Below, piece after piece: positions 1 to 64,000 of a DNA stretch of 64,000 nt (position 1 is its first letter; each line of letters starts with the position of its first letter). The notes under the pieces are model-generated. The model worked only from the letters and a program-made list of their open reading frames with translations, was not told the origin of the DNA and did no database searches. The stretch is from positions 57,598,001 to 57,662,000 of the forward strand of contig NC_043006.1 in NCBI RefSeq assembly GCF_006345805.1, read 5' to 3'. A program made the translations under genes and the position numbers. The DNA is from Octopus sinensis (Eukaryota).

Positions 1-15
1 GCGTGTGTGTGCATG

Positions 16-54
<39 letters not shown>

Positions 55-63
55 ATATATATA

Positions 64-489
64 TACTCTTTTCTCTCTCTTTTACTCTTTTACTTGTTTC
101 AGTTATTTGACTGCGGCCATGCTGGAGCACCACCTTTTAGTCAAGCAAATCGACCCCGGGACTTATTCTTTGTAAGCCCAGTACTTATTCTATCGGTCTC
201 TTTTGCCGAACCGCTAAGTGACGGGGATGTAAACACACCAGCATCGGTTGTCAAGCAATGCTAAGGGGACAAACACAGACACACAAACAACACATACATA
301 TATATATATATTATATTATACATATATACGACAGGCTTCTTTCAGTTTCCGTCTACCAAATCCACTCACAAGGCATTGGTCGGCCCGGGGCTATAGCAGA
401 AGACACTTGCCCAAGGTGCACGCAGTGGGACTGAACCCGGAACCATGTGGTGGTTAGCAAGCTACTTACCACACAGCCACTCCTGCGCC
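64..489 (-). mobile_element. tRNA-derived CORE-type SINE (family A)
   Basis: The minus strand begins GGCGCAGGAGTGGCTGTGTGG (A-box-like), then GGGTTCAGTCC (B-box-like) and CORE-like CCTTGGGCAAGTGTCTT, with an internal microsatellite. Many copies in the window. Confidence 0.9.
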
Positions 490-507
490 TATATATATAT
501 AATATAT

Positions 508-556
<49 letters not shown>

Positions 557-615
557 CATATATATACATATATATACATATATGTATACACACATATATA
601 TTATAAATGTATATG

Positions 616-647
<32 letters not shown>

Positions 648-1000
648 TGTGTGTGTGTGTGTGTGCGTGCGTGTGTATGAGAAAGAGAGACAGTAAGAAT
701 GTATATATGTATACGTGACACACTAGTGGTGACTGTATGCATGTTAATCAAACGCACACGTTTCCGCAAAACCTGCAACTCCCTGAAGCAGGAATAGATA
801 AAGAATACAGATTACTTCTTAAATTCCGTTTACGATTATTATCTTAAAGTATTATGTCGGAAAATAACAGCTGCACGTATACTCTATGTTTGATAATAAA
901 TATGGCCATATAGTCTTTTTCAAAGAAAGAAACATTGCAGAAGTTGGTAGTAAGCCATTTGACTTCACTGAGGAAATTTATCAACTACTCCACCACTATC

Positions 1001-1061
1001 ATGAGAAATTACGCTTTAACCGTCCTTTGTCTTCTGATGATGGCATTTGCATTTTTCATTG
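1001..1061 (+). CDS. Exon 1 (signal peptide) of a secreted beta-defensin-like peptide gene
   Basis: ATG at 1001 gives MRNYALTVLCLLMMAFAFFI (basic N-terminus, hydrophobic core), then one base G and the donor GTAAGG at 1062 (phase 1). The phase matches the acceptor at 6987-6988. Confidence 0.8.
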
Positions 1062-1289
1062 GTAAGGCTTTCCTTGTTTTAAGTCCCCCAAAATATATTC
1101 TATTTCATAACATTTCATTTTTGGTATTCAATAATTAATCCTGCACCACGGACTTATCTTATGTACTCGTACATAAGCACACAATATATATATACAAATA
1201 TATATATATATTATATATATATATATATATAGATATATATATATATATTATATATATATATATATATATACACGCACACACACACATTA

Positions 1290-1330
<41 letters not shown>

Positions 1331-2039
1331 TATTATTATTATTATCATTATCATTATTAAAGATACACGTTTTAAAGCGCTACTAATAGAGAACTCAAAC
1401 ATATTCTTCGGGCGCAAACCACATAGCGTAACGAACTAAAAAAATTGAATAAGTAGAAGAAACGCGATGAAGCTGAGAAGGCAGCATATAGAAAACTTAG
1501 ACAGTAAACAACGGAAAACGAACAACGGAGAAGGAAACTAAAGTGTCAAAATTTAAAAAGTGCTATCCTCCTTCGGCCTTAAATGACAATACTTGAAAGA
1601 TATCAAGGCGGTCAAGAATAGGCAGAATTTTCCAATTCTTCAGAATATATCTATATATATGCATGCAACCACTGAAAATTTCTGACCTAGAGTTCAATAG
1701 AGGATTAGAGATCTTAGATCTGAACAGGATCTGCGTTCTTTCAGCCAAAGTCTACATTTATTCGATCCATTCACATAGGGTATGGCTTTCTCAATTACTT
1801 TCCATTTAATCATACGCGGTGTTTCGTTATCTTTCAAAGTCTATACATAGCTAACCAACTTAGTAGCTTTGTTTTGGTCCCTATGTCGGAAGGAGGCTAT
1901 GCGATTGGCATAGCGATTTTTAAATTATCCTTTACATAATCCAATATAGGTCTTCTTATCAGTGACGCGTGCCATTCAATTTCGTGATATCCGAGTAACT
2001 TTCCATTCGGAAAACTTGGCTCAAAAGAACTCCACCATC

Positions 2040-2320
2040 TCAATTCAATTCAATTCAATTCAATTTTTATTGGCTCAAAAAGCAAAAGCAAGGCCATGTA
2101 GGGGGACAGGGAGTTATGTACAGGGAGGGTGGTCATACAAAGAGTTCAGGCCATTTCTGGTCAAGAGAGACTTTGAACCGAGCGGTCGTCGGCATCTTCA
2201 CTATCTCGTCCGGCAGCTTATTCCACGGATCCGCAACCCGGACGGAGAAAGCCCCTCTCCTTCGATTGAGATGAAATCGTTGTAGATAGAGCTTTTCCTC
2301 ACTTTGAAGTGAGGAATTTA
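2040..2320 (-). mobile_element. CR1-clade LINE 3' fragment
   Basis: The minus strand encodes RRGAFSVRVADPWNKLPDEIVKMPTTARFKVSLDQKWPELFV-stop, followed by a short 3' UTR and an (AATTG)n tail. Confidence 0.8.
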
Positions 2321-3344
2321 CACTAGTATACCTGGATCAGAGAATAAACAAGGTACAAATTACGAATAAACCACCAGAATAAATCTCTTTTCGTAGATGT
2401 GAAAATGTGTTGCATTGGAGGATACTAACACACTACTAGAAATAAAAGAAAAATAATAATCAAAAAGAAAAGTTAGCCTGGATGAGGTTGGAGATCCTAA
2501 TTCAGTTGAAACTTGAAACATTGGAGAGGATCCCCGACTTAATAGTGAGCCCAAGAAGGTAGCAATTGCAGATGGTAGTGAAGGGTTGACGATCTAGCTG
2601 CTGGGTATGGAGGTCAAAATCTTAGAGAATTCGGGGGTTAACAGCTTAACTTACAGCGCTTCCTGTGACATGATTGTACTTCTCGATTGAAATATTGTCT
2701 CTATTTTTTTTTCATCAAGTCACTAGTGTAAACTATGACAAGCCTTATTATGACGGCGCTTATATCCTTTCTGGGCTAACTGTATTGTATCAGACTCGAA
2801 AGTATTAATGATTAATATTTTCCACTCGTTGGTATAATAAACGGCACTTGTTCGATGAAGGGATGGGATAAATATCCTTGTCCATTGAACTAATATTTAG
2901 TGTCATCTTGAACAACTACCATCAAATTTCCAGTTTCTTCCTTTAAATCTCTACGCTAGAGCCGCCCACACGGTGCGTTACGATTATCCATGTAACTGTA
3001 CTTCTACTAGCGTTTCCTTTCATTCAAAACTTATCCTGCTTTGGTATGCTTTCTTTTATCCAAGTCAAACACAAGTTAAGTCCTATTATTACTAATTACC
3101 GTGTCGCTGCCGGACCCGATAAAAGGCTTTGCGGCATTACATTCTGAGGTCGACTTGGTCTTCCTGACACTTAGGGCAGAGAGTTTCTCATTGGTGGACC
3201 AATAAAAATAAATACACTAGATTGTTCATTTACAAAGCCATGTGATAGAGAAAAAGGAAAGAAAGAAGAGATAAAAAGGAAAAAATAATATAAAAATGTA
3301 TGCAAAGAAAATAAAGGGGAAAAAGGAAAGAAAATTCACTGCGA

Positions 3345-4015
3345 CAATGCTCTTCTCAATATGTGTGACGTACAAGTAAAAACAATCTTTTACACTTCCT
3401 GCGTGGATTGTAAGCCAGGTTTCATAAATAATTTTCAGCTCCTTTTATGATCATTCCAAGTGTTCCTACAATCACTGGTATTGTAACCGTCTTGAGATGC
3501 CAAATCTTTTCGATTTCAATTAGCAAATCTTTATATTTTCTGGGCTTATCAAATTCTTTTGCTGAGATATTATGGTCATAGGGTATGCTCATGTCAATCA
3601 ATAAACAGACTTTATTGTTTTGGTATTTCACAACAATATCTGGTTTATTTGCTTTGATGGTCCAGTCTGTACATACTGGAAAGTCCCAAGGAATAGTTAC
3701 ATTTTCTCCCTCAGTTACAGCCTCAGGCTGGTGTTTGTAACATTTGTCAGTAGTTTTGATTTAATGCCGACACATTATCCAATGTAGATATTAGCCAACT
3801 CTGTCATGTCTTGAGGTGATAAAATCTTACACCCAGAGATTAGGTGGTCCACTGTTTCAATCCCATCGTTGCAGTATCGGCACTTTGGGTCTACTCCATC
3901 TTTCATCACATTGACTGGATAGTTCCAGGTCAATAAGCTCTGATCTTGAACAGCCAAGTTAAAGCCTTCACTCTCTGTTTTTATCCCTGAGCTCCACGAG
4001 CATCCCGTAGCCACT
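3345..4015 (-). mobile_element. R4/Dong-clade non-LTR retrotransposon fragment (zinc knuckle plus RLE endonuclease)
   Basis: Broken frames give KCRYCNDGIETVDHLISGC and CLLIDMSIPYDHNISAKEFDKPRKYKDLLIEIEKIWHLKTVTIPVIVGTLG. Confidence 0.85.
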
Positions 4016-4029
4016 GATGGGTGTGCTTT

Positions 4030-4057
4030 ATTATTATTATTATTATATTTATTATTA

Positions 4058-4130
<73 letters not shown>

Positions 4131-4167
4131 CATTCTATGTTTGACTTTTGCTTTATGTCTGTACAAG

Positions 4168-4218
<51 letters not shown>

Positions 4219-4260
4219 TTCGTTGTTGTTGTTATTATTATTGTTGTTGTTGTTACTATT
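4030..4260. repeat. (TAT)n microsatellite tracts
   Basis: Long ATT/TAT runs; source of the poly-I and poly-Y ORFs. Confidence 0.95.
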
Positions 4261-4269
4261 CATATACTA

Positions 4270-5450
4270 ACAATAGATTAAATAGTAGGAAAAGAAAAGT
4301 TCTTAACATCGGGCGACAAATAACGTTATATGTCCAGAACCTTCCAAAGTAGCCTAGCTGTCCGCAATGACGCTGTGTTTTGGAGCTGCACTAAACTATG
4401 TTTTATGCCTATTTCCTTTATCCATCTGTTCACATCTTTAGGGATAGTTCCTAATGCACCTATAACTACATGGATGCATTTTCCCATTGCCTCTAAAACT
4501 CACTGGATAGGCCCTGGTATTTTGCTATTTTCTCTACACTTATCATATTGCCTTTCTTATTATTATGACTGTAAAGTCAATTTTCTGGCACTTTTTATTC
4601 TCTTTGTCTTCTACTACTAAATCAGGCCTTTTAGCTTCTATTACTCTGCCAGCCTGAATGTTTAAATCCCACAACAGCTTATATTTCTTACTTTCTAGCA
4701 CTTTACTAGCTTCTTGTTCACACCATTTATCAGTATAGTCAAATCCTAGCTTTCTACATAACTCCCAGTGGTTGTCAAGTATTCTCTTGTATTCTTTCTG
4801 CGCCAGCATGCTACATTCATTTACCATATGAATAACACTTTCCCCTTTTAAATTACGTAACCTACCTTTGGAATCTACCTGGTTTTTGTCTATCTTGGTT
4901 TTTATTTAATTAGTCCTCGATGCTTGATATTGTGCTACAACTAGCGAACTTTGTCTTCCTCTTCAGCATTCCTTTCTGCAACCATAATAATGACTCACTA
5001 TAACTATTTTGGGGAATCTACCATGCAAACCCTTCTCTTGCCTGTCAGATAATATTTCTTCTTTTTTTCTGGTTTTTAACTGCATTTGGCTTTTTGGTTT
5101 CCCTATGTTCTACTGTTACTTTAGTAGCTCTCTTAATAAAATTTCTAGCTAATTCCACACAATCTTCTGCTGATATTAACCATATCCCATCCTCCTTTCT
5201 AGGTATGTATAATCTTGATATTCCAGCTCTTGGGTGAAGTCCTCCATTCACATTGAATTCCTTCTTAGTTCTTCTCTCTAGATTTGCTAATTCAGATTTT
5301 GTCCAATGTATAAAAACTGCTGAATATCTAAGTAATGATACTACCCAAGTATTTACAGTCTTCACTAGATTCGGACCATTTGGCTTTGACTTCATTAGCT
5401 TTCTCGCCCTTCTGATATACTTCTCAATTTTCGTTTTCATTTTTTATAGT
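4270..5450 (-). mobile_element. Second R4/Dong-clade LINE fragment (RT thumb to RLE)
   Basis: NTWVVSLLRYSAVFIHWTKSELANLERRTKK...LHPRAGISRLYIPRKEDG and CSMLAQKEYKR...HWELC...KRPDLVVEDKENKKC. Confidence 0.8.
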
Positions 5451-5456
5451 TAGTAC

Positions 5457-5631
5457 ACTGGCAGATTATAATATTCTGTATTTACGTTCTGAGTTCAAAT
5501 TCCACCGAGGTCGACTTTACATTTCATCCTTTCGGGGTCGACAAATAAAGTACCAGGTGCGTACTGGGGTCGATCTAATCGACTGGCCCCCTCCCTCCAA
5601 ATTTCAGGCCCTTATGCCTATAGTAGAAACA

Positions 5632-5685
<54 letters not shown>

Positions 5686-5940
5686 TATTATTATTATTAT
5701 TATTATATTATTTTGTTTATTATTATTACGAGCTGGCAGAATCGTTAGCACGCCGAGCAAAAATAAGTAGTAGTATTTCTCTCATCTTTACGTTCTGAGC
5801 TCAAATTCCGCAAAGGTCAACTTTGCCTCTCATCCTTTCGGGGTCGATAAATTACGTACCTGTGAAACACTGGGGTCGATGTAATCGACTAGTTCCCTCT
5901 TCCAAAATTTCAAGGCCTTGTGCCTTCAGTAAAAAGGATT
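5457..5940 (+). mobile_element. Two tRNA-derived SINEs (family B) with ATT tails
   Basis: GTTCTGAGTTCAAATT B-box-like, CGAGGTCGACTTT-CCTTTCATCCTTTCGGGGTCGATAAA-TAAGTACC core, (ATT)n tails. Confidence 0.85.
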
Positions 5941-5985
5941 ATTATTATTATTATTATTATTATTATTGTTATTATTATTATTATT

Positions 5986-6540
5986 GAGTGAGCGAGCAGA
6001 GCATGCCATCAAAGTGACACTGGGGTAAAATATACGAAGCCCAGTATACCCATCATGACTACCCGTCTGATAAGGGTACACCAGGCACATGCATCACAAC
6101 CATATGTGCGCGACATGGTGATCTCATATCAAGATAAACAGCACATGACCTTGCAGGTGGAGCCCAGTTTTAGATTTTCTTCAGATCGAGTAACCCATCC
6201 CGCTCAAAAGGTCCCGAATAAGGGTTATTTAAGGACGTTGAACGAAACACCCATGTTTCCAGAGGTGAATTATTCAAACCCCAAAGAATCCTTCTCAACA
6301 CATGGCTATGATGCTCCCCCACTACTTCTGCTCGTGATCAGAGATGCACATATCGTTAGCCACCAAGGGACATGCTCACTGGTTAAGGTCAAACAACTGA
6401 CAAGCAAATCTGTGGTATTGAGCAGAATATTTGCTCTAGCCCATCTTTTATACCAAGACAAAACAATGTACATGATAACAACTTCCAATCAGTTAAGATC
6501 AGAAGCCATGAGAGCCACTGCCTGGTACTGCATCAGGGCA
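5986..6540. mobile_element. ~555-bp non-coding interspersed element embedded in an (ATT)n microsatellite
   Basis: Complex sequence flanked directly on both sides by (ATT)n. I recognise it as a common octopus repeat. The 237-aa ORF over it has no recognisable domain and runs into the microsatellite. Confidence 0.6.
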
Positions 6541-6662
6541 TATTATTATTATTATTATTATTATATTATTATTATTATTAATTTTATTATTCTTGTTGTT
6601 GTATTATTATTATTTATTATTGTTGTTGTTGTGTTGTTATTATTATATTGTTGTTGTTGTTG

Positions 6663-6704
<42 letters not shown>

Positions 6705-6988
6705 TATTATTATTATTTTTGTTATTCTTTATATAGCGGGACATTTTCAATATTCACTCTTGATCTGAAAAATATACAAAAAGTGATAATTTTGTTCTTC
6801 ATAGAAATGAAAACACAGACACACAGACACACATACATCTAATAAATGTAAATATAAAGGAAGTCTATATATATATATATATATAATATATATATATATA
6901 TATTATATAATATATATTATATATATATATATATAGGGAGTCCGATTCGTTTTCGTTTTCGTAACTTACTTTTTCGTCTCCGTTTCAG

Positions 6989-7121
6989 CAGCTGGGCCAA
7001 CGTCAAGCAAGTGTTCAGACGTGAAGGGGTATGCATTGATAGCAGAATGACTTTGTGTGCCCATGTGATACAACATGGAATCTGTGGCGCAGAATATATG
7101 ATATGCTGCAAACCGTGGTAA
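6989..7121 (+). CDS. Exon 2 copy A of beta-defensin-like peptide (1-nt deletion as assembled)
   Basis: Polypyrimidine acceptor TTACTTTTTCGTCTCCGTTTCAG, phase-1 entry. Reads AAGPTSSKCSDVK, then after restoring one T at 7028/7029 (present in copy B) GVCIDSRMTLCAHVIQHGICGAEYMICCKPW and stop TAA at 7119-7121. Uncorrected, it stops at TGA 7048. Confidence 0.75.
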
Positions 7122-7490
7122 GTTATTTTGGATATAGAATTTAAGAAGACAAGGAATATCGAACATACTACGGTAGGAGTAAAAAAAAGTGGAGTGCAGG
7201 GTTAAAGAGGAAAAAGGAACTAGAATCTAAAGTAGCTAGTGACAGATTGTCTGGGTAAACGGACTTCAAGCAAGTGTTCAGACGTGAAGGGTGTATGCAT
7301 TGATAGCAGAATGACTTTGTGTGCCCATGTGATACAACAGGGAATCTGTGGCGCAGAATATATGATATGCTGCAAACCGTGGTAAGTTATTTTGGATATA
7401 GAATTTTTAAGAAGACAAGAAATATCGAACATACTACGGTAGGAGTAAAAAAAGTGGAGTGCAGGGTTAAAGAGGAAAAGGAACTAGAAT
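7003..7490 (+). repeat. Tandem direct duplication (~224-bp unit, period ~264) of exon 2 plus 3' UTR
   Basis: 7003-7226 and 7266-7490 are nearly identical. They differ by a 1-nt deletion, CAT/CAG, GGA/GAA and homopolymer lengths. Confidence 0.95.
7266..7385 (+). CDS. Exon 2 copy B of beta-defensin-like peptide (intact six-Cys frame)
   Basis: Open frame SSKCSDVKGVCIDSRMTLCAHVIQQGICGAEYMICCKPW, stop TAA at 7383-7385. An in-phase but weak acceptor (GACAG, AG at 7244-7245) would add DCLGKRT in front. Confidence 0.75.
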   Translation, partial: SSKCSDVKGVCIDSRMTLCAHVIQQGICGAEYMICCKPW

Positions 7491-7905
7491 TTGGGTAAAG
7501 GGACTCTTTTTAAGCTACGCGATTAAGTGAGTACAGTAAAATGGTATTGAAATACACCCGTTTTTAAAAATCCTTTCACCAGACCGAAATCACAGATCTG
7601 GATTATACTGATGACGTGGGCGTTACTTGGCTCACCCTACAAGGAACTTCAAGTGTAGACCATTCAATAAGGTGTGGACACGTTATGTATGTATGTAGGT
7701 ATGTATGTAGTATGTATGTATGTAGGTATGTAGGAGTATGTATGTATGTATGTACGTATGTATGTATGTATTATATATATAATATATTTATATATATGTA
7801 TGTGTGTGTATGTATATATTATATATATATATTATATATATGTATGTGTGTGTATATATATATATATGTATATCTATATGTGTGTGTATACATATATGTG
7901 TATAT

Positions 7906-7954
<49 letters not shown>

Positions 7955-8374
7955 TTATGTATATATATATATATATATATATATTTGGTTTCATAATGTC
8001 CAACCGTTAATCCCGGCCCGTCTTTTTAATCCGTTTTATCCTCTTTCACGTCATTGTTTTTCCCCTCAGTCTTTTATATCGAAGATCCTTGTGTCAAAGG
8101 ATCTTCCATTCTTCCCGAGCATGAGACTAATACACCTGCTTGTTTTACCTCACCTGTCGTTGTCTTTTGTTTTCTGTACATTAGAACTACACCGTATATA
8201 TAGATTTATATCTAATTATGTACGGATGTATCTCTCTCTCTCTTTTTCTCTCTTTCTACACACATACACACACAGACGCACACACACACACACACGCACA
8301 CACACACAGACACAGACACACTCACACACACACATACATGCATACATACATACATACATACATACATACATGCA

Positions 8375-8409
<35 letters not shown>

Positions 8410-8626
8410 TTATTTACTACTCACAAGGGGCTAAACACAGAGAGGACAAACAAACGGATTAATTCGATTATATCAACCCCAGTGCGTAACTGGTACTTAT
8501 TTAATCGACCCCGAAAGATGAAAGGTAAAGTCGACCTCGGCGGAATTTGAACTCACAACGTAGCGGCAGACGAAATACGGCTACGCATTTCGCCCGGCGT
8601 GCTAACGTCTCTGCCAGCTCGCCGCC
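8410..8626 (-). mobile_element. SINE family B
   Basis: Full reverse-complement copy ending CTGCCAGCTCGCCGCC. Confidence 0.9.
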
Positions 8627-8689
8627 TTTCTATACATACATATATAAATGCTCGACTCCGTCGGTCACGAATAATCATGAGTGCACCTA

Positions 8690-8876
8690 AGTGGTTTCCC
8701 TAAAGAGTACAATTCTTTGCGGAAAGTCGCCTCACGGTCGAACGCACAACCTAAGGTTGTTTTTTCTATGGGAGACCAGCAGTCGCCTATGCATACCAGC
8801 CTCTCCTCTCCACGCCACCTATATTATCCAAGAGAAAAGCAAAGGCCGATACAGCTTGGCACCAGTGATGTCGATA
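8690..8876. mobile_element. Interspersed repeat family D fragment
   Basis: CCAGCAGTCGCC-ATGCATACCAGCCTC-CCTCTCCACGCCACC...GGCACCAGTGATGTCG, shared with 55985-56180. Confidence 0.7.
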
Positions 8877-9052
8877 TATATATATATATATATAGATATC
8901 TATATTATATATATATATGTATGTGTGTGTGTTTGTGTGTGGTGTGTGTGTGGGTGTGTGGTGTGTGTGTGTGGTGTGTGTGTGTGGTGTGTGTTGTTTG
9001 TGCTGCGTGTGAGCATGTGTGTTCGTGTGTGCATGTGCATGTGTGTGTGTGC

Positions 9053-9088
<36 letters not shown>

Positions 9089-9829
9089 GTGTGTGTGCGT
9101 GTGTGTGTGTGCGTGCGTATGTGTGTGTGTGTGTGTGTGTAAGACGACGATATATATACTACAACTCGATCTACAGATTGATGTCAGCAAAGCAATTGTC
9201 ACGTTTTCCTCTCTTGCTGATAACAAGTAAGTTACTACCCTAGATTCCGAACTCCTTCAAGAAGTAAAGAACTTAGTATATCTTGGGGGTCCTCCATTCT
9301 GCCAACCGATCGGGTCCCTGAGAAAATCACGACTCTATTGTTGCCATGGAATCCATGTGATATTATATCCACCAATCAAGCTCCGTGTATATCTGAATCT
9401 CATACCCTAACTGCCCCTTCATGTCTGTGAAACGTGATTCCCTCATGGTCACAGAATTTCGCCACATAGAGGCGTTGTTTAAAGGTGTTTCAGACGCATT
9501 CTTAAAATTATATTGTTGGACCCAGTGACAACCCCACATCTTCATTCCCGGGGGAAACATCAAACTTATGGCTCAAGTAATCCGTAGTATCATTTCAAAT
9601 GATTCGACCACATCTGCCATCGAGCAAAATGCTTAGCGGCATTTCGTCCGTCTAAGTTCAAATGTCGCCAAGGTCGACTTTGCCTGTCATCTTTTCGGGG
9701 TCGATAAAATAAGTACCAGTTGAGCACTGAGATCGATGTAATCGACATATCTCTTTCCCGAAATTCAGGGCTTTGTGCCAAAATTTGAAATATAAAATTA
9801 CCAGTGAAACTGCCAGTGATGATACAGAG

Positions 9830-10972
9830 ACTGCTACTAATTATGAAGGAGGAAGTGAAGAAAATTATTACTTATAAAGGCTATACATCAGCTCAATAAT
9901 TTTGATTAAATTGAGATTTTCTGGAAGAGTGTACCTACTAGGACTTTATTTCTAGTAATGAGAACTCAGTTCTAGACATTAAAGCTTCCAAAAATCATCC
10001 GACGGTTCTTGGGGTAAGAAATGCTGCTGGTGATATGAAATTAGAGCTCCTATTCGTGTATCACTCTCAATTTCCTTGGGCTTGGATAACTATGAGTTTT
10101 TCTCAAGACTGGTTTATAAATATTTTTATCCTGATGCAGAAAAAGTATAGTGTCAGTCGTAATATTTCCAATAAAGCATTGCTCCTTTTAGACAATGCAC
10201 AAGGCTGCCCAGTGAAATTAAAATGTAATATATTCCGAAAAACACTTCTTTGACCTAGCCGTCGGATCACGATGTAATGACTAACTTCATAGCATATTAT
10301 CATAGGACTTTAAAACAAGTGGAAAGGAGAAACCTGCAGTTAAGACTTCTACAAAAGTTTATCATTGTGGATGCAGCGGATAAAAAATGCTGAATCAAGG
10401 GTTGGAGCGAAATCCTGAATTATGAATAGTGTTTGGGAAAAAATACGACTAGCATATATCCGTGACATTACAGGTTTTCTGCTAACAGAATGTGTACATC
10501 AAGTTTTCGCAAGATGTTACATCCTCAAATGATGTAGTGTTTGAAAAAGTCGTAGAATATGCGATGTTTGACTTGTTAGGGTGAGAAAGTTAATCCAATA
10601 AGGAACCGATGATGTTTAAACAAGAAGAAAACTGCAAGACAGGAAGAGCAAATAGAAGCTCCTCCATTCCATTTGAAATGAGAGCAAAGAATATGGTTAA
10701 ATGGAAGCCACTACAAGCCTTTGCTGATGAGCCCTAATTGTGGAAAACAATTTGATATAATATAGCATAATGTAACATAATGTAATATAGTATAATATAA
10801 TAAGCAATTCCTATACGGAGTGATTCAAAGGGATACTGCACTGTAAAGCTGTGGATAAGCTCCTCCCCCTTAAAGCAGAAGCTGTTAACAAGGATGATCT
10901 ACAAGGAAGAGGATAGTGCATCTCTTCCTCTCTGTAAATCTCAATGCACTACCATCCGGTGAGTACCATCTG
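9830..10972 (+). mobile_element. Degenerate pogo/Tigger-type DNA transposon
   Basis: MKLELLFVYHSQ...AWITMSFSQDWF...KALLLLDNAQGCP resembles the pogo DDE domain. Ends in CTG followed by TA. Confidence 0.7.
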
Positions 10973-11821
10973 TAGTACAATATTAATGTTTTTTATTTAT
11001 ATATTTATTCCTAAATGTGTTTCTCTTCAAATGATGTTATGTACATAAACTGAACTGCATGTACCGTGTATTTATGATACAGGTTGTAGTGTGTGCATAT
11101 GTGTGCTTGTGGCGGGGTACTGCAAGTGTTTTATTTTCATGCTAATGACAGGTTATATTGTTCCCTTTTGGTTTTCTTTTTCTCAATATAAAACAATGAA
11201 ATCAATCACTGGATTAAGACTTTGCGCTACGCCAATGATTTTCAATAATGCAGAATATCCTATGGAAGAGTTATTTCCACATATATCTCTCTTACATGTT
11301 ATAATTGAGATTATGCCTTCTATTTTGTTTACAAACGATTAATTTAATAAATTTTGAATTTCATATTGAGTATTTGTGAGAGAAATACTCTGTGTGGAAG
11401 TAAACTGAGATGAGATAGTAGATGTGATAGTGGACATAGAAATGTATGTCTGTTATCTACATAGATAAAAATAATGATATTAGTTGCTGACTAATATTAT
11501 GCTTCTTTTCTCACATATGTTAAGGATCTCAAGCGGAAGTATAATCTCGCTGTATATACCGCGCTTAAATAACTATAGAGTAAAAGTTACATTTTCGTGC
11601 GTGTATCACTCCCACCTCACAAATATATACACATATATACATATATAAATTCATTTATTATGCATGTACGTACGTACATAATACATACGTACGTATGGAT
11701 GAACATATGTATGGATGAACATATATGTATGTTCTGTTCTGTTTGTAATTATTCGAAGTCTTTCGATATAGAAGGATCTGGTTTCTAACAAAGGTACAAA
11801 GCTCTATCGTTAGAATATAGT

Positions 11822-12708
11822 TACTCTTTTACTTGCTTCAGTCATGTGACTGTGGCCTTGCTGGAGCACCGCCTTTAGTCGAGCAAATCGACCTGAAGGC
11901 TTATTCTTTGTAAGCCTAGTACTTATTATATCGGTCTCTTTTTGCCGAACCGCTAAGTTACGGGGACGTAAACACACCAGCATCGGTTGTCAAGCGATGT
12001 TGGGGTGGGGGCAAACACAGACACACAGACACACACATATATATATATATACGACGAGCTTCTTTCAGTTTCCGTCTACCAAATCCACTCACAAGGCTTT
12101 GGTCGGCTCAAGGCTATAGTTGAAGACACTTGCCCAAGTGAGACTGAACCCGGAACCATGTGGTTCGTAAGCAAGCTACTTACAAAGATACATACAAATA
12201 CACACACATACATACACACATACATACAGACACACACACACATGCACACACACACATGCACACACACACACATATATATATACATATACATACATACATA
12301 TATACTCTTTACTCTTTTACTTGTTTCAGTCATTTGACTGCGGCCATGCTGGAGCACCGCCTTCAGTCGAGCAAATCGACCCCGGGACTTATTCTTTGTA
12401 AGCCCAGTACTTATTCTATCGGTCTCTTTTGACGAACCGCTAAGTGACGGGGACGCAAACACACCAGCATCGGTTGTCAAGCAATGCCAGGGGGACAGAC
12501 ACAGACACACAAACACACACACATACATATATACATACATATATACGACATGCTTCTTTCAGTTTCCGTCTACCAAATCCACTCACAAGGCATTGGTCGG
12601 CCCGAGGCTATAGTAGAAGACACTTGCCCAAGATGCCACGCAGTGGGACTGAACCCGGAACCATGTGGTTGGTTAGCAAGCTACTTACCACACAGCCACT
12701 CCTGCGCC
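11822..12708 (-). mobile_element. Two adjacent family A SINEs
   Basis: Copies at ~11822-12182 and ~12305-12708 match the 64-489 copy. Confidence 0.9.
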
Positions 12709-12917
<209 letters not shown>

Positions 12918-13198
12918 AAAGTGAGTGCAAGAGCGAAAGAGGAAAGGAAAAGAGAGAATTGTGTGAATTAGGCTGTGTGAATAAAACAATCTCGACTTTG
13001 AAATGTTGTTGTCCATGTTTGATTTAAAGTTAGCAGTCATTTCTGTTTTATTCGTGTACTCAACAGATGAAGAGGCCATTGCTGTTTCGGAGGAGTGCTC
13101 TTAAAAGCTGGCAGATCGAATATTTTCATGCGGAAATGATCTTATCATAGATGAGTGATATCAACTGAACGAAAATAGATGAAAAAACCAACAGGGTC

Positions 13199-13262
<64 letters not shown>

Positions 13263-13939
13263 TAATAATAACAATAATAATAATAACAATATCGTTTTTG
13301 TCTTGCTTTGTACGATTTTTAATGTGAAATCCTGTATTGGAATAGATGCTGCTGTGTCTTGGGAATTTTATTTTACCAATAAAATTACACATGTTGGCTC
13401 TATTTCAGTTCTTTTTTTGTTGTTAGTCAATTTTATATATAATTAACCAATTAATTAATCGATTGCTTGTTTGGTCAATCAATAGTCTGCTGGTTTGTTC
13501 TTTCATCGCCATTCACTATCTCATTAACGACACGTCCTCATTCTAGATCAGTCACATTGTATCCAATAATAATGATGATGATGATGATGTTTTTTATTCC
13601 CACAAATTCGAAGAGTGAGAGGACATTAAGGGAACAGGTTACAAAATCTATGAAAGATTTACTCGGAAATCGGATGACCGGAGAAATATTTGATGGTTTA
13701 GAGTTCCTAGTACGAACAATAAACACAGTTTCATCGAAAAAGAAAAAGATAACTTAAACAATTAAAATACTATATAATTGTGATAATGAATTATGTAAGA
13801 ATGAAAACACATTAATTTTCTGCTTTTGATGTGCGGAAACAAGAATGTAAGTCTCTTGACGGAGCGTTTCACAATTTGTTGGTCTCTCTTCAGAGAAATG
13901 TACACAGTAACCTTCTCCAACCGCTAGCATAGTGTATTA

Positions 13940-14040
<101 letters not shown>

Positions 14041-14151
14041 TATATGTGTGTGTATGTATGTATATGTATAATTTGGGTGGGGAGGGTGAAACTCGAAGTA
14101 GATGAAGCTATAAATAATTGCACGTAAATATTGGAGAGAAATAGTCGAAAA

Positions 14152-14214
14152 GTGTCTGTAGGTTTCGAACCCACATCTATAAACATGACAGACGTTCTGC
14201 CACTGGACCGAAGC
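14152..14214 (-). mobile_element. tRNA-like SINE head (family E)
   Basis: Minus strand GGTCCAGTGGCAGAACGTCTGTCATG...GGGTTCGAAACC (A- and B-box-like). A similar segment lies at 48141-48180. No complete cloverleaf. Confidence 0.5.
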
Positions 14215-15589
14215 AATTCTTCGAACTTTTCTATCCATTTTAGAAACTTTGAGAGAACGTGAAATACTATTTTTTGGAACAGTAAAACTCAAAGCAAATG
14301 AAACTATAGATAAAAGCGTGGAAATATTGGATTAAAACCCATTGGATAAATAAAGTCGAAACTGCCCGTGATTGAGAGCTTAATTTGCATATTTGTGCCC
14401 TAAAGTACAGTGAAGGCATAGAAAGAATGCTGTTACATTCTTATATAGTTCATTATCACTGCTGAAGCTTTCAAATATTTAAATTTATTTCAGAACTTCT
14501 TATTCAATGCTTAAACAAAGGAGTGGGGAGTCGCATACTAAGGCACATTTCTCTCACTTTTTAAAATGGTAAGGTATAATCTGAAAAAGATTTGCTGCTA
14601 TATTTAGTAGTTTGAGCACCTACGTAGAGGCACACACACTGACTCGGGTTATAATTATTGTTGTTATTGTTGTAGAATAGTGAAACTAATAATATACAGA
14701 GAAGAATAAACCCTAAGATTTGCTTCCCTTGATATACTGAGTTCTTCGCTTTACCATTCCGGGATGTATGACCAGTGTTAAAACCAAAATATTTCACATT
14801 AGTAATCGTAGGATTGACAGATCGAAGGTAGTATCGGTCCTAGACTCAATTCTCGAGCACATATGACTGTGTAGTTAAAAAGTTTACTTCTAAATCAAAC
14901 GGTTCCGGATCCCATCCTACTGCAAGGCACATTTGACAAATTAATTCTACTATGACATCTACTCAATCTAAATTGTGATGAAAATTGGGTTGATGGAAAC
15001 TAAACGGAAGCTGTTGGATGGCCTATAAATGGTATGCCGGAGTTCCCCTCATTTCCCATTAAAACCCTCAAAGGACACTGGTACAGTCTTTCCTCTACTA
15101 ACTAAATCATTAAAAAAATGAAATCCAGTCGGAAGAGGATGATGATGCAGCATTTGAGTCTTGGGTAGCTGTCGATGTTGCGGTTAGCTTCTTGGGATTT
15201 CTTTTTATTTCGTATATTATACATTTTATGGAATCTTCAAAATTAATATGTCCTTAACTTGGGATGTACAGACCCCCGGTGTTCCACGAAGGTAATAATG
15301 GGGATCTGTGAGCTAAGTTCAGAATTTGTCGAATTGAGAAACCTTTCAAAAGCTTGGGGTCTGCAGGAAAATTTAATTAAAATTAAAGGAGTCCTTCGTA
15401 CTAAAAGGTTGGGGACCACTTACAGTGACCTCGCATTATAACTGGTCTATTAGATCAAGGCCGACTTGTGGTTAAACAATAACAAAAGAAACACACCAGT
15501 GCCAAAACCATTTGGATTATCCGTGTCTTCATTCTCGACATTAAAGTTTAGGTGTATTTTGTTTATGCTTTCTGTATTCGTTACTTCTT

Positions 15590-16872
15590 GCTTAAGTCAT
15601 ACTGGAACACAACTCTGAGTGGGTTAGTCGAACGAATCGAACCCAGTACTGATATCATTATTTTTAAAACTCTGGTACTTATTCTATCGGTTTGTGTTGC
15701 CGAACTGCCAGGTTACGGAGAAGTAAACGCACAAACATTGGTTATCAAGCAGTGGGTGAGGAAAAGAACACACGCGCGCGCGCGCGCACGCATACACACA
15801 CACATGCACACGAAGGGCTTCCACACAGTTTCCACCAAACCGAATTCACTCACAAGGTGTTGGCCGCCGGCTAGGAGCTATAGCGGAAGACACTTGCCCA
15901 AGGTGTCGTGGAATGGAACTGCACATGAAACCACGTAGCTGCAAGGAAAGCTTTTTAACTACTTAACCAAGCTTTTAACTTTTCCTTTTGCACTTTCTAA
16001 CAAATTACCTCCATATACAAAAATGTTAAAAGTCAGTTGTCACTTCTGCTGAGCAGAAGGATGTTAGTTGTTAGAAGGATGTTAGAGAGTGGCTTCAGTT
16101 TTAGTTCACTCTTAGAAACCAGGAGTTGATTTCTGTTTCTGTCGGATCATAAGCAGATAAACAATTCACTTCTTATAGTGTCTGCTAAAAATTCTAGGAT
16201 TTCACAGTTCAGCCTTGCTTGTTTACTAATTAGTTCAACTCAGGTAAGTAAATTTAAACACTTTGGTCTCGAAAACAGAATAGTACAATGCTTATAATGG
16301 TTCCATATACTCAGCGAGTGATAACCTAATCCATTCGTATTGTGTTTGTATGTGTGTGCACGCGCGCATGCGTGTATGTTTGTGAGCGTGTGCGTGTTTG
16401 TGTAACCCGTAGAGGATAGCACAACAAAGTTATACTCACACCAACACACACAAACACACACACACACACACATACACACACAGAGTCTTTTATTCTTTTA
16501 TTCTTTTACTTTCATCAGTCATTTGACTGTAGCCATGCTGGAGCGCCACCTTTAGTCGAACAAACCGCCCCCAGGACTTCTTCGTAAGCCTAGTACTTAT
16601 TCTATCGGTCCCGTTTGCCGAAAGGGGAAAAGGGGACGTAAACACACCAACATCTATTCTCAAGCGATGGTTGGGGAACAGACACAAACGCACAAATACA
16701 TACATATACACGACGGGCTTCTTTCAGTTTCCGCCTACCAAAACTACTCATAAAGTTTTGATCGGCCCGAGGCTATAGTAGAGGACACTTGCCTAAGGTG
16801 TCACGCAGTGGGACTGAACCCAGAACCATAAAGTTGAGAAGCAGGCTTCTTACCACACACCCACTCCTGCGG
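15590..16872 (-). mobile_element. Family A SINEs at ~15590-15965 and ~16490-16872
   Basis: Same motif order as the 64-489 copy, more diverged. Confidence 0.85.
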
Positions 16873-16890
16873 CTATATATTATGTATGTA

Positions 16891-16928
<38 letters not shown>

Positions 16929-16963
16929 ATATATGTATGTATGTATGTATGTATTATATATAT

Positions 16964-17022
<59 letters not shown>

Positions 17023-17128
17023 ATGTATATATGTATATAGATATATATATATATATATATATATATCTATATATGTATATATATATATGTATAATATATA
17101 TGTATATATATATATATATGTATTATAG

Positions 17129-17199
<71 letters not shown>

Positions 17200-17207
17200 T
17201 ATATATA

Positions 17208-17760
17208 ACGGGAAGCTTTATGAAATAGACAAAAGACGAAGGCAGGTTGACGGAAATAAACAAAAGACGAAGGCAGGTGAATACAAACAAAATTGTATTA
17301 GTATGGCGCTCAGGAAATATAAATAAAACAAGTCTTTAACGTTTCGAGCCTACGCTCTTCACCAGAAAGATACACAGAGAAGAAACACAGAAAGAAGGAG
17401 AGAAAAAAAATGCGTGCAGAGGCTAGCGAATCAACATGGCGATCTGATTTCGGCCAGAAGTCAAAGATCAAACGTGAGACGCAAGAGCGAAATTAGGGGA
17501 GATGATAGGGTTAAATGACCTCGCTCCAACATAAGAGTGTGTGTGTATATATACTTACATATCAGACCAAAAAGGGTACGGGCGTCGCTATATATAAATA
17601 TATGTATATGTAAAAAAATACAAACTGGACAAGAACGCAAAACATTTAGAAGACGATACAAAAAACACGGGACATTTGAAGCTTCGAATGTCCCGTCCGT
17701 GTTTTTGTAGCGTCTTTTAAATGTTTTGCGTTCTTGTCCCAGTTGTATTTTTTTTACATA
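17208..17760. mobile_element. Penelope-type (TA)n-flanked repeat containing a hammerhead-like motif
   Basis: Related segments at 20230-20390, 31390-31490, 38590-39030, 40670-41050, 41490-41900 and 42440-42840. Hammerhead-like core at 17333-17370. Confidence 0.55.
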
Positions 17761-17845
17761 TAATATATATATATATATCTATATATATATAATATAATAT
17801 TATAATATATATATATATATATTATATTATATAATATATGTAATA

Positions 17846-17880
<35 letters not shown>

Positions 17881-17932
17881 ATGTGTGTAGATATATATAT
17901 ATATATGTATATATATGTATATATATAATATA

Positions 17933-19139
17933 TTCCATGATCATACGTGGAGTATTTATTTATTCTCCCATCGAAATTTTACTGAAGAAGGATATATCTT
18001 TTTTTATAAGATTAAGTCCGAAATTGATTCAATATAGAGATAACGAATTTAATTTTCTAAAGTAGTTGCCCGTTTTCAGTTTCAATTTCTGTAACAAGCG
18101 GATTATAAGTGGATAAACCAGTGTATTTGGCTTTAGAATAACCCTCTTTAGCCCTTAATTATATATTATATTGCAACCTTAACGGGTTTTTTTTAATATA
18201 CTGCCCACGCTTCCTGATGAATTCCTTTGCTGTAGAGTAAGGGACTTCATCCTATATTGCTTAGTAGTAAACTCGATCTTGCTACAGGAGGACTGGTAAC
18301 CATTACAATTGTAGCGGCGAAGGTCTGGACGTTGTTTATGAGGCTGACCAAAGAATTTTATTTTTAGATATAAATGATGTACTCAAGTGTAGTTATGTTT
18401 TTAGCTTGTGCTTTTTCCATGATCATACGTGAGTATTATTTATATCCCATCGAAATTTCTACTGAAGAAGGAATATATCTTTTTTTATAAGATTAAGCCG
18501 AAATTGATTCAATATATAGATAACGAATTTAAATTTTCTAAAGGTTAGTTGCCCGTTTTCAGTTTCATTTTCCTGTAACAAGCGGATTATAAGTGGATAA
18601 AACAGTGTATTTGGCTTTATAATAACCCTCTTTAGCCCTTAATTATATGATGTAATTGCAACCGTAACGGTTTTTTTAAATATACTGCCCACGCTTCCTG
18701 ATGAATTCCTTTGCTGTAGAGTAAGGGACTTCATCCTATATTGCTTAGTAGTAAACTCGATGCTTGCTACAGGAGGACTGGTAACCATTACAATTTGTAG
18801 CGGCGAAAGGTCTGGACGTTTTTTTCTGAGGCGGACCAAAGAATTTTATTTTTAGATATAAATGATGTACTCAATGTGTTATTTTTTTAGCTTGTGCTTT
18901 TTCCATGATCATACGTGAGTATTTTATTTATATCCCATCGAAATTTCTACTGAAGAAGGAATATATCTTTTTTTATAAGATTAAGTCCGAAATTGATTCA
19001 ATATAGAGATAACGAAATTTAAATTTTCTAAGGTTAGTTGCCCGTTTTAGTTTCAATTTCCTGTAACAAGCGGATTATAAGTGGATAAAACAGTGTATTT
19101 GGCTTTAGAATAACCCTCTTTAGCCCTTAATTATATGAT
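17933..19139. repeat. Tandem triplication of a ~484-bp unit (about 2.5 copies)
   Basis: The unit starts TTCCATGATCATACGTG at 17933, 18415 and 18901. Copies differ mostly by 1-2 nt indels. Confidence 0.95.
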
Positions 19140-19174
19140 ATATATATATTATATATATATATATAATATATATG

Positions 19175-19206
<32 letters not shown>

Positions 19207-19409
19207 TATATTGTGTGTGTATATATATAATATATATATGTATATATATGTATATATATATTATATAATATATATGTATATGTATATATATATATGTATG
19301 TATGTATATAATATATATATGTATGTATATATATATATATATGCATGTATGTATGTATATATAAATGTATGTATGTATATATATATATATGTATGTATAT
19401 ATATATGTA

Positions 19410-19445
<36 letters not shown>

Positions 19446-20173
19446 TGTATGTATGTATGTATACACACACATATATATATGTATATACATATACACACAT
19501 ACAACCATATATTTAAACGTAGTATTCTTAGCAAATGTCAGCTTAAAGGATTACCAATTCAACAACCATGACTTTTTAATAAATTGATTAACAGTTGTGA
19601 TGACTTCACGTTACTCTGTCGTAGCTGGCTACGCAAATAAATGACGACCAGGCACGAAATTCTTGAATAAACAGTCGCTACAAGACAGGCATGATACCTG
19701 CAGCTTACAGATGTCAGCTGGCCGCTGGTCGTTAAAAGAAAACGGACGCTAAAGCATGCCACTCGCTTTGATTAGTAGTATTCATTGCGAGTATGACGAT
19801 GATATTTTAGATATAAAATTATAAATACCAATCTGTTTTGTTTAACCAAAGAAACGTTTATGTGGTCGCCCGATCTGTTAAAAATAACAACCAGAACTTC
19901 CTAAAATCGTACCACGCTATCTCGAAAAGAAAAAAAGAGCGTGTGCGGTTGTAGGGGCTTATTCTATAACGTATGTCTAGATACAGAGTATTCGATAGAA
20001 GCCCGTGATGGTCATGGTCGGGAAACTTTTCCCCATAGGTCTGGTCAATCACGGATGCCCTAGGGTTTTACTATAACAAGAACAACAACAACAGCAATGA
20101 TGACTGCTAGCTCTCTGATGCTGCCGCGCTACAGAACTAGTACGAATACATACATACATACATACATACATAC

Positions 20174-20234
<61 letters not shown>

Positions 20235-20388
20235 AGAAAACAAAAAATGGAACAAGTACGTAACAGGCGACAACAAAACATCCGGACAGTTAGATGATAC
20301 AAAAAAGGACAAGAAAAAAAACAACGACGGGTCATTCGGAGGTTCCTATCCTCAGTCGAGTTCCAGATGATCTTAGCAGTTTCGGCCG

Positions 20389-20419
<31 letters not shown>

Positions 20420-21699
20420 TGGATGGCTGTGACTGATGTGGCGAATAGAGAGACAAATTATTCCAATCATGCTTAAAAGATCATCTGCTGCAAACCTAAC
20501 TTGAGTAAGTTCCGATGAGATGAGTTTCAAAACGACTCACAGAACTTAGCCAAATCATTTTGAAATCTACCAACGTATTTTGGATCGGTTTGATAACAAA
20601 AGTAGAAATTCATGAGAAAGAAATAGTTTCTCACGAAGCTCATCTTTCTGAGGCTGATGAAAATGTATCAATGCATTCGGTGGATAGTCGGATCAGTAGC
20701 CACATTGGACCGGGTGGGTGTCTTGCAGTATTTATTCTGGTTCTGTGTGTTCTGAGTTTAAATCCCACAATGGCCTACTTGTGTGGAAGACTTAATCCGT
20801 CACCTGGTTTAGCACTACCACCTGATATTTTGGGGTACCAGTAATAGAGTCTACTCTGTTGATAGCATTCGGGACTGGCTTCCGATTTGATGATGCCTGC
20901 CTCCCGCCTCCTCAATAATCTCGGAGGTCCTGTAAAGGGTCATGAACTCTGCTTCTACTGAATAAAATTTATATATTTTACCAGGTGGTGCTATTGAGTT
21001 AGACATCGCCTGGGCCTATACTGGCCGAAACCTACCAAAGTTCTCAAAGTTATATATATGCATGTATACCATTTAATGTATACAGTATAAAGATACGAGC
21101 TACTAACAGTTTCTTGCTATGGAGACGCGGGTTCTTGCTTTGGCGACACGCCTTTTATCTCCAAGCAATGTGCACACATATGGAGCAGAAGAACTGCCTG
21201 CTCTGCCCTATTAAAGTAGTATGATTGACTTAGCCGATTGCCAGATTCATCCTACATGAGGCAACAACTGTCTTACTTAATTCCACAGGAGGTCAGTAGT
21301 GCTGAGACACTGAGCAAGTACGTGCAGAACGGATTCGTCGTTCCGTACGCATCTCGAACAGACCCGATCGACAGCACTTTCGTCTCTGTGCAGTTTGTGT
21401 CCTGTCAATGATGCCCTTTGGTAGCACTGCCGGACTAAAGATTCTGAAAGTTATCCATGATAGTCACCGGTCTTTAAGTCCTCCAGATCTGCCAAACTAA
21501 TTCATTCATGTCGATGCTCAGAGTTTCTCCGAGAATGTAGTCACTCTCGATACTGGTTAAAGCGATCTTCTTCCGACCCCACTGTCCGATTTGTATGAGG
21601 CTGTGTGCATTTGACGTGGATGATTTAAAGTTTTAAGCAAAGGGAGAATCAACTGGATACAAACAAATATTTAGTTGTAGCTTAGGATGGCTTTTAGTA

Positions 21700-21905
21700 T
21701 AAAAAAAAATTGCTGCGATGACGATAAAGCGAATGAAAATCGTAGGAAGTACTCGAGAGGATTTTGCAGATGAAGAGATGATAAAATCCTTAGATATAGA
21801 AGAAGCATTATATCTTAGGATAATGGCAAATTATAAGATTAAAAGTATAGAAATGACAAAATCCCTCAGCAAGGGTTATTCTCATAGAATTAAGAAAAAA
21901 ATTTA
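21700..21905 (+). mobile_element. R4/Dong RT fragment
   Basis: IKSLDIEEALYLRIMANYKIKSIEMTKSLSKGYSHRIKK resembles the R4 RT segment around YKYLGI. Confidence 0.55.
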
Positions 21906-22641
21906 ATCTTACGTGAATCATTGCACAAGTTATCAATAATTGTTTTTAATTTAGGTACAAGGCCCAGTAATAAGAGACAGTCAATGCCATCGACTCCATT
22001 ACTTAACAGGTAATTTACTCCACCGACCCCGAAAAGCTGAAGGATAAAGCTAACCTCATGGGGATTTGAACTCAGACCGTAAAGAGTTGGAACAAATACT
22101 GCAAGCCATTTCATCCAATGTTGTAACGATTCTGCGATGACTATAACAACTATCCAATCAACATACGAAGACGTAAGAAATATGTTTAGATAAGAACATA
22201 CAACAGAATTAATTTTCAATATCATTATTAGAGCTTTCTAGGGCGACGACCTGGTAGAATCGTTAGCGTGTCGAATAAAATGCTTAACGGCATTTCTTCC
22301 GGCTCTTTATATTCTGAGTTCAAAATCCTCCAACAACAACTTCACCTTTCATTCTTCCAAGGAGTAAATAATATAAAGTATCAGTGAAATACTAGGACCA
22401 ATATAATCGACTAAAATTGGTGGGTTTCAGACGAAATTAGAAAGAATTAGAACCCTCTTGTTTATGTAAAAACTATCGTTTCTTCCACTGTTGTAACAAA
22501 GACAGGAACCAACCACTGAAGGAACTTCTACGTGGTGACGTGAATTCCTAGAAATAACAGCTAAATATTCCTCAACTTTCTCAAATCTCATTCTACCGTC
22601 TGCAAAATATTGGATAAAATGATCTTAAATATTCAGTCTGA

Positions 22642-23033
22642 CAAGGCGGTGAGCTGGCAGAACGTTAGCACGCTGGGCGAAGTGATTAGCGGTATTTCGT
22701 CTGCCGCTACGTTCTGAGTTCAAATTCCGCCGAGGTCGATTTTGCCTTTCATCCTTTCGGGGTCGATAAATTAAGTACCAGTTATGCACTGGGGTCGATG
22801 TAATCAACTAAATACCTATGTCTGTCCTTGTTTGTCCTCTCTGTGTTTAGACCCTTGTGGGTAATAAAAAAATAGGTATTTCGTCTGCCGTTACGTTCTG
22901 AGTTCAAATTCTGCCGAGGTCGACTTTGCCTTTCATCCTTTCGGGATCGATAAAGAAAGTACCAGTTATGTACTGGGGTCAATGTAATTGACCGCCCCAG
23001 CCAAATTTCGGGCCTTGTGCCTAGAGCAGAAAA
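22642..23033 (+). mobile_element. Dimeric family B SINE with TSD
   Basis: A full unit followed by an internal restart at GGTATTTCGTCTGCCG. Flanking direct repeat AAATATTCAGTCTGA at 22627 and 23034. Confidence 0.9.
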
Positions 23034-25154
23034 AAATATTCAGTCTGAAAAACATATAAATAAATGTCAAGATGGTCATGACTAGAATTCCGTTTGCTCA
23101 TAAACCAACTTGACCAGAACTGACCTGAGGTTAAGCAACACAGATGCACTATTGTTAAATTATCACCATTTTCTTTCTGTTTGTGAGTCGGTGGTATCCA
23201 TTAACAAGGAGGAAACAGAAGTTACAATATTCATGATTTTCTATATCTATGGAACTGTGTCTGTGTTCAGGAACCAGCAAACCAAAGGCGTAGCCAGGTT
23301 TCGGCCGCCCTATTCGCAGATGTGTAGCGAGGATTGTTGCCCTATACTCAGAGGTGTAGCCAGGTTCTAAAGTTAGGGGCAGCTAACACATAAAAGAAAA
23401 GGTGCCGTGACACATACCTTTCCTTCATTCTTTTAAGGAGTAGATGAAATAAAGTACCAGTCAAATACTAGGGGGTCAATGTCATCAACTGACCCCTTCT
23501 TCTAAAACTGGTAGGTTTGAGTCGAAATTGGAAAGAATTATTAGAACCCATTTCTCTTATATTAGGCGAAGTATTTCATTAGTTATATGTAATTGTATTC
23601 TACATTCATTAATTTCATGTTTCAATAGCAATGTCATTATGTTTGAAACAACTATTGATATAGGTGTCACATGAAAAAAGATGAAACTCCATGTGATCGT
23701 CCAATGTCGAGAGGTTATGACGTCAAGGTTTGTTTTGGTTCTTCTGTTGTCAGTGGCCACTAACACATCATAAGAGATTCAGCAGACAGTTCAAAAACAC
23801 GGGAGGTTGGTCAAATAGTCATGACTCCACAAAGTTCTTCCAAGACCATGGGATTAACAGAAAAAAAAAAAAGATTCGTATTTCATCGCACAAGTACAGA
23901 GTTAAACGGTTGTTGAAAAAGCGCCAATTTTGAAAAATGTGCGCGCGAGGAACAGTCGCTCCCCTTACTCCCCTGTTTATACACTACTGCCGATACAGCA
24001 GCCAAATTAGCCATCTTCTTTCTTGAAAGTAGCATACCTTCGACTTCAACAAACTCAGGCGTATAAAACGGCTGCTCTGTCAGGCCTGCGTACCCTATAC
24101 ATCCATGTTACACCTATGAGGCAACAGCCACCACTATACCAAAACTTTATGGCATGTTTACTATTTCTTGGTACCCCACGTTTTTACTAAGACCCACTTT
24201 CTTTAGATTCTAGGAACTACATTAAAAAAATAATGTTTTCGCCTTATACATTTGAGAAAAATAATGAATTTGATGTTCTTTCTGTCGAAGTAATTTATTT
24301 AAAATGTTTGAAATATATTTTAGCAATCGACACAGAGTATGCACACAAACTTTCTACCTTTAAAACGTTTCGTTCAAGTTAGTGATATAAGTACGTATAT
24401 GTTTAAAAACAAACAAACTAAAAAAAAACAACCCAATTCCGCACCGCCAACCCCCCAAAAAATCCCCACAAAAATTCATATAGATTCATATAGACGCTTT
24501 TAGTATTCGCCTGCGAAACATATTTTCAGATATGGCTCATAATCGTGAGCTATAATTGTTATCATTTCTATTTAATGATCAAAATAAAACGAGGAAGTTT
24601 CTGGAAATTCTTAGATGAGAAGACTGATCACGAAGAATACACATGTGGTTTATTTTCTATCATTTCTGTGATCTGCCGTGACAGTTGAGCCCTCTCTTTA
24701 CATACGATGTCACGTAGCCACCAATACTGCTCTATATATATAGATATAACCTGCCACAAGATTGCTTCTTCACAAACCAAGTTGTCAGTAATTCGCTTTG
24801 GGTTATTATTTTCTTTCTTAATTTACAAATCGCCTTCATATGTAAATCACAAAATAACGACGGTAAGTTTAACTTTTTTGCTTCTCCGCTTTTTCTTTAT
24901 ATTTTTTTCATGCACAGTTCATTTGCATTATCAGCACCTCTATAAATAATATGTGCAACAGTTGTAAATACGCATGCATATGCAATGATTTTTCTCACAG
25001 TATCCTTGTCTCTACTTAGTTTTTGATGACACTTACATTAAATCTATCATAAGCAAACTGTGGCCCGCAGAACTTTCTAAATGGTACGCCTTGATGATGA
25101 GCTATGTCTCATGCAACCTGCTTCCTGGAAAATGTTGCCCATGCTAGCATTAAA

Positions 25155-25540
25155 TATATCCTTTCTACTATAGACACAAGGCTTGAAATTGTGAGGAGGG
25201 GGCTAGTCGATTACATCGACCCCAGGGTTTTCACTTGTACTTAGTTTATCGACCCCGAAAGGATGAAAGGCAAAGTCGACTTTGGTGGAATTTGAACTCA
25301 GAGCGTAACGGCAGACGAAATAGGAGAGGCTAAACATAGAGAGGACAAACAAGGACAGACAAACGGATTATGTCGATTATATCGACCCCAGTGCGTAACT
25401 AGTACTTATTTAATCGACCCTGAAAGGATGAAAGGCAAAGTCGACCTCGGCGGAATTTGAACTCAGAACGTAGCGGCAGACGAAATACCGCTAAGTATTT
25501 CGCCCGGTGTGCTAACGATTCTGCCAATTCGCCGCCTTGC
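25155..25540 (-). mobile_element. Multimeric family B SINE
   Basis: Two reverse-complement B cores in tandem. Confidence 0.85.
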
Positions 25541-26002
25541 TAGCATTAAATAAATGAACAGCAATTTAAGTATTGTTTATTACAGGTAGGAAAAAATGTC
25601 CTCTTCTGTGAAGAAGCCAATTGTTCTACATCTACAAATATACAATCTTATAAAATGATTAATATGTAATTCGTTTCTTCCTCGGCAAAGGACGAATATG
25701 CGTTGCTAACGAGAACAGAATAATACTAATGCATGTACAGAGTTGTCTCCTGTACTAACCAGAGACGCGAAAACAATATTAGTTACAGATTAATATAATT
25801 TTTGTTTTGTCGCACAACATATATATTCTTATTCAACTATGTAATACTGCATTAACTATCTTTCGTTTTTCATTCGGCGGGAGGCTCTGAATTATTTGGT
25901 ATATTTAGTAGATCACAAATATTCGAGTCTAATTAGAGATTATTTATGTATGGGTGATATCAATAAGTTTGTCTGAGGGTCATGTTTGTTTCAAGCATAA
26001 TA

Positions 26003-26554
26003 TTGGGTTGTTCAGAAAGTTCGTGCTTACATTTCGACTTACTTTAGAACATAGTTGAGTCCATAAAATAGGATTCGACTACACCGCCATTTAGAGCACA
26101 GTTTAAGCTATCTTTTCGTGGAAGAAGGTTTATGTTCCTATAACCTGTGTTAATTCTGTAACCCTTTAAAATGGAAGATAAGAAAATTCCTTTTCAGCAC
26201 TTCGTACTTTGGGAACCAGACAAAAATTGCTGCAGCTCGGCTGGGATGTGTTACCCCACCCTCCATATTAACCAGATATTGCTCCTTCGGATTTCCACTT
26301 ATTCAGGTTTCTGCAGAATAGTCTTAATGATAAAAATTTCAATTCCTTGGATGACGTAAAAAGATACCTTGATGAATTCTTTGCCATGAAACCACCTCAA
26401 TTCTGGAAAGAAGGTATTTTCAAGCCAAAGGAAAGATGGAGACGCATTGTGCAACAAAATGGTTCATATTTGGTTGATTAAAAATGTAATGGCAAGTATC
26501 TATTGACTTTTTTCTTTCCTTTAAAAATCGGCACGAACTTTCCGGACAACCCAA
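26003..26554 (+). mobile_element. Mariner internal-deletion derivative with TIRs
   Basis: TA-flanked TIRs TTGGGTTGTTCAGAAAGTTCGTGC / GCACGAACTTTCCGGACAACCCAA. Contains frame-broken (H)PPY-PDIAPSDFHLFRFLQNSL...RWRRIVQQNGSYLVD. Confidence 0.9.
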
Positions 26555-26585
26555 TACAATATCATTAAATTATATCGGTGTTTAT

Positions 26586-26936
26586 TTGGCGTGTGATCTA
26601 CACCTTAAAAGGCGATTGCTTTAGGTTACTTTTTTAATTTACTTTACAATTTCTAAAAGCCCTTAAGATGTTGGCAAAATATTGTTGACAATGAATTCTT
26701 TTGTACATAATTAGCATTGTAAAAGTATTTCTTCAAAATTCTTGTTATTTTAATAATAATAAAACCATGTTTCATTTATGTCTTAATAAATAATAATAAG
26801 AAACCAAGAGTAAACAATATAATAATTAAAATAAGAGGGTAAATCACAAAAGTTTGGCAGCTGCGAGTTTTGTAACGTAAAGAAACTAAAAGCTAACCTA
26901 AAGTAATCGCCCTTGAAGTTGTGGATCACACGCCAA
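26586..26936. mobile_element. MITE with ~50-bp imperfect TIRs
   Basis: TTGGCGTGTGATCTACACCTTAAAAGGCGATTGCTTTAGGTTA matches the reverse complement of TAACCTAAAGTAATCGCCCTTGAAGTTGTGGATCACACGCCAA. Confidence 0.75.
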
Positions 26937-27049
26937 TGTAGTACCATTATATCTTTAAGCGACATTCGAAACCAGAACAATCGGAGTTTACTATTCAGTT
27001 AACATGTTAGATTGGATAATTTTGTAGGAATTTTTTATATTTTATTTGT

Positions 27050-27415
27050 TTCCGTTATTGGACTGCGGCCATGTTGGGGCACCGCGTTGTAGTGTTTTAG
27101 TCGAAAGAATCCACCCCAGTACTTATTTTTAAAAGTCTGGTACTTATTTTATTGGTAACTTTTGCCGAACTGCTAAGTTACAGGACGTATACAAACCAAC
27201 ACCGGTTGTCAAGTGGTAGTGAGAGACAAATACAAAGACGCGCGCGTGTACACACACACTCGACGGGCCTATTTCAGTTTCCGTTTCTGACAACTAAATT
27301 CAACCAGCCCAAGGCAATAATAACAAAAAACACTCTCACCCAAAAGTGCCACGCAGTGGGACTGATCTCAGAACCATGTAGTGAGGAAGGAAACTTCTGA
27401 CTAAACAACCACGCG
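27050..27415 (-). mobile_element. Family A SINE (diverged)
   Basis: Conserved motif order. Confidence 0.8.
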
Positions 27416-27715
27416 GAGCCTTCGTTGGTTCGGTCAAGGTTGACTATTTATCTGCTTCTGCATGCGCAGACCCTAGCATTCTCCACGCTACTGATGTCCA
27501 GGGAAAAAATCTTCGCCTTAAGGCCGACACAGTTTGACATTAGCGTCGTTGCAGGCGTTGGTCCAGAAGAGGTATTGCTCCAGCACTCCCGCTTTTCTAC
27601 CGTCCTGGACTGGTGGTTGTTTATCAATCTCCGAAAGAATGAAAGATAAGTTGACTTCGGCGAGATGTGAACTCAGAATCTAGAGGATCGGAACAAATAC
27701 TGCAAAATATTGTAT

Positions 27716-27827
27716 CTAAGTCGCTGCTTTATCCTCCGCTAAGTCGCTGTTTTATCCTCCGTTAAGTCGCTGCTTTATTCTCCGCTAAGTCGCTGCTTTA
27801 TCCTCCGCTAAGTCGCTGCTTTATTCC
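27716..27827. repeat. 23-bp minisatellite, about 5 copies
   Basis: Unit CTAAGTCGCTGCTTTATCCTCCG. Confidence 0.95.
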
Positions 27828-28121
27828 CGAAATTTGACCGTTCGCTTTGCAGCGTAAAAACCATTGGAAAAAAAGATATTAACCTGATGGAGAAATAACC
27901 GAATGGACTAAACAAAACAGGTGGAGACACATGGGATGGAGACTCGCTGGGGAGGTCACAGGATGTGTGACGAAAGATTTCCAGACAAATGACCTAAAGA
28001 TTTTAGTTTTGTGATGGTGTAGCATCGTGTATTTCTTTAATATTTGTGTAGTGATAATGTTTTTGGGACTTCTGTGCTGATACTTATCGTGTGTCTCTTT
28101 TGTAAGATATTTTTGTTGTGT

Positions 28122-28378
28122 CTCACAATCGTAAGGTTGCGCGTTCAATTCCCAGCGGCGCGTTGTGTTCTTGAACAAGGCACTTTATTTCCCGCTGATC
28201 CAGTCCACTCAGTCGGCAAAATGAGTACCTGTAATTGAAATGGCCAGCCTTGTCACATTGTGTCATGCTGAATCTTCTCGAGGATGACTTTAAGGGTACG
28301 TTTGTCTCTGGAGTGATCAGCTACTTGCAGATTAATTTCACGAGCAAGCTATTCTGCTGTTCGGAATAAATCTAGAAC
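28122..28378 (+). mobile_element. tRNA-derived SINE family C
   Basis: B-box-like GCGTTCAATTCC, then TTGAACAAGGCACTTT and CAGTCCACTCAGTCGGCAAAATGAGTACC. An inverted copy lies at 29824-30133. Confidence 0.8.
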
Positions 28379-29635
28379 ATGGTTTCCTTTCATAGTAAAG
28401 TCAATGACTTGTAGCTCGCTGTAGAAATCGATGCTAAAGTTAAAATCTCAGGGTTGATATTAGATAGGCAATACGCGATGATTGTTAAGGAGTGGGGGTG
28501 GAGGAATTATGGGATATTAGAACATTGCATAACGAATTTTGAAAGAACGCAAGGATATGAATGCGTATAAAAGTGGAGATATATGATGTGATGGATTTAT
28601 TGATGCGTTTATGTGCGAAAGTGGAAGTTTTTCACAAGTTTTCACAAGCGAAATGGAGATAAAAAAAGCGGTGAAATAAAACGCTTGCCAGCAATAATCA
28701 AAACTGAATTAGAAATCCAACTTGCTTACATTTTTTGGATACATTAACAGTTCTAGCTGTGTCAGAATAACCTATCATATTCGTTGTGTAAAATCTGGAA
28801 ACAAAAGATTTGACAATGGTTAGTGTCGGCAGCAATTAATCAAAAAACGAATTTATAAAAGAAGCTGATATGTTAATTTTTCAACAAGAATTGAAAGCAA
28901 TTTACGTTTCTGAATGTTCTTGGTCTTAAGCCTTCAGCTGAGACTGAGAATAAGACAAAAAAAAAAGTGTTACTGCTATACTGATTTTTGACATACTCAC
29001 AAATATAGATTTATCAACAGCGAACTGGCAGGTTCACGAGAGCGTAAGACAAAATGCTTTGTGGTATTACAGCCGGTTCTCAGTATTTTGAGCTTAAATC
29101 GACTTCACAATTCATTTATTTTGGTAGGGTGAGGGGAGTTCAATATAGAGCCGCGGATTAGCGGAACTGTTAGAACATTGGGCAAGATGTGATGCCTTGT
29201 AGTGTTTGTTTCAGCTCTTTGGGTTCCGAGTTCTTGAGAGGCAGTCTTAATCCTTCGTTCAATGCAACATCAAGACCTGGCAGTTTGGTTCCTTTTCATA
29301 AAAATTTAACTATTCTAACAATACAAGTCTGTATCTTAAAATATATGGAATTGCTTTTTTTGTCAGTACATCTATTAAATATTTTCCGATTGCTTCTTTT
29401 AAAAATGACATTACGGCATTTTTTTACGGCACTGATATACAAGTATTTAACTATTTTAGTTAATTAATAATTTGGTGTTATCTTTTTGATCAGAATTAGA
29501 CATTATAAAATTACTACAGCTGTAATTTGAAATAATTAAAATTTCAGTAATAGACACCGTTATGTGTTGAAAATCGTTGACTTTCGATAACAATGGAAAC
29601 AACTGTTGCAAATTAAAATAGTATTCTGTATATCT

Positions 29636-29716
<81 letters not shown>

Positions 29717-29717
29717 A

Positions 29718-29787
<70 letters not shown>

Positions 29788-29823
29788 CATGTATGTATGT
29801 ATGTATGTATGTATGTATATATA

Positions 29824-30133
29824 AGGAGCACTTCGTCGGTTACGACGACGAGGGTTCCAGCTGATACGATCAACGGAACAACCTGCTCGTGAAATTAAAG
29901 TGCATGTGGCTGAGCACTCCACAGATACGTGTACCCTTAACATAGTTCTCAGGGAGATTCAGCGTGACACAGGGTGTGACAAGGCTGGCCCTTTGAAATA
30001 CAGATATACAATCCATTTTTGCCAACTGAGTGGACTGGAGCAACGTGAAATAAAGTGTCTTCCTCAAGTGATACGCAATGGGACTGAACATGTGGTTGGG
30101 ATGCAAGCTTCTTACCACACAGCCACGTCTGCG
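29824..30133 (-). mobile_element. tRNA-derived SINE family C
   Basis: Reverse-complement match to 28122-28378. Confidence 0.8.
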
Positions 30134-30134
30134 C

Positions 30135-30302
<168 letters not shown>

Positions 30303-31050
30303 CGGGGTGGTATCACAAAGTTCTCAGGCAAGTTATGTTTAATAAAAATTAATTTGTTTACCTTAGTTTTAACATCATCTACTTCAAAATAATAACCTTG
30401 GGCAATAGATCGGTCCCAGCGTTTCTAGCACTTTCGGAATCCGGCCTGAAAGTTGTTTTCCGTAAGTGAGTCGAGGACCTTCTGCGCTTCCCTCTTGATC
30501 TCGGCATTGGTTTTAAAACGGTGACCTTTGAGCAGCATTTTCATCTTGGAGAAGAGATGGAAGCCCGCAGGTGCTAAATCTGGTGAATAGGCGTGTGCGG
30601 AAGCGATACCATGCTATTTTTGGAGAGAACCTCTCGAGTGAGGAGACATTGGTGACAGGGTGCATTGTCGTCGTGAAGGATCAAATTCTTCGCTCGCCAC
30701 GGATCCGGTCGCTTTCACCAAATGTCCTTCCTCAAACGCTTCAAAACGTCGCAGTAGAACTCACGATTGACGTCCTGGCCCTGGGTACGAATTCTCGATG
30801 TACAATGCCGCGTATGTCGAAAAAAAAACGATAAGCATGTTCTTGATTGAGCTGCGGCTCTTTTATGCCTTCTTCAGTCGTGAAAATGAAGGACTCTTCC
30901 ATTGTGACGACTGCTGCATCGTCTCATGATCGACCCGTAGACCAACACCGGTGATGATCTTCGACATGAAGGATGAGTCATCAGCGGCATACTGACGAAA
31001 ATCTTGTCCGACTTCGAAGTGATGTCCTCCTTTCTGGTCAGTGGTCAGCA
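30303..31050 (-). mobile_element. Mariner transposon fragment
   Basis: TA-flanked end CGGGGTGGTATCACAAAGTTC. Degenerate transposase with FMSKIITG...HETMQQSSQWKSPS and a YSPDLAP-like segment. Confidence 0.8.
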
Positions 31051-31482
31051 AGTGGGGATTTTAGATTTATTACGCAATAAATCTAAATAACAGAAAAACC
31101 AGTGACAGGTAGTGCCTTCTTGAAAAAAATTTCAGTTACAACTCTGATGTTGTTGGTTAAAAATGTTCTTTGTCTATCTCTTTATCCTGTTGGAGATTTT
31201 GGGTAAAATTATACTAATGTGTCCTTCTAATTTGATTAAATTCTATGTCTTTGTGCAGCTGAAGATTGCTTTACATTCTGAATTGATGCAATAAAATGAT
31301 TGCATTGTTCAATTAAATGGAGTCGTATGAAACGATCGTACTGCATTACCTCTGGATATACTTGTGGCTTATTTTGATTATATATATATCTCCTTCTTCT
31401 TTTCTTTCCTGAGCGTCCAAAAATACTTTATTTGTTCCACATCCTTGCGTTGTTGTGTTTTTTTATTTTCTTGTTTGGATTA

Positions 31483-31527
<45 letters not shown>

Positions 31528-31589
31528 TTTTACTCATTTACAAATGTAATTAGTCATGTAATTAGAAGCTACTTTCTCGCTTTGTAGAA

Positions 31590-32540
31590 TAAAATAGGCA
31601 CTTCTGATGACTAGGCAATGGGAAACTCGTCGTCACGTATCGTACGTTTGGAGCGCATTGATGACATTACAACGAAAATCTTCTCGATTAAACGCGAGTT
31701 CTCCAGATGCTTTGCCATCCTTACCCAACCAGGCTTTGGTATTGTCCATCCATTGCTTTCTTTGCCTGCCTCTCGATTTATTGCTCTCTACTCTTTCTTC
31801 GTGATAACGCTTTCCACACTTCTGCTTCTTCGAATATGGCCGCTACATACGAGCTTTTGTGTTTCTTACAATGTTCTAGAGCCGTCTTTCATTTTATAGC
31901 ATTCATTCATTTGTCCGATGATCCTTGTATGAGACACCCACATTTCAAACGCATTGATTATGCTCTCTTCAAATGTGCTCCGGGTTCATTCTTCGCAACC
32001 ATAAACGCTTATTGGCTAAATGAACGCTGGCACTTGCTTTGTTTTTAAATTAGTTGGGACGCTTTTACTGGTCCAGATGTTATTAATCTTTACCATAGAC
32101 ATTCTTGTCATGGCCTAATTTCTCTCTTACTTGTGGCTTCATCAGAGATTTGGTCTCCAAAACACTTGTACAATTCAACCTGTTTGAGCCTCCCACAGCC
32201 CAGTTTGATGCTAGCATGTTTTTGCGCTTTTTCTCCCACCACGACTTTTGTTTTATGACTGAGATAAAGAATATGCGTATTTCATACCTTCTCGATTTTA
32301 TTTATCATTTCTTGTAATCTGGCTTCAGTCTTGCCAACTTGAACAGTATCGTCTTCATACCTTGGATTAGAAATAGGCAAGTCATTTATTTTGACGCCAT
32401 CTTTTTTCCTGTATTGCTTTTTGCATTATCCACTCAGTATAGATAGTGAACAAGCATGAAGAAAGAATACAGCCTTGACGGACTCAGTTTTGAACTTTTC
32501 TGTGTTCTCATTATTTACTTGAATACAAGACTCTTGTAAA
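31590..32540 (-). mobile_element. RTE-clade LINE 3' fragment
   Basis: The minus strand gives VRQGCILSSCLFTIY...GVKINDLPISNPRYEDDTV (RT) and an RTE-like C-terminus. Confidence 0.8.
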
Positions 32541-32869
32541 AGAATGTAAAACTGATTGGTGATCTAAATAAGGAAACCCTATTGGAACTGTTTTCAGTGT
32601 GTTTTGCAGTGGGAGCCCGATTGGTTGGCTAAAGGCTAACTGCATGTCTATTAAGTGAGCGCATATACAAGTATTCGCATTTTTGCCTTGTAAACACTGT
32701 TTCAATATTTAGTAAAACACACACACACACGCCCCCCCCCCATATATATATATATATGTATATACACACACACACACACACATGTATGTATGTATGTATG
32801 TATGTATGTATGTATGTATGTATGTATGTATATATGCATGCATGTATATCTGTAAGCATGAGAGTGCAG

Positions 32870-33458
32870 AGAGAGAATGAAAGATAGGGAAAACGCGTAA
32901 ACTCTCTCTCTCAGGATATGCGTAAACCCTCTCTCTCAGGAATCTCTCAGGCCATTCAAAGTAGACCTCACACATGGTTCCAGCAAGATGGGGCAACTGT
33001 TCATACTGCAAGAAAAACAATGCATTTGCTCCATTCTTTGGAGACAGAATAATCTCTCGCTACGGCAATGTCAACTGGCCTCCACGTTCTCCAGACTTGA
33101 CCAGCCCAGATTTTTCCTTGTGGGGATACCTGAAAGAGAGGGTTTACGTCAACAAACCGGAGATCCTGTTGCAACTGAGGGAGAACATCAATAGAGAAAT
33201 CAGAGAGGTGGGGTCTGAAACTCATGTGGGTGTTATGCCGTAAGCTTTTGGAAAGAGCACGGGCGTGCGAAGCCGAAAATGGCAGTCATTTAAGCGATGT
33301 GATTTTTCATATGTAATGTAGTGGTGTTGCAAAATTTGACTTGTGCATATTAATTTCCATTATGTCCTTTATATTGTATCAAAATTGCATGCATTTATTT
33401 GTAAAGTTAAGGAAGTTATTAAAAATTGAAACCCATCAGTGACTTTTGGGACACCTTG
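32870..33458 (+). mobile_element. Tc1/mariner-superfamily transposon 3' part
   Basis: QDGATVH...NWPPRSPDLTSPDFSLWGYLKERVYVNKP. Terminal GGACACCTTG followed by TA. Confidence 0.85.
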
Positions 33459-33473
33459 TACTCTCTCCCCCCC

Positions 33474-33525
<52 letters not shown>

Positions 33526-33878
33526 TTTCTGTTTCAAGTCCTATATGACGTCATTTTCCATTAGCGTTACTTCTACACTCGTCTCGTCTTAATGTTGTCT
33601 CATAACCGTAAAACCATTAACTGCTTGTGTCGTCTGCTTTCGTCATCGGCCTTTACGTTCTTTACGTTCGCTCACTTATATCCACCACCTTTTTACTGTT
33701 GACGTCACCAAAATGAACGCGATCTTATCGTCAATGCCCCGCATTTGTAATGATTTTTGAATGATAACTGACGAGGGAAGCACATGTTCACGCCTTGTGT
33801 ATGAATTTTCGTGCGTTCTTTTGTCGTACTTTTGTGCAATTTTTTGTATATATATAATATATTATATATATATAATAT

Positions 33879-33915
<37 letters not shown>

Positions 33916-34195
33916 GTAACTTCTTTTCCTCTTTTTTTCTCCATCTCTTATTTTTCTCATTTCTCTGTTTGTCTCTTCTCTCTCACTCTTTCTTTCTCTC
34001 TCTCTCTCTGCGTGTGCGCGTGTGTGTTCGTATGAATATATGAGGATATATGTATATAATATACATACACATATAAATGTATGTTTAAATGTATGCATAT
34101 AATGTATTATATATATATATATATATATATATAATATGTAAGTATATAAATACAAATATGTATATATATGTTCATCTGCACGCACTCGCGCGCCC

Positions 34196-34250
<55 letters not shown>

Positions 34251-34414
34251 CATATAGATGCCTCAGCATGGTCGCAGTCGCAGTCTAATGACTGAAACAA
34301 AAGATAAAAGATATGATATATAATTATACATACACAGATGTCTGTAGTAGCATATATATGTGTGAATGAATGTGTGTACGTGGGTATGAGGGATTGCACA
34401 TCTTAGTGATATAT

Positions 34415-34454
<40 letters not shown>

Positions 34455-34472
34455 AGACCGTTTTCTGTTCTC

Positions 34473-34573
<101 letters not shown>

Positions 34574-34855
34574 CATAATCACTGGTCGTACCTGTTTGCC
34601 AGTGCTGGAATTTCAATCATGATACCAAGTAGTTCATGGTGAATTCTAACCATACAGTCGGTAACTGGAACCCGTGCTGTTGCTGCTGCTGCTGCTGCTG
34701 CTGCTGGGCGGCGGCGGCGGCGGTTACTGCTCTTGTTGTTATTGTTGTTGTCGCTACTGCTCATATTGCTGCTGCTGTTCTTTGTTTATTTTGATGTTGT
34801 TGCTTAGCCCGAGGTCGACCTGGGACGAACAGGCGTATATATTATAAATTTATAA

Positions 34856-35430
34856 GGCGGCGAGCTGGCAGAAACGTTAGCACGCCGGGCGAAATGCGTA
34901 GCCGTATTTCGTCTGTCGTTACGTTGTGAGTTCAAATTCCGCCGAGGTCGACTTTGCCTTTCATCCCTTCGGGGTCGATAAATAAAGTACCAGTTACGCA
35001 CTGGGGTCGATGTAATCGACTTAATCTCTTTGTCTGTCCTTGTTTGTCCCCTCTATGTTTAGCCCCTTGTGGGCAATAAAGAAATATGTATATTATCGAT
35101 TTATTGCCCCTGTCATTGGACTGCGGCCATGCTGGGGCGCCACCTTGAAGGGAGATTTTACTGAACAACTCGACCCAAGTACTTAGTTTATTTATTTTTT
35201 ATAAAAGAAATTGGTACATATTCTATCATTCGCTTTTGCTGAATGATAGAATTCGAGGACGTAAACTAACCACCAATAGTTCTTAAGGGTGGTGGCTGGA
35301 GGAGGGAACAAACACACAAATATATTTGACGGGATTCCATACAGTTTCCCATCTACCAAATTTACTCTTAAGGTGACGTGCAGTGGAACTGAACTCAAAA
35401 TCACCTGTTTGCAAAGCGGGCTTCTTAACT
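34856..35430. mobile_element. Family B SINE (+, 34856-35086) followed by family A SINE (-, ~35100-35430)
   Basis: Motif matches to both families. Confidence 0.85.
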
Positions 35431-36042
35431 ACAGTCAAGACCGCTTCTGTAAAGTCAAAGACGTTCTGTCTTATTTACGAGACTGTATGTGTGGAATTAC
35501 AATGTGTCCTTCTTATGCTACGACAGTCTGGTCAAGTTTAAATGAAGTTTGGTTAGTATTTCTAGCAGAATGAGCCGTTACATATAACTACACTGATATG
35601 TCACTACTGTTACTACTACTACTACTGCTACTACTACTACTGCTGCTGCTGTTGTTGTTGTTGTTGTTGTTAAGAAACAAGACGGGTAAGGGTGATTAGG
35701 TGATGGTCTAGGGCTTAGGGGCGGGAGACCCCAGACCTTGGCAAAAAAAAAACTTTGGTCGTCTTGTTGTAGTCGAGGGTTCTTCGTTGACGCCCGACAC
35801 CACTGGGAGGTGGCCCTCGAAGTCGCTGGAAATGGAGATCCAAATTCTTGAACGGCTGCTGCTGGTGCTATTGCTACTGTAATTGGTGTTGTTTGTCACT
35901 CATATTTGTTCTGATCGAGTAAATCTGTGGCTAAAGGTATTCCACCCGTGACCATCCTAATTAGAGTATTATTTAGGACTACATTATCTAATGTACATCC
36001 CAGATATTTTAGAATAGTGGTATAGGATTTGTGGGAGATTTG

Positions 36043-36276
36043 TAAGGCGGCGAGCTGGCAGAATCGTTAGGACGGTGGGCGAAATGCTTAGCGGTATTTC
36101 GTTTGCCATTACGTTGTGAGTTCAAATCCCGCCGAGGTCGACTTTGCCTTTCATCCTTTCGGGGTCGATAAATTAAGTACCAGTTACACACTGGGGTCGA
36201 TGTAATCGACTTAATATCTATGTCTGTCCTTGTTTGTCCCCTCTATGTTTAGCCCCTTGTGGGTAATAAAGAAATA
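36043..36276 (+). mobile_element. Family B SINE with 24-bp TSD
   Basis: GGTATAGGATTTGTGGGAGATTTG at 36019-36042 and 36277-36300. Confidence 0.95.
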
Positions 36277-36427
36277 GGTATAGGATTTGTGGGAGATTTG
36301 GTTGTTATTTCTAACAGGCCAAGCCCCTGTCGGTGATACGCTATCGTTGTTGTCGTTGTTCCTGCTTATGTTATATTAGTGAATTGAGGTCGTTGTCTTG
36401 TCTTCTAAATCTCTCACCGCTCTCATC

Positions 36428-36514
36428 AATGTTCTCTAGAGAAATTCAGCAAACACCAGAACATGTCTTACCCGCTTATGTTCTGGTGTTTGCTGAATTT
36501 CTCTAGAGAACATT
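36428..36514. repeat. Perfect 37-bp inverted repeat with 13-nt loop
   Basis: AATGTTCTCTAGAGAAATTCAGCAAACACCAGAACAT - GTCTTACCCGCTT - exact reverse complement. Confidence 0.95.
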
Positions 36515-36884
36515 CTTTCTTTGTGGTTAGATCGTAGATGATCTTCTTCTAGCATATTGGATGTCCACTTAGTGGTCATTCCTTATTATACGCATGTATT
36601 ACAATTTTTCTGAATTCTCAGATTTTTCTATATGCTAGGCTACTGGTTTTAAATTGATGTTAATCAAATTAATATTCAATTTATCACCCTCATTATTTAA
36701 ATTTTAAATAATTATGTTCTCTAACCAGCGACATTAACTGCAGTGAATTATCTACTGCGGAACTCTTTCCGGGATTTGGCGCGCCAGAACTTAGACATTT
36801 GAAAATAACCCCAATGTAATCGGTAGAACTATACACTCGTCTAATTTTATGAGGACAACTCGTGTATAGTTCTATAAATTATAG

Positions 36885-37184
36885 TGAATTGGAACGATCG
36901 TACTGAAGAGTCCACAGAAGATGATTACGTAAGTAAAATCGTTAGTGGCGAAATCGGTCTACTATTAATTCGATATTTTGTATATTATCATCTGTCTTAC
37001 CCGCTTATGTTCTGGTGTTTGTTGAATTTCTTTAGAGAACATTCTTTTCATGTGCTTTCAGTGTATCCCAATGGTGCATTGCCTAGATCAAGTTGTGGTT
37101 TTCGGGATTGCAGACCTATGGGCAGTGCAATTCATAGTCCGGAAATTATGGTACACGAATGTTTGTCATTGTTTTCCACGTTGA
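36885..37184 (+). other. Candidate spliced mini-gene: acidic micro-exon plus Cys-containing terminal exon (unverified)
   Basis: AG|36885-36928 (V)NWNDRTEESTEDDY|GTAAGT, a 133-nt intron ending TGCTTTCAG, then 37062-37184 CIPMVHCLDQVVVFGIADLWAVQFIVRKLWYTNVCHCFPR-stop in matching phase 0. AATAAA at 37316. No first exon identified. Confidence 0.3.
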
Positions 37185-37617
37185 TTATCCTGCGTTTTAT
37201 AGGAGACCGCGAATCATCGAAAAAACTGTAAGGGAACCGGCACACAAATTTTTTTGATAGGTTTGACAATCAATGCCCTAGAGTTTCTTGGATGTGTAGA
37301 TAGCTCCTCAAACAGAATAAAACAATGCTATTGAATATTTGCTTTACTGGTGACATATATTGAGGTAGAAACACGTACCCGCACTGTCCTCTCCTCCCCA
37401 GAAGAAAACAAAAAATAAGAAAAAAGGAGTCTCTTTTTTTACGTGGCATGTTAAACTGGAGAATTGTTGATTACTTGAGATTATCTCTCCCTTTCATTCA
37501 GAGTCGTTTGCACATTCCAGTGGGTGTTTGTTTACCGTTTCTCGAAACGAAAATGATTTTAATAAACTGTCTTCGCATGTCACTGGCCTCCGACTTATTT
37601 CTCGACACCCATTTTCG

Positions 37618-37690
<73 letters not shown>

Positions 37691-37713
37691 TGCGTGTGTG
37701 AGTGCGTGCGCGC

Positions 37714-37758
<45 letters not shown>

Positions 37759-38264
37759 GGAGACGGACAGACGGGCAGACAGACAGACAGATAGATAGAT
37801 AAACAGATCGTCTAAATACCATCATCACCAGCGTTATCAACAGGACGTCGATGATGACGACCACAGCCACCACCGCTTTCTCCGCGATCATCACTACTAA
37901 CACCTTTTCTCCCACCAACAGCGTCACCCCCACCAACATATCATATTCCACCTGTCACTCCTCTGACCTACATAAATAGCATATTTCTCGTATTTCAAAC
38001 TGGACAGCTATCGCCCAACATACACACCACTATCACCACCACCACCACCACCAGCACCATAATCACACCACTTGAAGCACTACCACATACCTTACGTCTA
38101 CCATCACCGCGACCACCGCTAACGAACTTTCTCCCGATATCTATCATCTCTTTACTTCGTCCTTATTTCTCCTTATCTACCTGTATTTTTTTTCTCTTTA
38201 CTTACAATGCATCTTTTTAGTTGTTTTGTGTTGCTGTTGTTGATGCTGCTGCTACTGAAATTCT

Positions 38265-38465
38265 TCTTTCTTCTTCTTCTTCTGTCCCTTCTTCTTCTTC
38301 TTCTTCTTCTTCTCTCTTCTTCTTCCCTTCTCCCTTCTCTTCTTCTTCTTCTCTCTCCTTCTTCTTCTCTGCTTCTCTCTCTTCTTCTTATTTCTTTTCT
38401 CTTCTTCTTCTTCTTCTTCTTCTTCTTCTTCTTCTTCTTCTTCTTCTTCTTCTTCGTCGTCGTCG
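38265..38465. repeat. (CTT)n pyrimidine-rich tract
   Basis: Seen directly. Confidence 0.95.
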
Positions 38466-38522
38466 TATCCTACAGAGAGGCGCCATCAAGGAAAATTGAT
38501 AACGTCTATACATACAGACAAC

Positions 38523-38591
<69 letters not shown>

Positions 38592-39174
38592 TGTATATGT
38601 AAAAGTACAAAAAAATATACAAACTGGGACAAGAACGTGAAACATTTAGAAGACGACACAAAAAAAAAAACGGACGGAACATTCGAAGCCCTCAATTCAT
38701 CAGTAAAGAACCGGATCATCTTCGCAAATTCGGTGATTAATCTTGAGATGCCTCCGATCTGGGCAACCCCCAAGGGAATCTAAGCCAAGCGCATTAGATT
38801 CCTTGGAAGAAAGCCTCGAATGTATACAACACATGGGACGGAAAACGGACGATGTTACACGAATAAAAATACAAAAATACGTAAAAACAATAATGATAGC
38901 ACGAATAAGAATACAAAATACGTAAAAACAATAATGGTAAGGATAAAAACAAAACCAGGACGTCAGGACAAGCGTATTTTCGACAGGACGAATTAAGTTT
39001 TGAGCTGGCTATAGAAGAGTGCCTTAAGGCCACAGAGAACAAACAAATACGTGTGACCACAATGACTGCTGGATGCGAAAAGGCAGTAGTCGCTGGCTGG
39101 TCACGTGAGGAAAAAAGAGAGGAGAAAGGGACAGATGAAGAGAGAAAGAAGGGGAACAAATATATATATATGCA

Positions 39175-40088
39175 TAAGTGGGTACCCAAAAGAAACTGGA
39201 ATATTGCAATATTATTTTATTCAATTCGTTTTACATGTTTACACTTTTATCGTTTTTCAAAGTATTCTCCATTTGAAGCAATGCATCGGTCCAGGTGCGT
39301 TTTCCACTGTTCGAAGCAATCCTAGAACTCTTGCGAAGTGATGCATTTTAACTCTTCCGTCGTTTTTCTTCTTCACCTCTTCTGCATCCGCAAAACGTTT
39401 TCCTTTAAGGACTTTTTCATTTGGGGGAATAAAAAAAAGTCGCAGGGAGCAAGACTGGGCGAACGGGGTAGGGGGAGGTAAAGCGGGTTCATGACGATTT
39501 TGGTCAAAAACTGTCTCACACTTCTGTGAACAAGTGAGGCACAAATTTTGCTGCAACTCTTTTCATTCGCAATTCCTCGTTCAAATTTCGTTGGCAAGCG
39601 CTCCAAGACACACCAATCATATCAACAAGTTCATCAATTGTTCGGCGACGATCCACCAAGATCAAAGTCCTTGTTTCCCTTCCCTGGGGAGGTCGACGAT
39701 CCTCCTGAACGAGGTTTGTCTTTAAGTGACAAGTGACCATTCCTAAAGCATGAAAACAACTCCTAAACTTGTGTTTTGCTCATGGCAGCGTCCTTGTAAG
39801 CCGTTTGAAGCATGACAACTGTTTTGGCCGCCGTTTGCCCCCAGCAGAAAACAGAATCTCACGGAAGTATGTTGTTCCTTCGTTTCAGCTATCGCAAAAA
39901 TCGACGAACAGGAGAGAGGCAGTGCAGAGCAAAGACGCACCACATGGTAGTACAACACCAGCGAACGACACCGGTCGGCAGACTGATGCCTGAGGGTTGC
40001 ATTAAGTGGCTTCTAGCGGCGGAATGTGAACTACAACGAGCTTTTCTAACAGAGAACGTTTCCGGTTACATTTGGGTAACCCATCGTA
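39175..40088 (-). mobile_element. Mariner internal-deletion derivative
   Basis: Imperfect TIRs GGGTACCCAAAAGAAACTGGAA / TTCCGGTTACATTTGGGTAACCC. Transposase remnants EQHTSVRFCFLLG, DRRRTIDEL...MKRVAAKFVPHL and SLAPCDFFLFPQMKK. Confidence 0.9.
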
Positions 40089-40104
40089 TATATTTATATA
40101 TATT

Positions 40105-40332
40105 ACTCTTTTCTCTCTCTCTTTTACCTGTTTCAGTCATTTGACTGTGGCCATGCTAGAGCACCGCCTTTAGTCGAGCAAATCGACCCCGGGACTTATT
40201 CTTTGTAAGCCCAGTACTTATTCTATCGGTCTCTTTTTGCCGAACCGCTAAGTGACGGGAATGAAAACACACCAGCATCGGTTGTCAAGTAATGCTAGGG
40301 GGACAAACACAGACACACAAACATAAACACGC

Positions 40333-40400
<68 letters not shown>

Positions 40401-40563
40401 TACGACAGACTTCTTTCAGTTTCCGGCTACCAAATCCACTCACAAGGCATTGGTCGGCCCGGGGCTATAGCAGAAGACACTTGCCCAAGATGCCACGCAG
40501 TGGGACTGAACCCGGGACCATGTGATTGTTAGCAAGCTACTTACCACACAGCCACTCCTGCGC
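40105..40563 (-). mobile_element. Family A SINE
   Basis: Near-identical to the 64-489 copy. Confidence 0.9.
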
Positions 40564-40573
40564 CTATATATAT

Positions 40574-40620
<47 letters not shown>

Positions 40621-41904
40621 ATTATTATTATTATTATTATTATCATTATTATTATTATTATTATATGTAGAGAAATACAACTGGGACAAGAACGTAAAAC
40701 ATTAAGACGATACAAAAAACACGGACGGGACATTCGAAGCCTTCAATCTTCAGTCAAGAACCGGATCATCCTCGCAATTTCGGCTGATTAATCTTGAGAT
40801 CGCTCCGATCCGGCCAGCCTCAAGGAAAAACTAAGTTATGAGCATTAGATTTCTTGGAAAAAGGATCGAATGTATACGAAACAAGGACAGAAAAACGGAC
40901 GACGCCACACGAATATAAATACAAAAAACAATAATAGTAATAACAGGATAAAAACAGCGGGTGTCTTACGACTATAGACAGTACAACTTAGTTTAGCTGG
41001 CGTATTTGGAAAAAAAGTGCCTTTTTCGGCAGACGAAGAAAACGATGTTCTCGTGGCGCTGGTCAGAAGCGGTCACGTGAGAGGAGAAGAGAGAGAAAAA
41101 AAGGGGGCAAAGGAATCAAAGAGAGAGAGAGAAAAAGAGGGACAAAGGCACCAAAGGGGGGGAGAAGAGAGAGAAAGAAGGAATTAAAGAGGGGAGAAGA
41201 AAGAGAGCGTGCCAAGGATTGGCTTGGCGACAGAATCAGTGAGGTGCAAAGTGAGAAAGACAGAAAAATGTCAGAGAGTGGGGGAAGAGGAGACCAAAGA
41301 ATCAGAGGCAAGAAAAGAGAAAAGGGGGAGGAGCAGTAGAGAGAGAGAGAGAGAGAGAAAGAAAGAGACAGATCAAAGTAGAGTGCAAAGTGTGAAAGAC
41401 AGAGAAATGTAAGAGAGAGAGACAGTGTTATAGAGTCGTACCAAATTTAAAGGAATGTGTACTTACATACAAGGCCAAAAAGTGTACGGGCGCCGCTATA
41501 TATATTATTATTTGTAGAAAAATACAAACTGGGACAAGAACGTAAAACATTTAGAAGACGATACAAAAAACACGGACGGGACATTCGAAGCCTTCAATCT
41601 TCAGTCAAGAACCGGATCATCCTCGCAATTTCGGCTGATTAATCTTGAGATCGCTCCGAACCGGCCAGCCCCAAGGAAAAACTAAGTTACGAGCATTAGA
41701 TTTCTTGGAAAAAGGATCGAATGTATACGAAACAAGGACAGAAAAACGGACGATGCCACACGAATATAATACAAAAAACAATAATAATAATAACAGGACA
41801 AAAACAGCGAGTGTCTTACGACTATAGACAGTACAACTTAGTTTTGCTGGCATATTTGGGAAAAAAATGCCTTTTTCGGCAGACGAAGAAAACGATATAT
41901 ATAT

Positions 41905-42153
41905 AATATTTGTTATAATTATGAATATAATTATAATTAGGGTTTGGCAAAAAAATTTGCTTAACCACATACCGTTTGGCAAAAAAATTTGCTTAACCAC
42001 ATACCGTTTGGCAAAAAAATCTGCTTAACCACATACCGTTTGGCAAAAAAAATTTGCTTAATCAGATACCGAGCTTCTAAAGTTCGGTATCTGGTTAAGC
42101 AAATTTTTTTGCCAAACCCTAATTATGATTATATTTATAATTATAAAAAATAT
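41905..42153. mobile_element. Foldback-like palindromic element with a 32-bp x4 tandem array in the left arm
   Basis: TTTGGCAAAAAAATTTGCTTAACCACATACCG starts at 41943, 41975, 42007 and 42039, with a single inverted copy at 42085-42117. The outer AT-rich ~40 bp are also inverted. Confidence 0.85.
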
Positions 42154-42623
42154 TGTTTACGTTTACCGTAAATGGTCCTTTTAACATGCCGAATACTACT
42201 TGGTGGAATTATTAATTATTAATTAATTAATTTTATCCTTTATTATTATTGATATATATATACGCGCACACGCTGACCTCCCCGCACGCACTACACCCAC
42301 ACACACTACACCCACACACATTCCCCCTCTCACTTTTTTTACCATACAGTCTTTGATATAGCTCTCCTGTCTTTTAAAAAACATTATTCTTCTACTTTTA
42401 CCACTTCCGTCTTTTAGTATGTGACCTCGTCTGTATCACTAGGGATTTTTTTCCCTGTCTTCCCTTCTCGGGATCTTTCCTTCTCCTATGTTTCCGACGA
42501 AGAGCTCCGCTCGGAACGTCAAATCCTTCTTCTTCCCTTCTTTCCTGAGCGTCCAATAATACTTTATTTGTTCCACGTCCTTGCGTTGTTGTTTTTTTTG
42601 TTTTTGTTTTCTTGTTTGGATTA

Positions 42624-42692
<69 letters not shown>

Positions 42693-42877
42693 TCGCTGTC
42701 GTTGATCGCTAAATCTACAAGTTTTTTTATTCTCTCTGTTTATTTTCTCTCCTTTCTGTTGCAGATCGTAGGCTCGACTAATTCACCTGCTTGTTGTTCA
42801 TATACCTGTCTTCGTCTATTGTTTTTCTGTAAATTTCAACTGTATATGTATATGAGTAAAGGATTTCGAGCCAACTT

Positions 42878-45000
42878 CTATTGCTGCGTCTAAAATGCGG
42901 AGTTAGCAAATGGAATTACAGCTGAGGAGTAATAGGTGTAATAATTCTGTAAAATTGGAAGAGAAAATCTTCAGAGTACTTATTCAGGAATTATTCCTGA
43001 ATCTCAAATTGCTGGTATTTTGATTTTTGAGTACGCATATATCTTCATTTTTCCGTTTACTGTTCAGCAACTTTTGTCTGAGCGATACAATATATCACTG
43101 AAAGAAATTTATACTTCTGCCTTAAATATTTCTTCTTACATAGTTCCTACCAGTGTCCATGTTGATGTAGAAGTTACCTCTAGGAGTTAATATCTTGCTA
43201 GTCTTGATGTCCGAGTTACAGACTTGTTCTAGTATCGTAAAAATTATGGGATATAGTTTTACTGAATGCAGACCCCATTATCGCCGTAACGTTACTCACA
43301 GCATCAACGTATGCCACCTTCTTATCAATTCCGAGATACTTGTAGCATTCGTGCATTTGTCATTGGAGACAGTGGAGATAGACAGTACATTGATTGCCAT
43401 AATCATCATATGGTCAGTAATCATTTCTGGATTGTTTACAAAATATGAAAATTTTTTAAGACTATTCCTAACTCCTGTGAAAATACTGGTTTCAAATTTT
43501 GGCACAAGGCCAGCAGTTTCGGGGGGAGGAGGTAAGTCGTTTACATCAATCCCAGTGTACGACCTGTTTTATCGACCCCGGAAGGATGAAAGACAAACGA
43601 CCTCGGCGGCATTTGAACTCAGAACTTAAAGACAGACGGAATGTCGTTAAGCATTTAGTCCGGCGTGCTAACGATTTTGCCAGCTTGCTGCCTTATCTTA
43701 AGTTTATGTGGAAGCATTATGACCAGTTCTAGCTGGTCTCTTGGTGTCATGACTATTACACAAATAAAAGTTTAGAGTATCGACGAAAAGGTGTAGGTGA
43801 AATAATTTTCTTCTCCTCCATAGATCTTAATGTGCAACCGTGATGCTTTCTCATTTCTTATTTCATCAAAAGGGCTGACAAAGGATTCACTGCTAGGACG
43901 GACAACATTACAAATGAAGTTTTACTCTGCAACATTCCAGTCGATAAAATATTTTCTGTTTGTAAACATAGTAACCGATTCAGTTTTTAGCTCTGTGGGC
44001 CTAGTTGTATTCAGTCTTTTAATGGTATAACTCAAGCAAATGGATCCTTGGTAAGGCATAATGGACTCGAGTATTTCATGAGTGAAAAATAGAATCAAAT
44101 ATCTTCTTATAGTCTAGCGGTACAGTTGGTGAAAATTGGTCATGCTACTTCGTTTTCTGAAGAACAACTCTTTAATAAGCAGCTGCTCGGCACAGCTCAA
44201 AATTTCTTTCTTTCCTCCTACCTGCTTACCATTTAACACATCGTTTACTTTGTAGTCATCTTGGAGAAAAAAAACGTTCAAGAAATCTGGGTACATTTAT
44301 GCATGCTAAATGTACTCGGAGACACATATATCAAGAGACACATGTTGCCAAAAACTGTGAGCCTGCAGTTTTGGCCCTCATGTGTCTCTTGGTTCTTAGG
44401 TACGAGTGTTGTCCGTGCAACAATCAATCAGTTTAGCACACCGGGTTCAAGATTCATTATTCTAAAACGTGAACTTCCTATACCAATAACCGACTGTTGG
44501 GCATGTCCATTGTAGTTTACTTCTGGTTGTTTGCTATTATCAGGCGAATTTCAGTTATGATGTCATATATACTAGAAGTTAATATCGCTAAACTGTAATT
44601 TCTTACGGAAACAAAGCTTTTGATTGTTCGTGTTTAATGGCAATTAGCATACTTGTGAGAGTCTCTTACCAGTTGTTCCCATAGGTTTTTGTAGTGTCTT
44701 TCATATAGTTGTGGCTGGTGATTTGACAATTCATTATTCATTTTGTATCTAATGGTAGTATCCACCAGACCAATGTTTGATGTCTGCAACGATGTTTTTA
44801 GGAGAGGGAAAGTCTGTTTAAGTTGTGTTCTCAAACAATCTCTGAGACTCTCATCGACTACAAATTATAACGAGGTAACAGATTTCTCTACAGACTCTTT
44901 TCATAATCGTTCTTTCATTGGATAGGCTTGAGGTAAACAGTGAAGCATACTTTAAAAGTAGAGGGATATCCTCTTCCTGCGTACTGGTCCAATTTCCATT
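42878..45000 (-). mobile_element. Long degenerate R4/Dong-clade LINE (RT region), interrupted by a family B SINE at ~43490-43697
   Basis: Broken frames give CAEQLLIKELF...DYKKIFDSI, AVNPLSALL, CYKYLGID and DIKTSKILTPRGNFYINMDTGRNYVRR. Confidence 0.7.
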
Positions 45001-45994
45001 GATGGAGGGTGGGTGGGGGATATACAAGCACCCCCCCCACACACACATTCCAGCCACTCACACTTAAACACTTATATGACTCCGCTTATAACATACATAT
45101 ATACATACATAACACATGTTTAAGCGTGCAGCTATATGTTTGAGTATGTATACATATATAAAACAAAAGATAAAAGATCTGCAGATGCAATAACTCCAAA
45201 TACTTGCACATATACACATAAACATGCACGATCATCCCATTTATGTTGTTGATATTCCAATGAAGGAGCCTTGGATCGACATGAGAATCCAGCTCTCTCC
45301 ATCGGCAAGAAATCTAGAAACAGAAGTAAATGCTAACACACATACATATAGATCATGGGCTAGTGATGGGGGGCGGGTCATGTCCCCCCTACTTTGTGAT
45401 TTACTTTAATGGGTATTTTCATGTAGATTTAGTTGTAACGAGTCAGAAAATTGATGTTGCCAGCAATAAAAAAAAAAAACTGGGATGGAAGATACCCCAC
45501 CATGGACTTTTTGACCACACCCATTTTTATAGCTGGAGGTAAAAAATTAGGGGTATGGAAAATTCAAACAGCCCTAACTTTGCAACTCTTCGCAAAAGTT
45601 TTCAAATGACCATATAAAATGACTGCAAGATCTCCAAGTTAATGCAAATGATAAGCAAATTTATTTTGTAAAAAAGGGCGTCAGAAGTCAAAAGGTCACG
45701 AACTTTGACTTTTACCTATGATATCTCGTATTCACAGTTTTTTTTATTTTTCCCCAGGACTATATAACGTTCTTTTGTTTATTGAAATTTAATCAAAACG
45801 AAGGTTTACATGTGATTTTTAAGATCAGAAATAAAAAAACAAATTGAAAAGTAGTGTTTACCCGTGGAATGTGAGATATTTCTGCATTTTTACATACTGT
45901 TTTGTATGTATTACTGAATGTGTCGAATAGAAATAAGGCAAAATCTAGCAAGTGGTACTTTGAAATCTTTCCTTCAATCAATGCAAATGATTGT

Positions 45995-46854
45995 TCTTAA
46001 AAAGTATTCATATTTTGTAAACAATCAAGGAATGATTACTGATCGTATGAGGAATATGGCTGTCAATGCCGTCTATCTTCACTGTCTCCATTGACAAATA
46101 CACAAATGCTACAAGTATCTCGGAATCGATAAGAATGTGGCATACGTTGGTGTTGTGAGTAACGTTCCGGCGATAAAGGGGTCTGCATTCAGTAAAACTA
46201 TATCCCGTAATTTTTGCGGGGCTAATGATAGAACTAACATTTACGATACTAGACTACACGCTTGAACATGTCTGTAACTCGGACATCAAGACTAGAAAGA
46301 TATTAACTCCTAGAGTTAACTTCTACATCAACATGGACACTGGTAGGAACTATGTAAGAAGGAATATTTAAAGCAGAAGTATAAATTTCTTTGAGTGCTA
46401 CATTGCATCACTCAGACAAAAGTTGTTGAATACTAAACGAATAAATGAAGATATCATATGCGTAATCAACAATCAAAATACCAGCAATTTGAGATTCAGG
46501 AAGAACTCCTGAATAGGTACTTTGAAGACTTTCTCTTCCAATTTTACAGAATATTACACCTATTACTCCTCAGCCAAGATAGCCAAGGCGGCGAACTGGC
46601 AGAAACGTTAGCACGCCGGGCGAAATGATTAGCGGTGTTTCGTCTGCCGTTACGTTCTGAGTTTAAATTCCGCTGAGGTCGACTTTGCCTTTCATCCTTT
46701 CGGACTAGGATCGATGTTATCGACCCAATCTCTTTGTTTGTCCCCACTATTTTTAGCCCCTTGTGGGCAATAAAGAAATAAGATAGCTCTGTAATAATTG
46801 CTCCTGCAGGCTGTAATTTCATTTGCTAACTCCGCATTTTAAAAGCAGCAATAG
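45995..46854 (+). mobile_element. Inverted copy of the 42878-43461 LINE segment, with a family B SINE inserted
   Basis: Reverse-complement similarity along its length, sharing the outer end GCTAACTCCGCATTTTA...GCAGCAATAG. SINE at ~46585-46781. Confidence 0.85.
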
Positions 46855-48482
46855 TAAACACAGCTTCTGAGCACAAATCTTCCCCAATCATTTCAGCCTC
46901 CTAAGTTGACTGGAGGTGGACAGGGTTTCTTGTAGTACCCTCAGTGTGTCCTTGAAATAGAACATATCGTCACCACATTTTTCAAATATTTATCTCTTTA
47001 CAGAGATTTATCCCAACCTTTGGACACACGTGACAATGACTCATGGTAAAGAAAGACAGCTTCTCTGACCGTGCTCACCACCAACAAATCATTATTACTT
47101 CCAACATTTCAAAGGCGATAAAAAAAAAGGTAAGTAATATATAACCACGCCATTTATCATCTTTTTATTTTGATTTTACATTAATGACCTACTTGTTAAT
47201 GCTATCGCCCTTCATTTCTTCTTAGCTTTCCATGCACCGACGGCACCCAGCCGTAACCTAAATACCAAACATATCTACAGCATCTACAGACAGAAATCTC
47301 GAACATTACTATTAACAATACAAAGGCGCAATATCGATAAATACCTAAGCTGCCTTGCATCACACACCTTAACTAAAACTCCCAACATAGCCAGAATGTT
47401 ATGCCTCCAAAACTGATGATCTCATGCAGTGATCTCACATATATAAAATTAATAAAACCGCATTCCAAAGAACTGAGCTTCTTCTTTGTAAACAGAAAAT
47501 ACTTTAATATTGGTCAGGTTTAATTAAGACTGCGAGCTGGCAGAATCGTTAGTAGGTCGGAAAAAAAATGCTTAGCGGCATTTCGTCTCTCTTTACGTTC
47601 TGAATTCAATTTCTGGGCAGCTGATTTCCAAAACAATACACAGTTGTATGTATGTACGTATGTATGTATGTATGTATGTATGTATGTATGGATGGATGGA
47701 TGGATGGATGGATGGATGGATGGATGGATGTACCTATGTAGAAAAATTTATTAAACAGCAGTAACAAACACGAACGCGTTAACCAAGTAGTCAAGGGTGA
47801 AGAAAATAACATGTTGTTTGGAATGGACTCTCGGGCTACACCAGAACTTGTTTCTCGTTTTTATATCGTTTCTCAGTCAAGCAATTTTCCTGAACGGGAG
47901 AAAACCTCAGCGAGGTCTCCCCAACCTATTATCAATAAAAGCCAAACTCCTGGAGAAGTCAATTCCGAAACTGAAGCAAAAAACTTTTAGGTTCATCAGT
48001 TCTGAAATATAAAACTTATCTTTTTTGAAACATTGGATCTCGAAGAAGATAAGCTATAAATAATAGCGTGTAAATATTGGGTTTAAAAACATTTTTTATA
48101 GAAAAAAGGTCGAAGGCTGCTCGTGGCACAGAAACACAATTACCTGTAGACATGACAGACGGTCTACCACTGGATCAAAGTATTCCTTTGGATTTCTCCG
48201 TTCATTCTAGAAATTTTTTTAACAGTGAGAATTGTGTTGCTGACGTCATAAGAATTTAGAAATTTCGAGAAAACGTGAAATAATTCTGTTTTGGAACATT
48301 GACTCCCGAAGCAAATAAGCTATTAGTAATAGCTATTAATAATTTTGTTGATATTTTATCCCAATAAAGGCGGCGAGCTGGCTGAATCGTTAGCACTCCG
48401 GGAAAAATTCTTAGAGGTATTTTGTCCGTTTTTATTTTCTGAGTTCAAATTCTGCCTAGGTTGACACACACACACACACACA

Positions 48483-48593
<111 letters not shown>

Positions 48594-49431
48594 TACGACG
48601 GGCTTTCAGTTTCCGTCTACCAAATCCACTCACAAGGCTTTGGTCAACTCGAGGCTATAGTAAAAGACACTTGCCCAAGGTGCTACGCAGTGGGACCGAA
48701 CCCGGAACCATGTGGTTGGTAAGCAAGCTACTTACTACGTTCTCTCGAAAATTTATAAAGTCTTATGACGCCATCTATATAAAACGTTTATATTTCATCA
48801 CTGCTCGTAAAGTTTCAAAAGAAATGATCGAACAATTCATATTGAATAAAGTCGGTCAATACTGATTTGGTGTTAAGAAGTTTTCAATGCCGTCCCCTTT
48901 CACTCAATCTTTAACTAACACCCTCCAGATGAAATCCTGTCACACGAGAACGAACGAGTGACCTACATAATAAAATACATTAAGTTAGTGATTTTAGACA
49001 CCAAATATCTTTCAATGTATTAACTGTTAATATGCTAAAATCCATTATATACTACAATATTCTCTTGTTTGCTCTCTGCGTTGATTTTCGTTTATTATTT
49101 TCTTTCATTTTTGTATTTCAATGAAACCGGAATTTGTTGGAATGCGTTGGAAAGTCTCTATTTTCTACACGCATATTCCTTCCTCCCTCTCATTCATTCA
49201 TTCATTCATTCTATCATTCGTCCATTCACTCATTCATTCATACATTTGTCGTTTATTTTGTGCAAGTGTGCGCGCACGTGTGTGACTTAATAAACCGCAT
49301 AGGGCGAGGAATGTCTATCGTTACGTTAAGGTGTGGTAAGGACATCTATATAAAACTTCTTTTGAAAGGATATACCAAAGGATATATAGTATGTGATCAT
49401 GGTAAGGTGTAGTAATTTACGTTATATTATT

Positions 49432-49473
<42 letters not shown>

Positions 49474-49492
49474 TGTGTGTGTGTGTGGTGTG

Positions 49493-49531
<39 letters not shown>

Positions 49532-50085
49532 GTGTGTGTGTGAGTGGTGCGTGTGCATGGTGTATATGTGGTGTGTATGAGCATTTGTGTGGTAAGGTCG
49601 CTAGTGTTGGTAGTGTGATGGGGTGAGTGCTGATGGTAGAAAATAAATGTTCCTTTGAAATTTGGAGCCCTCATCATCATTATATGTACGGGTAAACTTG
49701 CCCGGAGGATCAGCTTATATTAGTCTTTCGATACATGAATATCTCATCTGTGCACACCACGACTACAGATTAGCAGTAATTCTCTGCTTTTCTGGCTGTT
49801 GACAGTTTGTTGACTGTTCATCCACTCAGCATCTAGTGATATTTGCCACTGATTCAGTAAGCTCATCTGCCGAAATAGTTCACATTCACCATGCAGCATC
49901 CTATGATCTCACGTAATCCTGGCTCGGATAGTTACTTGGTGCTAGGCCTTGCCAAAGGGTCACCGTGATTTGGTCCGGGGTTGCTTATTCCTATATTCAC
50001 AGCCTTGAATCTATTCGTAGATGGGGAGGGGATTGTCTACTAATTGCGTGCCTAATCAAAGTTTTTCAAACCGCTATAATACATA

Positions 50086-50330
50086 TCTATTATATAAAAT
50101 CCGTTCTGTCTGTCTGTCTGTGTCTTCTAGGGTCTCGGGCATCCTCCATCCTCCATCCGATTGCGCTCGAATTTGATAAGTAGATACCGACGGTATCAGG
50201 GCGTGTATAAGTCTTGAAAAAATTACAAAATTCGATTCCAGATGAGAATGCGATCGATAAAGCCGTGGGAACGTGCATTTGTACGCGCAAGTACATCAGC
50301 TGTTGCGATCGATACTACGCGTACGCGAGA
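50086..50330 (+). mobile_element. Possible non-autonomous Helitron/HINE 5' part
   Basis: Starts TCTATTATATAAAA followed by (GTCT)n. The 3' end was not located. Confidence 0.4.
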
Positions 50331-50942
50331 AAAATGCACGTGCAGTTTGCGCAAAAAGAACCGGTTGGCTTGAAATAATGTCACAAAATGGGACGGTTAG
50401 ACAAGTTGTTTTGAGAAAATTTGGTTTAAATGTTGGACAACTCAGCACCGTCCATAGGTTTTGCTCGTTTTATATATGTGAGATCCTACCTTATGAGCTA
50501 TCAAACTTAGATAACTTAGACAGGTTCTGGCTATGTCAAATTTGAAAGCTTCACCTGGAGTGGTATTTTAAGTTTTGTATTAGGGGCATCAAAGCACACT
50601 CAAGTAGGGACTTGTGTCTGCCAAAATGTATCTGGATGTCGGTGGTTTGTTTGTCTAGGTACCATTTGAATGTTATAGGGGTCTTTTTTTTTTGCTCAAT
50701 TACAAGATAACGTTAGATAAGGCTAGACCACCTGAGACAAAATAAAGTTGTGTTGCAATGTATGTTATGTAATGTGTGCTTGATGTTTTATAGTGGGAGC
50801 ATATGGCAAGGGGTGGAGGAACCAAGTCTTAGGTGATTTGTGAACTTGATATCCGCATCATTTAGAAAGTGTTGATGAAATTGATGGAGTATCAATTGAT
50901 GGAATATCGATTCTGTCAATGGCAGTATAAAATTAGCAAATC

Positions 50943-51170
50943 TATTTCCTTACTACCCACAAGGGGCTAAACACAGAGGGGACAAACAAGGACAGACAAA
51001 CGGATTAAGTCGATTATGTCGACCTCAGTGCGTAACTGGTACTTGTTTAATCGACCCCGAAAGGATGAAAGGCAAAGTCGACCTCGGCGGAATTTGAACT
51101 CAGAACGTAACGGCAGACGAAATACGGCTACGCATTTCGCCCGGTGTGCTAACGTTTCTGCCAGCTCGCC
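50943..51170 (-). mobile_element. Family B SINE with 18-bp TSD
   Basis: GTATAAAATTAGCAAATC at 50925-50942 and 51171-51188. Confidence 0.95.
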
Positions 51171-51567
51171 GTATAAAATTAGCAAATCGCTTAGAGATTG
51201 GTTCCCGTGTCTTCTAAAAATCGAGATAGAATCATATAACAACATTACAACACAACTTTTAACCTCAGCTGGTTTTGCACTGTTCAAAATGATTTCAAAT
51301 GAGATCAAAGAAAAGACCTGACAACATACATAGATATTACATATGTGAGATCCCTGCCTTATGATGTATATACATCGAGTGCATGCTACTCTGGTTATAT
51401 AGAAATCAACTGAACTTACCCCTTTATCGAAAACAAAAATCCTAGCTTTATGACAATTTTTGGCAAGAAACGCAAGGAAGAAAGTCTACAGTTTAAATCG
51501 ATTGAAAAGTTAAATGACGAGATACGGCAATATAGGCAAGTGACCTGAGAGAGAGAGAGAATGAGAA

Positions 51568-51616
<49 letters not shown>

Positions 51617-51944
51617 GAGAGAGAGAGAGAGAACGAGTGAGAGAAATAGTCGATTATATCGACCTCAGTATGTGACCGGCACTTCATTTTATCGATCTAG
51701 TTGATCGATAAAGTTGATCTAGGCAGAATTTCAACATTGCAGCTTCTGTAAAACCGTAGCACTGTGGATTTTGTCAATGAAAAATCTAGTGACTTTGGTG
51801 AACCCCAACGTTCAATAATATCTCCCAAACTCTTCCTTCAGTGTATTGACAAGCTACTTGGTGCTCCATCTAACAACGTACATTCCAATGCATTTCATAA
51901 CTTTCTTTCCTTTCCGTTCACCTTCCACATATAAACGTCATAAA

Positions 51945-54371
51945 CCTTCTGTCTACCAATGGGTTCAATGGACCCATTTCAGTATTTTTCAGTTACTTTT
52001 TCCTACTGTTTCTATTATTTGATTCTGCTGATTTCTCGTGACTCTTATTTCTATTGATTCTCTTTTATCTATCAAATGGGAAATTTTCCCTATGTTTATA
52101 AAAGCTAGAAAATTCCGCTTTATACATCAATTACCGTATGGGTCCATTGGACCCTCGAATTAGATTCAGACAATACTTTTGTCATTCTAAACAGATATCT
52201 AAACAGATATTTATCAGATATAGAATAGATAAAATTGTATTCAATTTCTTTGCTGAATTTTATATAAAATTATGAAAATATTCCTATAAATTTGTGTGGT
52301 AATGCATCACCTTCAATCTGCTAGGTTATAGGGTGATTCAATATTTCTATATGATGACGCAATCCTTGCAATATATTGCATCATCTTTCAGGAGAGTATA
52401 AATATGTGAGAGAGCAATATCTGCATTTGGTCTGCTATCAAGCTTCATATAGTTCAGTTGTGCTTTCCAATATGCCTAGACCTGAAAACTTGAGTGAAGA
52501 CCAAATATTGAAAAGGTTATTGGAATTAGATGATGAATGGGAAGAAGATAGCAGTTATTCCTTCTATTGTTCTGAAGATGATGGTGAATGTGATTGTATG
52601 TTGCACAGTTTAGGTTCTGTGTCATCAGATGAGGAAGATACTAAAAAAAAAAAATTATCTGCAAGCCACCCAATTATGAATGAGCGATATATTTCTAAAG
52701 ACAGACAAGAAGTTTGGCATTCTAATCATCTTACTCAAGCAGCAGTAAGAACTTCATCTTGCAATATCGTGCGCCAAGAATGAAGACCATCCCGTTTTAC
52801 TAAAAGGTCATGCGATAGCATTCAAACATGTTTTACTATCTTTATGCGCCAGAATCTTCTTGAAGTAATTCGTAAACGGACAAATGATGAAGGTCAGGTT
52901 GTTTACAAAGATAAATGGAAGGAAATTGACCACTCTGAACTAAAGAAATTTATTAGGTGTTTATAAATCTAAACATGAAAATGTCACACAGTTATGGAGT
53001 CAAGAAGGTGGTCACCTTCAACAAAATTATGAGCCGGGGAAGATTTCAACAGATTTTACAAGTATTGCGTCTTTGATGATGCTAGTGCAAGAAGAAAAAA
53101 AGAGAAGTGATGATAAATTGGAGCCAATAAGAGAAGTATTTGAAATGTGGAATCAAAATTTGCAAGATGGATATGTTCCAAGTTCATGCATGACAGCTGA
53201 TGAACAATTAGCTTCATTCAGAGGACGCTGCCCATTCCGGGTACATATTCCTTCAAAACCAGGGAAATATGAAATTAAAATTTGGGCAATATGCGACAGT
53301 GAAACATCTTATGCCTGGAAAATGCAAATCTACACTGGAAAAGACCCAGTAAAAAGGGCAGAGACAAAACAAGGCTCAAGAGTTGTTGAAGACCTAGTAA
53401 AAGAACTTTAAAATACTGGTCGCAATATAATTTGTGATAATGTTTTTACAAGTCTAGGATTGGCTCGAAAGCTGCTTAGCAAGAAAACTACTTTAGTCGG
53501 AACAATTAGAAAGAACAGAGTTGAACTTCCAAGTGCTTTCACAAATGGAAAAGTAAGAGAAATCAACAGCATAATATTTGGATTTCAAAAGGATTCTATT
53601 ATCCTATCTTATTGCCCCAAGAAAAATTATGTAGTCACACTCAGTTTTCAATTGATTCAAAAAGTGCTGAAAAGAAACCTGAAGTTATTACATGTCACAA
53701 CAAAACAAAAGCGGGAGTAGATACCCTAGATAAGATGGTAAGGACATACACTTGCAAAAGAATGACCCGAAGATGGCATATGGTTATATTATACAACATG
53801 ATTGATATAAGTGCAGTGAATGCTTTCATTGTTGCTAAACAGCTTCACTTGCAAAGTTTCTAGGATAAAAGAAGACAGTGCCTAATTCAGTTAAGAGAGG
53901 AGCTTGCTGGAGTTAATGCTAAGCAAGAAAGTGATAAACAATCTTCTAGTTCCGCTAACGTTTTTCAACCAAAAATGAAAAGAAGACGATCTTCAGCCTC
54001 ATTTGAGATTCCTCAGCCAAAGAAAAAAGGAAGATGTTCTTTGTGTGGCCTAAAAAACAGACAGGAAAACTTGTGCTACATGTAAGAATTGTAATATCCA
54101 TGTTTGCCAAGAACATTCCAATGGTGTCTACATTTATGAAGAGCTGTGGTTCTGTATTTTTGTAATTTTTGATTTATATTATATTCTGTAAGTTGTATTT
54201 TTTTAAAATTAAATTTTGTGAGAAACGGTAATTCTTCATTCACCTGATAGAATATATAATATAGCTAAGAAATAGTGGTAGTTTGAATAAAATTTAATTA
54301 AAAGAAAAATATTGAGTCCATTGGACCCAGTTGGTAATTAGTGACATTCATTTTCTCAGGTAGACCAAGGG
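51945..54371 (+). mobile_element. piggyBac transposon (decayed, near full length)
   Basis: Right end GGTAGACCAAGGG|TTAA, degenerate left TIR (T)AAACCTTCTGTCTACC, and subterminal GGGTCCATTGGACCC-type repeats at both ends. Confidence 0.85.
52472..54140 (+). pseudogene. piggyBac transposase pseudogene
   Basis: Acidic N-terminus MPRPENLSEDQILKRLLELDDE, TADEQLASFRGRCPFRVHIPSKPGKYEIKIWAICD, DNVFTS, YNKTKAGVDTLD-like segment, MTRRWHMVILYNMIDISAVNAF and a C-terminal Cys-rich tail. Several stops and frameshifts. Confidence 0.9.
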
Positions 54372-55984
54372 TTAATACGCAAAAACAAGCGCCTCCTTCC
54401 AGCCTTGCACTGAATCAAGGAACGAAGGCCACAAGGACATACTTCAGTGGAGACATACAATCTGGTCTCCTGCAATATTTCAAAGACATTGTTACTAGCA
54501 ATCGTGTTCCTCGTCTCTTTTTCACACAGCTAAAACCTTAAAATGTATTGCAAACATTAGGTTTCAAAATCTGTGATGTCAGCCCCGCAAATATACAGTC
54601 ACTGCAATTTTATCACAAAATTAAATGAATAAAGAATATTAATCTCTTAGAGTCAAAAATACATCGGCCTTCATCAGTTGTTGGTTCTCTACAAAGCTGA
54701 AGTAAGATACATCATGGGGTACAGTTCACATATGACAGTTATTATATGTAATAGTGCTTTTGTTATGAGGAAAATTAATCAACAATTAGTACAGTTAGAA
54801 TAGTTAAGTCACCTTCTAAGGATCCAGCACTAATTATCGAAATAAAATGGTGATATTGTTTTCAAATTACAGCAAATGTTAAATGAATGGACCGATCCTC
54901 TATTTCTTTTTTACGATCTCATAAAAATGGATACAAAAATAACTTCCTTATTATTGCTGTGTATCCCCCAGGTCAGCCGTGATCGCTCAGTCCTATGACA
55001 TACTGCTGGTTAAGTGAACGACGAGGTGCATCCCATAAATCCTTGTTCCCAGTTACACTATGTCTACCTGTAGTTGAGTTCCATATTGCATACTCCCATA
55101 TGTAGTCATGAACAGTATGGTGATGATGTACAGTGAAATAGTTTTCACATCTTGCATTGTTTCTATTGCCAGGTAAATTTCACAGGATGTGGCCAAGGTA
55201 GACTTAGTTTGAATATTACACTTGCTGCTCCCTTGCACTTGTTGTTCATAGTATGTGTAGCAGTCTAGTGTCTGAATCCAGTGAGAGTATGGATGTTGTG
55301 GCTATTTCCTTATCCATGTCTAGGATAAATGAAAGAATATGTTTTGTTGTTGCTGTTGTTGTTGGTGGTGGCGTTGTAGTGCTCTGGGGTGTAGTATATG
55401 TGTCCAGGTACTTGAAGGAAATTTATCATGTAGTGACAGTGACCGTGGGGGTTAAAAATATATACTATTCTTCGGTGGTGTCGGTGATCTGTGGATCTGT
55501 GGCTCCAGGGAAATCTAGAAGTTCTTGATGGATCTAATGTTTACTGTTCCTTCTTTTTGGTCAAATATGGTAACTCTGACTGTTCTACTTATATTTGTAA
55601 TCCAATTTTGCCTTCTTTTACATAATTATAAAATGAAATAACTCTTTGGGATACTTCTACCCTTTCATATTTCATAAATGGATAGGCTAAGCATATAGTT
55701 ATAAATTACGACCACGTTATACTGGAGACAAAAAGTAACTTGACTGTTATTGTTATATAGCCCAAATCAGCCGTGATTACTCAGTCCTATGGTACGCAGG
55801 TGACTGATCGACGCGGCATGACCCATAAACCAATGTGCCTAGTTACATCAAATAAATTCATAAATTTGACAAAAGTGAAACTCGTTCAAAAGTTCTCCGC
55901 CAGCGCTAACAACTTCGCCTCTAACTCTATATTTATGCTTTCAACAAAGATAATCTCAAACCCAACTATATGCGCCATCGGAGG

Positions 55985-56485
55985 AGGAGACCCCCTTCGG
56001 TCATGAATGACCATGGGATTGCACCTAGAAAGTTGTCTTCCGAGGCACAACTCCGGGCAAGGTTGTTTTGTGGAAGGCCAGCAGTCGCCCATGCATACTA
56101 GCCTCCCCTCTCCACGCCACCAGTGTTATCGAAGGGAAAGGCAAAGGCTGATACTGCTTGGCACCAGTGATGTCGCGATCACTTTCACCATAATGTGTGT
56201 TGTGAATGCTGTAGAGATGCTATACGTAGCACCCTGTATGTGTGTGCGGTATGTGTGAGCTGGCAGAAACGTTAGCATGCCGGGCGAATTGCTTAGCGGT
56301 ATTTCGTCTGTCGCTTCGTTCTGAGTTCAAATTCCGCCGAGGTCGACTTTGCCTTCCATCCTTTAGGGGTCGATAAATTAAATACCAGTTACGCACCGGG
56401 GTCGATGTAATCGACTTAATACCTATGTCTGTCCTTGTTTGTCCGCTCTGTGTTTAGCCCCTTGTGGATAATAAAGAAATAGGTA
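55985..56485. mobile_element. Family D repeat (~55985-56180) and family B SINE (+, ~56257-56485)
   Basis: Matches to 8690-8876 and to the other B copies. Confidence 0.8.
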
Positions 56486-56489
56486 TGTC

Positions 56490-57600
56490 TATATTGCTGA
56501 GTGTGATGGTTGGTTCTATACGATGTTCTCTAATGTTGTTGGTAACAAGGGAGGCAATGGATTTGATAGGTAGCGCTTTAAGACTGTCGTAGAACCAGGT
56601 TTCCGGGTGACTTAAGGAGATTAAGGATCGTTGTGCCAAAAGTCTTTGGAGAATTTCGAAAGAGTGAGTATGATGCCATCGATGTATGAGGATGTCCTTA
56701 TGTTTTATTATTGCAACATTGGGTGAAGTTTGACAGTCGTTGTTGTTGTTGATGCCTATTACTCTACATAATATTTTACTGTTTATTCTGTTGTTCAAGC
56801 TTGACACAAATGTCTTTCTGGATTTTTTTATCGTTTAATAGCAGTATCGCCCGGCGTTGCTCGGGTTTGTAAGGGAAATAACTATAAAGCATTTTTAGAG
56901 AGTTATAGCCAAAAATAGAAAAAAAATGATGGTAAATTTTTTTTTTAGTTAAAAAGGTCGAGTTGCGTCCCCATGACAGTCTGTGGTTTGTGTTTCTGAT
57001 TCTCGACCCCATGTCGAATTTATCGATTTTTTTCAGAACTGGGGGAACTTTTCAAAATTTTCGCTGCGTTAGTTTTGAATTATGACATGTGTGTGTCAAG
57101 TTTCATCAGAATCGGTTGAAAGCCGTGGTCAGGGTGAGGGTACAACCTAACAGACACACAGAAACACACACAGACAAACTGCCGTTTATATATAGAGAGA
57201 TTATTTACGTTCTATCCTTGTTTTGTTGTTTGACATTGAAATTTCTTTGTTTGTGCTTTTAGGTCAATTGTGCTTGAAACTGGCTCAAGTTTCTTTTGCG
57301 ATTAGATATCTCGTGTTTTGCAATTTTTGTTCTACCTTTTATAATTATTTTAGTGAATGAATCTACTGCAGTGTTCATGTTGGTGATTGTGGTGTTGCAA
57401 AAGCCTGATATATTTGAATATCTGAATGCTGTTTCTTGTTGGAACTCTTTACAAAAAATTAGGCAACAAAGACATAAAGAAGACGATACGGGAGGACTAA
57501 GTTTTAACAAATGTATTAGTTTAGCATTTAAAAACAAAGAAAAGAATATTGATGTTTCTGATGCTAGTCTTTCATCAGAAAAAAATTAAAGAATGTGAAA
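56490..57600 (-). mobile_element. Degenerate Penelope-like element C-terminal region
   Basis: Segments such as YSNISGFCNTTITNMNTAV and DCQTSPNVAII...THSF resemble the RT-to-GIY-YIG part of Penelope-like elements. Heavily decayed. Confidence 0.45.
56838..57200 (-). mobile_element. Non-autonomous Helitron
   Basis: The minus strand starts TCTCTCTATATATAAA and ends with the hairpin CCCGAGCAACGCCGGG followed by a CTAG-like CTAT. Confidence 0.75.
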
Positions 57601-57852
57601 AAATGGGGTGGGGGTGGGTAAAAAGAATGAGAAAAGGTGGTTGGAAAAATGAGATTAGGGGCTAGATTAGAAAGTGAGTTCTGCTTTATTCTTTGAAGTG
57701 TGTTGTGATTATAATTGGCAGATACTCCGAGTAGAGGTGGATGATTGTTTGCCAAGTAATTGTAGAAGAAAGGAGTGCGGAACAGAAGATGAAGTCTGAG
57801 AATGAGTACTAATTGGCCCGTGGGGGGGGGTAAATTATTTAGGATGTAAAGG

Positions 57853-58097
57853 GATTACTTATTTCTTATTTCTTTATTGCCCACAAGGGGCTAAACATAG
57901 AGGGAACAGACAAGGACAGACAAAGGGATTAAGTCGATTAAATCGACCCCAATGCGTAACTGGTACTTAATTTATTGACCCCGAAAGGATGAAAGGCAAA
58001 GTCGACCTCGGCGGAATTTGAACTCAGAACGCAGCGGCGGACGAAATACCACAAAGCATTTCGCCCGGCGTGCTAACGATTCTGCCAGCTCGCCGCC
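57853..58097 (-). mobile_element. Family B SINE with TSD
   Basis: TTAGGATGTAAAGG at 57839 and 58098. Confidence 0.95.
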
Positions 58098-58357
58098 TTA
58101 GGATGTAAAGGAGTAACTTGGTTATGGTTAGTAGCGATGGGCAATGAATTTGAATCGTTTTAGTAGTAAATTGGCTTGTAGAGATGTGCAGGCGCGCGAG
58201 CGTATGTGTGTATGCGTATGTGTGCTTGAGTTTTAATGTGAGTCATTGAGGATGTAAATGGGTAACTTGGTCATACTTTGAATAAATTTGAATTGTTGCA
58301 GTTTCGTGTCCGGTTGATTTACAAAGTTGTGAAGTTTTCCTAAATGAAGCTTAGAAC

Positions 58358-58365
58358 GTGTGTGT

Positions 58366-58451
<86 letters not shown>

Positions 58452-59212
58452 GTGTATCAGTGCATAGTCGCTTGCACATCCACGAACGTCACTACGACTA
58501 CCATCACAACCATTGCTACCAATGCCATCACACTAGTTACCATCATCATCACTTCTCCACCATCACCACCATCACCACCGCAACCATCAGCACCACCACC
58601 GCAACCACCACAACCACCACAACCACCACCACCACCACCACCGCCGCAACCACAACCACCGCAACCACCACCACCACACCACCACCACCACCACCACCAC
58701 TACCACCACCGCCACCACCACCACCACAACCACAACCACCACCACCACCATCATGCTCACGACCATCACTTCCACCTCCAACGCGACCAAAACTACTACT
58801 GCTATCTCTACCACTAAAACGAATATTATCACTTCTATTAGGCACACACCACCAACACCACGATCGCTATCATCGTCATCGTCATCATGATCATCGACAT
58901 CATGATCATCGTCATCATCATCATCATCGTCACCAAAACCATCACCCCCACCCCCACCCACAGCCATCACCATGATTATCACCATCATCACCACCACCAT
59001 CACCATCACGTCCATCACCACCACCACCACCACCACCATCATCATCATCATTATCACCATCACCACCACCACCACCACGATTATCACCATCATCAACACC
59101 AGCATGATCATCATCCTTGTCACCGCCACCACGACCATCAACATCACTACCACCACCACCACCTCCTCCACCACCACCACCACCACCACCACTATCATTC
59201 ATGAATATCTTA
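58358..59212. repeat. (GT)n followed by a compound (CAC/CAT/CAA)n microsatellite
   Basis: Source of the poly-H/P/T/V ORFs. Confidence 0.95.
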
Positions 59213-59464
59213 ATTAGTTTCATGGCTCATGATAAAAAGGTCATCAAGGTCAAATGAGCGATAGAGACAAAGTTACCCACATACACCCCCTCTTTCCTCC
59301 TCTTCCTCGATCATACGCATACATAAAACTCATACATATTTACATACACACTCCTAACACATATACATACCTCACGTATACCACACACCTCACATACATG
59401 CGCACATCATATATACATGCATATCACATTTAGGAGCAGGCGCAGGCGCGGCACAAGTAGTACG

Positions 59465-59820
59465 AAGGCGGGAAGCTGGCAGAATCGTTAGCACACCGGG
59501 CGAAATGCTTAGCAGTATTTCCCCTGCCGTTATGTTCTGAGTTCAAATTCTGCCGAGGTCGACTTTGCCTTTCATCCTTTCGGGGTCGATAAATTAAGTA
59601 CCAGTTACGTACTGAGGTCGATGTATTCGACTTAATACCTATGTCTGTCCTTGTTTGTCCTCTCTGTGTTTAGCCCCTTGTGAGTAGTAAAGAAATAGGT
59701 ATTTCGTCTGCCGCTACGTTCTGAGTTCAAATTCCGCCGAGGTCGACTTTGCCTTTCATCCTTTCGGGGTCGATTAAATAAATACCAGTTACGCACTGGG
59801 GTCGATATAATCGACGTAAT
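59465..59820 (+). mobile_element. Dimeric family B SINE
   Basis: Same internal restart AAATAGGTATTTCGTCTGCCG as the 22642-23033 copy. Confidence 0.9.
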
Positions 59821-60509
59821 CCGTCGATTTGCTCAACTAAAGGCGGTGCTCCAGCATGGCCACAGTCACATGACTGAATCAAGAGAGTATAGCATAAAGA
59901 TGTAATTTGTGACGCCGAATCCGAATTTCTTATTCATTTATTCCAGAAAAATATTGCGAAAATGTTACAAATGTTCAAAGTTTGATGATTTTTATAATTA
60001 TCAGCCAATCAAAAAACTGTGTTCGCTGGCTCTTCCATTATCTGTCACAGTAGCGAGAGGGTGGAAGGGCGAAAACAAACAAATATCCATATATGTTTGT
60101 TGGTTACACTCCTTGGTTACTATGGAAACAGGGTTCTTTGCTTACAGAACTTTACAGTGGTGTGGAAAATACTCGCTTCTGATTGGCTAAGATACCCAAA
60201 TTTTGCAATCTTTAAAGGATAATAACTTTTTAATCATAAATTTATAAGAAAAATTGTTTTCATCTTCATAGTTAGTATACAAAACTTGGTCCATAAAAAG
60301 TCTGAAAACAATTGGAGCAAAATTGGAGACAGTGATACAAACCACAAAGATCTGGCTAAAGACAAAAAAAAAAGAAAGAAAAAGAGAGAACCGGACTCGA
60401 TTTATTCGACTAAAAATTCTTCAAAGCGGTGTTTCAGTCTTATGAGTAAAACAGGTAAAAAATATAAAAACAGAAAAAGATGTGCAAACACTTCATACAC
60501 ATATAGGTG

Positions 60510-60614
60510 TAGGTTCGGTCCCATAGCGTGGCATCTTGGTCAAGTGTCTTCTACAATAGCCTCGGGCAGAGCCTTGTGAGTGGATTTGGTTGGCGGAACT
60601 GGAAGAAGCCCGTC

Positions 60615-60660
<46 letters not shown>

Positions 60661-60870
60661 ACATGTGTGTGTGTGTCCACCCACCATCGCTTGACAACCG
60701 TTTCTGGTGTGTTTATGCCCCCGTAACTTAGTAGTTCGGCAAAAGTGACCGATAGAATAAGTGCTAGGCTTACAAAGAGTAAGTCCTGGGGTCGATTTCT
60801 TCTACTAGAAACGCTTTAAGGCGGTGCCACAGCATGGCCGCAGTCAAATGACTGAAACAAGTAAAAGAAT
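60510..60870 (+). mobile_element. Family A SINE (plus orientation)
   Basis: CATCTTGGTCAAGTGTCTTCT...GACTGAAACAAGTAAAAGA. Confidence 0.85.
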
Positions 60871-61599
60871 AAAAGAATATATACACCTCATATATACACG
60901 CACCCCACGCACATATATGTACACTTCATATATACACACATTTCGTGTACACACATTCCTCATAAATACATACACCTTACATATAGACACACATCTCATA
61001 CTTATATACATACATCATACACATCGCACACATACGCACACATTATATCCAATCTTAACATACTTAGACACAACTCGAACAATTGAGACTATCTATATGC
61101 AGTCACTCAGACTGATAGAAATACCAGCCAAATGTTCCGCTAACCACACTGCAGTGTCATAAAGAATTCAAGGATACATTGGATAATGACTTACAAGACA
61201 GTTGTATGGGGAATCTGTACATCTCCGTGATTAGCTAAGTGAACTATACTAATTAGTATAAATGAGCATGCGCAGAACAGTTTAAGAAGAGTGTCATATG
61301 CGCTTGGAGGATTTTTGGTTGTACTAAGGTATTGGTGTTTCAAAACTAATGTTGTAAACTGTTGCCTGCTTAGTAGGGGTTTTGTTGAAACTGTGCTTAC
61401 ACCTACAGGGGAAGGATTTGAATCCGTGCTGCTTTGTTTTCATGAACTGTAGCCTGTTTCAGACTTGTTTGAATTGTGTTCCTTCCTCTACAGTATTTGA
61501 ACTGTTCACCTCTCTTGTGCGAGATAAATTTATTTAAATTTCCATTGAAGAGAATTAATTTTTTGGAAAAAAAAATGCCAATTTGTTTTATAATACCAG

Positions 61600-62330
61600 T
61601 CGAAATCATCAACGAATGGATGACTATAGAAGAGGTACCAAATATGGTAGGTACAGCTAGCTTTGCAGCGGCAGCCGCAGTGCAAAATGGATCTTTGAAG
61701 ATACCAAGAACAGAATATCAGGCATTTTACGGGATGTTGTCGGTGAACGGAGAAGACGTCCGCATCACCGCACCGAGTGAAATAACAATTCGGACGAACA
61801 AAATAATCGTGTACAAATCTTACGCTTTGGAAAATAAAATAATAAAAAATATACCAGTGGAGAAGATCGAAAATTACATATATGGCTCGAGGCAAAAAGT
61901 TTGCCGCTGTGTAGGTACGTTTCATAAACGAAGAAAAGGCTTGCGAGCACTCGATACAAACCCTAAGGACAGACGAGGTGGTACTTCTGCCTGCATATCT
62001 GGGACGAAGAATGTTCCAGATAAAATGCAAGAAGTGCCATCTAAGATAGACTTCGCCTGAGCGGTGACGGTTCTGTGCAAAGCATGAAAATAAAAAATCA
62101 ACATCTTGCAAATCACTAGATCTGCCCCCACAGAACTGGCTAGAGCAGAGCGTAGAAATGTTGATTCAGGCGACACCATGGGACTTGGAGGAGATCCCTG
62201 ATAGGATGCACGTGGGTGAAGTAGTGTTGAAAATTCAAGTCGAGGGGAGGAAACCTCGTTGTTTCAAATATGGTCAGAAGGGCCACTTAAGAGCAAAGTG
62301 TGGTCCTTCTACTACAGAAAATACCATGAA
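61600..62330 (+). pseudogene. Non-LTR retrotransposon ORF1/gag-like remnant
   Basis: Interrupted frames ending EIPDRMHVGEVVLKIQVEGRKPRCFKYGQKGHLRAKC, a degenerate CCHC knuckle. Confidence 0.65.
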
Positions 62331-62442
62331 TCGGTTTGGTACAGATTGGATGGAGACATTTAATTTGTGGGATTTGTCCATAAGTTACGGAGATGTACTT
62401 GCATAGCAAGTGATTTGATCTGAGATCGTGTGCTGAAAGGAA

Positions 62443-62747
62443 AACAATTGCAGCGTGAAAGGTGTTTGTAAGCCATTTAAGAAACACACAAAAGCCGTTC
62501 GATTCACTTCAACATTTAAGTTTAATTGTCAAAATATTTTCGTCGCTTTAAGATCGCGACCTGTACATATATATAACGAACTAACTGTTACTTTCTCAGA
62601 TGCAGCACGTATTTTTGTCAGTGAACAGGTCGCGATCTTAAAGCGACGAGAATATTTTGACAAATTAAACTTAAATATTGAAGTGAATCGAACGGCTTTT
62701 GTGTGTTTCTTAAATGGCATACAAACACCTTCTACGCTGCAATTGTT
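62443..62747. mobile_element. MITE with ~122-bp TIRs and a 60-bp spacer
   Basis: 62443-62564 is the near-perfect reverse complement of 62625-62747. Confidence 0.9.
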
Positions 62748-62799
62748 GTGTCCATAAGTATTTTCTGTAATAATGTGAATGCGTCGCACGCCAGTTAAA

Positions 62800-64000
62800 A
62801 ATGAAGTTAAAAGAATGTATCCTGATGTTTTTCAGAAAAACTCGGTACATGTACGAAGACAAAAGTGAAACTCCGCATAAAAGAAAATGCCGTTCCAGTT
62901 TTTAAACCAAAGGGAGCTGTGCCTTTTGCGGCACTGAATCAAGTAGAAAAAGAATTGAAAAGACTTGAGAATATTGGTGTAATACAAAAGATTAAACTAT
63001 TCCGAATGGGTAGCATAAATAGTGTACATAAAAAAACAGAAAAAGAACAAAATAAGGGTCTGCGCTGATTTTTCGGCGGGGTTTGATGATTGTCTGAAAA
63101 CTTATAACTATCCGTTACCAAGCCCAGAGGAGATTTTTGCCAAGCTTAATGGAGGCAAACTCCTTTCTAATCTGGATTTATCGGAAGCTTATTTATAGCT
63201 GCAGATAGACGAAGAATGTTCCAAGCTGTTAACGATAAACACGCACAAAGGGTTATACAAATTTAACCGACTTCCTTTCGGAATAAAAATTGCACCTGCA
63301 ATTCTTCAACAGATTATGGATGCAATATTAGCAGACTGAATTCGCATTTCCATACCTGGATGATATATTAAATAAAAGTGAATCTCGTGATCAGCATATC
63401 GAGCAAGTAAAGTGTGCTTTTGAAAAAATAAGAGATTACCGTTTCACATTGAGTGAGGAAAAATATGAATTTTTCTTACCTGAAATTAAGTATTTAGCAC
63501 AAATTACCGACAGGAATAGACAACGACCGGACTCATGGAAGGCAGACGCAATTAAAGATATGCGTCTTCCAACTAATATATCAACCTTACAAGCTTTTCT
63601 AGGTCTTTCGAATTACTATCAAATGTATATTCCAAGAATGCATGAGCTAAGAGCACCTTTAAACAAACTGCTGTAAAAGATGTGAAATCGTTTTGGACTG
63701 ACGAATGCTAAAAAGCATTCGAAGAGAGAGATTAAAAAGATGTTAACGTCAGAGCTATCTCTAGCATATTTTAATCCGAAACTAAAAATAATTGTAGCAT
63801 CAGATGCTAACGAGTCTGGGGTCGGAGCAGTAATCCTACATAAGTTGGGTAATGGTAACGTAAAAACCGATCGCACATGTGTTACGTGCATTACTATCGG
63901 CGGAAAAAATTACAGCCAGATAGAGAAAGAGATACTAGCCATTACCTTTGCAGTGAAGAGATTTCATAAATTCTTGCACGGCAGAAAATTTACCTTACAG
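62800..64000 (+). pseudogene. Gypsy LTR-retrotransposon pol remnant (RT and RNase H), truncated by the window end
   Basis: YPLPSPEEIFAKLNGG..LDLSEAY..LTINTHKGLYKFNRLPFGIKIAPAILQ..YLDDIL..LQAFLGLSNYY..IVASDA..YSQIEKEILAITFAVKRFHKFLHGRKF, with stops and frameshifts. Confidence 0.92.

Follow-up and report, generated by a model that had tools for sequence, protein, structure and literature searches.

A candidate two-exon gene, or very recent gene remnant, for a secreted beta-defensin-fold peptide in Octopus sinensis

Does the 64,000-nt stretch of Octopus sinensis DNA analysed here (the window) contain a gene for a small secreted peptide, and could the locus as assembled still produce it? The original prediction had combined a signal-peptide exon and a distant cysteine-rich exon into such a gene, and this layout (signal exon, phase-1 intron, six-Cys exon) was upheld by our analysis. 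The Cys ORF occurs twice, in a tandem duplicate that had gone unreported (Table 1). We consider the locus likely to be a genuine or recently dead host-defence-type peptide gene that belongs to a new sequence family.

Table 1. Coordinates of features at the locus (positions within the window; slashes mark candidate exon boundaries).
Feature	Position	Strand	Basis
Exon 1, signal-peptide-like	1001–1061	+	sequence read; single copy in window
Proposed phase-1 intron, 5,927 nt	1062–6988	+	splicing inferred
Cys exon, copy 1	6989–7121	+	strong acceptor; frame broken; profile match
Tandem duplication unit 1, 263 nt	7003–7265	+	alignment and repeat families D7/D8
Donor-like GTG/GTAAGT over copy 1 TAA	7115–7123	+	crude donor matrix, 9.8 bits
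AGTAAA variant poly(A) hexamer, 57 nt past copy 1 stop	7178–7183	+	motif scan
Cys ORF, copy 2	7263–7385	+	intact frame; profile match; shuffle test
Tandem duplication unit 2, 238 nt	7266–7503	+	repeat families, alignment, unit ends read
Same donor-like site for copy 2	7379–7387	+	recurrence of copy 1 site
AGTAAA variant poly(A) hexamer after copy 2	7444–7449	+	motif scan

Exon layout and duplication of the Cys exon

Exon 1 begins with the ATG at position 1001, comprises 20 codons plus one base and translates as MRNYALTVLCLLMMAFAFFI; it is followed by a phase-1 donor (GTAAGG, 1062–1067), with both exon and donor present as predicted on reading of the sequence. The repeat-filled intron of about 5.9 kb was likewise borne out by measurement, being rich in microsatellites and in decayed minus-strand retroelement or reverse-transcriptase-type fragments, with a weak zf-RVT match at 3775–4014 (minus strand). 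The repeats present appear to suit the octopus-like genome suggested originally. The acceptor before the Cys exon exhibits a long pyrimidine tract, a branch-point-like CTTAC and CAG/CAG, and this strong site is exactly in phase with the exon 1 donor; its two AGs were confirmed at 6987–6988 and, as the alternative, at 6990–6991. Using a strict filter for non-microsatellite signal-like ATG-to-GTRAG exons on 128 kb of both strands, three candidate signal exons were obtained with exon 1 among them, and the probability of one phase-1 strict candidate occurring within 6 kb upstream of the Cys exon was roughly p = 0.05. A relaxed filter returned 79 signal-like ATG-to-GT segments in 128 kb, mostly derived from microsatellites, and exon 1 was the sole phase-1 signal-like candidate over the 7 kb that precede the Cys exon. 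That exon 1 belongs with the Cys exon is supported but not proven by these sequence features; we infer splicing between the two exons as well as cleavage of the signal peptide.

The Cys exon lies in a 263-nt head-to-tail tandem duplication, the units of which are about 98% identical apart from indels. Unit 1 includes the greater part of the Cys exon and about 145 nt beyond it; unit 2 differs from it by two substitutions, four indels of 1–2 nt and one indel of 24 nt. Five of these seven changes are thus indels, and several of the indels fall within short homopolymers. Since the duplication begins 14 nt inside the Cys exon, copy 2 is devoid of the acceptor and pyrimidine tract, and the only AGs compatible with its phase are weak: that at 7244–7245 adds a seventh Cys, that at 7280–7281 removes Cys1. 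The frame of copy 2 is intact and reads TSSKCSDVKGVCIDSRMTLCAHVIQQGICGAEYMICCKPW up to its stop. Copy 1 goes out of frame between Cys1 and Cys2 through a length difference of 1 nt: as assembled, exon 1 and copy 1 give MRNYALTVLCLLMMAFAFFIAAGPTSSKCSDVKGYALIAE, 40 aa in length with a stop at 7048–7050, and the rest of the domain, EGVCIDSRMTLCAHVIQHGICGAEYMICCKPW followed by a stop, is found in another frame (7023–7121). The 64-aa precursor proposed originally arises only after repair of this break. Both copies keep all six Cys together with the conserved G, D and G residues. In the assembled locus, the copy with an acceptor has a broken frame and that with an open frame is unspliceable in the normal way, so that the locus yields only the 40-aa truncated product; this broken state may represent a recent pseudogene or an assembly error (indel or duplication).

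The claim that the Cys exon is terminal is unproven, given the strong donor-like sequence that spans its stop and the lack of a canonical poly(A) hexamer nearby. The TAA stops of both copies (7119–7121 and 7383–7385) sit within GTG/GTAAGT, which scores above the exon 1 donor (8.0 bits on the same crude matrix) and, if used, would render the Cys exon internal and phase-2. Neither AATAAA nor ATTAAA occurs in 7101–9904 (about 2.5 kb), the first canonical hexamer being located at 9905; a further AGTAAA variant is present at 7535.

The six-Cys domain, its relatives and its predicted fold

The window peptide exhibits the framework C-x6-C-x7-C-x8-C-x6-CC with G-x-C before Cys2 and Cys4, together with a net charge of about +1 (4 K/R versus 3 D/E), all of which had been correctly described. 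Exhaustive searching of 1.84 billion representative proteins with phmmer identified P0002 as sole credible relative (E 6e-4), comprising a signal peptide and then two domains spaced C-x6-C-x7-C-x8-C-x7-CC; additional relatives are P0003, P0004 and L005. The domain of these four proteins has the same Cys framework, with the window having one residue fewer before CC, and shares with it K-G-x-C-[IV]-D, Q/x-G-x-C and CC-[EK]-P at 31–38% identity. It corresponds to no Pfam family and begins directly after, or within a few residues of, the signal peptide, matching the splice proposed for the window. The relatives carry one such domain or two in tandem, followed by a hydrolase-type domain, this being PF13539 Peptidase_M15_4, a peptidoglycan peptidase, in P0004 and an unclassified domain with a serine-hydrolase-like SHSGG motif in one relative, whilst the window domain appears to stand alone. 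The contigs from which the relatives originate are eukaryotic or metagenomic, comprising lake metagenomes, a Logan contig and a WGS contig with introns of about 110 nt.

A family profile constructed from the domains of six relatives, with the window sequence left out, picked only the two window copies from 2,052 six-frame fragments (copy 2: E 2e-8; copy 1: E 1e-6, fragment 6858–7118; next best: E 1.1). The window peptide scored 31.7 bits against this profile and the best of 3,000 Cys-preserving shuffles 19.4 bits (z 9.4): even with Cys positions fixed, non-Cys residues contribute signal. As judged by these sequence comparisons, the Cys exon is clearly beyond chance and its domain is a member of a previously unannotated and undescribed family. 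The suspected novelty of the peptide was sustained, with no annotated or published counterpart found in database and literature searches and its sequence absent from both the 1.84 billion representatives and the word index. Homologues from cephalopods or other molluscs were not detected in the databases searched, which may omit small cephalopod ORFs, given that those of the window itself are missing from them.

AlphaFold models of the window peptide (pLDDT 87.3) and of a relative modelled without it (pLDDT 84.0) both display a short helix and three strands. Comparison of the window model with the PDB using Foldseek gave small beta-defensin-fold peptides in 16 of 17 matches (TM 0.49–0.69), with platypus DLP-1/2, AvBD11, hBD1/2/3, crotamine, a coral SCRiP and bovine BNBD-12 represented and a sub-domain of Cypridina luciferase as the 17th; the model of the relative likewise matched mostly beta-defensin-fold peptides. 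Foldseek E-values were non-significant, exceeding 0.2 throughout for both models, values this weak being usual for 40-residue domains. The fold of the window peptide is thus predicted to be beta-defensin-like, in agreement with the original prediction, and its disulfide pairing is presumed.

Comparison with known peptide families

Vertebrate beta-defensins (Pfam Defensin_beta) share the two-exon layout with signal exon, phase-1 intron and six-Cys exon, the C..C..C..C..CC order with G-x-C before Cys2 and Cys4, and the helix plus three-stranded sheet of the window model (TM 0.5–0.69 to hBD1/2/3, BNBD-12 and AvBD11). However, their spacing is roughly x6/x4/x9/x6 as opposed to x6/x7/x8/x6, they are strongly cationic when compared to the window peptide, and the sequence relatives of the latter are, unlike vertebrate beta-defensins, N-terminal enzyme modules from non-vertebrate contigs. 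A Pfam search of the window peptide returned no Defensin match, and hhalign afforded a probability of 12% with all six Cys in register. The near-neutral charge, unlike that of most membrane-active defensins, was counted against a host-defence gene at this locus.

Big defensins and panusins are invertebrate secreted peptides that, as proposed for the window, have a beta-defensin-like Cys exon after a phase-1 intron. The hydrophobic N-domain of big defensins is missing from the window peptide, as had been stated, which resembles clam non-canonical big defensins and panusins. In these families, tandem duplicates and pseudogenes arise readily (Gerdol et al. 2020, PMC7203481). The big defensin of cephalopods is encoded by another gene (C-x5-C-x3-C-x13-C-x4-CC), and tests of kinship at the sequence level found none: BLASTP detected no similarity between the window peptide and the Octopus sinensis big defensin, hhalign gave a probability of 1.2% against big defensins, and membership by sequence is not supported.

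Clip domains (CLIP_SPH_mas), found in arthropod serine proteases and their homologues, also contain six Cys ending in CC, and their disulfide pattern is that of beta-defensins. The corresponding Pfam match was sub-threshold (E 0.002, 18.9 bits versus a curated cut-off of 26) and clip-domain structures are absent from the Foldseek matches of both models; the window is without protease exons. The predicted fold also resembles that of venom peptides (platypus DLP-1/2, crotamine, cnidarian SCRiPs), with DLP-1 as top Foldseek match (probability 0.90, TM 0.63), at 19–24% identity and with the likeness limited to Cys and Gly positions.

Competing readings of the locus

On balance, we lean towards a small gene of two exons that encodes a secreted beta-defensin-fold peptide with a role in host defence, or towards a very recent remnant of such a gene. 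Exon 1 would provide the signal peptide and, upon removal of the 5.9-kb phase-1 intron, the Cys exon would supply the signal-peptide end (..AAG), a short spacer and one C-x6-C-x7-C-x8-C-x6-CC domain, so that the secreted product would be a peptide of about 40 residues with three disulfides and the fold of beta-defensins. In other family members, the domain or domains located after the signal peptide and ahead of hydrolase-type domains may serve outside the cell as a module that binds microbial cell envelopes or directs the protein to them, in which case the stand-alone window version would function in host defence; the 263-nt tandem duplication that copied most of the Cys exon would be a very recent event. 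The putative function of the relatives is drawn from one Pfam-annotated fusion partner, and an antimicrobial or envelope-binding function of the window peptide, as well as its expression, is presumed.

A substantial possibility, though one short of probable, is that the locus is a recently pseudogenised copy: duplication and frame break would be real, nothing functional would be made and the good domain signal would only reflect how recent the damage is. The assembled reading that stops after 40 aa, the acceptor missing from the intact copy and the absence of such a protein from the 1.84 billion representatives and the word index are all consistent with this, as are the frequent pseudogenisation and presence/absence variation of AMP-type genes (PMC7203481). 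On the other hand, the predominance of indels among the unit differences, several in homopolymers, is as found in uncorrected long-read assemblies, and neither copy has lost any of the six Cys or the conserved G, D and G. A dead gene overlaps with the reading that we prefer.

It appears unlikely that the Cys exon is an internal exon of a larger secreted protein, with the apparent stop being read-through of a phase-2 G/GTAAGT donor and the Cys domain N-terminal to later exons downstream, as in the relatives or clip-domain proteases. Whilst the donor-like site outscoring the exon 1 donor, the missing canonical poly(A) signal, the further domain after the Cys domain in four of four relatives and the weak CLIP_SPH_mas match all fit such an arrangement, no trypsin-like, M15 peptidase or L005-type hydrolase exon and no further Cys domain was detected over the 57 kb that follow or in the rest of the window, using searches that could miss short exons or a gene that runs past the window. 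Furthermore, a GT after TGG-TAA is expected by chance in about 6% of cases, and thus the donor-like site is not compelling.

Equally doubtful is a venom or salivary peptide or protease inhibitor, in which the same gene model would hold but the peptide would target ion channels or proteases of prey instead of microbes. The presence of venom peptides (platypus DLPs, crotamine, coral SCRiP) among the top structural matches and the near-neutral charge, unusual for a membrane-active antimicrobial peptide, speak for this; however, fold similarity alone cannot separate these functions, the sole sequence relatives carry fused hydrolase-type domains (in one case a cell-wall peptidase) and stem from organisms that are probably not venomous, and none of the cephalopod venom studies found mentions such a peptide. 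Finally, that Cys ORF and signal-like exon are chance features of repeat-rich DNA is made very unlikely by the profile search and shuffle test, and in spite of signal-like ATG-to-GT segments being common under the relaxed filter, both the confident fold prediction and the strong, exactly in-phase acceptor argue for a gene.

Proposed exon structure and state of the locus

Reading of the sequence bears out exon 1, its GTAAGG donor, the pyrimidine tract and the acceptor that had been proposed originally, as well as the phase-1 match of donor and acceptor, and the sequence signals are those of a signal exon separated by a phase-1 intron from an exon for the mature peptide. The peptide MRNYALTVLCLLMMAFAFFI encoded by exon 1 looks like a signal peptide, in which a brief charged N-terminus leads into 17 hydrophobic residues of varied kind. 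A strict signal-exon filter (ATG, 15-33 stop-free codons, strong hydrophobic core, GTRAG donor) returned nine matches in 128 kb (both strands), six of which are microsatellite translations; with three real-looking candidates remaining, the expected number of phase-1 exons of this kind in the 6 kb upstream is about 0.05. A relaxed filter returned 79 signal-like matches across the window, mostly derived from repeats, with exon 1 as the sole phase-1 candidate across the 7 kb upstream of the cysteine-rich exon; exon 1 itself is present once in the window. The relatives presented in the next section have the domain a few residues past the signal peptide, and the proposed splice yields the same arrangement; exon 1 is likely to be joined to the cysteine-rich exon in this manner. 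The proposed intron spans 5,927 nt and contains microsatellites and decayed retroelement fragments of the minus strand throughout; the open reading frames neighbouring a weak zf-RVT match among these fragments gave no match in Pfam.

Features of the window (positions in nucleotides of the window)
Feature	Position	Strand	Basis or description
Exon 1	1001-1061	+	sequence reading; ATG at 1001, 20 codons (MRNYALTVLCLLMMAFAFFI) plus one base
Donor GTAAGG	from 1062	+	sequence reading
Retroelement fragments in proposed intron	3422-5440	-	weak zf-RVT match at 3775-4014
Pyrimidine tract with branch-point-like CTTAC	6940-6988	+	sequence reading
Acceptor CAG/CAG	AG 6987-6988, second AG 6990-6991	+	sequence reading
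Cysteine-rich exon, copy 1	6989-7121	+	acceptor kept, frame broken
First duplication unit	7003-7265		263 nt
Copy 2	7263-7385	+	uninterrupted frame
Second duplication unit	7266-7503		head-to-tail repeat
SINE-like element, many copies	~8440-8640, ~9590-9780, ~12000-12600, ~25180-25460, ~50900-51310, ~59460-59900, others	both
Decayed piggyBac-type transposase (DDE_Tnp_1_7)	52376-54190	+	E 3e-24, 2.5e-12, 7e-10; three reading frames
GC-richest stretch	58340-59200		GC 0.47, strong negative GC skew, low complexity
LTR-retrotransposon-type pol fragment (RVT_1, RT_RNaseH_2)	62770-64000	+	E down to 7e-19; frame-broken, runs past window end

Whilst these parts of the original prediction stand, it made no mention of a second cysteine-rich frame, which is present owing to a tandem duplication whose two units are set apart by two substitutions, four indels of 1-2 nt and one indel of 24 nt. 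The duplication begins 14 nt into the exon, and hence copy 1 retains the acceptor and copy 2 is left with neither pyrimidine tract nor acceptor; near copy 2 there are just two phase-compatible AGs, both weak, of which that at 7244-7245 would add a seventh cysteine and that at 7280-7281 would lose Cys1. Copy 2 reads TSSKCSDVKGVCIDSRMTLCAHVIQQGICGAEYMICCKPW up to its stop, and the frame of copy 1 is broken between Cys1 and Cys2 by a length difference of 1 nt relative to copy 2: exon 1 plus copy 1 as assembled gives MRNYALTVLCLLMMAFAFFIAAGPTSSKCSDVKGYALIAE, with a stop at 7048-7050. The 64-residue precursor proposed originally is consequently a repaired reading that the assembly itself does not encode, and as assembled the locus is broken. 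All searches were performed with the unaltered peptide of copy 2 (the window peptide) or with the pieces separately, the frame not being restored. Most of the differences between the units are small indels, some of them within homopolymer runs, a pattern that fits long-read assembly error and real slippage equally well. Every conserved residue of the domain family is kept in both copies, so that any inactivation would have to be very recent. On balance we favour, with modest confidence, a genuine peptide gene of the new family that is still whole in the actual genome or has been inactivated very recently; between intact gene and pseudogene the chances appear roughly even.

The end of the cysteine-rich exon bears on a different reading, in which it would be an internal exon of a larger gene. 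Its TAA stop sits within GTG/GTAAGT, which scores 9.8 bits with a crude donor matrix compared to 8.0 bits for the exon 1 donor, and read-through of a phase-2 exon into GTAAGT would produce an in-frame TAA of just this kind. Furthermore, AATAAA and ATTAAA are absent from the plus strand of 7101-9904 (2.8 kb), against a window mean of 1.9 such hexamers per kb, the only poly(A)-like hexamers in this region being AGTAAA variants at 7178, 7444 and 7535. Against this reading, neither the 57 kb downstream nor the rest of the window exhibits a further cysteine-rich domain or any exon for a trypsin-like domain, an M15 peptidase or the C-terminal domain of the relatives, and we regard a larger gene as unlikely. 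The region 7101-9904 (+) consists mostly of (TA)n, (TATG)n and (CA)n microsatellites.

An unnamed family of cysteine-rich domains

A word-index protein search returned no match with either the copy 2 peptide or the family alignment. Using phmmer with the copy 2 peptide against 1.84 billion representative proteins, we obtained two matches, of which the top match of this exhaustive search, P0001 (a repeat protein of 1,718 residues), is spurious: it matches through 'LC..IQQG' repeats and the cysteine framework is missing. The other match, P0002 (132 residues, E 6e-4), is encoded on a genomic contig that is eukaryotic and has short introns; its signal peptide is accompanied by a tandem pair of domains, SCDSNKGTCIDINKESCVGTLHQGYCPGPSTVQCCEPT and PCDGNKGVCVDTKTQSCDGILRQGYCPGASNIQCCEPT, whose spacing of C-x6-C-x7-C-x8-C-x7-CC is one residue off that of the window peptide. 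Searching with P0002 identified P0003, which has a single domain of the family, and P0004, in which one and a half domains precede a Peptidase_M15_4 domain. A metagenome scan added L005, a locus that encodes two domains behind a signal peptide (domain one being interrupted by an intron of ~110 nt) and a domain of ~300 residues that contains IFSHSGGY and has neither a Pfam family nor a PDB relative. The cysteine-rich region of the relatives likewise matches no Pfam family. All relatives with a complete N-terminus have a signal peptide, which the domain follows directly in P0002 and L005, and the window domain would do the same via the proposed splice. A hydrolase-type domain after the cysteine-rich domain, as in the relatives, has no corresponding exon in the window, although such an exon may be located outside it.

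In order to separate kinship from a common cysteine pattern, a profile of six domains from the relatives, with the window sequence excluded, was searched against the 2,052 six-frame fragments of the window: only the two window copies were matched, at E-values of 2e-8 and 1e-6, and the fragment ranked third had an E-value of 1.1. The window peptide scored 31.7 bits, compared to 19.4 bits for the best of 3,000 shuffles in which the cysteine positions were kept (z 9.4), and the match includes the glycine before Cys2, the aspartate two residues past Cys2, the glycines on either side of Cys4 and CC-[EK]-P. The profile search and the cysteine-fixed shuffles thus argue for real kinship, and the family to which the window peptide demonstrably belongs, as judged by sequence comparison, is this unnamed C6-C7-C8-C6/7-CC domain family.

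Loci of the family lie on eukaryotic or metagenomic contigs (L005, 1-1699 of JACCDU011198048.1; L001, 598-1160; L002, 5001-5690; L003) and share an architecture of signal peptide, one or two cysteine-rich domains and then either the ~300-residue IFSHSGGY domain or Peptidase_M15_4, with introns of ~110-120 nt. No relatives were found on viral contigs, nor in bacterial and archaeal genomes using the cysteine-rich region of P0004 as query, and the window exhibits no paralogues or extra cysteine-rich domains. The protein collections contain no cephalopod homologue, which carries little weight since the window's own open reading frames, one of 48 residues and one of a retroelement, are also missing there.

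Predicted fold and comparison with known families

The short N-terminal helix and three-stranded antiparallel sheet of a beta-defensin fold, as anticipated by the original prediction, agree with the structure predicted for the window peptide from a five-sequence alignment (mean pLDDT 87.3; helix 5-8, strands 11-14, 23-25 and 34-38). The same pattern of secondary structure was predicted for the domain of a relative from a four-sequence alignment excluding the window sequence (mean pLDDT 84.0). Comparison of the window peptide model with the PDB using Foldseek gave 17 matches, all but one of them small peptides of the beta-defensin fold (TM 0.49-0.69), including platypus DLP-1 and DLP-2, avian AvBD11, human beta-defensins 1, 2 and 3, crotamine, coral SCRiP and bovine BNBD-12; the exception belongs to Cypridina luciferase, one sub-domain of which aligns at TM 0.49. 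All E-values are at least 0.24, as is normal for 40 residues, so that the fold assignment leans on the consistency of the hit list rather than on significance. For the relative's domain (model ma9a1e4201cff), the Cypridina luciferase sub-domain (24ne) reached TM 0.71, above any defensin, with 33% identity over 39 columns. When the PDB was searched by sequence, using either the peptide or the profile of the family, an insignificant ovomucoid match or nothing was obtained.

Compared to the vertebrate-type beta-defensin spacing (about x6, x3-5, x9-10 and x5-6), the window peptide fits in the C-C-C-C-CC order and in its first and last spacers (both x6) but differs in the second (x7) and third (x8). 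Unlike the cationic beta-defensins, it contains four K/R against three D/E and hence has a net charge of about +1. Pfam gave no Defensin_beta match up to an E-value of 10, and alignment of the new family with four vertebrate beta-defensins using hhalign gave a probability of 12% (P 0.0024) with the six cysteines in register. The only Pfam matches of the window peptide, to CLIP_SPH_mas and PLAC, are below threshold; a clip-domain serine protease or homologue was rejected, CLIP_SPH_mas scoring 18.9 bits where 26 are required and the window exhibiting no trypsin-like exon or motif.

As the original prediction had noted, the hydrophobic N-domain of big defensins is missing, there being ~8 residues between the signal peptide and Cys1 and no such exon in the intron. 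The window peptide also differs from the C-x5-6-C-x3-C-x13-14-C-x4-CC spacing of the big-defensin C-domain. An Octopus sinensis big defensin with the spacing C-x5-C-x3-C-x13-C-x4-CC is listed in the supplement of PMC7203481, and BLASTP produced no alignment between it and the window peptide; when seven big-defensin C-domains, six from molluscs and one from a bryozoan, were compared with the new family using hhalign, the probability was 1.2%. Both results speak against big-defensin kinship at the sequence level. The window peptide is thus predicted to resemble a beta-defensin, membership of either defensin family not being demonstrated.

Possible function and other features of the window

In P0004 the cysteine-rich domain stands ahead of a peptidoglycan-peptidase domain, and in other relatives ahead of a serine-hydrolase-like domain. 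The domain may bind an extracellular target, most plausibly a component of the microbial envelope, and a stand-alone version would then act as a host-defence peptide. The near-neutral charge of the window peptide and the presence of venom peptides among its structural neighbours would also be compatible with a toxin or inhibitor, a role that we consider improbable. A broader proposal, which we put forward as rather doubtful, is that the window peptide and its relatives form an unrecognised domain family of beta-defensin (trans-defensin-type) fold that predates the animal big-/beta-defensin lineage and extends beyond it, serving in microbial eukaryotes as an envelope-targeting module on secreted lytic enzymes and in the cephalopod as a stand-alone secreted peptide acquired by descent or gene transfer.

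Among animals known to have stand-alone beta-defensin-like peptides are vertebrates, some bivalves and a small number of crustaceans. Reports for cephalopods are limited to a canonical big defensin (PMC7203481). In the literature searched, venom and antimicrobial peptide papers included, no such cephalopod peptide is described and the peptide strings appear in no paper. If expressed, the host-defence candidate would provide cephalopod immunity or secretions with a second, sequence-unrelated peptide of defensin fold, and would link it to an unnamed domain family that other eukaryotes carry on hydrolases destined for secretion, a cell-wall peptidase among them; this tie to a hydrolase-decorating family bears on the origin of the beta-defensin fold. 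The locus also illustrates how tiny spliced genes can escape annotation. Should it be no more than an assembly artefact or a pseudogene of recent origin, what would endure is the domain family itself.

The GC-richest stretch of the window translates to poly-Pro/His/Thr on one strand and to poly-Val/Asp on the other, with no function suggested. No Rfam match was obtained in the window at gathering thresholds, and the strings of the SINE-like repeat appear in no paper. Translations of this element recur (for example '..NRPRKDERQS..LGGI'), and it presumably resembles the abundant octopus SINE.
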